From positions 1-46,451 of the forward strand of contig CAWVVV010000008.1 in NCBI GenBank assembly GCA_963933835.1: a stretch of DNA of 46,451 bases, given 5' to 3'. The stretch is from an uncultured Puniceicoccaceae bacterium. GTDB taxonomy: Bacteria > Verrucomicrobiota > Verrucomicrobiia > Opitutales > Oceanipulchritudinaceae. The notes beneath the pieces were generated by a model. That model searched no databases. It was not told where the DNA came from and saw only the letters and a program-made list of their open reading frames with translations. Within the stretch, counting starts at the first letter, position 1. Every line of letters begins with the position of its first letter. Shown in pieces: positions 1 through 46,451 of this stretch. The translations under genes were made by a program, and so were the position numbers.

Positions 1-729
1 GTCGATTAATTCCTCGAACACTTGCGAATCATGCACGCTCGCTGGCGGCGGCGCGTAGCCACTGACCAGCTTACTCTTCGCATCCACTTTCGCGTGATTT
101 TTGTAACCGTAGTGCACCTCGTGGTTCTTCTTTGCCCAACGAGCCTCGCAATCCTTTTGGCGTCCTACAGCGGTGTTTGGATCGAACTCTGCGGGGCGCT
201 CTCCTTCCTTGATTTGTGCATTTTGTTCACGAGTGTTGCGCTGGCGTGGAGCTGCAACAAAACTGGCGTCCACGATACTACCTTCTTTAGCCAACATACC
301 TTGTCCCTCAAGTAGTTGACCGAAACGCTCAAATATCTTGCGACTCCCGTCGCGACCGTCCTTCTCTAATGACTGTCTAAAGTCCCAGATCGTCTTTGCA
401 TCTGGAACGCTATCACCAGGCTGTAAGTCAAGAAACTGCATGAAGCTGAAGCGATCCATAATCTGAAACTCCGCTTCGTCGTCACTCAATGCGTAATACT
501 TCTGCAGCACCAAAACCTTTAGCATCAGCACGACATCAAAGGGTGGGCGCCCGCCCTTTCTTAGGTCGCGCACGTCATAGCCCAACAGTGTTTCCAAATC
601 CGATCGAAAGAGTTCCCAGTCGATCACCGCATTGAGCTTATTGATGCCCTTGACTGTGCGCATTACCTCCTGCTGATGGTCAAGCATGCTGAACAAATCA
701 TTATCTTTCTTGGGATTTCGGTATTTCAT
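1..729 (-). CDS. IS5-family DDE transposase (3' end missing; not in the ORF track)
   Basis: Manual translation from ATG 729: MKYRNPKKDNDLFSMLDHQQ...INKLNAVIDWELFR...KGGRPPFDVVLMLKVLVLQKYYALSDDEAEFQIMDRFSFMQFL...VPDAKTIWDFR...GSIVDASFVAAPRQRN...RQKDCEARWAKKNHEVHYGYKNH...ASVHDSQ, open to base 1. These are typical IS5 motifs. Confidence 0.93.
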   Translation of the reverse strand, partial: MKYRNPKKDNDLFSMLDHQQEVMRTVKGINKLNAVIDWELFRSDLETLLGYDVRDLRKGGRPPFDVVLMLKVLVLQKYYALSDDEAEFQIMDRFSFMQFLDLQPGDSVPDAKTIWDFRQSLEKDGRDGSRKIFERFGQLLEGQGMLAKEGSIVDASFVAAPRQRNTREQNAQIKEGERPAEFDPNTAVGRQKDCEARWAKKNHEVHYGYKNHAKVDAKSKLVSGYAPPPASVHDSQVFEELID

Positions 730-814
730 GTTTAAAGAATAGATACTAGGCAAACGATGTAAAGATTAGAAATGAAAAGATTCAACAGTTAAGGGGAGGT
801 TTCCAGAGGTGCCC
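1..814 (-). mobile_element. IS5-family insertion sequence, left part (truncated by window edge)
   Basis: Contains the transposase ORF 729->1. Putative terminal IR GGGCACCTCTGGAAACC (minus strand, 814-798) is directly flanked by TTAG (815-818), a YTAR-type site typical of IS5-subgroup targets. The other end is outside the window. Confidence 0.85.
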
Positions 815-828
815 TTAGGTTAGTTGAC

Positions 829-1592
829 ATGAAGTTTGGAACTCCACGCTCGATCATAGGTCTAATGAGAGGACTTGCCGCAATCCTTTGGCTCGCTTGC
901 TTGCCGGCAATGGAGGCGCAAGACCGAGATTTGGAGGTAGCTGGAAATCTGCGCACACAAATCCCTCAGGATTTAAAGGGCCTGCACCTGTCTAATCCCT
1001 ACGCGGCGATTCTCGTCGAGGTCAACAGCGCGGGTGAGGTGCTCGATATGACGCGACGCACTTCGGGCTCATAGATAAGGCGATCAAGGTCGTTAAAAAG
1101 GTTAAGTTCCTCCCCGCGATCGTCGATGGAGAGCCGCAAGGATCTCGGACGAAAGTGTATGTGAATTTCTACGACATCGAACAGCAAGCTTGGCGGAACG
1201 GAAGTGGGTATCTCCCACAGGGTGGCTCTGTTTCAGATGCACTCGACCGTCGTGTCTACGAAGCCTCGGCTGAGAAATTTGTCTTCAGGGAAAGCAAGGT
1301 ACCTGCCCTCGATCACCCGCTTCGAGTCGTGACGAGCAAACTCCGCGTCTACACCTCCGAAGACGGCGTACCGCGCCATGGCAGCTGTCTTGTCGAATAC
1401 TACGTTGGACCTGAGGGGAAAATACATTTTCCGCGTGTCTTGGAGAGCGACCATGACGACTTGAGTTATAGTGCTTTACTGACACTTGAGGTAACTGAGT
1501 TTGAGCCCCCGCGCCGGGGCGGTAACCCCACCTATGTTCGGGTCCATCACCCCTTCAACTTTAAGAAAAAGAAAAAAAAGGCCTCGAATTAA
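829..1592 (+). pseudogene. Frameshifted exported protein with two TonB C-terminal-like domains
   Basis: ORF 829-1074 has a signal peptide and VEVNSAGEVLD. It continues in another frame from 1050 (DATHFGLIDKAIKVVKKVKFLPAIVDGEP...) into ORF 1155-1592 (VEYYVGPEGKI...FEPPRRGGNPTYVRVHHPFNF). Frameshift at ~1046-1050. Confidence 0.75.
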
Positions 1593-3388
1593 TCGTGCTC
1601 TTGACGGAGAGCTTCGAGTTCATCCCATCGCGCGTATTTGGTCGCAAGGAGCTCCTCGACCTCTTTGTTTCGGGCTTGCAGCGACGTCACCTTATCGGGG
1701 TATTCCTGATACAGTTTAGGGTCCGAGAGCTGTTCTGCGATAGTGGCTTGTTCTTCGTCTAGCTTTTCAATTTCGCCGGGGATGGCTTCGAGTTCCCAAC
1801 GTTCGCGATTGAGAAACTTGCGTTGTTTAGTCGAGCGTTTTGCTTTTGCCTCTGGCGCCTTCGAAACGAACTTTCGGGGCATTGCCGTGGCGGAAGCCGT
1901 ATCTTGCGCCAGCCAGTCGCTATAGCCGCCGATGAAGGGTTTGATGTCCCCATTGCCATCTAAGACAAGCAAGTCCGTCGCGACATCATCGAGGAAGGCG
2001 CGATCGTGGCTGACAATGAGAACCGTTCCAGAAAAATGGCTAATCTGCTCCTCGAGAAGATCGAGTGTTTCGAGGTCGAGATCGTTCGTTGGTTCGTCGA
2101 GGACCAGGACATTCGCTGGTTGGGTAAAGAGTCGAGCAAGGAGGAGACGATTGCGTTCACCGCCAGAGAGCATGCTGATCGTGCTACGGGCGCGATCTGG
2201 CGGGAAAAGAAAATCCTGCAGATAGCTCATGACGTGTTGGGAGCGTCCGCCGATCGTTACGGTTTCATTTCCGTCAGCGATCATATCTACGACAGTGCGA
2301 CTTTCATCGAGTTGGTCGCGCAGTTGATCGAAGTAGGCAATCTGCAACTTGGTGCCGTGAGTGACGGTGCCGCTCGTTGGTTGAAGTTTGCCGAGGAGCA
2401 GTCGGAGGAGGGTCGTCTTGCCGGCACCATTGGGCCCAACGATACCCACCTTGTCGCCGCGCTCGATAAGGAAGGACAAGTGTTCGATCGTTGGCGGGTG
2501 GTCCTCGTAAGCAAAGTGGAGGTCTTCAACTGCTATGACTTTCGCGCCCGATCGTTCTGCCGCTTCGATCCGTAGGTGCACTGTACCCATCTTTTGACGA
2601 CGTGACTGATGATCGAGGCGCATTTGCTTGAGGGCACGCACCCGGCCCTCGTTTCGAGTGCGACGAGCCTGGATGCCTCGGCGAATCCAGCGCTCTTCTT
2701 CGGCTAGCTTCTTGTCAAATTGAGCGGATTGGGTTGCCTCAGCCTCGAGCCATTCTTCTTTTCGCTCCAGATATTTGCGGTAGTCGCAATCCCAGCTGAT
2801 CAACCGTCCGCGATCGAGATCGAGTATGCGGGTCGCAAGGGCTTGGAGAAATGCACGGTCGTGGGTGACGAATAGAAGAGCTCCTCGAAATCGCTCCTTC
2901 AGGTATCTTTCCATCCACCGGATTGATGGGATGTCGAGATGATTGGTTGGCTCATCAAGAACGAGCAAATCTGGTTCAGAGACAACCGCTTGTGCTAGAA
3001 TAACGCGTCGCTTCATTCCGGCCGAAAGGGTGTTGAATGGCTCGTCGCCAGACAGTTCCATCTCGTCGAGAAGGCGATCGACCTTTGTCATCACTTCCCA
3101 TTCGGCGAGATCCTCGTGATCGAGACCGGAGGAAACAACCGTCTCAATCGTTCCTTCGATCACATCGGGAATTGCTTGTGGGAGATAAGCCAGTTTGCGA
3201 CCGGGTGCGAGTTGGATTTCTCCGCGGTCAGGCGGATGTATTCCAGCGATGATTTCCAGGAGGCTGGTCTTTCCGGTCCCATTTCGACCGACGAGACAGG
3301 CGCGGTCATTCTCGCGAATTTCGAGACTGAGTTCATCGAGCAATGGAGCGCCTCCATAGCTTAAGGTGATCTTACGGAGCGAGAGCAT
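1589..3388 (-). CDS. uup: ABC-F family ATPase, Uup-like
   Basis: Two ABC cassettes (GRNGTGKT, LSAG, LDEPTNHLD; GPNGAGKTT, LSGGE, LDEPTNDLD), linker WIRRGIQARRTRNEGRVRALK and a C-terminal coiled coil. Confidence 0.9.
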   Translation of the reverse strand: MLSLRKITLSYGGAPLLDELSLEIRENDRACLVGRNGTGKTSLLEIIAGIHPPDRGEIQLAPGRKLAYLPQAIPDVIEGTIETVVSSGLDHEDLAEWEVMTKVDRLLDEMELSGDEPFNTLSAGMKRRVILAQAVVSEPDLLVLDEPTNHLDIPSIRWMERYLKERFRGALLFVTHDRAFLQALATRILDLDRGRLISWDCDYRKYLERKEEWLEAEATQSAQFDKKLAEEERWIRRGIQARRTRNEGRVRALKQMRLDHQSRRQKMGTVHLRIEAAERSGAKVIAVEDLHFAYEDHPPTIEHLSFLIERGDKVGIVGPNGAGKTTLLRLLLGKLQPTSGTVTHGTKLQIAYFDQLRDQLDESRTVVDMIADGNETVTIGGRSQHVMSYLQDFLFPPDRARSTISMLSGGERNRLLLARLFTQPANVLVLDEPTNDLDLETLDLLEEQISHFSGTVLIVSHDRAFLDDVATDLLVLDGNGDIKPFIGGYSDWLAQDTASATAMPRKFVSKAPEAKAKRSTKQRKFLNRERWELEAIPGEIEKLDEEQATIAEQLSDPKLYQEYPDKVTSLQARNKEVEELLATKYARWDELEALRQEHD

Positions 3389-3834
3389 TAGCGGTCTTTG
3401 GTGGACACAAGTTTGATCACTCGCTCCTCCGGTGAAGTGATCTCAATTCTCAACCAGTAACTGTCGGCAGGTATCCAATCCTCGATACGTTCAGGCCATT
3501 CGATGACGAGGCAGTATGGCTCGTTGAGAAACTCGTCGAGCATGAGTCCTTCGACGGCTTCCGGACTTTGCAGTCGATAGGCATCGACGTGCACTAGTTG
3601 GCGCGAGCCTTCATACATGGAAACGAGATTGAAGGTGGGACTCTTAACCGTTTGGTTGATTTTCCACGCTTTCGCGAGGGCTTTGACGAAGGTGGTCTTC
3701 CCTGCTCCGAGGTCGCCTTGGAGGGCGAGAATAGTATTTTTTGGAAGCGAAGACGCGACTTCATGAGCGATCTTTGCCGTTTCTTCTGCGGAGCTTGAAA
3801 CGCGACCTTCCTTTAGGCTATCGAAAATGCTCAT
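3388..3834 (-). CDS. tsaE: tRNA threonylcarbamoyladenosine biosynthesis ATPase TsaE
   Basis: LQGDLGAGKTTF, VKSPTFNL, HVDAYRL and IEWPE motifs. Start placed at ATG 3834 (MSIFDS). Confidence 0.93.
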   Translation of the reverse strand: MSIFDSLKEGRVSSSAEETAKIAHEVASSLPKNTILALQGDLGAGKTTFVKALAKAWKINQTVKSPTFNLVSMYEGSRQLVHVDAYRLQSPEAVEGLMLDEFLNEPYCLVIEWPERIEDWIPADSYWLRIEITSPEERVIKLVSTKDR

Positions 3835-4768
3835 ACGCTTCTCCGTAGTTGATTGGTTGGTCGGTCTTGGCGTCAATGATTTGCCCGGTTGCGTTTGGTC
3901 GTGTCACGACTCTTCCAATACATGAAAGCCGAGTTTTAAAATTTGTCTCCCAGTTTAATAGGCAACCATCCCCGATCCAGTCTGAGGAGGTGGTGAAGAG
4001 TAGCTCATAGTCTTCCCCGTCAGTGAAGGCGGCGGCTAAGGGGTGGGGGGCCTGCTGTGCCTGATCTCGTAACGGAATTGCGTTCAAATCGATCTCAGCC
4101 GCAAGGCCATCGGATAAGAGCGTCGGGAGGTCTTTAGCTAGGCCGTCAGTAACGTCGATCATGCTATGAACGGCGGCCTCGTTTGCCAAATATTGGCCCT
4201 CTTTAAGGCGAGGTCGGAACTCGGCGTGGTGCCCATGGATGGAGCCGCCAAGTTCGCCTGTGACCCAGATCAGATCACCGGACTCAGATGCGCCCCGCAA
4301 AACGGGTCGGGCTGCAGTGCCGTTGAGGGTGAGATTGAAACCGAGAAAGTCATCAGTCTGAGTCAAATCTCCGCCGACGATGAGAACGCCCCATTCACGC
4401 GCGCATTCGCGCAGGCCCGTTACGAATTGTTCTATCCAGCTAATCGAGGTGTTCGAAGGAAGAAATCCTGCCAAGACCGCCACGCCAGGCTGGCCACCCA
4501 TCGCAGCGATGTCGCTGAGGTTTCGCTTGAGCAGTTTTGCGCCAGCGAGTTCGGCCGAAAGTGAATCGTCGAAATGACGACCGTAAACAAGGCTGTCTGT
4601 AGTGAGAAGATTGTGACGAGGCTCTTTCAGGACGGCGGTGTCATCGCCCATGCCAAAGGGTGTGGGTGGGGCACACTCTTTGAGCCATCGCCTGATGTTT
4701 TCGATCAGTTGGGACTCTCCAAGGTGCTTTACTTGGTCGTCAATTATTTCTGTGAAAGGTGAACTCAC
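3818..4768 (-). CDS. thiL: Thiamine-monophosphate kinase
   Basis: GESQLI, GMGDDTAV, NLSDIAAMGG, GGDL, IDVTDGL and GEDYELLFT motifs. Confidence 0.93.
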   Translation of the reverse strand: MSSPFTEIIDDQVKHLGESQLIENIRRWLKECAPPTPFGMGDDTAVLKEPRHNLLTTDSLVYGRHFDDSLSAELAGAKLLKRNLSDIAAMGGQPGVAVLAGFLPSNTSISWIEQFVTGLRECAREWGVLIVGGDLTQTDDFLGFNLTLNGTAARPVLRGASESGDLIWVTGELGGSIHGHHAEFRPRLKEGQYLANEAAVHSMIDVTDGLAKDLPTLLSDGLAAEIDLNAIPLRDQAQQAPHPLAAAFTDGEDYELLFTTSSDWIGDGCLLNWETNFKTRLSCIGRVVTRPNATGQIIDAKTDQPINYGEAYEHFR

Positions 4769-5652
4769 AGGGCGGATGCAACTTCAGGGAAAAACCATAC
4801 CAGGAGGATCGTATTCGCATTGAAGATCATATGAATAATGATCGGGACACGAATGTTGCCAGTTAGATAGTAGGCGTAGCAGAGCGCGAATCCAAGTAGA
4901 CTGAGAGGAACGATCCCGAAGAGGCTAAGGTGGAGAGCGCCAAAGAGCACAGAGCTGATGAGTGCGGCTGGCAGAGTCCCAGTTTTACTGAGTAAGTAAC
5001 GAAAAACGCCTCCGCGGAAAACCAGTTCCTCACCAATGGGAGCTAGCACGGCGGCGACAAACATCATGCCGAAGAAAATGGCTGGGTTGTCAGCGTTTTC
5101 CGAAAAGATCAGAACGGCATCTTGTTTTTCTGGCGAGACCGGTAGCCCGAAGTCTGCAAGCGTATTGAGCAGAAATGTCCATCCGAGGGTAATGATATTA
5201 ATGATCGGAAAGGCGGCGAGGAGTAGAACGAAACTGTAGCCTACTTGTTGATACAGGCTTAGCGAGCGCGTATTTATAGGGCCATCGCTAAAAGCATGCC
5301 GAGCGTTAGCCCAACTGGTGAATAAAAGAATGAAGCCGCCCTGCATGACAGCGCCCGAGCATATTATAAAGAGACCAAGATTGTCGTCGATCGGCAGCTC
5401 GCCTCCAGGGAAGTAGCTCATGAGCTTCTGGCCGATGACACCCGCAAAAAGCGAGATGCAGACGATGCCCCAGGCAAAAAGCCCGAAATCCCACCTTGAG
5501 AGACGCCATGCACCCGGTGCTCTTCGCAGAGTTAGCCACGTTTTCCAGTTTTTGGAGACATAGAAAATAGATGCGATGCCACTGAGAAAGATGAGCGTAG
5601 CATATAGCTCATACACGCCGAGGCTCGCTTCGGCTGTTGTGGAGGTATCCAT
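4765..5652 (-). CDS. CPBP (CAAX/Abi) family intramembrane metalloprotease
   Basis: Multiple TM helices with APIGEELVFRG, FGALH and IHMIFN motifs. Confidence 0.9.
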   Translation of the reverse strand: MDTSTTAEASLGVYELYATLIFLSGIASIFYVSKNWKTWLTLRRAPGAWRLSRWDFGLFAWGIVCISLFAGVIGQKLMSYFPGGELPIDDNLGLFIICSGAVMQGGFILLFTSWANARHAFSDGPINTRSLSLYQQVGYSFVLLLAAFPIINIITLGWTFLLNTLADFGLPVSPEKQDAVLIFSENADNPAIFFGMMFVAAVLAPIGEELVFRGGVFRYLLSKTGTLPAALISSVLFGALHLSLFGIVPLSLLGFALCYAYYLTGNIRVPIIIHMIFNANTILLVWFFPEVASAL

Positions 5653-5658
5653 CTCTTC

Positions 5659-6957
5659 CTAGGCGTCCCGGAGGATGCGTTCTCCATCCCAGATGAGCTC
5701 GCCGGCGACAAAGGTTGCTTTCACCTTACCGCGCAGAGTCTCTCCATGCCATGGGCAGTTCGATGACTTGCTTTGAAACGCGTCAGCATCGACAACCCAG
5801 GCTTCATTCGGATCAAAGACCACGACATCAGCATCAGCCCCAGTTGAAAGGGTTCCTTTCTCTAAGCCCACGATCTTCGCCGGTTCATTGGTGAGGCGGC
5901 TGATGAGAAAGCTTAGATCGCAACGGCCGCTGTGGACGAGCACTTCGAGGCAGGATCCGAGGGCGTTTTCCATCCCGATGATTCCGAAGGGTGCGTTGTC
6001 GAATTCACAGTCTTTATCGTCACTGGTGTGGGGGGCGTGGTCGGTCGAGATGATGTCGAGGGTACCGTCGAGCAGGCCTTCAATGACTGCCTGCCGATCT
6101 TCCTCGGTGCGCAGAGGCGGGTTCATTTTGAAATTCGTGTTGTAGTCTTTGCAGCTCGCATCAGTGAACGCCATGTGGTGAGGCATGGCCTCACCGCTGA
6201 CACGAATGCCACGCTTTTTCGCGCGGCGAATGATGTCGACTCCGTAGGCAGAGCTGACGTGTTGCATGTGGATGTGGGCGCCGCTGTAGTGAGAAAGAAC
6301 TACATTACGTGCGATCACCATGTCTTCCGCGGCTGCTGGCCAACCTTTGAGCCCGAGGCGGAGAGACCACTCGCCTTCGTTCATTACGGAACCACGTGTC
6401 ATCGCAGCGTCCTGACAGTGGTCCATTACAGGGAGGTCGAACATTTTGGCATATTCGACCGCCCGGCGCATGATTTCATTATCCTGCACGCAGGCCCCGT
6501 CGTCTGTGACGGCGATGACGCCGGCGCTTTTGAGCGAGCCGATCGGTGCGAGCTCTTCTCCCTTCATCCCCATTGTGAGGCAACCAGTGGGGTAGACATT
6601 GACGACCGCTTTGCGTTCGACGGCGTCTAAAATACGTTGAATCGTGCCCGGATTGTCGGCGACCGGGGAGGTGTTGGGCATACAGACAACGGTCGTGAAA
6701 CCGCCTGCTGCTGCCGCGCGAGTGCCTGAAGCAATATCCTCCTTCTGGGTCTGCCCGGGGTCGCGAAGGTGGACGTGGATGTCGACAAGGCCGGGTGCTA
6801 CAACCAGTCCGGAGGCATCGTAGACTTCAGCGCCTTTATCTCCATCTGGAAAGGACTCGACGATTTTTCCGCTTAGTATACGCAGGTCCGCGGCTTCGTC
6901 GCGTTCGTTAGCAGGGTCGAGAATACGACCGTTTTTGATGATGAGGCGGGGGTCCAT
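5659..6957 (-). CDS. pyrC: Dihydroorotase (type I)
   Basis: DIHVHLRDPG, MPNT, KMNPPLR and TDHAPH motifs; follows pyrB. Confidence 0.95.
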   Translation of the reverse strand: MDPRLIIKNGRILDPANERDEAADLRILSGKIVESFPDGDKGAEVYDASGLVVAPGLVDIHVHLRDPGQTQKEDIASGTRAAAAGGFTTVVCMPNTSPVADNPGTIQRILDAVERKAVVNVYPTGCLTMGMKGEELAPIGSLKSAGVIAVTDDGACVQDNEIMRRAVEYAKMFDLPVMDHCQDAAMTRGSVMNEGEWSLRLGLKGWPAAAEDMVIARNVVLSHYSGAHIHMQHVSSAYGVDIIRRAKKRGIRVSGEAMPHHMAFTDASCKDYNTNFKMNPPLRTEEDRQAVIEGLLDGTLDIISTDHAPHTSDDKDCEFDNAPFGIIGMENALGSCLEVLVHSGRCDLSFLISRLTNEPAKIVGLEKGTLSTGADADVVVFDPNEAWVVDADAFQSKSSNCPWHGETLRGKVKATFVAGELIWDGERILRDA

Positions 6958-6981
6958 GGAGCTGTAGTTTAGGAAATGAGT

Positions 6982-7938
6982 TTACTTCGAAGGCTGTGAG
7001 CATTGGGCAGCGTTCATACAGAGAAAGAGGACGGCCATCCGGGTGACGATGCCGTTAGTCACCTGCTCAAGGATTGTTGAGTTGGAGCTGTCGGCGAGGG
7101 AGGAGTCGATTTCGACGCCTCGGTTGACGGGGCCGGGGTGCATGATGAGGGCACCGGGTTTGAGCCAACTGGCGCGGTCACTGTTAAGGCCGAACATACT
7201 TCTATATTCGCCGAGGCCGGGGAAGTGGGTGCTGGATTGGCGTTCGTGCTGGATGCGCAGAAGCATGACGGCATCAGCGTCAGCGAGTGCAGTTTTGAGA
7301 TCATGCACGACTTCAACGCCGAGGGCACGAAAGGTCTCTGGAACAAGCGTCGAGGGGCCCGCGACGGTAACATTAGCTCCAAGCTTGAGCAATGCGTGGA
7401 TGTTTGAGCGGGCCACACGGCTGAAAAGGATGTCGCCGAGGATGGTGATCTTACGCCCTTCGAGCGAGCCGAGCTTCTCCTTCATCGTGAAGGTATCGAG
7501 AAGTGCCTGTGTCGGATGTTCGTGTGCTCCGTCGCCCGCATTTATGACCGGGATGTCGACGATTTTGCTTAGGTAAAGTGGGGAGCCCGCGCTGCTGTGG
7601 CGGATGACGATGAGGTCGACGTTGAGTGCTTGGATAACGAGGGCGGTGTCGCGCAGACTTTCACCCTTTACGAGACTGCTCGCCGCCTTTTCTATCAAGG
7701 TGACGTCGGCACTGAGGCGTTTTGCGGCGATCTCAAATGCAACCCGCGTGCGTGTGCTCGGCTCGATGAAAAGGTTGAGGACCGTTTTGCCGCGCAAGGA
7801 GGGCAGCTTTTTCTGTGAGCGGCCGAGAGTCTGTTTAAACTCCATGGCCATGTCGTGGATCATGTTGATCTCCCATGCTTCGAGATCTTCGATGGCGATG
7901 AGGTCTTTGCGGGTCCAGATGCGTGCGGCGTTGCTCAT
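6982..7938 (-). CDS. pyrB: Aspartate carbamoyltransferase catalytic subunit
   Basis: EPSTRTR, NAGDGAHEHPTQALLD, LRIQHER and HPGPVNRGVEI motifs. Confidence 0.96.
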   Translation of the reverse strand: MSNAARIWTRKDLIAIEDLEAWEINMIHDMAMEFKQTLGRSQKKLPSLRGKTVLNLFIEPSTRTRVAFEIAAKRLSADVTLIEKAASSLVKGESLRDTALVIQALNVDLIVIRHSSAGSPLYLSKIVDIPVINAGDGAHEHPTQALLDTFTMKEKLGSLEGRKITILGDILFSRVARSNIHALLKLGANVTVAGPSTLVPETFRALGVEVVHDLKTALADADAVMLLRIQHERQSSTHFPGLGEYRSMFGLNSDRASWLKPGALIMHPGPVNRGVEIDSSLADSSNSTILEQVTNGIVTRMAVLFLCMNAAQCSQPSK

Positions 7939-8453
7939 GAAAGTTGAATCAATTCGGCGGTGTGGGCAGTGGTGTTGGTCGGGTGAATCGTGACCTTGAG
8001 TTGCTGCGAATCATTGCAAGGGAACTCCACCCCGACGTAGTCAGGGCGAATGGGTAGGGCACGGCGGGCCGTATCGATAAGAACTGCTAAGGTGATCGAA
8101 GCAGGGCGCCCGTGGTCAAAGATTTCATTGAGAGCGGCACGAATTGTGCGGCCAGAGGCAAAGACATCATCGACGAGAACGAGGTGTGCATCGTCGACCG
8201 CGCAGCTGAAATCCGTTGCTTTGAAATCTGCTGGGATCGGCTTTGTCCCAACATCATCGCGGTGAAAGAGGATATTGAGCGTGCCCCATTCAATCCCGCC
8301 CCCAATAGCCTCAGCCAGTTTCTTGGTCAGTGATATACCACCGTTGGCGATCCCGAGTAGAGCGATCGGTTTTTCTTTCGAGAGCGTCGTGAGCTGGCTC
8401 GCGAGGCGGTCAACGGCAGCTTGCAAGTCTGCCGCGCTGAGAGGTTCTGCCAT
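7935..8453 (-). CDS. pyrR: PyrR-family pyrimidine regulator/uracil phosphoribosyltransferase-fold protein
   Basis: FHRDD, VLVDDVFASGRTIRAAL and RALPIRPDYVG motifs; overlaps the pyrB start (ATGA). Confidence 0.88.
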   Translation of the reverse strand: MAEPLSAADLQAAVDRLASQLTTLSKEKPIALLGIANGGISLTKKLAEAIGGGIEWGTLNILFHRDDVGTKPIPADFKATDFSCAVDDAHLVLVDDVFASGRTIRAALNEIFDHGRPASITLAVLIDTARRALPIRPDYVGVEFPCNDSQQLKVTIHPTNTTAHTAELIQLS

Positions 8454-8564
8454 ACACCTGAGTCAGTTCATGGGTGGGCAGGGAGCAAGCGGATTCTATG
8501 CTTTCCGCCGAGGCGCGAGTGAGAACCAGCCCACAGCTTCAGCTGTGAAGACCTTACCGAAGCC

Positions 8565-9104
8565 TTAGGCTGTCGCGGACCGCGGGTCTTCGCGCAGGAA
8601 GGGAGCGTAGTCTAGACGAACTTGTGCGAGATCGCGGACGACCGTTTCAAAAATGTCTTGGGCGCGGTAGGCTTCATAGCGGGCAATGTTCTCGGGATCT
8701 GATTCCTCGCCAGAGACAAAACCGATGCGCTTGTGCCCGATGGAAATGAGATGATCGATGATAAGCTCAATGCCCTGAGCATTGTTCCACGAAAATGTAG
8801 GAACTTTTATCTCTGTGCTTCCAGGAAAGACGAACCAAGGAATGTTTAGGCTTCGGCACCAAGAAATGACCTCTGTAGGTTGACTCTCAGGGCGATGAAG
8901 CAGGAGCCCATCGATCGAGCCCTGCGGGAGGAGTCGGTAATCGCTTGCCCAGATAATACGGCAAAAACGTGTCATCGCCGCTAGGTGAGCGCCCAAGATG
9001 ATATCGTCGTGCTCGGGGAAGGAGCCTCGGTCGGGATGCGTAAGGATGCCGATCGTTTTGGAACGAAGGGGGCTGTCGCTGGAGTCTTTTGGGGTATTAA
9101 TCAC
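8565..9104 (-). pseudogene. Truncated LacI-type periplasmic-binding/sensor domain (no HTH, C-terminal half missing)
   Basis: SKTIGIL, IDGLLL, NNAQGIELIIDHLISIGHKRIGFVSG and ARYEAYR, after which similarity ends abruptly. Confidence 0.6.
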
Positions 9105-9255
9105 GGGTGATTCGTACGTAGTACTGTGTAAATCGACCCCGCGGGGACTGACTTAAGGAGGCGTTTGGTAATGTATAAGCGCAAAGTTAATTGGAGATCA
9201 GGGGGGCATTGACTTGGTTGTGGGGCTATCCAAGCTTTCGGCCTTTTCCAAAACC

Positions 9256-9816
9256 ATGAGCTTAGACCAACCAGACTCTTTGAACTTCGATGGCAGCGAC
9301 CTTCGTTTTGGCCTGATCGCGGCGCGTTTCAACCTGCGCATGGTCGATGCTATGCTCGAAAACTGTGTCAATGTTTGGGAACAGGCGGGCGTCGCTCCCT
9401 CAAATGTCGAGTTACAGCGCGTCCCAGGCTCAAATGAGTTGCCGTATGCTGCCGCAATGCTCGCTAAAACCCTTCAATTCGATGCGATTGTTGTGCTGGG
9501 GCTTGTTCTAGCGGGTGAAACGCCGCACCACGAGGTGATCGCAGATTCGACGGGTCAATCGCTCCAACGCATTGGGCTTGATACCGAAGTGCCGGTGATC
9601 AACGGCATTGTCGTTGTCCACACCGAAGCCCAAGCTGAAGCTCGCGCTCTCGGAGAGATTAACCGCGGGCGGGAGTTTGGTCTCGCCGCTCTCGAAATGG
9701 GCCTTCTTAAGCGCCAACTATCCGAGCGCCTTGACAAGCTTGAGTCTGAGCAAGGACCGGCGAGCGGAGAAAAGTGGGATGGTCTCTCGAAAAAGGGCAA
9801 CCCTTGGAAACTCTAA
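9256..9816 (+). CDS. ribH: 6,7-dimethyl-8-ribityllumazine synthase
   Basis: AARFN, VPGSNELP, GETPHHEVI and PVINGI motifs. ATG 9256 chosen as start; precedes nusB. Confidence 0.93.
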   Translation: MSLDQPDSLNFDGSDLRFGLIAARFNLRMVDAMLENCVNVWEQAGVAPSNVELQRVPGSNELPYAAAMLAKTLQFDAIVVLGLVLAGETPHHEVIADSTGQSLQRIGLDTEVPVINGIVVVHTEAQAEARALGEINRGREFGLAALEMGLLKRQLSERLDKLESEQGPASGEKWDGLSKKGNPWKL

Positions 9817-9840
9817 CTCTTTTAACATAAACAATTTATT

Positions 9841-10272
9841 ATGAGCCAACGTCGGGACAACCGGGTCGCAGCGATGCAATTTCTTTATCAATGGTCGCTG
9901 AATAAGCCTGATGATTTTCATCGTGACCTTAACCACTTTTTCGAAGGGAAAGAGAAGGACCGCGACTACTACGGCTTTGCCGAAGAACTGATCATCGGAA
10001 CGGTGCAAAATCTCAGCGAGGTCGATGAGGTCATCAAGCGCTTCACAAAGAACTGGGATTTCAACCGTGTCGCGCGCGTCGATCTGGCGATCCTCCGCGT
10101 TGCGATTCACGAGATGTTACACCGCCGAGATATCCCGCCGATCGTTTCGATCAATGAGGCGATCGATCTCTCGAAGGAATATTCGATCCCGGACGCGAAG
10201 CGTTTTATTAATGGGATCCTAGACCAATTTAAACTCACCCTCGATCGGCCCCTTCGCTCCGCCGACAATTAG
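9841..10272 (+). CDS. nusB: Transcription antitermination factor NusB
   Basis: RRDNRVAAMQFLYQW, VDLAILR, VSINEAIDLSKEY and FINGILD motifs. Confidence 0.95.
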   Translation: MSQRRDNRVAAMQFLYQWSLNKPDDFHRDLNHFFEGKEKDRDYYGFAEELIIGTVQNLSEVDEVIKRFTKNWDFNRVARVDLAILRVAIHEMLHRRDIPPIVSINEAIDLSKEYSIPDAKRFINGILDQFKLTLDRPLRSADN

Positions 10273-10275
10273 ACG

Positions 10276-11214
10276 ATGCGTTCTCTTTTCTCCAAATTTA
10301 AGGAGGGACTGAAGCGGACTACGCCGTCTTTCTATAAGGCCTTCGATAGGATCGGAGGACTCTTTGGTAGTCGCACGATCGATGCTTCGGCGCTCGATGA
10401 AATCGAAGAAGCGCTCTACATGGCAGACTTCGGTGTCGAGACGACGGAGGAGATCCTAGACGAGATCAAAAAAGCTGTTCTTGAGCAGAAAGAACTGCGT
10501 GGTCAGGAAGCCGCGGAGATCGGTGCAACGGTTCTGAAGCGCGTTCTCGAAGGATCGGAAGGACGGCTGGAAGATTGGGAACATTCGCCCGAGGTGATTG
10601 TGCTCATCGGCGTCAATGGAAGTGGAAAAACCACTACGACAGCCAAGCTCGGGCGCCTTTTTGCCGAAGAAGGCGCTTTGCCCCTCGTGGCAGCCTGCGA
10701 TACGTTTCGCGCGGCGGCCAATGAGCAATTGAAGGAATGGTGCGATCGCCTCGACCTCGATTTAATCGCCAGCCAGCACGGCGCGGACGCAGCCTCGGTA
10801 GCCTTTGATGCCTACGCGGCGGCGAAGAAACGTGGAGCGCAGGTATTACTTCTCGATACGGCTGGTCGCTTGCACAATAAGAGCAATTTGATGAAGGAGC
10901 TGGAGAAGATTCGCCGCGTTTTGCAAAAGCACGAAGCGGCGGCTCCGCACCACAGTTGGTTGGTCATAGATGGAAGTCTTGGGAGTAATTCGATCGAGCA
11001 GGCTAGGGCGTTTCACAAGTCATTTGGCCTCACTGGTCTCATCGTCACTAAGCTAGATGGGACGAGCCGTGGGGGAGCGGTTGTTGGGATCTACCGTGAG
11101 CTTGGAATTCCGATCTATTTCGTTGGACTCGGGGAACAGCCAGAGGACCTTCAACCGTTTTCTGTCGAAAACTACGCAAATGCTATCTTTGGTCTCGAAA
11201 CTGAGTCGTCATGA
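10276..11214 (+). CDS. ftsY: SRP receptor FtsY (NG domain only)
   Basis: GVNGSGKTTT, DTFRAAA, DTAGR, TKLDGTSRGG and GE..EDLQPF motifs. Confidence 0.96.
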   Translation: MRSLFSKFKEGLKRTTPSFYKAFDRIGGLFGSRTIDASALDEIEEALYMADFGVETTEEILDEIKKAVLEQKELRGQEAAEIGATVLKRVLEGSEGRLEDWEHSPEVIVLIGVNGSGKTTTTAKLGRLFAEEGALPLVAACDTFRAAANEQLKEWCDRLDLDLIASQHGADAASVAFDAYAAAKKRGAQVLLLDTAGRLHNKSNLMKELEKIRRVLQKHEAAAPHHSWLVIDGSLGSNSIEQARAFHKSFGLTGLIVTKLDGTSRGGAVVGIYRELGIPIYFVGLGEQPEDLQPFSVENYANAIFGLETESS

Positions 11215-12302
11215 AATCCGTCTTTGAAGTAGTCTTTTCCGATCATCGCTATCCAGTGCACACGGGTCGCGGCTACGCGCCGAGCGTCGCAGCTGAGGTC
11301 GAAAAACTGAAAGCAGCGGGGCGCCCCCTCGCCCTCATCGTCGATGCATCGGTGGAGCGGGCTCAGGCGCGTTGGATTGCAGAGGCTTTTGGCGATATGC
11401 CCCGATGTGTGATTCCATCGGGGGAAGGCTCGAAATGCTTCGCTGAATTGGAGCGTTGTGGAGACTTCCTGGCGGAGAATCGCATTGATCGCTCTGGCGC
11501 TTTGTTCGCAATGGGTGGTGGCGTGACAGGGGATTTGGCGGGTTTTGCCGCGGCCTCTTATCTGCGAGGAATCGATTTTTACCAGATCCCGACGACGCTT
11601 CTAGCGATGGTAGATAGCTCGGTCGGTGGAAAGACGGGGATTAATTTAAAGTCGGGCAAAAACCTCGTCGGGGCCTTTCACCAGCCCCAGGCGGTTTTTG
11701 CCGATATGGAGCTTTTGAAGAGCCTTTCGCAACGCGAGTTTTCTGCAGGCATGGCCGAGGTGATCAAGCACGGTCTGCTCGCGGACGCGGCATTGTTTAC
11801 CCGCCTTGAAGGTTTATCTGAGCCCCTTCATCCCGAACACGCTGAACTCGCCGAGATTGTTCGGCGGAATTGCAAAATTAAGGCAGGCGTCGTCCAAGCG
11901 GACACGAAGGAACAGGCTGCCAGTGGCGGGCGGGCGTTGCTCAATCTAGGACACACTTTTGGTCACGCGATCGAAGCTGTCGCTGGCTACGGTGAGTATT
12001 TGCACGGTGAGGCGATCGCGATCGGTTTGAAATTGGCCGCACAGCTGTCGGTCGAGCTAGGCTACGTCGAGGCGTCAGTGGTCACACGGACAGAGGCTTT
12101 GCTAGAGACTTACGATTTACCCGTCAGGCTGCGGGCTTCGCTGCCAATCGATGCGCTCCTTGCAACGATGGCACGGGATAAAAAAGTCCGGGCAGGAAAG
12201 CTGAAATTCGTCGCAATGAAAGAGTTGGGCGAAGCGGTTACCCAAGGCGACGTGCCGCAGAGCCTCGTAGCCAAGCTATGGAGCTCAGTTGGGGCGGCTT
12301 AG
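11211..12302 (+). CDS. aroB: 3-dehydroquinate synthase
   Basis: GGGVTGDLAGF, PTTLLAMVDSSVGGKTG, LNLGHTFGHAIE and HGEAIAIG motifs. Confidence 0.96.
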   Translation: MKSVFEVVFSDHRYPVHTGRGYAPSVAAEVEKLKAAGRPLALIVDASVERAQARWIAEAFGDMPRCVIPSGEGSKCFAELERCGDFLAENRIDRSGALFAMGGGVTGDLAGFAAASYLRGIDFYQIPTTLLAMVDSSVGGKTGINLKSGKNLVGAFHQPQAVFADMELLKSLSQREFSAGMAEVIKHGLLADAALFTRLEGLSEPLHPEHAELAEIVRRNCKIKAGVVQADTKEQAASGGRALLNLGHTFGHAIEAVAGYGEYLHGEAIAIGLKLAAQLSVELGYVEASVVTRTEALLETYDLPVRLRASLPIDALLATMARDKKVRAGKLKFVAMKELGEAVTQGDVPQSLVAKLWSSVGAA

Positions 12303-12328
12303 CTTTTGGGCTCTCAGGCCCACGTAGT

Positions 12329-13003
12329 TTACGGCCCTTCAGGAGGGCCCTCTCCTGGTAATGTCAGGGCGGTAGGAAATTGCGGAGTAGTCGTAGGTGG
12401 TGGTGGGATTTTTGTCGGGAATCCACCTGCCGGCACGCTAGGCGCTTGTGTCGGGATTTGACTCGGTGTTTGAGGATTCCCCTGTTCACGCAAACGGTCC
12501 TCCATCCATTGAGGTCGACGAGGTGGAACCGTCCGTCGGCGAATACTTGTTCGATTAGTGTTTTTTTTGGCGGAGCGCTTGAGGGCAGTTCGCCGTGGGG
12601 TTGAGGAGGACTGACCCGTGACAGGCATCGGAGCCGTGTTTGCTGCTAGCTCGATCATATCAAGTTTCAACTCCGTCCCATTGTTCACGAGAACGAGGCT
12701 TCTCTCATCAGGATCAAATGAGAGCACATGGGGCGTGGATGAGGTGTCGCCGACGCGAATCCATTTACCATTTTTCTCATCCTTCGCTTTCACGAGCACC
12801 CGAACATCGTCGTCGATCGAAAAGAAACCGCGAAACACGAAGTCTGTGGGAGCGCTCGGCGCTCCTTGTGATGGAGGTGCTTCATTTCGCAGACCAAAGC
12901 CCGGAGGCAAAAATGGACTGCGGTCGACCAAGCCCTGTGCTGAGACGAGCAGTGGTGCCAAACAAATGGCGAGACTGATAAATGATCTGTGGAGGTGGAT
13001 CAT
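12329..13003 (-). CDS. Exported hypothetical protein with a PilP/GspC-HR-like beta domain and Pro-rich tail
   Basis: Signal peptide from ATG 13003; RSPF motif; beta-rich FVFRGF...WIRVGD...VLSFD...LVL segment; Pro/Thr-rich C-terminus. Fold call is tentative. Confidence 0.6.
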   Translation of the reverse strand: MIHLHRSFISLAICLAPLLVSAQGLVDRSPFLPPGFGLRNEAPPSQGAPSAPTDFVFRGFFSIDDDVRVLVKAKDEKNGKWIRVGDTSSTPHVLSFDPDERSLVLVNNGTELKLDMIELAANTAPMPVTGQSSSTPRRTALKRSAKKNTNRTSIRRRTVPPRRPQWMEDRLREQGNPQTPSQIPTQAPSVPAGGFPTKIPPPPTTTPQFPTALTLPGEGPPEGP

Positions 13004-13215
13004 GGATATACCGGACAGGGTGTCAGGGGATACATTTACGGGCTGCGGTGTTGGTTGCGTCAATACGCTTAAACCTGCTCGTTGCTCAGGAGTTTCGGAG
13101 GATGCCTTCTAGGGTGCGCTGTTGCTTAATTCTCTGCCTTGTCATTGACAGCTGGGAATGGGCGTCAAACAGTCTTCATCTTCTGGTTGTCCCCTTCTTT
13201 GTCTGATCAGAGAGA

Positions 13216-14490
13216 ATGAATTCTAGTATGAGTAATTCGGCTTCCACGCCTTCTGATCAGCGCATCGTTATTACGGGTGTTGGACTGACGTCTCCAATTG
13301 GTAACGACCTCCCTACGATGCGTCAGTCGCTCCTCGATGGGCGCCCCAACATCTCAAACATTGAGATGCGCTACATGGGGCAAGTCCATGCCGGTGTCTG
13401 TGACTACGACGCTAAGAAATATCAGACCCGCAAAGAACTCCGCGTTAGCACGCGCGCCGGCAGTATCTCAATCTACTGCTCGAGAGAAGCCGTGACAGAC
13501 TGCGGTATCGACTGGGAAACCGTGGCCAAAGAACGTGTCGGGGTCTACCTCGGGACGACCGAGCACGGCAACGTCGAGACGGAGAACGAGGTCTTCAATA
13601 TTTCAAAGTTTGACTACGATGTGCGCTACTGGACGCATCACCACAATCCTCGCACCGTCGCGAACAACCCGGCAGGCGAGGTGACGATGAACCTCGGCAT
13701 CACGGGTCCGCACTACACCATCGGCGCGGCCTGCGCGGCTGGAAATGCCGGACTTATCCAAGCCTACTTGATGCTCAAGTTTAAGGAAGTGGACTTCGCC
13801 CTCGCTGGTGGCGTGAGCGAATCGATTCACACTTTTGGCATTTTTGCCGGTTTTAAAAGCCAAGGAGCCCTTGCGTTTCACGAAGATCCAAACAAGGCCA
13901 GCCGTCCCTTTGACAAGGGGCGCAACGGAATCGTCGTTGCCGAGGGTGGGGCGATCTACACCCTCGAGCGCCTCAGCGATGCTCAGGCTCGTGGTGCGAA
14001 AATTTATGGCGAAATCGTTGGCTACCACATCAATTCCGATGCGACTGATGCCGTTCTACCCAACTGGGAACGCCAGACGGAGTGTATGCGCGCCGCGTTG
14101 GGTAAGGCCGGCCTCGAGCCAAACGACATCGATATTTTGAACACCCACGCGACCTCCACGCCCCAAGGCGATGCGCAGGAGTGTAAGGCCGTGCGTGATG
14201 TCTTCCCCGTCGAAAGCTGCCCAAATACCCGCGTAAATAACACCAAAAGCTACATTGGACACGCCATGGGAGCCGCTGGAGCTCTCGAGCTCGCTGGTAA
14301 CCTGCCTTCTTTCGACGATGGCTATATTCATCCGACAATCAACGTTGATGATATGGATCCAGAGTGTGACACCGGAAATATCGTCATCGGAAAGCCGGAA
14401 AAACGGTCTGAAATTAACACAATTCTGAATAACAGCTTTGGAATGCTCGGAATCAATTCCTGCGTTGTGATAAAAAGATTTGCGCAGTAG
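13216..14490 (+). CDS. Beta-ketoacyl-ACP synthase (FabF/FabB-type, PVC-type subfamily)
   Basis: VITGVG, catalytic GAACAAG, SRPFD, NTHATST, KSYIGH and NNSFGMLG motifs; Cys-His-His triad intact. Confidence 0.93.
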   Translation: MNSSMSNSASTPSDQRIVITGVGLTSPIGNDLPTMRQSLLDGRPNISNIEMRYMGQVHAGVCDYDAKKYQTRKELRVSTRAGSISIYCSREAVTDCGIDWETVAKERVGVYLGTTEHGNVETENEVFNISKFDYDVRYWTHHHNPRTVANNPAGEVTMNLGITGPHYTIGAACAAGNAGLIQAYLMLKFKEVDFALAGGVSESIHTFGIFAGFKSQGALAFHEDPNKASRPFDKGRNGIVVAEGGAIYTLERLSDAQARGAKIYGEIVGYHINSDATDAVLPNWERQTECMRAALGKAGLEPNDIDILNTHATSTPQGDAQECKAVRDVFPVESCPNTRVNNTKSYIGHAMGAAGALELAGNLPSFDDGYIHPTINVDDMDPECDTGNIVIGKPEKRSEINTILNNSFGMLGINSCVVIKRFAQ

Positions 14491-14516
14491 AAAGAAAGCT
14501 CTACACATCCCCCCTT

Positions 14517-14774
14517 ATGACCAAGGAAGAGTGCAAAAAGATCATTCTCGATATCATTGAGGAGATCGCACCCGATGAAGATTTAACGGATGTTAAATCT
14601 GATGCGCGCCTGCGCGAGCAACTGGATTTAGATTCTATGGACTTTCTCGATATTGTCATGGAATTGCGTAAAAAGCATAACATTGAGGTGCCAGAAGCGG
14701 AATATCCCCAGTTGGCCTCCCTCGATAGTTGTGCAGAATACCTCACGCCGAAGTTCAACGCTATAAGCGCCTAA
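14517..14774 (+). CDS. Acyl carrier protein (DSMD-type)
   Basis: 85 aa acidic protein with LDLDSMDFLDIVMELRKK phosphopantetheine site; lies directly after the KS. Confidence 0.92.
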   Translation: MTKEECKKIILDIIEEIAPDEDLTDVKSDARLREQLDLDSMDFLDIVMELRKKHNIEVPEAEYPQLASLDSCAEYLTPKFNAISA

Positions 14775-14805
14775 GTGCGCCGGAAGGCCCCCGCTGCCTA
14801 TCGGA

Positions 14806-16230
14806 ATGAGTGACCAAGGAGCGGATGAACACTACGATGTCGTCATCATTGGCTGCGGCATGGCTGGGCTTGCCGCCGGCATTCGCGCCGCGATGTATGA
14901 TCAGCGCGTGCTCATCCTCGAGCGACACAATGCTCCGGGCGGGCTAAACAGCTTTTACTTCCTCGGCGGGCGAAAGTACGACGTCGGGCTTCACGCCGTA
15001 ACAAATTACGTCGCGCCCGGAAAAAAAGGCGCACCGCTGACAAAGCTCTTTCGCCAACTACGGATTCCCTCCGATGCCTTCGCGCTCGCGCCGCAGAGAG
15101 GTAGCCGGATCGCTTTCCCCGGCCATGACCTTCGCTTCTCGAACGACTTTGACCTTTTTGAGAGTGAGATCGCCGCGACGTTTCCACAGGAGATCGATCG
15201 TTTTCGAGCCCTGCGCGCCGCTGTTCTCAGTCACAATGCTTTTGATATGGAGGCGGCTCCGGTCTCTGGCCGTGAAGTGGTCGGTCGCTACCTGCGCGAT
15301 CCACTCCTCATCGATATGCTCTTCTGCCCCCTTTGCTACTACGGCAGCGCACGGGAAAACGACATGGACTGGGATCAGTTCACGATCATGTGGCAGGCAC
15401 TTTTTGAAGAAGGCTTCGCCCGTCCGCTGGAAGGCGTACGCGTTGTGATCAAAGCCTTGCTCAATCGCTATCGCGCAGTCGGAGGAAAACGCCGGATGCG
15501 TTGTGGGGTGCGCCAACTCCACGTCGAGAGTGAGCAGGTTCAACGCATCGAACTCGACGATGGCACTTTCATCACTGCAGGCGAAGTGCTCTCCACTGCT
15601 GGCCTCGTTGAGACCCAGCGGCTTTGTAGTGATCAATCCACTACAGCCGGTGCAGACAACATTGGACGCCTTGGCTATGTTGAGACGATCACCGCCACCG
15701 ACTGCCAGCCGGCAGATCTTGGGGCTGATGAGACGATCATCTTTTTCAATGACTCAGAAAAGTTTCACTACGAGCGATGTCGCGAAGAAGTTGATCCGCG
15801 CAGCGGCGTGATTTGTTTTCCGAACAACTACGCCTACGCGGATGGAGGGCAGCTTGATGAAGGTTTCTTCCGTGTTACCGCACTAGCAAATTACGATTAT
15901 TGGAAACAGGCACCCGAGCCTGAATACCTCGCTCGCAAAGAGCATTGGTACGGTGAGCTGCAAACCAGCGCTGCCCGCTTCTTGCCTGGTTTTGATCTGA
16001 GCGCTTTGCAAAAGCATACCTTGGATACCGACATGTTTACTCCGCGCACAGTGGAGAAGTTTACCAGTCACCTCGGCGGAGCCATCTACGGTGCACCTCG
16101 GAAATCGAAAGACGGCACGACGCACCTAAAGAACCTCCATCTCGCCGGCACCGACCAAGGCTTCCTCGGCATCGTCGGCGCCATGCTCAGCGGCATCTCA
16201 ATGGCCAATCAGTACTGCCTAGGGCGGTAA
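14806..16230 (+). CDS. Phytoene-desaturase-family NAD(P)/FAD oxidoreductase
   Basis: IIGCGMAGLAAG Rossmann motif, LERH..PGG, FTPRT...GAIYG and C-terminal LHLAG...GIVGAMLSG. Confidence 0.88.
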   Translation: MSDQGADEHYDVVIIGCGMAGLAAGIRAAMYDQRVLILERHNAPGGLNSFYFLGGRKYDVGLHAVTNYVAPGKKGAPLTKLFRQLRIPSDAFALAPQRGSRIAFPGHDLRFSNDFDLFESEIAATFPQEIDRFRALRAAVLSHNAFDMEAAPVSGREVVGRYLRDPLLIDMLFCPLCYYGSARENDMDWDQFTIMWQALFEEGFARPLEGVRVVIKALLNRYRAVGGKRRMRCGVRQLHVESEQVQRIELDDGTFITAGEVLSTAGLVETQRLCSDQSTTAGADNIGRLGYVETITATDCQPADLGADETIIFFNDSEKFHYERCREEVDPRSGVICFPNNYAYADGGQLDEGFFRVTALANYDYWKQAPEPEYLARKEHWYGELQTSAARFLPGFDLSALQKHTLDTDMFTPRTVEKFTSHLGGAIYGAPRKSKDGTTHLKNLHLAGTDQGFLGIVGAMLSGISMANQYCLGR

Positions 16231-16275
16231 GGCGTCCCTTCTTTGGGTGAATAAATGATTTAGAAAAGACTGCGA

Positions 16276-16305
16276 TTGACCGCTAAATAAGTGAACTTAT
16301 GTTCA
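16276..16305 (+). promoter_or_regulatory. Sigma70-type promoter with overlapping LexA-like palindrome upstream of the Y-family polymerase
   Basis: TTGACC (16276-16281), 16 bp spacer, TATGTT (16298-16303). Palindrome TGAAC-TTAT-GTTCA at 16292-16305. Confidence 0.65.
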
Positions 16306-16311
16306 TGTTAA

Positions 16312-17547
16312 ATGGCTCTCATTTACCTCTTTGTTGATTTTGATAGCTTCTTTGCTTCGGTGGCGCAGCAAGATCGGCCGGAGTTGCGAGGGAAGCCAGT
16401 TGGGGTCGTTCCGAGCATCGGGGTGGAGACGACGTGCTGCATTGCGGCGAGTTACGAGGCGAAGGCGAAAGGAGTGCGGACGGGCACCTTAGTGCATGAA
16501 GCGCGGCGACTGATCCCAGGCATGATTTTCGTCGAAGGGGATCATTCCCGTTACGTTGAGGTTCACCATCAAGCGATGGAGGTGATTGAGAAGTGTCTGC
16601 ACATTGAAAAGCGCCTCTCGATTGATGAGTGCTTTGGCCGACTGCCGCCCCATTGGCGCAACCCGGAGATTATTCATGCGAAGTGTGCTGAGATCAAAGG
16701 AGCCCTCGCCGAGCAAATCGGCCCCTACATCACGGCGTCGATCGGGATAGGGCCCAACCGGTTCCTCGCCAAAGTCGCGAGTGCGATGCGAAAGCCTAAT
16801 GGCGTCATGTTTATCGACTTCGATGATCTACCGGACGTGCTCTACCCGCTGAAGCTTCAAGCCCTCAATGGGATAGGGCGCTCCATGCTCCGGAGACTCC
16901 ACGCCCACCGAATCTTCGAAATGCGCCAGCTCTGTGAGGCGAATTCGACGCAGCTCAAACGTATCTGGGGCTCGATCCATGGCGTGCAAATGTATCGAGT
17001 CTTGCGCGGCGAAGACGTCGGCGAGATCGAAACAACGCGCCAGACGGTGAGCCATTCCCATGTCCTCGCACCGAGACTGCGGAACGGGCCAGCGGCGCTT
17101 GCGGTCATGCACAAGCAGCTCCAGAAAGCCTGCCGCCGGCTGCGCTCAATGGGTTACTACGCTGGCCGGTTTACGGTCAGTGTGAAGTTTGGCTTCGAAT
17201 GGCGCTGGGAGCGCGAGGTGCGGCTCTTTCCGACGCAAGATACCTTAACCTTCGCGACAGAGGTCAATCGCCTCTGGAAAGATCGCCCAAGGGGAGAAGT
17301 GCCAACCCAAGTGCGCGTCGTTCTCTCCGACCTTGTTCCGCAAGCGACGCACACCCTCTCACTCTTCGAAGAGCAGAACCAGACCCGCCGTGTCACCCTC
17401 CAACGCGCAATGGATGTAGTGAATCTTCGCTACGGGAATAGCGCTGTCTTCTACGGAGCATCCTTCCAAGCCCTCAAAGAAAACGCCGCCCCCATGCGCA
17501 TCGCCTTCACCCATATCCCCGATCTTGAACTGGAGGGAGATGGGTGA
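16312..17547 (+). CDS. Y-family DNA polymerase (DinB/UmuC-like)
   Basis: FVDFDSFFASV, IAASYEAK.GV, SIDE, SIGIGPNRFLAKVAS, KPNG and GIG motifs; UmuC-like C-terminal MDVVNLRYG. Confidence 0.92.
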   Translation: MALIYLFVDFDSFFASVAQQDRPELRGKPVGVVPSIGVETTCCIAASYEAKAKGVRTGTLVHEARRLIPGMIFVEGDHSRYVEVHHQAMEVIEKCLHIEKRLSIDECFGRLPPHWRNPEIIHAKCAEIKGALAEQIGPYITASIGIGPNRFLAKVASAMRKPNGVMFIDFDDLPDVLYPLKLQALNGIGRSMLRRLHAHRIFEMRQLCEANSTQLKRIWGSIHGVQMYRVLRGEDVGEIETTRQTVSHSHVLAPRLRNGPAALAVMHKQLQKACRRLRSMGYYAGRFTVSVKFGFEWRWEREVRLFPTQDTLTFATEVNRLWKDRPRGEVPTQVRVVLSDLVPQATHTLSLFEEQNQTRRVTLQRAMDVVNLRYGNSAVFYGASFQALKENAAPMRIAFTHIPDLELEGDG

Positions 17548-17563
17548 ATCCCTTAGCAAATTA

Positions 17564-19117
17564 CTACGCCAACTTGATCAGCTCGAGAACCTTAGGGGCA
17601 TCTTTAATGATCTGAGATGGGTCAGGGCCGACGCCGATGTAGCGAAGTTGTGGGACGTCTTTGGGCCAGAGCTGAGGCTCTTCACCGTAGGCGATTTCGT
17701 AGGTGTGGAGGACCATGCCCGCGATGTAGCGTTTGGCGGCGAGAGGCAGGTTGTCGAAAGTGCGGATGCCGCTGACGTCTTCGGCCCACCCAGCGTATTG
17801 GCGGTAAACGGGTTCGAGGGTAGGGTGGACGGCTGGGTCGCGGGGGACGTGCTTGAGGACTTCGCCAGTGGGCGTCTTGTAGCCGATACAGATGAGGAGC
17901 TCACCGCCTTGCCATGCGCCATCGGCGTCGTAGCTGAGGGCATCGATCTTGTTGATCATGAGATCCTGGCAACCACCGTAGCGGATGGCATCGCCCTTCT
18001 CGAGGGCGTCGAACCAGCCGACCATGCGTTGACGTCCGGTGGAGACACCGAACTCGATTTGGCTGAGTTTGATCGAGAGCGGGTGCTCAGGATCCATTTG
18101 GCAAATGAACGTGTGGGTGCCGACTTTGGTGTCGTAAGCTTTGCAGACGCCGAAGGTGTGAACGTCCTGAATCGGGAGGCCGAGGCTGAGAAAGAACTCA
18201 GGTGCGATGGTGTGCGAGGCGGTGACATTGGGCGCGAAGCCGAAGCGCTTATCGAGCCAGTAAGCTTGGCCGAATTCGCCGATGATGTATTCGCCACGGG
18301 CGAGCGCCTCGAGGCTGAATTCGCGGACGTTGCCGATCTGTTCGCGGAGAGCTTGGCCTGCCTCCCAATAAACATCGGCGAGGACAGAGAAATTAATCTG
18401 GTAGGGGGCATCGCCCTTAAAGCGGTGAAAGTCGAACTCAGCGGCGGTGAAAGATTTCGCTTCAATGAGGTTCGCATTGGCCCGCTGTTCAGCGGTCGTC
18501 AGGACATCGAAGAAACTGTCCCATGTGGCAGCATCAACTGCGCAGACATGCTCGATGATTTTTTCGGCGCGATCGACACGGGCCTTAAGCTTGGCTTCGA
18601 AAGCTTCGCGCGGGCCGAGAAAGTCGGAGTAGTAAATCGGGTAATGCGCAGTCTCGTCACCGAAGGCAGGAGAGATGCCGCGCCCGGTAGAACCACGTTT
18701 TTCTTCGCCGAGGATGGCTGAGCGATAGTGTTCCCAGGCAAGGTCGAGCAGCCGGTGCGTCAGGTCGCTGAGCATCACCCGTTCATCGATGAGGAGGCGA
18801 GAGTGAGCTTCGTAGCCAGCGTCGTTGATATAGGCGCATTCCCAGAGAAACTTACGTGGATCGGCGGCGACACCACTGCCAATCGTGAGCTTTCCAACTT
18901 CTGGGCACACGACGCCGCCGGGGATCAGGTTGAGCTTGAGCCCTCCAACCGTGTGGCCGCTATTGGCTCCACCGTTTATCTTGGCAATCGAGGAGACCTT
19001 TTTGCCTGCGTTGGTGAGTTCTTCGACGACCTCTGGGACGAGGCGGCCTTTGCCTTCGTCGCCGAAGCTGATGCCGGTGTCGAGGATGAGTTGACTGCGA
19101 AAGGGCGTGAGCGCCAT
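17564..19117 (-). CDS. purA: Adenylosuccinate synthetase (divergent, 517 aa)
   Basis: GDEGKG, GGANSGHT, GSTGRGI, GVSTGRQRMVGWFD, NKID and IGVGP motifs. Confidence 0.92.
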   Translation of the reverse strand: MALTPFRSQLILDTGISFGDEGKGRLVPEVVEELTNAGKKVSSIAKINGGANSGHTVGGLKLNLIPGGVVCPEVGKLTIGSGVAADPRKFLWECAYINDAGYEAHSRLLIDERVMLSDLTHRLLDLAWEHYRSAILGEEKRGSTGRGISPAFGDETAHYPIYYSDFLGPREAFEAKLKARVDRAEKIIEHVCAVDAATWDSFFDVLTTAEQRANANLIEAKSFTAAEFDFHRFKGDAPYQINFSVLADVYWEAGQALREQIGNVREFSLEALARGEYIIGEFGQAYWLDKRFGFAPNVTASHTIAPEFFLSLGLPIQDVHTFGVCKAYDTKVGTHTFICQMDPEHPLSIKLSQIEFGVSTGRQRMVGWFDALEKGDAIRYGGCQDLMINKIDALSYDADGAWQGGELLICIGYKTPTGEVLKHVPRDPAVHPTLEPVYRQYAGWAEDVSGIRTFDNLPLAAKRYIAGMVLHTYEIAYGEEPQLWPKDVPQLRYIGVGPDPSQIIKDAPKVLELIKLA

Positions 19118-19225
19118 GAAACGAACCTAGTCTGCTTAAAACGAAAAAAATGCGCCTCCATCGGGAGAACGCATTTGAATCAGGAAAGAGTTCCGTTCAT
19201 CGGTGTGCAACTGGAAAGCGTCGCC

Positions 19226-20809
19226 TTAGGAATCTTCGCTCGTCGTTTTGACTTCTACAACGTCGTGCGGAGAGCTTTCGCGCTGTCCGGCTGGGCTGAC
19301 GCGGATGTAGCGAGCGCGTTCCCGCAGCTCGGCGAGGTTCTGCGCTCCGAGATAGCCAAGGCCGCTTTGCACCCCTCCGACGAGCGGGCGGAGGACGTCT
19401 TCGACGTTGCCGGAAATTTCTTTGAGCGCTTCGATGCCTTCGGCGGCAACCTTGTCGGTCTTCTGGTTTTCTTTGGTGTGGCCGTAGCGGGCGGCGCTGC
19501 CAGACCTCATCGCTTCAAGACTACCCATGCCACGGTATTGCTTGTAGACCTTACCGTTGATTTCCATCACGCGCCCAGGGGCTTCGCGGGCTCCAGCGAG
19601 GATACTTCCACACATCACGGCGTTCGAGAGAGTGAGGGCTTTGACCATGTCGCCACTCTTCGTGATGCCGCCATCAGCGATGATGCGGACGCCGGTGCTT
19701 TGGGCGGCTTTGGAGCAAACGTAGAGCGCCGTCATCTGCGGGATACCAACGCCAGCAACGATCCGCGTTGTGCAGATTGAGCCGGGGCCTTGGCCAACCT
19801 TAACAGCATCAGCGCCACACTTAGCGAGAAATTCGACACCCTCTGCGCTCGTGACGTTACCAGCGATAAGGTTGAGCTCAGGGAACTCGCTGCGAAGTAG
19901 TTTAACGACGTCACCGACGCCTGCGCTGTGACCGTGGGCAGTGGAGACGGCGAGGGCATCAACGCCTTCGTCAACAAGAGCAGCGGCGTGGCCGAGGATG
20001 CGGTCGTTGTCGAGTTCGCCCGTCTGCGTCCGGGTCGCACTGATCGCTGCGCCACAAAGAAGGCGGAAGTGGGCATCGCGGGCAGGCCGCACGGCGGCAG
20101 ACTCCTCTTCGCGAATGCGCTCGATGTCGCTCATCGTAAAGAGGCCTTTGATCCGTTCGTTGTCATCGATAACGATGAGCTTGTGGATGCCCATATGCTG
20201 GGTGAAATATTCGTCGGCTACATTGATCGGATCGGTCGCGATGTCCTTCTCGTTGATCGTGAGGACGTCTGCGCGCGGAGTCATGGCGTCGGAGACCTTG
20301 ATGTGGCGGTAGCGCTCTTTGACGATGCGGCCACGAAGGAGGCCGACAAAGCGACCGGTGCTTGTTTCGACGACAGGGAAGGTGCGGAATTTGTAGTCCT
20401 TTTCCTCCACCATCTCAAGGACGTCACCAATGTAGACTTCAGGCGGGACCGTGATCGGATCTTGGATGAGGCCGTGGACGTCGTTTTTGACCTTCGTAAC
20501 TTCTCTGAGCTGTTGGCGCTCAGGCATGTTGTAATGGATGAGCCCGAGACCACCGTTACGCGCCATCGCGATCGCCATATCGGCTTCCGTGACCGTATCC
20601 ATATCGGACGAAATGATCGGCATCGGCAGCTCGAGACGTTCGGTCAGCTGCGTTGCTAAATTCGTCGATCGTGGGAGAACATTACTCAGGCGAGTAGCCA
20701 GCGTGATGTCGTCAAACGTGAGCCCCGTGTGTCGGTGGGCGTGGAAGAATGAGTCTGCGGGTTGATAAAAATCCAGATCGACAGCAGAATTCTCGCTTTG
20801 GTGCGCCAT
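19226..20809 (-). CDS. guaB: Inosine-5'-monophosphate dehydrogenase with CBS pair
   Basis: [40 protein letters not shown] and AEGIE motifs. Confidence 0.96.
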
Positions 20810-20871
20810 TAAAGGTGTAGAATTGCTTATTTGCCCTGAAGCAAGCGCAAACTAAGTTTGGGTGTGAAGAG

Positions 20872-21885
20872 ATGGAGTATCAGCTACAGTTTGTTCCTTA
20901 CCGGAGACCTTTTGCGGTGCCACTTCGAACCGCTCGTGGAGCGTGGTTTGAGCGCGAAGGCGTTCTTCTGCGGCTAGAACGTTCCGATGGGAAAGTCGGC
21001 TACGGAGAAGTTACGCCGCTGGAGGGGTTTGGCACCGAGAGCGCTGTTCAGGCGTGCGATTATCTGGCGGGGTATTCCGCTGGGCTCGTTGATGCGGATT
21101 TTTCAAGCATACCCAATCACCTGCCTTCGACGGCTTTTGGCCTGAGCTCGGCACGGTGGATGATTGAGGAGCCGAGGATCGACTACGCTTTTTCCAACTG
21201 TGCCCTATTGCCTGGGGGCGGGCCTGCGATGGAGGCGGTGGGTCCACTCTTGGACCAAGGTTTTCGAACCTTTAAATTGAAACTTGGGGTCGAGACGCTG
21301 AACCATGAGCTCGCACTGGTGAATGGACTACTTGGGATCTTGCCTGAGGATGGAAAACTGCGGCTCGATGCAAATTGCCACATGACGGAATCAGATCTGG
21401 AAAGCTGGCAGGCGTTTCTTTCCGGGAACGACTTGATCGATTTTCTTGAACAACCGTTTTTGGTCGGTCGTGAGCGTGCGATGTTCGAAAGCAGCGAGGA
21501 AGTAGGTCTGTCCCTCGCGCTCGATGAGTCAGTGGCGTCGATCGAGAGTTTTGAAAAATTTGCGGCCCTGCGTAGTTGGACGGGTCAACTCATCGTGAAG
21601 TCGTCGATCATGGGTTCAGTGGAAGAGCAGCGGCGGGTCGTGCCTGCTCATGCGAACCGGGTCATCGTCTCGTCTTCGTTTGAGACCGGGATCGGAGTCC
21701 ACTGCGTACTCAGGCTCGCGGCGGCTTTGGGCATCGGGCAAGCGGTGGGATTCGGCACCCTCGCTTTTTTTGCCGATCGCCTGAAAGGCTTTGAGCTCAG
21801 TCCCGTCCTGCAGAGCAATGAACTTGCAGACGATGGTTTAGAGTCGATCTGGGAGGCCGTGCGCCGGGAGTTTGTGATGAGCTAG
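20872..21885 (+). CDS. menC: o-succinylbenzoate synthase
   Basis: Enolase-superfamily motifs GYGE, TFKLKLG, LRLDAN, FLEQP, ALDES and SSSFETGIG. Confidence 0.85.
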   Translation: MEYQLQFVPYRRPFAVPLRTARGAWFEREGVLLRLERSDGKVGYGEVTPLEGFGTESAVQACDYLAGYSAGLVDADFSSIPNHLPSTAFGLSSARWMIEEPRIDYAFSNCALLPGGGPAMEAVGPLLDQGFRTFKLKLGVETLNHELALVNGLLGILPEDGKLRLDANCHMTESDLESWQAFLSGNDLIDFLEQPFLVGRERAMFESSEEVGLSLALDESVASIESFEKFAALRSWTGQLIVKSSIMGSVEEQRRVVPAHANRVIVSSSFETGIGVHCVLRLAAALGIGQAVGFGTLAFFADRLKGFELSPVLQSNELADDGLESIWEAVRREFVMS

Positions 21886-21983
21886 GCATCATTCATTCAT
21901 GGTCAACCGCTTGAAAGAATGCGAATTGATCAAAGTAATGAAGTCATCGGGTTTATGAAGGGTGTATTTAATCAGGAGGTCTT

Positions 21984-23240
21984 ATGAAACAGGATTGTGC
22001 TGAACTGAAGCGGCGTGGGGTTAGCTCAATCGTACCCAAAAGTAAGACGCTTGCCTTTGCCGAGGCATCGGATGCCTCAACCTTTTTGGCTGAAATGCGG
22101 GGCGCCTTTGAGGCGGAAATTGATCTTGGCCTCTTAGGGGCAGATTGGCCGGAGAGTGAACGTGTTCACGCCCGCAGTCGGCTCTTGGCTTTCGCGAATT
22201 CTGAACAGGCAGTCGAATGGCGTCAAAAATTTGGACCCCTCATCTATATTGCCTCGGGTGGGACGACAGGGGAGCGCCGCTTTGCCGTCCACACTGCGGC
22301 CTCTTTACGCGCAGCCGCGCTCGGCTTTATTGAGGGCTTTGGAGCCCCTGCCTGTGCTGCTTGGAACGTGCTGCCCCTCTACCATGTGGGCGGGTTGATG
22401 ACGTTGCTACGTGCCTTGGAGGCTGGAGCGCCGTGGGAAATGGGTCGTTACCGAAAGCTATCGGAGACGGCTCCGCCGAAAGAGTTTCGAGCAGCCCTCT
22501 CGCTTGTGCCTACTCAACTCCACCGCTTGCTTGAGATTCCCGCAGCGGTGCGGAACTTGAGGAAGTTTCAGCGGATCTTTATCGGTGGGGCAGAGTTGTC
22601 GGGCCAAGACGCAGAGAGCGCCCGCGCAGAAGGGCTCTCGCTCTCTCCATGCTACGGCATGACCGAAACGGCGGCGATGGTTGCGGCCCTTGAACCGGAG
22701 GCATTTCTCAGAGGCGTTGATGGATGTGGGCATCCTTTACCTCATGCACGCGTCGTTCTGGCTGAGGAAGACGCGAATGAAGAGGCGGCGATTGGTATCG
22801 TTTCGTCTTCTCTCGCCTTGGGTTGGGACTCGGGCGAGGTCTTTGATCAAGATCTCTTCTGGACCCAAGATACGGGGAGATTCGACCCCGAAGGGCACAT
22901 CGTCGTAACGGGCCGATTGGATCGCATGATCAACACCGGAGGGGAGAAAGTAGATCCTCTTCGAGTAGAGAACGCGATCCAGCGTCTCGCCGATGTTGAT
23001 GATGTCGCTGTCGTAGGCTTCAGCGATGTGGAATGGGGCGAGGTGGTCGTTGCCTTTGTCGTCGGTGGTCGTCTCGCGCCTGAAGCGATCTCCACCGAGC
23101 TCAAAAAGAGCGTCAGACCAGCAGAGGTGCCAAAGGTCGTGATGCCTCTTCAAATCCTCCCTCGCAGCGCGATGGGGAAGTTAGACCGGACGGCGCTCGA
23201 GAAAATCTGGAAGAAGCATTTGAAGCCTTCCGAAGCCTAG
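21984..23240 (+). CDS. menE: o-succinylbenzoate-CoA ligase (AMP-binding)
   Basis: SGGTTG, LPLYHVGGL, SLVPTQL, YGMTET and GRLDRMINTGGEKV motifs; follows menC. Confidence 0.85.
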   Translation: MKQDCAELKRRGVSSIVPKSKTLAFAEASDASTFLAEMRGAFEAEIDLGLLGADWPESERVHARSRLLAFANSEQAVEWRQKFGPLIYIASGGTTGERRFAVHTAASLRAAALGFIEGFGAPACAAWNVLPLYHVGGLMTLLRALEAGAPWEMGRYRKLSETAPPKEFRAALSLVPTQLHRLLEIPAAVRNLRKFQRIFIGGAELSGQDAESARAEGLSLSPCYGMTETAAMVAALEPEAFLRGVDGCGHPLPHARVVLAEEDANEEAAIGIVSSSLALGWDSGEVFDQDLFWTQDTGRFDPEGHIVVTGRLDRMINTGGEKVDPLRVENAIQRLADVDDVAVVGFSDVEWGEVVVAFVVGGRLAPEAISTELKKSVRPAEVPKVVMPLQILPRSAMGKLDRTALEKIWKKHLKPSEA

Positions 23241-23258
23241 CCGAGCTCAAATCGCTGA

Positions 23259-23462
23259 TCAATCGACGCGGACTTTTCCGTCATAGATCCACTTGCTCGC
23301 GACGCGGCCTTTACGGTCTTTAAATTTGATCCGTTGAAACTCGATGAGGCGTTCGTCATTGAGTGGCACTTTGTAGGTTTGGTCGCGCCAAGTCATTGGA
23401 TCCGGGAGTTCTTTGGCGGCATTGGCGACGACTTCGATACGGGGGATGTAGCGGTCTGACAT
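23259..23462 (-). CDS. Small hypothetical protein
   Basis: 67 aa ATG ORF starting 8 bp after the pseudopilin stop; fills the gap to menE. Confidence 0.6.
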   Translation of the reverse strand: MSDRYIPRIEVVANAAKELPDPMTWRDQTYKVPLNDERLIEFQRIKFKDRKGRVASKWIYDGKVRVD

Positions 23463-23470
23463 TTTAAATT

Positions 23471-24154
23471 CTAAAAGACTGTTCCGGTGTAGTCGAAAGC
23501 TTGAGCTCTCGGGCTGACGGCATCGGAGATATCTCCGGTGGATTGCTTGGTTGTGTAGTTGAGCAGCTGCCCTCCGTCTTCGCTCAAATCTTCGTAGAAG
23601 GTTACGGAGCCATCAAAGAGAAGAATGTGACCGCCATCGCTGCCGTAAACTCCCTCAGTTTCAGACCAAGTGCCATTAAGGTTAAGTCCACGGGTCCAAG
23701 CCAATGGGGTTGAGGAGCTAGCTTGAGTCGATAGTCGATTGACGACAACGAAGCTGAGCGGAAATCCAGTAAAATCAGGGTGCACGTTCCAGTCGCCGCT
23801 CCCGGAAGTGGGTGGGGTGGCAATGACGACGGGGAAACTGTCCTCGAGTTCTACGATCGGGTCTTCAGGGACAATGAACTTCTCCGGGTCGTTGAAGTCA
23901 GCATTCTCAGCGAGAACGCGCGCCCAGTCGTAGATATCGCTCGCATTCATCGTCCGCGGTCGCGAGCCATCGGTCGCGTAGGTCAGGTAGGCGGAATGAA
24001 TGTTGCGCAGTTTGCTGGCAGCGGCGGTTTTACGCGCGTTGTCCTGAATGCCCCCAACTGATGGGATGAGAATAACGGCAAGGATTCCAATAACCGCAAT
24101 CAGTTCAATCAGGGTGAATCCGTGCTGACGACGATCAGATTGCATAGGAAACAT
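23471..24154 (-). CDS. Prepilin-type N-terminal cleavage/methylation protein (pseudopilin-like)
   Basis: RRQHG|FTLIELIAVIGILAVIL class III signal; C-terminal GGHILLFDGSV segment. Confidence 0.85.
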   Translation of the reverse strand: MFPMQSDRRQHGFTLIELIAVIGILAVILIPSVGGIQDNARKTAAASKLRNIHSAYLTYATDGSRPRTMNASDIYDWARVLAENADFNDPEKFIVPEDPIVELEDSFPVVIATPPTSGSGDWNVHPDFTGFPLSFVVVNRLSTQASSSTPLAWTRGLNLNGTWSETEGVYGSDGGHILLFDGSVTFYEDLSEDGGQLLNYTTKQSTGDISDAVSPRAQAFDYTGTVF

Positions 24155-24202
24155 GCTACTCGTAAATGCGACACTGCCAATGAGCGCAAGCGTAGAGCGC
24201 GG

Positions 24203-25480
24203 CTACTTCGCGTAAGGCAGCGGATAGGCACTGCAAAGTTCGATCGCAATGGCCTTGCCAGCTTCGATTGCTTTCGGGTCTTCGGGAGCCTTTAGGACGA
24301 TATCGATGGCTTCAGCAATGCGTTTGAAGTCGGCTTCAACCATTCCTCGGCTCGTGCATGCCGGCGAACCGACGCGAAGGCCACTCGTCTTGAACGGACT
24401 GCGGGTCTCACCAGGGATCGAATTTTTATTCGTTGTGATGTGAGCCAGATCGAGAACTTCCTGAGCCTGCTTTCCGGTGACGTCGGGCAGATTTGGGCGC
24501 AAGTCGAGGAGCACAAGGTGGTTGTCTGTTCCGCCACTGCAAAGGCTATAGCCGCGAGCAACAAACTCCTCAGCCATCGCCGCTGCATTTTTGCGAACTT
24601 GGGCAGCGTAGATTTTGAAATCTGGAGTCATGCACTGCGCAAAGCACGTCGCTTTAGCCGCAATCACGTGCATCAGTGGACCGCCTTGTCCGCCTGGGAA
24701 GACAGCGCTGTTCAGTGCTTTCCCGTGCTCTTCCTTAGCGAGGATCAATCCGCCGCGAGGACCCCGTAAAGTCTTGTGCGTTGTCGTGGTGACGAAATCA
24801 CAGTGAGGGATAGGGCTTGGGTGCTCGCCCGTAGCGACGAGTCCAGCGATATGAGCAATGTCTGCGAGGATGTAGGCACCAACGCTACGGGCGATTTCGC
24901 CCATGCGTTCAAAGTCGATCGAACGTGGATAGGCCGACGCCCCCACCGTAATCATCTTCGGTTGTTCTTTCTCGGCCTGAGCCTGAAGTGCGTCGTAGTC
25001 GATGCGCCCGGTTTCGGGATCTACGCCGTAGTGAACAACCTCATACAGTTTACCTGAGAAATTGACCGGGCTGCCGTGGGTGAGGTGACCACCGTCGGCG
25101 AGATTCATTGTCAGGATCTTATCACCTGGCTTCAGGAAAGCGGTGTAGACGCCAAAATTAGCCTGGCTGCCGGAGTGGGGTTGGACATTGGCGAAGCCTG
25201 CTCCAAAGAGCGCCTTAGCGCGCTCAATCGCGAGGGTTTCGATTTTGTCAACGTGCTCGCAACCACCATACCAGCGTTTGCCCGGATAGCCCTCGGCATA
25301 CTTGTTTGTTAAGACACTCCCTTGAGCTTCCATCACCGCCGGAAGGGTGAAGTTCTCCGAGGCTATGAGTTCAAGGTGGTCTTCCTGCCGACCGCGTTCG
25401 GCGTGCAGGGAGGCGTAGATCTCAGGATCGAGTTCGGCGAGCGATTGAGCTGAGAGGGTGAGCGCAGAGGTGGTTGTCAT
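24203..25480 (-). CDS. glyA: Serine hydroxymethyltransferase
   Basis: [29 protein letters not shown] and [14 protein letters not shown] motifs. Confidence 0.97.
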
Positions 25481-25492
25481 GCTGATTAAAAC

Positions 25493-27160
25493 TTAGAGGG
25501 CTTCTTCTTCTGGCTCGAGTTGGGCCAAGGTTTTACTCGTCCATTCACGGAGGACGAACCAACCACCGACATCCTCGCGCTTATCAGCGACGTCATTTTC
25601 GTAGAGGACTTGAGCGGTCGAGGCCATTTCTGGCGGCGTCTGTTTCTCTTCCACGTAGACAATTACAGCTGAAGGCTCAGTCACGATAGTGTCGGACACT
25701 TCTTTGCTCTCTAGTTGACGGATAGCATTCCAAGCCAGCCCTTGAAGTGAGGTTGGGCGATTTGTGACGGTGAATGTCTCAGGTTCGTCGATTTTAAAGC
25801 CGAGTGCCTCGGTCGCCGCCTTAAAGGTCGCCGTGTCAGTCGTGGTACTTGAAATAGTGACATCCCAAGCAGTGACTTGCTCAGAGAAAAGCCGGCGTTT
25901 TTCTTCTTCGGTCCAAGAGGCTTCGACCTGCGTGCGGACGACTTCAAGGCTTTGTAGTTCCTCTGGAAGGGTAGCTTCGTAGATGATGAGGGCTGCGCCA
26001 TCAGGCGTTTCAGCTAGGTCAGAGAAATAGCGGTCACCTTGCGCTAAGACCCATGCCGAGTTGAGGAGATCGGGGCGCAGGTCGGAAATGTTTTGAGTAG
26101 TTTCAAAGCTGTAGGGTGGCAGTGGTTCCACTGTGCCGCCATTGTCTTCGATGGCTTGGATGAACTCATCGCTATCTCTGGCGATAGCGTTTTCGTACAG
26201 GTAGACCGAGAACGTTTCCGAACTGGCACGGGCAAGCTGGATAGCGCGATCGTTGGTGTAGTCAGCGATAACGCGGTCACGAGCATCGGCATAGGTGACG
26301 GCTGGAGGTGGCTCCGTCGCATCGGGCTCTTGGCGAGGTTGGTAGCGGAAGCTGTAAGTGGAAAAATAGCTCGTGAGGTCGGTTTCACCCGGGGCCGGAA
26401 CCTGACTCGCAAAGGTGTTCGCCTGAAAGCGAATAGCGGTTGTCTGGACGCGCTCTGGTAGCGTGTAGCGCAGTGGGTTCTGCTCGTAGAAGGCAACAAC
26501 GTCGGCTTCTTCTAAGGTGATCGCAGGCGAGAAGTCCGCATAGTCATAGGTGGCGACTTTGACGGTCCATTCAGATTCAAACTCAAGGAAGCTTTTCTGG
26601 CCTTCGATGGGCAAAATGTAGCCAGGGCCAGAAAGGGTGTCACGGAGGTGCGCGATGCGAAAGTCTTCCTTAAGAACTTTCATCACCATGCCTTCAGTGA
26701 ACTGCGGTGAGGTCTGAAGGAGGTCTGAAAACTGAGTATAGAGGCTCGTGTCGAACTCGCGTGTGGTCGGGTCGAGGAAGCGGCTACGGGTGCGGAGAAA
26801 GTCCTTCAGCTCCTCATTGGTCGGCTCTGGGATGCCGACTTGATTGGCTAGGCCAAGGGCTGCGACGCGAAGCAGGGCGTAATCCTCTGCACTGCCAACT
26901 GAGCGCCGGAAGGCGGTCGAGTAGGTCATTTCCGGATCCATGCTCATGCTCAGCTGGGCGTGCTGCTGAATGAGCCGAACTGTCGAGCCATCAGTCAGAT
27001 CATAGCCGTAATAATCGACACTCTCGTTTTCGAAGGTGCGGTGCCCTCCGAAGTTTTGGTTCCCAATGGTGAGAACGAAAGTAACGATAATGACAACAAG
27101 CAGGGCTGAAAAGAGCCACTTGTTGTGCTTCAGGAGCATGTTTTGGATGCGAGTAATCAT
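25493..27160 (-). CDS. PpiD/SurA-N-terminal-like membrane-anchored periplasmic chaperone
   Basis: N-terminal TM anchor (WLFSALLVVIIVTFVL), helical SurA-N-like region and FYEQN..RY..PERV motif; no clear parvulin catalytic motif. Confidence 0.7.
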   Translation of the reverse strand: MITRIQNMLLKHNKWLFSALLVVIIVTFVLTIGNQNFGGHRTFENESVDYYGYDLTDGSTVRLIQQHAQLSMSMDPEMTYSTAFRRSVGSAEDYALLRVAALGLANQVGIPEPTNEELKDFLRTRSRFLDPTTREFDTSLYTQFSDLLQTSPQFTEGMVMKVLKEDFRIAHLRDTLSGPGYILPIEGQKSFLEFESEWTVKVATYDYADFSPAITLEEADVVAFYEQNPLRYTLPERVQTTAIRFQANTFASQVPAPGETDLTSYFSTYSFRYQPRQEPDATEPPPAVTYADARDRVIADYTNDRAIQLARASSETFSVYLYENAIARDSDEFIQAIEDNGGTVEPLPPYSFETTQNISDLRPDLLNSAWVLAQGDRYFSDLAETPDGAALIIYEATLPEELQSLEVVRTQVEASWTEEEKRRLFSEQVTAWDVTISSTTTDTATFKAATEALGFKIDEPETFTVTNRPTSLQGLAWNAIRQLESKEVSDTIVTEPSAVIVYVEEKQTPPEMASTAQVLYENDVADKREDVGGWFVLREWTSKTLAQLEPEEEAL

Positions 27161-27194
27161 GTATAGGCCGGGGCGCGTACGAAAGAAACGCTCG

Positions 27195-27222
27195 AAGCTA
27201 AAAGGCGGGCCTATCCTGTCAA
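27195..27222 (-). promoter_or_regulatory. Putative sigma70 promoter for ppiD-like-glyA
   Basis: Minus strand TTGACA-16 bp-TAGCTT, ~35 bp upstream of ATG 27160. Confidence 0.55.
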
Positions 27223-27267
27223 GCGCGGTAGACGCGCAATCGCTAGGTCTTGGATGCCCCAGGATGC

Positions 27268-28695
27268 TTAGTGAGCAGGATACTCTTGAAAGAGGGCGTC
27301 AAAGTTTGTCTCGCCGATCTTCTTGCGTTCCGAGTCTGTGGCGGAAGGAAGCCTCAGGTAGGCACCGAGGAGTGGATCGGAATTTGAGACGAATTCGACG
27401 CCTTGATTACTACCGTGGCGGGCGAAGGTTTCGCGGAATTCAACCAGGTTGAGCCGCGAAAGTGGCTTCGAAGGACGGTAGAGGGGGTCTTTCACATCGC
27501 TGTTATCGACGACGGGTACGATCCAGTTTTCCTCTGTAAGGATTTGAAGGCAGGGGTTGATCACGTTGCCTGGCACTTTAAGGGTGTGGGAAAGTTCCTC
27601 AGCACTCGGCTGGGTCTCACAGTTTTGAAAGCGACGAGCGATGTGGATGAAGATTCCGAGGGTGACGACTTCTCTGGCCTGCACGCTAATGCCCTTCCAC
27701 ATCTGCCGCCGGGTGAGGAATTCGACGTTTTGAAGGGCGTGGGTGAGCTGGGCTCCGACGAGGACAACCGACCAAAAAAGGTAGAGCCCCATCATAATGA
27801 TAAAGACGATGGCGAGGGAGCCAAAAAAGCTCTTCATCCGGATCACCCAACCGAGATAGAGGAACGACGCCACGTTGATCAGCATGAGTCCAACCGCAAC
27901 CGCAACAGCGGCAGTCAACGCGGGTTTGAAGCGGACCGCCGTGTTGGGAAAAAACTGGTATGCAAAGGTCAAAAGGCCGGTGAGGAGGAAGATTACGATG
28001 AGCGGTGCCGCTTTCACCATGAGGTAAGTGATATTCTCTCCAAAGGGCACGGCGTCGAAGTAGCTCGCGTAAGCCGAGGCCGAGAAGAGGGCCGTCGAGC
28101 CTGCTGCGATGATCGTTCCAAGGCTTAAGAAGGTCCAGTAGGAGACGATCCGCTGTCCCCAGTTTCGACCGATGCTGACGCCCCAGATTGCGTTGAAGGT
28201 CTTTTCAATCGTGGTGAGGAGGTTGATTCCGACCCAAAAGAGGAGGCCGAGGCCGAAAATCTGAAAGACGCTGCTGCCTTCTGTGTTGATCCCAATGCCC
28301 GTAAGGACGCTTTCCGCCCCGGTAACGATCTGGCTGATGAATAAATCGAGCTCGTTTTCGGTCCCGCCTTCGCCGGTCGGGACGGCTAGATCACCCGAAA
28401 GAAACGGGGCGACGAAATTGATGATCGTGCGGATCGACTCGTTGAGATCGGTTTGCACGAAGGAGCCTGTGATCAGGACCGCAATTGCCACGAGTGGACC
28501 TAGCCCGATGAGGGAGGCAAAGCTGAGGGCTGCCGCGCGCGTCAGGAGGTCGTTGCGCTGAGAGCCCTCGAAAGTGAGCGAGAGGATCCTCAGCCATCTA
28601 ACCCAGCGCTTGCCGATCGATAGGTTGGAGGTCTCCGGAGAGTGCCAAAGGTCGTGCTCGAAAAGGGTGCGTAATTTGAGGATTCGCTTGCGCAT
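27268..28695 (-). CDS. YihY/BrkB family membrane protein with C-terminal winged-helix-like extension
   Basis: RAAALSFASLIGLGP, IEKTFNAIW, FPNTAVR and FFGSLA...LVGAQL motifs; C-terminal helical domain. Confidence 0.85.
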   Translation of the reverse strand: MRKRILKLRTLFEHDLWHSPETSNLSIGKRWVRWLRILSLTFEGSQRNDLLTRAAALSFASLIGLGPLVAIAVLITGSFVQTDLNESIRTIINFVAPFLSGDLAVPTGEGGTENELDLFISQIVTGAESVLTGIGINTEGSSVFQIFGLGLLFWVGINLLTTIEKTFNAIWGVSIGRNWGQRIVSYWTFLSLGTIIAAGSTALFSASAYASYFDAVPFGENITYLMVKAAPLIVIFLLTGLLTFAYQFFPNTAVRFKPALTAAVAVAVGLMLINVASFLYLGWVIRMKSFFGSLAIVFIIMMGLYLFWSVVLVGAQLTHALQNVEFLTRRQMWKGISVQAREVVTLGIFIHIARRFQNCETQPSAEELSHTLKVPGNVINPCLQILTEENWIVPVVDNSDVKDPLYRPSKPLSRLNLVEFRETFARHGSNQGVEFVSNSDPLLGAYLRLPSATDSERKKIGETNFDALFQEYPAH

Positions 28696-28703
28696 AGAAG
28701 AGA

Positions 28704-29823
28704 TTAACGGGCCCAGAATAACCTAATTTCAGGGCATTGGAGCAAGACTTGAAAAAAGGTGCCCCCTGTGTGAGCACCCCTGGGTGAATTAATTGCGATC
28801 AAGAGTTGCGATCGTGATTGCATGCTAAGAGGTTTTTGCGTGTTATATTTATCAATCTCAGTCAGTTCGTCATCGCTGAAGGTGAGATTCTTAAGTGCGG
28901 CGACATTCTCTTTTATCTGTGCTGAGCTACTAGCCCTAAGCAGAAGCGTTGTGATCTGTGGTTTGCGTAGCGCCCAAGCGAGTGCCATTTGAGCTAGGCT
29001 CTGGCCGCGTTTTTCTGCGATCGTATTGAGGCTTTGGATACGGCCTAGGTTCTCTTCAGTGAGGAAGGCTTCTTTCATCGGGGAGCCCTTCGTTACACGC
29101 GAGCCTTTAGGGATGCCGTTGAGGTATTTTGTTGTTAGCATTCCTTGAGCGAGTGGGGAGAAAGGAATGCAGCCAACGCCCTCGTCTTCTAAGGCGTCGA
29201 GAAGATCTTCTTCAATCCAGCGATTGAACATCGAGTAGGAGGGTTGGTGGATTAGACAAGGAGTCCCTAGATCACGCAAGATGGCAGCGGCTTCGCGGGT
29301 TTTCTTTGCCGAGTAGGACGATATCCCGAGATAGAGGGCTTTGCCCTGTTGTACGACCGAGTGGAGAGCCCCCATCGTCTCTTCGAGCGGGGTGTCGGGA
29401 TCAAAACCGTGGGAGTAAAAGATATCGACATAATCGAGTCCCATACGGCCAAGGCTCTGGTCTAGGCTGGAGAGGAGGTATTTGCGCGAACCATTCCGAC
29501 CGTAGGGGCCGCCCCACATCCGATAGCCGGCCTTCGTCGAGATGATGAGCTCGTCGCGGTAAGCCTTGAGCTCGCCGTTGATGACGCGGCCAAAATTACG
29601 CTCTGCGGATCCCGGAGGCGGACCATAGTTGTTCGCTAAGTCAAAATGGGTGATCCCAAGATCAAAGGCGGTGAAGAGCATCTCCTTGATCTTGTCCTTT
29701 GAGGACCCGTCACAGAAGTTTGTGCCATAGGCCGAGTGAGATCGCAGGTAGGAGCAAGCCGCTGTGCCCACAGCGGTTGTAGAGCATCGAGTCGTAGCGT
29801 GCTGCGTTTGGGATATAAGTCAT
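28704..29823 (-). pseudogene. Frameshifted aldo-keto reductase (YghZ/Gpr-like)
   Basis: From ATG 29823: MTYIPNAARYDSMLYNRCGHSGLLLPAISLGLWH. An extra A (TTT at 29719-29721 on +) then breaks WHNF. The downstream frame has FDLANNYGPPPGSAE, STKAGY and HQPSYSM. The 3' end runs on into a non-homologous tail. Confidence 0.85.
28752..28778 (-). terminator. Rho-independent terminator-like hairpin
   Basis: Minus strand GGTGCTC-acacagg-GGGCACC followed by TTTTTT. Confidence 0.55.
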
Positions 29824-29916
29824 GCTCCGCTAAAGTCGCTTTATTTTCATGAAAGCGCAAGGGAGCTTTCGCCCCCGTAGTCTGGTTGGTTGGCTATCAG
29901 CGGGAGAATCAAACGA

Positions 29917-30384
29917 TCAGTCGTGATTCGGGTGCTTTGAAGGGTAGTATTCTTCTAATACAGTAATGGCTCTTTTAAGAGCCTCGGCGTATTCAACGCT
30001 GGTATTCTGTTTTGCCTTCATCGCGGCGACAATCACTGCGTGGTGATCTACCAAGCGGGCTGCGTAGTCTTCTTGGTCTGCTTTGACGCGCTGAGTGAGG
30101 AAGTAGTTACTGATGCTCTCAATCACTGCCTGCGCGTGCGCCTCTTTGTTCGTCACCCAACGAACGAGCTGCTGAGCCGATTGTAGATCAGTTTTCCCAG
30201 AGAGTTCGTCGATCATGTGACAGGCTTTAATCACCGTATCGGCGTCGATAATGAGCGAGGCGACTTCGGCCGCGTCGGCGTATATGCCGCATGGAATCTG
30301 ACAGTGAGCACTCGCATTGGGCGCGATAGTAAGGCTAAGGGCCGTGAGCGTTAAGGTGGCGATTCGCTTGAGAAACGTTTTCAT
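29917..30384 (-). CDS. sodN: Nickel superoxide dismutase precursor
   Basis: Ni-hook HCQIPCGIY directly after a Sec-type signal ending ASA; RWVTNKEAHA and YFLTQRVK motifs. ATG at 30384. Confidence 0.92.
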   Translation of the reverse strand: MKTFLKRIATLTLTALSLTIAPNASAHCQIPCGIYADAAEVASLIIDADTVIKACHMIDELSGKTDLQSAQQLVRWVTNKEAHAQAVIESISNYFLTQRVKADQEDYAARLVDHHAVIVAAMKAKQNTSVEYAEALKRAITVLEEYYPSKHPNHD

Positions 30385-30541
30385 GAGCAACGAAGCTAGA
30401 TGCACCGATAGCCTTAAGCAATTCCTGAGAGGCTTTCTTCGCGCTCGATCTTTCAACGAAGCGAAGACTGATTCTTTGGCGGGAAGGAAGCCGCGCTTAT
30501 TTTCAGGTTGTTCGTAGGACTTAGCCTATTAGAGTGAGAGA

Positions 30542-31827
30542 ATGCACCGAATCACCCCGTTCATATTCTTGATTCCCACACTGCTCATCGCCGATCTCTC
30601 CTCTGAGATAGATAGGTTGTCTCAAGAGGTTGAAGCAAAGGTCATTGAGTGGAGGCACGACATCCACCAATACCCTGAGCTTTCCAACCAGGAGTTTAAA
30701 ACCGCGGCCAAGGTGGCAAAGCATTTAGAGGCACTTGGTTACGAAGTAGAAACAGGTGTGGCAGTGACTGGAGTCGTCGGTGTCCTCAAAGGAGGAAAGC
30801 CCGGCCCGGTCGTTGCATTGAGGGCCGATATGGACGCCTTGCCTGTCACCGAGCGAACAGGTCTGCCCTATGCATCCAAAGTAACAGCCGAATACAACGG
30901 CAAGGAAGTTGGGGTGATGCATGCCTGTGGGCATGATGCGCATGTCGCCATTGCGATGGGTGCAGCCGAGGTGCTGGCGAAGATGAAAGATGAGTTGCCC
31001 GGCACGGTTAAGATGATCTTTCAACCAGCAGAGGAAGGGGCATGGCCTGCTCCCGTCTGGGGCGCGAAACAGATGATTCAGGAAGGTGTGCTTAAGAATC
31101 CGGATGTAGATGCCATCTTTGGTCTGCACGTTAGACCCGGCGTCTTAGGTGGAATTTATGTTAAGCCAGGTCCGATTATGGCGAGTGCCGACTTCATCCG
31201 CATCACGGTTAAGGGTAAACAAACTCATGCCTCGCGGCCGTGGAGTGGCATCGATCCGATCACCGTGTCTTCTCAAATAATCCTTGGACTGCAGACGATC
31301 GCATCGCGCCAGATTGATATATCAGGGGCGCCTTCAGTCATTTCAATCGGAACGATCGAAGGGGGAGATCGGAACAACATCATCCCCGACGAAGTTGTAA
31401 TGACTGGAACGATACGCACCTATGATCCCGTGGTGCGCCAATCCTACCACGATCTAAGCGAACTGCTGAAAAGATTGCTGAAAGTGCAGGAGCCACAGCA
31501 GAGGTCTACATTGGAGTGGACACTGGATACGGCCCAACCGTAAACGATGATAAGCTAACTAATGCGATGACACCTACGCTTCAAAATGTCGTTGGAGAAG
31601 ACTTGGTATTCGTAAGTGAACTAAGCACCGGTGCCGAAGACTTTTCATTCTTCCAAAAAGAAATACCGGGGATGTTCTTCTTTCTAGGAGTCACTCCGCC
31701 CGATCAGCTCAACGCAGATGTTCCTGTGAATCATTCCCCCTTATTCATGGTCGACGACCGAGCTATGCTCAGTGGTGTGCGAGCGATGTCACGCCTAGCG
31801 GTGGATTATATGCTGCAGAACCAGTAA
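30542..31827 (+). pseudogene. Frameshifted M20D-family amidohydrolase with signal peptide
   Basis: HQYPELS, LRADMDALP, MHACGHD and FQPAEEG motifs. At ~31454-31456 the frame shifts to KRTAEKIAESAGATAEV...GAEDFSFF...NHSP (ORF 31516-31827). Confidence 0.85.
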
Positions 31828-31831
31828 GTTG

Positions 31832-33415
<1,584 letters not shown>

Positions 33416-33492
33416 AAATGTGGCTTAAGAGCGACGGAGAATGCTTTGCTCGGCAAGTGTTTCCAGTGAGAGGCGAGCACGTATTAAAAATG

Positions 33493-33638
33493 ACTCACTG
33501 CAGAGGGGACGCTGGAGGTATGGCCATTGGTGGCTCTCGCCGTTTCTTGGCTACGTCACTCATCTGATGATGGCCCCATAGGGCCCTTAACTTCAGGACG
33601 ATGTTAACCCCCATGCCGAAGCGACCCCTGCCTCAAGT
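33493..33638. ncRNA. Candidate structured RNA/DNA element of unknown class
   Basis: Ends are complementary (minus strand ACUUG-AG-GCAG-GGG-U-CGC...GCG-U-CCC-CU-CUGC-AG-UGAGU) and enclose several short hairpins. No ORF-track call covers it. Folded by eye only. Confidence 0.4.
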
Positions 33639-33693
33639 AGGACAGCCCGCTTACCTAATGTTTATACTCAGATTGGTTAGGTCGAGTAATTGA

Positions 33694-34344
33694 CTAAACC
33701 TCAGTTGCGTCTTGATCAGTCGATTCTTGAAATATGCCGAGCCTCCAAACCGCTCGCCACCAAATGTCACGTATTGAAATTCGAAAAATTGCTCTTAAAG
33801 TAGAACTTATTCCTAGTGGAAGACGTTCTGGCTGGGCAATTCCTAGGCCGATGTCTTTCAAGGATTCGATTTCGATAAAGGGTAGGTCGAGTGGTGATTG
33901 CCCTGGGATCCAAGTATAAGTTTGGCCCGATGGGTGAATAGAAGGCGGAACGGCAATGTAACCATCTGTCTTAATATCACCGATGATTTTTCCGTCTCGG
34001 GTCAATTTACCAGTTCGGAGCGAGCGGTCCTTAATGATGAGATGAATGTGGCAACCTCGATAGGTCTGAGTGACAGGGGTATGGTCCGCAATCTCTGGGT
34101 GCTCGTTTCGAAAGACTTGCAACGAATCGTTTTCGTCGAAGTCCAAAATGGCGTATCCGGGTTTGTATAGGGTGATACCTAGATTGCTCCCTTCATAGAT
34201 ACACCGTTCGATTTGATCAGCGCTCAGTTTGCATTTTCGAAAGGAAAGAAGGGCTGAAAGTAAGCCAGCTCGGGTACCTAAGAGCCTACGGATGAGCCAG
34301 AAATCTACCCGCTTCGATCTTTTGACAAGTGGTATGCAATCCAT
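33694..34344 (-). CDS. Stand-alone bifunctional DNA primase/polymerase (Prim-Pol, AEP superfamily) domain protein; frame open upstream to 34479
   Basis: NLGI...ILDFD (DxD), QTYRGCHIHL (catalytic His motif) and GDIKTDGYIAVPPSIHPSGQTYTW. No helicase domain. Confidence 0.82.
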   Translation of the reverse strand: MDCIPLVKRSKRVDFWLIRRLLGTRAGLLSALLSFRKCKLSADQIERCIYEGSNLGITLYKPGYAILDFDENDSLQVFRNEHPEIADHTPVTQTYRGCHIHLIIKDRSLRTGKLTRDGKIIGDIKTDGYIAVPPSIHPSGQTYTWIPGQSPLDLPFIEIESLKDIGLGIAQPERLPLGISSTLRAIFRISIRDIWWRAVWRLGIFQESTDQDATEV

Positions 34345-34592
34345 CTGGGCGTCTTCGTAGAATGACGCCCATTCGTTTGGACCCCATTCCTCTGGAGTTA
34401 TTTCCTCCGGAGTCCTTTCTAGATGAGGCAGTAAGGTCGTTGTATGCGGGTGATTGATATTGGGTAGGCCTTTGGATGTTCAATCTTGGTACGGTGTTTA
34501 GGTATTTCTACCTTATAGAAATATCGGCCAAAGCGAAGCATCCTTAAGAGCCAGGGGATCATGCTCTATTGATAGAGCCATGATGAAGGCAT

Positions 34593-34630
34593 AAAAAAAC
34601 CGGAGCGACTCTATAGAAGAGTCACTCCGG
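34593..34630 (-). terminator. Rho-independent terminator of the suf operon
   Basis: Minus strand CCGGAGTGACTCT-tctat-AGAGTCGCTCCGG followed by TTTTTTT, ~30 bp after the sufD stop. Confidence 0.88.
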
Positions 34631-34662
34631 CTGAAAGTTGAGACACCGTCTATCAAATGTAA

Positions 34663-35985
34663 CTACCGGAATTTCTGCTGCACGAGCTCACGGATGTAGT
34701 CACGCAGGTCTTCAATTTTGAACTTCTCAATGATTTCTTCGAAGAATCCGAAAACGAGGAGCTCTTCGGCTTTCTTGCGCGGGATGCCGCGGGCGAGGAA
34801 ATAGAAGATATTTGAATCATCGATCTGGCCCGAGGTGGCTCCATGGGAGCACTTAACATCGTTGGCATTGATTTCGAGACCGGGGAGCGAATTTGCTTCA
34901 ACCTTTTCACTGAGAAGAAGGTTGTTGTTCGTTTGGTAGGCGTCGGTTTGCTGGGCCTCTTCTTCGACAATGATTAGGCCACTGAAGATTGTTTTGGCGG
35001 AATCTTGGAGCACGTTCTTGTAGAGCAGATTGGAACGGCTATTGGGCGCGATGTGCGTCTGAAGAGTGCGCTGATCGAAGAATTGATCTTTGGTCGGAAC
35101 GTTCAGCGAGTAGAGGTTTACGTCTGACCCCGATCCAAAGATTTCCCCGTGGACTTCTTGGCGGGCCTGTTTTGAGCCAATGTTGATCAGGATGCCACGG
35201 CTCTCAACGTCACGCTCGGCGTTGTGCGTATTGAGCTGAAAACTGAGCGTGTTTGTATTCCAATTTTGGATAATGTCGTGCCGTGGCTTGGCTCCATTTT
35301 CGGCGAAAACGTGGGCGTTTGCGATGACAAGATTCTCCGTCTCAGGCGAAGCACTTTCTTGGAATTCAACGAGGGTAGCCTTGGCGTTCTCGTCACAGAT
35401 GAAGTGGGTGTGGGGAAAGATAGCGCTTCCGCTTGCTTGACTCCAATTCGCAACGACAAATGGGCGATCAATTTCCAGCCCCTTCGGAATATAGACGAAG
35501 AGCCCATTGCGCAGGAGAGCGAGGTGCAGGGCTTCAAACTTTTCTGAGCCGAGCCGTGGAGACTGGCGCATGAAGTATTTTTTCACCAGTGCTTCATGCT
35601 GATTGAGCGCATCGAAAAGGGTCGTGAAAACGACGCCTTGTTTCTCTAGCTCAGGATCGAGGTAGCGCGGAGCAGCAAGGTTGTCGTCAATGAAAACGAA
35701 GCGTCCAGCGACATTCTTCAAACGATTGGACTTCTCTACGATCTCTTCGTTTTCAACTGCCGCGAAAGGACTAGGCTCAAAGCGATCAAGGTCTGCGAGA
35801 CTCTTGAGGTTCGAGAATCGCCAGTTTTTGCTCGTGCGGTTTGGCGTGGGGAGCTGCTTGTAGCGCTCCCATGCTTCGGCCTGCATGGTTTGGAACCACT
35901 CAGGCAGGAGTTCGTTCTGGGCTTGGCGCATAAGAAAGGCTTCGTCGAAATTAGACGGTGCGTCGGAAATGAGTGTATTTGACAT
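34663..35985 (-). CDS. sufD: Fe-S cluster assembly protein SufD
   Basis: WRFSNL, QQTDAYQTNNNLLLS, PGLEINANDVKCSHGAT and FYFLARGI motifs. Confidence 0.93.
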   Translation of the reverse strand: MSNTLISDAPSNFDEAFLMRQAQNELLPEWFQTMQAEAWERYKQLPTPNRTSKNWRFSNLKSLADLDRFEPSPFAAVENEEIVEKSNRLKNVAGRFVFIDDNLAAPRYLDPELEKQGVVFTTLFDALNQHEALVKKYFMRQSPRLGSEKFEALHLALLRNGLFVYIPKGLEIDRPFVVANWSQASGSAIFPHTHFICDENAKATLVEFQESASPETENLVIANAHVFAENGAKPRHDIIQNWNTNTLSFQLNTHNAERDVESRGILINIGSKQARQEVHGEIFGSGSDVNLYSLNVPTKDQFFDQRTLQTHIAPNSRSNLLYKNVLQDSAKTIFSGLIIVEEEAQQTDAYQTNNNLLLSEKVEANSLPGLEINANDVKCSHGATSGQIDDSNIFYFLARGIPRKKAEELLVFGFFEEIIEKFKIEDLRDYIRELVQQKFR

Positions 35986-36004
35986 GTGGATACGTGATCA
36001 GGGA

Positions 36005-37414
36005 TTAACCTACTGAGTCTTCCATCTCTAGATCGATGAGTCGTTTCAGCTCGACGGAATACTCCATCGGGAATTCTCGGATGAGGTCGTTGACAAAACC
36101 GTTAACTGCTAAGCTCATCGCTTCGCCTTCACTCAGTCCTCGTTGCATCATATAGAAGATTTGTTCGGCACTGACTTTTGAAACCGACGCTTCATGTTGG
36201 GTGGTGTTGCCTAAGCCGCGAACGGTGATCGCTGGGTAGGTGTCTGTGCGACTGTGAGAGTTGATCAGCAAAGCATCACACTCAGTGTTGTTCTTACAAT
36301 TTTTGAGATGCTTTGGCATACTCACGACACCACGGTAGGTTGAACGACCTTTCCCGATCGAGATCGACTTAGAGATGATGTTCGAAGTGGTGTTGTCGGC
36401 GGCGTGGACCATCTTGGCGCCGGTGTCTTGGTGCTGGTTGTCGTGAGCTAGGGCAATAGACAGCACTTCTCCGCGAGCACCTTCACCCCGCATCACGACT
36501 CCAGGATACTTCATCGTAAGGCGGCTGCCGATGTTGCAGTCGATCCAACGGACTTCAGCATCTTCCATCGCGAGGCCACGCTTGGTGACTAGATTGAATA
36601 CGTTCGCAGACCAGTTCTGAACGGTGATGTATTGAATCTTCGCGCCCTTCAGCGCGACGAGCTCAACAACCGCACTGTGAAGTGTGGCGGTCTCAAATTT
36701 CGGTGCGGTGCAGCCTTCCATATAGGTCAGCTCAGCACCCTCGTCGGCAATGATGAGGGTGCGCTCAAACTGACCGAAATTCTCCGCATTGATACGGAAG
36801 TAGGCTTGCAAGGGTTGCTTTAGCTTTACGCCTTTTGGAACGTAGATGAAAGAGCCGCCGGAAAACGTAGCGCTGTTGAGAGCGGAGTATTTATTGTCCC
36901 CAATAGGGATGACCTTACCGAACCACTTGCGGAAGATCTCTTCGTGCTCGCCGAGCCCTTCGGTGGGTCCGACGAAGATGACACCTTCTTTTGATAGCTC
37001 TTCCTTCATGTTCGAATAGCTAGCTTCGCTATCGAACTGAGCTTCGACGCCAGCGAGATAGGCGCGTTCTTTTTCTGGAATTCCGAGGCGTTCGAAAGTC
37101 CTCTTCACATCTTCAGGAACTTCGTCCCATGAGCGCGTCGCTTTTTGTCCCGTCGCGAGGTAGTAGCGAATCTCGTCAAAATTAATCGCTTCGAGATCTT
37201 TAGATGCCCAGTGAGTGGGTTGTGGTTTGTCTTTGAAGACTTTGAGCGCGCGTTTGCGAAAGTCTCTGATCCAGTCGGCTTCGCCTTTCACATCGCAAAT
37301 ATAGTCGATGGTCTCTTCGGTGAGGCCGATGCCAGCGTCATACTTGTAATTGACGTCGTAGGAAAAGTCGCCGGTTTCGTCGCGGCTGAGGTCGATGTCT
37401 GGTGTGGTTGCCAT
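36005..37414 (-). CDS. sufB: Fe-S cluster assembly protein SufB
   Basis: [35 protein letters not shown] and HEASVSK motifs. Confidence 0.96.
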
Positions 37415-37441
37415 GGGAGGTGTGCCTGTATTAGTTGGTTA

Positions 37442-38203
37442 CTACGCTACGGGTGCAGCGAGTTCTTCTTTGATCCAGTCGTAGCCTTTGGACTCGAGTT
37501 CGATGGCTAGCTCTGGACCACCGGTCTTGACGATGCGTCCATCATACATGACGTGCACCTTGTCGGGCGCGATGTAGTCGAGAAGACGCTGGTAGTGCGT
37601 AATGAGGAGCATGCCAGTGTCCTTGCCGCGCATCGCGTTGACGCCTTCGGCGACAACTTTCAAAGCATCGATATCGAGTCCGGAGTCGGTCTCGTCGAGG
37701 ACGGCGTAGCTAGGCTTGAGCATCGCCATTTGGAGGATTTCGCAGCGTTTCTTTTCTCCACCAGAGAAACCGTCGTTCACCGAACGGCTAGTGAACTCGC
37801 GAGGGATCTTGAGCGCGTCCATCTGGGTGTAGAGATCTTTGTAGTAGGCCGGTGCGTTGATGCTTTGGCCTTCTTCTAGGCGTGAGCTGAGCGCCGCCCG
37901 GATAAAATTAGCGATGCTCACCCCAGAGATTTCGCTCGGATATTGAAAGGCGAGAAAGAGTCCAGCGCGGGAGATTTCGTCAGGCGCCATTCCGACAATG
38001 TTTTGTCCGTCGAGGTGGACTTCTCCGCTTGAGATTTCGTAATCCTCGTGCCCAGCTAAAGCCTTCGCGAGCGTGCTCTTTCCGGTGCCGTTGGGCCCCA
38101 TGATCGCGTGAACTTCACCTTTTGGTAATGTTAGCGTGAAGTTTTTGAGGATTTCTTTTTCGCCGATGGCGACGTTGATGTTTTTGATTTCGAGGGTGCT
38201 CAT
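37442..38203 (-). CDS. sufC: Fe-S cluster assembly ATPase SufC
   Basis: [38 protein letters not shown] and ITHYQRLL motifs. Confidence 0.96.
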
Positions 38204-38227
38204 GTGCAAATAAAAGTGGTCAGTGAG

Positions 38228-38677
38228 TTATTCTTTGGTGAGGGAAATGGGTGATTTGATCGAACGGCCATGGAAGAAGAGCTCGACGAGGTCGGCTTCG
38301 TAGCCTTCGGGCAAAACATCTTTGAGTTTGTCGAGGATTTCCGGGGCGAGATCGATGTCGTAGACACGGCCGGATTCCTGATCGCGAAAGTGGGCATGCG
38401 GGAGAAGATTCGGGCAGTAGCGGGTGGGCTCGCGCTCATAGTTCACCGCGCGAACTAGGCCACAGGTCACCAACGTCTCGAGACAGTTGTAAACGGTTGC
38501 GAGGGAGATCGTGGGCATATGCTCCCGCGACCGGGCATAGACATCGTCGGCTGAAGGGTGGTCACGCTTGTTTAGGAGGACGTGAAAGACGTGTTCGCGT
38601 TGCTTGGTTGAGCGCAGGCCGTGCTTTCCGAGGGCGTCGTCGAGGGCTTCTCTTGCGATGTCAGGCAGTGTGCTCAT
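38228..38677 (-). CDS. Fur-family transcriptional regulator (PerR/Irr-like, no CxxC motifs)
   Basis: [25 protein letters not shown] and HAHF motifs. ATG at 38677. Confidence 0.9.
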
Positions 38678-38685
38678 GAAATAAA

Positions 38686-38716
38686 TGTATTGGTAATTAG
38701 AATAATTACAAATACA
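38686..38716. promoter_or_regulatory. AT-rich palindromic operator (Fur/PerR-box-like)
   Basis: TGTATT-g-GTAATTA-gaa-TAATTAC-a-AATACA. Includes TTAGAAT-A-ATTACAA (38697-38711), a 7-1-7 Per-box-like site, just upstream of the fur-like ATG. Confidence 0.65.
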
Positions 38717-38793
38717 AATAGCAAGTAGCGGGTGCGGATTGGGCAACTGTTTTCCGCAAAAAAGTTTAGAACCGTTGCTGAGGGCCGCGCAGT

Positions 38794-39675
38794 CTAGTGT
38801 TTTCGCTCTAGGAGCCGCTTAAACAGTGCTTCTAGGAAGCCGGTGTCGGCCTCGATCGAGCGAAGAGCCTTGAGTGCTTCGTCGGTGAGGCGGGCGGCGG
38901 TTGCTCGGGACGCTTCGAGGCCGTGGAAGGCCACGTAGGTGTTCTTTGCATTGGCTGCGTCTGCGCGAACGGTTTTGCCCATGTCTTCGGTGCTGGCCGT
39001 GACATCGAGGATGTCGTCGAGGATTTGGAAAGCGAGACCGAGGGAGCGGGCTGCGGTGGTCATCGTATCGAACGCGCTCGCGGGTGTTTCACTGCAGTGC
39101 AGTCCCATGCGGCAACTTGCTTCAATTAAAGCGGCGGTCTTGTTGAGATGGATGAAGTCGAGATCTTCGGCGCTGATTTCCGTGTTCTCAGCGGCGGTAT
39201 CCTCGGTTTGCCCGCCGATGAGTTGTTGGCTGCCTGAGGCACTACCGAGCTCATGGACGAGTTTTAGCCCGATTTGTGGGTTCTCGCCGTAGCTGCGGGC
39301 GAGGAGGGCGAAGGCTTCGGTAAGGAGGGCATCGCCGGCGAGGATACCCGTAACTTCGTCATAGGCTTTGTGCACTGTCGCCCGGCCGCGGCGCAAATCG
39401 CTATCGTCCATCGCCGGGAGGTCATCGTGAATGAGAGTGTAGGTGTGCAGGAGCTCGACGGAAAGGGCTGCTGGAAGGGGGTCAACGAGGCGGGGAAAGA
39501 GTTGGGCGCAAGCGATTGTCATGATCGGGCGCAGGCGTTTCCCTCCAGCAAGGAGACTGTAGTGCATCGCCTCGTGTAAGCGCTGGGGCCGGGTGTTCGG
39601 TGAGGGTAGAGCAGCGGGAAGGGAGGCTTCGACCAGCTCGCGCATTTTTTTCAGGGTGGGCACAAAATCCGTCAT
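38794..39675 (-). CDS. ispA: Short-chain polyprenyl diphosphate synthase (IspA-like)
   Basis: [35 protein letters not shown] and FQILDDILD motifs. ATG at 39675. Confidence 0.88.
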
Positions 39676-39710
39676 TGTATCTGTGCTTGGGGATAGCATC
39701 CTGTTGAGCA

Positions 39711-40319
39711 ATGCCAAGGATTGAAGAGCTGAGCCGCCGAATATGGGAAGATACGGATTTTCGTTCGAAGTGGTTAATCGGTGGGTTGCTATCGACCATT
39801 CCGCTTTTGAACATCATCGTACTAGGTTACTTTCTGCGCTATGCGCGGCAACTGAGGCAGGGTGGTGATCTCACCCTTCCAGCTTGGGATAACTGGGAAG
39901 AGCTGCTGATGGATTGTCTGCGTATGTTCATCCTCAAATTGGTCTTCCTCGGGATCCCTTTCCTCATCAGCCTTGGGATTTCTTGGATGCTTCAGAGCGT
40001 GTTAGGGATCTTCTCCGGCTTAACTTTTATCCCGGTCGGTTGGCTCTTTCTTCCCCTTGGAATAGCCGCTGGCTTGATCTTCTGGATGGCGGCCCTGATG
40101 CGCTATCTTCCAGGGCAGGATTGGGCGCGTGTCTTTGATTTTGCTGCTGTTTGGCGCGTTTCAAAGCGTTTGGCTCCGAAGTTAGCAGTTCCGGTTTTGA
40201 TCTTTATCGGTCTTGTGACGGTTGGAGCTCCGCTTGCGGGTTTTGCCTTCTTTTTGGGTTTTGGTCCTTTTGTAGCCTTTTCGACCGCTGCCTATCTCGA
40301 CGGAACGAGAGTGGCCTAA
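39711..40319 (+). CDS. DUF4013-like membrane protein
   Basis: KWLIGGLL..IP...VLGY...LPAWDNW pattern with multiple TM helices. Confidence 0.75.
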   Translation: MPRIEELSRRIWEDTDFRSKWLIGGLLSTIPLLNIIVLGYFLRYARQLRQGGDLTLPAWDNWEELLMDCLRMFILKLVFLGIPFLISLGISWMLQSVLGIFSGLTFIPVGWLFLPLGIAAGLIFWMAALMRYLPGQDWARVFDFAAVWRVSKRLAPKLAVPVLIFIGLVTVGAPLAGFAFFLGFGPFVAFSTAAYLDGTRVA

Positions 40320-40340
40320 ATACTTTATCAGATTACAACC

Positions 40341-40667
40341 ATGCCAACCTACGATTATCAATGTACCGCATGTGGTGGTGAATTCGAGGCTTTCCAATCG
40401 ATGAAAGATCCTCACCTAACGGATTGTCAGCTCTGCGCCGCCGCCGGTTCGGTGAAGCGAATGATCGGGGCGGGGGCCGGAATCATTTTTAAGGGTTCCG
40501 GTTTTTACGAAACTGATTTCAAAGAGAAAAAGGGCGAAAAACCGGGGAGCGCCGAGAAACCTAAGGCGGAGAATTCTTCGCCGAAGGCAGATGCTCCAGC
40601 TGTGGAAGCAAAGACGAGTAAAAAAAAGGAGGCTAAAGCTTCCGCCTCGACGAAAAGCACCGAATAG
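40341..40667 (+). CDS. FmdB-family zinc-ribbon protein
   Basis: MPTYDYQCTACG...CQLC...IIFKGSGFYETD followed by a low-complexity tail. Confidence 0.9.
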   Translation: MPTYDYQCTACGGEFEAFQSMKDPHLTDCQLCAAAGSVKRMIGAGAGIIFKGSGFYETDFKEKKGEKPGSAEKPKAENSSPKADAPAVEAKTSKKKEAKASASTKSTE

Positions 40668-40684
40668 GCATCCTGCTAACGAAG

Positions 40685-41389
40685 ATGGCGAAACGAAACA
40701 ATTCGAAGGCTCCTAAGACGATCAAGGTCGTGTTCTTTTTTGGTCTTCTTGCGGCGTTGGGTGGAGCGGTCCTTGGACTATTTAGTTTGGTCACGCAACC
40801 AGTGACCGAAATGCGAGCGGCTCCCGAGGAACCGGATCCTAGCACAGTCTACTACATTAAAGGAGCGGATTCGGGTTCGTCGCGTTGGCGCACAGTGCGC
40901 GCACAGATTTTTCAAGGTTCAGCTGCCACGCTGCAGGTGTCGGCCGGAGATCTGAATGGCTGGGCTAATGCGATGTTTACGCCTAGTAAATTGAAGGCAC
41001 TTCCCTCAGATGGTGAGGACACTGCTCAGCCGCCGTCGAGTCTCTTTGGCCTGAAAGTGAATTTATCTAGCGTGAATTTTCGAATCGAAGGCGATGAGTT
41101 GCAATTGGCGGCTTATCTTGAGTTCCCCGACTTGGCTCCTGGGAAACGGTTTGTCTACCAAGCGCTGGGATCTTTTGAGGCTGGATCTGAAGGTCCTCGA
41201 TTCAAAGCTAGAACAAGCACCCTTGGGCGAGCTTCGCTTTCGGCAATCCCTGTAGTAGGAGGCTTAATACACCAGGGTTTGCTTTCGCAATTATCGAGCG
41301 CACCCGAGTGGGGAGCCTTGTCTGGGATTTGGACCAATGTCGCGGCGATTGAGATCGCTGAAGGAATGGCGACCTTGACCCTTCAGTAG
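40685..41389 (+). CDS. Hypothetical membrane-anchored protein
   Basis: N-terminal TM helix; 234 aa ORF at operon-like spacing. Confidence 0.7.
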   Translation: MAKRNNSKAPKTIKVVFFFGLLAALGGAVLGLFSLVTQPVTEMRAAPEEPDPSTVYYIKGADSGSSRWRTVRAQIFQGSAATLQVSAGDLNGWANAMFTPSKLKALPSDGEDTAQPPSSLFGLKVNLSSVNFRIEGDELQLAAYLEFPDLAPGKRFVYQALGSFEAGSEGPRFKARTSTLGRASLSAIPVVGGLIHQGLLSQLSSAPEWGALSGIWTNVAAIEIAEGMATLTLQ

Positions 41390-41401
41390 GGCTTCACGGC
41401 G

Positions 41402-42376
41402 ATGGCCCGGTGGAGCAAGTTGTATCAAGTTGCCATCTGGATTTGTTGTCTTGGGAGCTTTACCCTTTCGGGGAGGTTGGTAGCGATTACGGTTGAGGAA
41501 GGAGGCTTTGTACTCACCGGCGATGATCCTGAGGCACTGCTGGCAGTCCGCTACCTGGTCCGTGCTTCGGATCAAAAATGGCGGAGCCTAGGTGTCGCTA
41601 GCCAAGCGATTGCGCGGACGCTGCCGGTAGAGATCAGAGTAGATGGCGAAGGCGCGGCCTTTGACTGGAGCGCAGATCTGAGTGAGGGAACGGCTGTGAA
41701 AAGGATCGCGCGCCATTGGCTTGGAATGCGATTGGGGGTTCAGTCTGCTCAGGAAAAAATTGGAACGCATGCTTGGGTACTCGATTGGATGACTGGGACG
41801 TTTCTGAGTGAACGTTCTCCGACGGGTAAAGCACTGTGGATCGCGCGAGCGGGGGAGGTCCCAATGCCTCTCGGTCGTTTGTTAGATAGCGATGCTGAAT
41901 CGACTACGGTACTAGAATTCCAGCGCTGGTTGCTGGGCGAGTGGTGGTATCACACGGGTGGAAAAGTGGAGCTTGGAGGGCATGGAAGTAGTCTTTTAGA
42001 GGCGGATTGGGCGGCATTTTTCTTCGCTCAAAAAGCAGCTGAAGGCGGGCCTTTTATGAGTATGGCGGAATCGGCTCGGCGGATTGAAACAGTGGGTCAA
42101 CTCACCCTTGTGCAAACTGGGCTAGAGGCTCGAGTATGGCTGCATGAAGTGCCGACCGTAGTTCCCGTGGAAACGAAAGCTCATCGGCTTGCGCAACTGC
42201 GCCTTTTGCGTGAGCGCATCCACCCGGTTTACCACCGCGCGCTGCTTGCTCTCATCGGAGCGGCCGAGAGTGGCGATGGAAATTCGTTTTTCTCGCTCTC
42301 ATTTGCGCAAGCGTGGGCTGAGGCCGAGGATACGGCGTCCGAGATTCGAGCTGGCCTGAATGCTAATTTGAGGTGA
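41402..42376 (+). CDS. Hypothetical exported protein
   Basis: 324 aa ORF with hydrophobic N-terminus, 12 bp after the previous stop. Confidence 0.65.
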   Translation: MARWSKLYQVAIWICCLGSFTLSGRLVAITVEEGGFVLTGDDPEALLAVRYLVRASDQKWRSLGVASQAIARTLPVEIRVDGEGAAFDWSADLSEGTAVKRIARHWLGMRLGVQSAQEKIGTHAWVLDWMTGTFLSERSPTGKALWIARAGEVPMPLGRLLDSDAESTTVLEFQRWLLGEWWYHTGGKVELGGHGSSLLEADWAAFFFAQKAAEGGPFMSMAESARRIETVGQLTLVQTGLEARVWLHEVPTVVPVETKAHRLAQLRLLRERIHPVYHRALLALIGAAESGDGNSFFSLSFAQAWAEAEDTASEIRAGLNANLR

Positions 42377-43361
42377 GATCCTCTGCCTCGATCTTGAGTT
42401 CTTCGGCAACGTTTGCGACGACGACGCGGGCGCCGAGTCCGGGAACAAAATCAGACATTTCCTGACCTTCTGGAGTGGCGCGTAAGGCGTTCTGAATCAT
42501 CCCCATCTTTGCATCTAGATTGTCGATCATGCTAACAAAGACGGCCTCTGGGGTGGCGGCCTTGGCTGCGGCTCCCCACTCAAGTTCACCTTGGTGGCTG
42601 AGGACGATGTGCTCAAGACGTTCGCACAGATCGGGTTCGAGGCGTGCTTTGAGAGCAGCTTTGCGCACTTGGCGGTAACCAAGGACAACATGACCCTGAA
42701 GAATTCCTGTGCGGGTGCGTTGTGTTGCCATCGCACCGGTGTATTCGTCGACTTTACCGGCGTCGTGCACAATGATACCGGCGAGAGCGAGTTCACCGTG
42801 CACTTCTGGATACAAGGGTAAGAGTGCTCGGCAGGCTCGCGCCATGTGAACGGTGTGCTCGAGCAGGCCGCCGCGGTAAGCGTGGTGCATCGAAATCGCA
42901 CCCGGGGTTTCGGAGAAACCGGGAAGGTTTTCCAAGACGGAGGCTACCGTTTCGCGAAGGCGTTCGTGAGTGATGCTTACGACGAAGGCGTTGAGCTCTT
43001 CCCAGAGTTCCGTGAGGTCTTCGGGGGCTGTCTCGACGAGGTTTGCGGCGTATTTGTTTTGTTCCTCTGCGGGAATGACTTCGACAGTGACGAGTTTTGG
43101 TGAAAAACGCCCCTGATAGTAGCCAGTGTGGCCTTTCGCGCGAACGATTGCTCCAGCGTTGAGATCGGAAAACACCGTGTGTTCGGCTGAGTTTTCGAAA
43201 CAGACGACATGAAAAATTCCCGTCCTGTCGCCTAGCTCGACCATGAGGAATTGGCTATCGTTTTTCGCCCGCTTCTTTGCCACCTGTTTGACAAGGAGAA
43301 TGAGCTCGAAAGTAAGTTTCTGGTCCTTAGGCGCTCGTTTTAATTCGGCCACTGATTGCAT
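42363..43361 (-). CDS. YhaM-family OB-fold + HD-domain nuclease
   Basis: N-terminal OB fold (LGDRTG), then HHAYRGGLLEH, HDAGK, HIVLSHQG and IDNLDAK motifs. Confidence 0.88.
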   Translation of the reverse strand: MQSVAELKRAPKDQKLTFELILLVKQVAKKRAKNDSQFLMVELGDRTGIFHVVCFENSAEHTVFSDLNAGAIVRAKGHTGYYQGRFSPKLVTVEVIPAEEQNKYAANLVETAPEDLTELWEELNAFVVSITHERLRETVASVLENLPGFSETPGAISMHHAYRGGLLEHTVHMARACRALLPLYPEVHGELALAGIIVHDAGKVDEYTGAMATQRTRTGILQGHVVLGYRQVRKAALKARLEPDLCERLEHIVLSHQGELEWGAAAKAATPEAVFVSMIDNLDAKMGMIQNALRATPEGQEMSDFVPGLGARVVVANVAEELKIEAEDLTSN

Positions 43362-43452
43362 GCTTCAACCTCGTCTGCGGATCGCTTGTGGGCAATGGCG
43401 AATATGGACGGATGTTTGACAATTGGGTCTACTCCCATGCATCCATCCAGCT

Positions 43453-43980
43453 GTGAGCTACGATAAAACAGCCAAAGACCTCCCCTATAAGATTAGCACG
43501 CTCGTCTACGTGAAGAATACGGAAGGCAAAATCCTTCTTATCCAGCGGCGTAAGTCTCCGAACTATGGTCTGTGGAGTCCGATTGGCGGAAAGCTGGAAA
43601 TGTCGACGGGGGAATCGCCCTTCGAGGCCGCGCGGAGAGAGGTCGAAGAGGAAATAGGCCTTCAGCTCAAGGACAGGGATCTGCACCTCTTCGGACTTAT
43701 TTCAGAGAAAGGTTATGAGGACAGCTGTCACTGGTTGATGTTTCTCTTTGTTGTCCACACTCGGATCACGGAGCTACCGCCTGAGATCGATGAGGGGCCT
43801 TTTGGCTTTTTCTCGCGTGGAGAGATCGACGAATTACCTGTGCCACAAACCGACAAGGAATCACTTTGGGCTATTTACGACGAGCACCATCAGGGGTTCA
43901 TCAGTCTGAGGGCCGATTGTAGTAGCGAGGGGCCGCTCGATGTTGTTGTTGAGCAGACGCTCACGGCCAATGGAGCTTAG
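43453..43980 (+). CDS. NUDIX hydrolase (MutT-like)
   Basis: Nudix box GGKLEMSTGESPFEAARREVEEEIGL. Start uncertain (GTG 43453 or TTG 43423). Confidence 0.88.
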   Translation: MSYDKTAKDLPYKISTLVYVKNTEGKILLIQRRKSPNYGLWSPIGGKLEMSTGESPFEAARREVEEEIGLQLKDRDLHLFGLISEKGYEDSCHWLMFLFVVHTRITELPPEIDEGPFGFFSRGEIDELPVPQTDKESLWAIYDEHHQGFISLRADCSSEGPLDVVVEQTLTANGA

Positions 43981-45317
43981 TACCCGCGTGCGTAGCGTGC
44001 GCCTTGGGCGTCCTCGAAGACAATCGCTGTACCTTCTTCGGTGAAGCCAATAAAACGCAGCTCGTAGAGCGGATCGATGAGGCTGCCGATGCGGTAGGCG
44101 ACACCACCGACGATGAGAATAGATTCAGCTCCGCGGTTTCTGACCATCGAGATCGGGAGGTTATCAACGAGTGCCGAAACTTCTTCGGAGCGCTGTGGCT
44201 GCGTGGACTCTGCAGATGTAGGCGAGGGTGCTGTCTGAGTATCTGCGTTCGGCGGGGTGACTTGGGTTTGCGTAACTGCTGCGGGTGATACCTGTCCAGC
44301 CCTAGGGGTGTCGCTTTTCGTTGTAGTTATAAAGTAATACGCACCAACCCCAGATAAAGTGATGATGAAGAGGAGCCAAAGTAGAATCTTTGGCATCTTC
44401 CCGTTTTTCGCGGGATTAATCTCTCCTTCGAAGAGGGGGGCATCAACGGGAGGTGGCTTCTTCAGCGAGACGGTCGGGCGCAGAGTGTCGATCGATACGG
44501 CGGGAGGGGCGGATTCGATCGGGTCTGACTCGGAGTCTGCGTCGCTTTTTTCAGCGATGGGTGCTTTGGTTCTTTTGCGATTTGAGGGCGTATTGCCCCG
44601 GCGCGGAAAATTAGAAATCACGACTCGATCAGCACTTTCTTCGGAGTAATCGAATGGGGGGGCTGTGAGCATCGTCTTATGTTTTGCTTCAATGGCCTTG
44701 TCCTTGCTCAGGTCTACCTCCTTAGGCTCGGGGAGGTCTTCGGTAGACGGTTCGGAACCGAGCAGCGCATCGAAGGCCTCGTCTGTAATCGTTTCTTTTG
44801 GGGCAGGGGTAGAAGTCTGCTCCTCGATTTTCGCGGACTCGGCCGCACGCTTTTGAGCAAGTTCTCTCGGTATAGCGGGCGAGTCTGTGGAGGGTGGTGG
44901 AGGGGCTACGGGTTCCGTTGCAGGACGAGGTTCTTTTTGCACGACCGGCGCTTTGGCCTCATCCGAAACCGTTTCTACGGCTGTAGCCGCTGGCATTGGA
45001 GGGCGGCTGAGGGCTAATTTTCGTTTAACCGGCGCTGGTTTCGTCGTCGGCGCTTCTTTCAAGGAGGCGCTGAGCTTCAGTTTAGTGCGTTTTGGCTCGT
45101 CGTTCGACGTCTCTACAGTTGTTCGTAAATGGTTTTCTGTCTCAGCCTTTGGATCTGACGGGGTCGGTGCAACTGGCTTCGCGACTGCCTTTTCGGGCGA
45201 GTTAGCTTCGGCCGAAGGGTTCTTTTGCAAGCCGAGTTTGCGCAAGGTAAGCTTGGGCCTCGGAACTTGATTCGATGAATCAGAAGCGTTTGAGATATTT
45301 GGCTCCTTGTTGATCAA
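43977..45317 (-). CDS. Membrane protein with long Pro-rich disordered N-terminus and GspB-like C-terminal beta domain
   Basis: TM helix ILLWLLFIITLSGVGAYYF; C-terminal domain resembles that of the upstream ORF. Start uncertain. Confidence 0.65.
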   Translation of the reverse strand: MINKEPNISNASDSSNQVPRPKLTLRKLGLQKNPSAEANSPEKAVAKPVAPTPSDPKAETENHLRTTVETSNDEPKRTKLKLSASLKEAPTTKPAPVKRKLALSRPPMPAATAVETVSDEAKAPVVQKEPRPATEPVAPPPPSTDSPAIPRELAQKRAAESAKIEEQTSTPAPKETITDEAFDALLGSEPSTEDLPEPKEVDLSKDKAIEAKHKTMLTAPPFDYSEESADRVVISNFPRRGNTPSNRKRTKAPIAEKSDADSESDPIESAPPAVSIDTLRPTVSLKKPPPVDAPLFEGEINPAKNGKMPKILLWLLFIITLSGVGAYYFITTTKSDTPRAGQVSPAAVTQTQVTPPNADTQTAPSPTSAESTQPQRSEEVSALVDNLPISMVRNRGAESILIVGGVAYRIGSLIDPLYELRFIGFTEEGTAIVFEDAQGARYARGY

Positions 45318-46140
45318 GAAATACGAGTTCGTTTGAGCTGATTGAGGAAATGCTTATGCCGAGGTTTGCATCGACAAGGTCGCTGGTTGAAAACGCGCGA
45401 CTGCGTTGAGACTCTGGGTCGTAGAGAAGCACTTTGCCGCCTCCACGCATGATGCCACGAATCTCGAAGCCGGCGATGCGCCCACGAATCGCGGGAAGCT
45501 GAACCGGTGGTGGTGCAACTGCCGTGATGGGTTTAGAGGTGGGTGCAGATGTTCGTTGGGGCGCTGGTTTAGGAGCGTTGACGACAATAGGTGCCGACGG
45601 TTGTTGGGGTGGCGCTTGGGTGGCGTTCTCTTCTACTTTAAAAGTGATCGGAGCGAGGGCAGATTCCGGTGCGCTCGGTGGGCTTTGGAGGCTTTCGCTC
45701 GGCGCGCTACTCGATGTCTGAGAGGCGGTCGAATTCGCTGCGATGGCTGGTTTGGCGACCGCTGGCGTATGGGTGCTCGCGCCCGGCGCAGGTGCCGTTG
45801 AAGGCGTTGGGTTTGTCATCGCTGGTGCCTGGCTTTCGCTTGGCGCGACGATAGCAACCGCGTCTTGACGAGGACCAGTGATATTGAGCACCCCCCAGAC
45901 GATGAGTCCACCGCCTAGCATAAAGACTAGGGCGATCGCAGCGATGGCGAAAAAGACGAGTGGTTTGCTCGACGAACGACGATCCTCGGCAGTGGGCGCA
46001 GGGAGAGGAACTGCTGCGGGCACAGCCGGCACTACCGTCGTTGGTTCGATAGCCGGTGGAGGCGTTTGAATGGCGCTGGGTGTGGGCTGCCCTTGCTGTT
46101 GGGCTTGGGCCTTTTTGAGGGCTTCGCTGATGAGGCTCAT
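45280..46140 (-). CDS. GspB/ExeB-like protein
   Basis: MSLISEALKKAQ N-terminus, TM helix, Pro/Ala/Ser/Thr linker and small C-terminal beta domain. ATG overlaps the ExeA stop (ATGA). Confidence 0.7.
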   Translation of the reverse strand: MSLISEALKKAQAQQQGQPTPSAIQTPPPAIEPTTVVPAVPAAVPLPAPTAEDRRSSSKPLVFFAIAAIALVFMLGGGLIVWGVLNITGPRQDAVAIVAPSESQAPAMTNPTPSTAPAPGASTHTPAVAKPAIAANSTASQTSSSAPSESLQSPPSAPESALAPITFKVEENATQAPPQQPSAPIVVNAPKPAPQRTSAPTSKPITAVAPPPVQLPAIRGRIAGFEIRGIMRGGGKVLLYDPESQRSRAFSTSDLVDANLGISISSISSNELVFLDQQGAKYLKRF

Positions 46141-46451
46141 TGTATAGTCATTTCCCGTGAGGCGCGACGAACGTCCCACCAGTTTACGTGATCTCGCGAG
46201 TGCACGAAGGCGGCGAGGAGTGATTTGTCACAAAGATTGTTTACCAAGCGCGGAATGCCTTGGCTTTGACGGTGGATACGGCTGATGGCGCGGGCGCTGA
46301 ACCAAGGCTTACCGTTTGCACCGGCGAGGGTGAGTCGGTGACGAACATAATGTGAAATCTGTTCGCGACTGAGCGGCTTGAGTTCGCAGTAGACAAGGAT
46401 GCGCTGACGAAGCTGGCGGAGCTCGGGGAGGCGCAGTTTTTCCTTCAGCTC
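46137..46451 (-). CDS. ExeA/GspA-family AAA ATPase, C-terminal part (not in the ORF track)
   Basis: Manual translation: ELKEKLRLPELRQLRQRILVYCELKPLSREQISHYVRHRLTLAG...FSARAISRIHRQSQGIPRLVNNLCDKSLLAAF...MTIQ*. Confidence 0.85.
   Translation of the reverse strand, partial: ELKEKLRLPELRQLRQRILVYCELKPLSREQISHYVRHRLTLAGANGKPWFSARAISRIHRQSQGIPRLVNNLCDKSLLAAFVHSRDHVNWWDVRRASREMTIQ

Follow-up and report, generated by a model that had tools for sequence, protein, structure and literature searches.

A stand-alone Prim-Pol gene on a foreign 1.1-kb islet of a Puniceicoccaceae bacterium, and a possible co-option of its lineage to glycan cassettes

Introduction

What does a single Prim-Pol gene do on a bacterial chromosome, between two host genes and with no helicase at its side? 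The question is raised by a locus in an uncultured Puniceicoccaceae bacterium (assembly GCA_963933835.1, contig CAWVVV010000008.1, positions 1 to 46,451; this whole stretch of 46,451 nucleotides is referred to as the window). A survey of the superfamily reports that almost every AEP in the PrimPol-PV1 supergroup is carried on a mobile element (PMC5862659). The original prediction, made from the window alone, saw here a polymerase with an adjacent structured RNA, or else the remnant of a mobile element. Here we describe the islet, its protein and the relatives of that protein, and ask which reading they favour.

Results

The islet is a foreign insertion

The features of the locus are listed in Table 1. 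As predicted, the islet lies between the suf terminator and the FAD oxidoreductase gene; the flanking genes encode SufD and an FAD-dependent protein, and the terminator is real. The islet is also, as had been noticed, richer in AT than its surroundings (GC 0.480 against 0.537 ± 0.028), a GC as low being found in 2.5% of 3518 genome windows. Compared with 801 reference frames, the codon adaptation of the Prim-Pol frame falls in the lowest 1%, and its GC3 is 0.44 against 0.61. The reported lack of a tRNA att site holds for the whole window, in which no tRNA was found.

Table 1. Features of the islet and its flanks (positions are those of the window).
Feature	Positions	Strand	Remarks
FAD-dependent oxidoreductase gene	31832..33415	-	host flank
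Direct repeat, left copy	33424..33432	+	9 bp; candidate target-site duplication
Inverted end, left	33438..33450	+	imperfect, 11/13 match to right end; 5 nt inside direct repeat
'Structured element' of the original prediction	33493..33638	-	non-coding part of insertion; GC 0.575
Possible H-type pseudoknot	33624..33687	-	sub-threshold Pistol ribozyme match; treated as chance
Prim-Pol reading frame (solo AEP)	33694..34479	-	261 codons stop-to-stop
C-terminal predicted helix pair	33742..33810	-	residues 224-246; hydrophobic/basic face; in place of PriCT/helicase
Motif III, GDIK	33970..33981	-	D = ORF904 D171; mostly His in the GT-linked branch
Motif II, RGCH	34048..34059	-	H = ORF904 H145
Motif I, DFD	34135..34143	-	ORF904 D111/E113
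Degenerate in-frame 15-nt tandem repeats	34368..34419	-	TPEEI/TPEEW/GPNEW; upstream of first ATG
Inverted end, right	34532..34544	+	imperfect; overlaps right direct repeat by 2 nt
Direct repeat, right copy	34543..34551	+	9 bp
Intrinsic terminator of suf operon	34598..34632	-	host, outside insertion; z -8.8
sufD	34663..35985	-	host flank

The two copies of the direct repeat are spaced 1,119 bp apart, and excision of that length would bring the FAD-gene start to a plausible distance of 63 nt from the suf terminator. By itself the repeat is unremarkable, being matched in 76/3000 shuffles and 365/9641 genome control windows. The direct repeat together with the inverted ends was found in none of the 3000 shuffles and none of the 9641 control windows, by criteria chosen after the pattern was seen; looser criteria gave 35/3000 shuffles. 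The geometry of the ends is imperfect, with an offset on the left and an overlap on the right (Table 1). A search of the genome for further copies of the islet ends returned a single 15/17 match, inside an unrelated gene.

The islet is not an assembly artefact, since contigs from another study span its two junctions without any difference, and identical pieces are present in the contigs of two more studies; a chimera of assembly is thereby ruled out. No empty site, with sufD adjoining the FAD gene, was found in 40 relatives or in four sequencing runs, and none of the 40 relatives either matches the islet or has both flanks together. At the sufD loci of relatives a different gene, presumably SufT/PaaD-like, follows in 9 of 12 cases, and in the host that gene is located on another contig. 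Members of the Prim-Pol family were absent from 36 other genomes of the host's family and from 300 other genomes of its order. Taken together, the odd codon usage, the direct repeat with inverted ends and the absence of the family across the order mean that the 1.1-kb islet is a foreign insertion, and in this the alternative offered by the original prediction, a mobile or foreign islet, is supported. Searches of the host genome (1.94 Mb, 97% complete) found neither PriCT_1 nor a second Prim-Pol, and PADLOC matched no anti-phage family among six proteins tested.

Other irregularities were observed in and around the window. An amidohydrolase-like gene, as we presume it to be, is apparently split at 30542-31827 (+) into frames of 333 aa and 103 aa which overlap at 31516-31543, suggesting a frameshift or an assembly error. 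A bulged hairpin at 34556-34586, just past the suf terminator and outside the insertion, is not beyond chance (z -1.3). In two relatives (L005 and L007) a short extra gene, which we take to be NYN-like, separates sufB from sufD; within the host's family, insertions at the suf operon and at its 3′ end seem to vary.

The islet encodes a Prim-Pol domain with a short tail

The reading frame matches PF09250 with an E-value of 7e-10 (40 bits, curated cut-off 22.8), and the only family matched when the family profile was run against PDB sequences was pRN1 ORF904. The claim of a single Prim-Pol domain with three AEP motifs stands: DFD, RGCH and GDIK align with LDFE, GIH and IIDLQ of ORF904, whose catalytic residues are reported to be D111, E113, H145 and D171 (PMC2965215). 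ORF904 is also the best match of the predicted model of the protein (pLDDT 83), by VIA (Z 12.9, rmsd 3.0 over 168 residues) and by Foldseek (E 9e-9). Every residue that is invariant in the family is preserved, and no stop interrupts the frame. Judged by sequence and predicted model, the gene is real and encodes a pRN1-ORF904-like Prim-Pol domain with intact catalytic motifs; it belongs to the Prim-Pol domain family, and neither to the pRN1-type replicases nor to the retron-like modules or the Pistol ribozymes.

ORF904 (PF09250; PDB 3m1m, 1rni) shares the fold and motifs I-III with the window protein, but it has a helix-bundle domain and a helicase, both of which the window protein lacks, ending instead in a helical tail. 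Residues 40-255 of ORF904 are reported to extend primers and to be unable to prime without the helix bundle (PMC2965215). In a further difference from ORF904, the window gene is chromosomal and was not found on the plasmids searched. Pfam matched no PriCT or helix-bundle domain in the window protein, which ends 72 residues past its YxW motif, and there is no helicase fused or adjacent to it, the flanks being SufD and the FAD protein. About 10 extra residues precede motif I relative to typical long forms (62-67 against 50-59), a feature which is not unique.

The start of the gene is irregular; this, like the direct repeat with inverted ends, is absent from the original prediction. No ATG, GTG or TTG start is found before residue 46, where the first ATG (34344) falls inside the conserved domain and past a helix (residues 34-43) that is conserved and modelled with confidence. 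Because of this, and because in-frame 15-nt repeats lie before it, the true start is either a near-cognate codon, for which there are candidates, or lost. A 65-codon TTG-started frame at 34286-34483 (-), with no Pfam match, overlaps the 5′ end of the Prim-Pol in the neighbouring frame and is possibly the original start, frameshifted. A database variant on a 14.7-kb contig (P0003) is identical to the window protein through residue 213 and has another C-terminus; this marks either a chimeric sequence or a second context for the insertion.

The closest relatives are solo proteins

The nine best non-self matches among 1.84 billion representatives are all 212-277 aa in length, and Pfam finds Prim-Pol alone in each of them. 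That homologues might be only the N-terminal halves of helicase fusions is therefore refuted for the nine closest, all of which are solo. The relative P0004 shares 52% identity with the window protein and has the same end point and the same tail. The nine end 63-79 residues past the last motif, in a tail that is mostly basic, aromatic-rich and helical. Such a tail resembles the membrane-docking tails of glycosyltransferases; a literature search for this likeness found no paper.

Replicases of phages, plasmids and ICEs that join Prim-Pol, PriCT and helicase (D5, AAA_25/RepA and DUF927 types) have the catalytic domain in common with the window protein, which differs in having no PriCT or helicase fused or adjacent, as well as no PriCT_1 in its genome. 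Two such helicase fusions, P0013 and P0017, are close to the family and share the C-terminal motif of the solo proteins, as does P0019 (819 aa), and P0017 nests among the solo proteins. Longer proteins score at most 120 bits against the family profile, compared with 180-232 bits for five loci of the glycosyltransferase (GT)-linked branch outside the profile.

The family is rare. Four family queries were run against phage and plasmid records, and none was matched over 80% of its length; viral scans (80 loci with flanks each) contained, among the matches listed, only generic Prim-Pols of at most 120 bits. A metagenome scan returned, among at least 599 matched stretches, a contig of the same species (L127) and generic loci, and word-indexed protein searches gave almost no matches. 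Random samples of 301 genomes each yielded no family member in a cyanobacterial order, and in Planctomycetota and the Desulfuromonas phylum one in the sample's centre genome only. Genome G775 was rejected as a carrier, its candidate being a prophage-like split replicase, and no NCBIfam family matches the Prim-Pols. The unpublished genome G342 is used for none of the claims made here.

A related branch is linked to glycosyltransferases

A motif scan of GTDB gave 61 loci, of which 19 were solo family members: 14 from Mesorhizobium, the others from Desulfuromonas, Pirellulales and three other Pseudomonadota. With 14/19 from Mesorhizobium, these loci are not independent. A family-level genome search added five (n = 24). 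The context described below is that of one related solo branch, and does not extend to the four nearest relatives (P0004-P0007) or to the middle group (P0008-P0012 and others). A GT2 glycosyltransferase gene lies directly downstream on the same strand in 20/24 loci, from three phyla but mostly Mesorhizobium. The GT2 is usually fused to GT4, or GT4 is next, and a GT32/Anp1 fusion then follows in 16; the partners in these cassettes are GT2-GT4, GT32/Anp1 and, once, GT10. The remaining loci comprise two in a second glycan-type set, one orphan and one cut by a contig end. Three helicase queries matched none of the 24. Within GT-linked loci the Prim-Pol stop often overlaps or almost touches the start of the next gene. 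Among 181 genomes of one family, the solo gene occurs in 7 and full-length GT32/Anp1 in 10, and the two are adjacent in 4; in one genome (G1392) all three genes of the GT cassette are present and the Prim-Pol is missing. Adjacency in 4 only, and a cassette complete without it, argue that the Prim-Pol is an accessory of the GT cassette.

Sequence conservation within the GT branch is strong (68% column identity, many invariant positions). The branch keeps the DxD and the His; the third catalytic aspartate is replaced, mostly by His. Its model has an ORF904-like fold, and a wide fold search placed AEPs alone on top.

Several of these neighbourhoods deserve a description of their own. At L320, L314, L359 and L512 a cassette of GT2-GT4 and a GT32(DxD)/Anp1 fusion stands downstream of the Prim-Pol, at differing chromosomal sites in three phyla. 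Since Anp1 is a domain of yeast mannan polymerase, the product is possibly a mannan-like bacterial glycan. A second glycan-type cluster surrounds the solo Prim-Pol at L509:6493-11387 and L510:9781-12259. It contains three genes with no Pfam match or sub-threshold ones (weakly GT2-like), which are candidates for new glycosyltransferase families, and at L509 a strongly matched polysaccharide pyruvyl transferase. The orphan at L332:7458-8171 has no glycosyltransferases beside it and, unlike its GT-linked sisters, keeps the motif-III aspartate. The window protein, like that of L332, keeps this residue. Cognate GT partners were searched for in the host genome and not found; a GT2 is neither adjacent nor present in it. 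The only partner-like match there is an isolated gene (G000:C4:208239-209204) that weakly resembles a GT10 fucosyltransferase.

Two trees bear on how closely the window gene belongs to this branch. In FastTree (63 rows) the window protein, the GT branch and further solo proteins form one group with a support of 87. IQ-TREE places the window protein in a five-member solo clade (99/97) and leaves that clade unattached to the GT branch (split 63/92, bootstrap not settled). A tree constrained to unite all solo rows with P0017 passes the test (p-AU 0.335), which allows monophyly but does not show it. For both the window protein and P0162 the best structural cluster in the ESM Atlas is a solo, mostly bacterial one of 214 aa, which we infer to be the GT branch. 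Findings on the GT-linked branch therefore apply moderately to the window gene.

An RNA module downstream is not supported

The original prediction described an end-paired multi-hairpin element of ~146 nt downstream of the gene. It folds at chance (z -0.57, 51/200 shuffles as good), as does a longer stretch on the coding strand (z +0.76); the other strand gives z -1.56 and DNA parameters -0.3/-0.8, while the suf terminator, used as a positive control, stands far below (Table 1). The several palindromes noted upstream of the gene likewise occur at chance, 4 being seen against 3.95 expected. No Rfam family passes its threshold at the element. The best nearby match, the Pistol ribozyme (RF02679), scores 17 bits against a cut-off of 34.5 with its P2 stem unpaired, and a pseudoknot of this kind appears in 73/1000 shuffles; the match is treated as chance. 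6S RNA was also rejected as the identity of the element, as the 6S RNA was located elsewhere.

Comparative searches gave the same picture. Blastn of four non-coding pieces of the islet against 514 loci (3.49 Mb) found no homologue, a viral pattern scan for the element gave no match, the FAD-gene leader showed no similarity across 7 relatives, and the sequence upstream of 12 family loci had nothing in common except a neighbouring gene. In GT-linked relatives the next gene begins no more than about 55 nt from the Prim-Pol stop or overlaps it, so there is no room for an RNA module, which is unsupported there. Absence of the element beside homologues, which the original prediction had named as refuting it, holds at every family locus with flanks, a set that excludes the four nearest relatives. 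The downstream DNA is best read as passenger sequence rather than a guide RNA.

Discussion

We regard it as an evenly balanced prospect that this solo AEP lineage was co-opted as an accessory nucleotidyl- or phospho-transferase of glycan cassettes, the window copy being stranded. Co-option of a Prim-Pol, which the original prediction brought up, is plausible; its direction would be towards glycosyltransferase operons (20/24 loci) and not towards RNA. A bolder form, which we hold tentatively, is that an undescribed lineage, the window gene included, has turned from copying DNA to modifying glycans by nucleotidyl or phospho transfer, which would be the first case of an AEP fold at work on sugars. 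As part of it, and with the same reserve, the lineage may travel between phyla in small GT cassettes, or alone as here. Under the co-option reading a 1.1-kb cassette would have been acquired horizontally with one member of a rare chromosomal stand-alone Prim-Pol lineage. That lineage would have left replication, PriCT and helicase being gone and a short helical tail standing in their place. In the GT-linked branch the loci show that the cassette can include the Prim-Pol or lack it, and that translational coupling is frequent where it is included. The two-metal AEP site would have stopped copying a template and would draw on a nucleotide donor to transfer a nucleotidyl or phospho group, the acceptor presumably being a sugar or glycan made by the neighbouring glycosyltransferases; alternatively, the AEP may make a nucleotide product that those enzymes need. 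The helical tail could dock the protein on a membrane or a partner. The window gene would have moved alone into a host without cognate partners, where it may be idle or act on host glycans. Against this co-option reading stand the motif-III Asp kept by the window protein, the lack of partner genes in the host, the GT cassette that occurs without a Prim-Pol, the C-terminal motif shared with helicase fusions and the weak attachment of the window clade to the GT branch.

A polymerase fold acting on glycans has a reported precedent in LicD/Mnn4 (PMC2794190). LicD, Fukutin and Mnn4 are described as polymerase-type folds in glycan clusters that carry a phospho-substituent from a nucleotide donor to glycans, Mnn4 acting on yeast mannan-type glycans, and the GT-linked cassette has an Anp1 domain. 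However, theirs is the Pol-beta nucleotidyltransferase fold and that of the window protein is the AEP fold, so the analogy is functional only. Closer in fold are the co-opted AEPs CAPP (CRISPR), AgaPP (pAgo), LigD PolDom/Prim-PolC and the IS-excision enhancer, which also work outside replication in a host-side module. Their substrate is DNA and their neighbours are Cas, pAgo-helicase, Ku/ligase or IS elements, whereas here glycosyltransferases recur, and the structural scores of such AEPs against the window model are lower (Z 7-8). Titles and abstract openings of the open literature searched hold no link between AEPs and glycosyltransferases, and the survey of AEPs (PMC5862659) does not use the string 'glycos' in its main text.

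The strongest competitor, unlikely in our judgement but to be taken seriously, is that the gene is a remnant of a mobile-element replicase whose branch lost PriCT and helicase independently of the GT branch, leaving an idle passenger with a decaying start codon. The insertion hallmarks (the 9-bp repeat and inverted ends), the foreign composition, the lack of a canonical start ahead of the conserved first helix and the C-terminal motif shared with helicase-fused kin are all what a remnant would show, and the reported confinement of nearly all PrimPol-PV1 supergroup AEPs to mobile elements (PMC5862659) agrees with it. It keeps some probability because the tree link of the window branch to the GT-linked branch is weak. 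A decaying passenger fits poorly, however, with intact family-invariant residues in a frame open for 261 codons, and the same end and tail in P0004 at 52% identity speak for selection on the solo form; contigs of three further studies also contain the islet unchanged, within a genome of 1.94 Mb. More improbable is a solo polymerase for DNA repair or end joining, carried by a cassette of the non-autonomous, transposon-like kind and performing primer extension, terminal transfer or microhomology joining after the manner of AgaPP, LigD PolDom or the IS-excision enhancer AEP. The three canonical acids and the His are kept in the window protein, direct and inverted repeats mark the islet ends, ORF904 40-255 alone is reported to extend primers (PMC2965215), and AgaPP is reported to have terminal transferase and end-joining activity (PMC11724360). 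Yet AgaPP is described as pairing with a downstream PriCT-helicase (PMC11724360), which is absent here; LigD/Ku, IS and pAgo are not recurring neighbours of family loci, a single IS110 at L508 apart; and the GT linkage is left unexplained.

The reading first proposed for this locus, an AEP with an adjacent template or guide RNA in a retron-like layout, now seems very improbable. Weak end-to-end pairing, a possible pseudoknot right after the stop and the position of the 146-nt element within the insertion speak for it. Against these stand coding-strand folding of z -0.57 to +0.76, the frequency of such pseudoknots in shuffled sequence, the lack of an Rfam family or of a homologue in 514 loci, the absence of downstream room in GT-linked relatives and of a common upstream sequence at 12 loci. 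Retrons resemble the islet only in that proposed layout; they have a reverse transcriptase and an ncRNA, and the islet has neither a reverse transcriptase nor a conserved ncRNA. The RNA reading is best abandoned.

The AEP co-options described so far have DNA or RNA as their substrate. If the co-option to glycan cassettes is true, a branch that has neither helicase nor PriCT, in which the third metal ligand is rewired and which is coupled to glycosyltransferases in three phyla, would extend the AEP superfamily to sugar chemistry, in parallel to LicD/Fukutin, which did so for the Pol-beta fold. It would also point to surface-glycan decoration in Mesorhizobium, which is cultivable and genetically tractable. 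Moreover, the label 'bifunctional DNA primase/polymerase' on short chromosomal genes need not mean a prophage.
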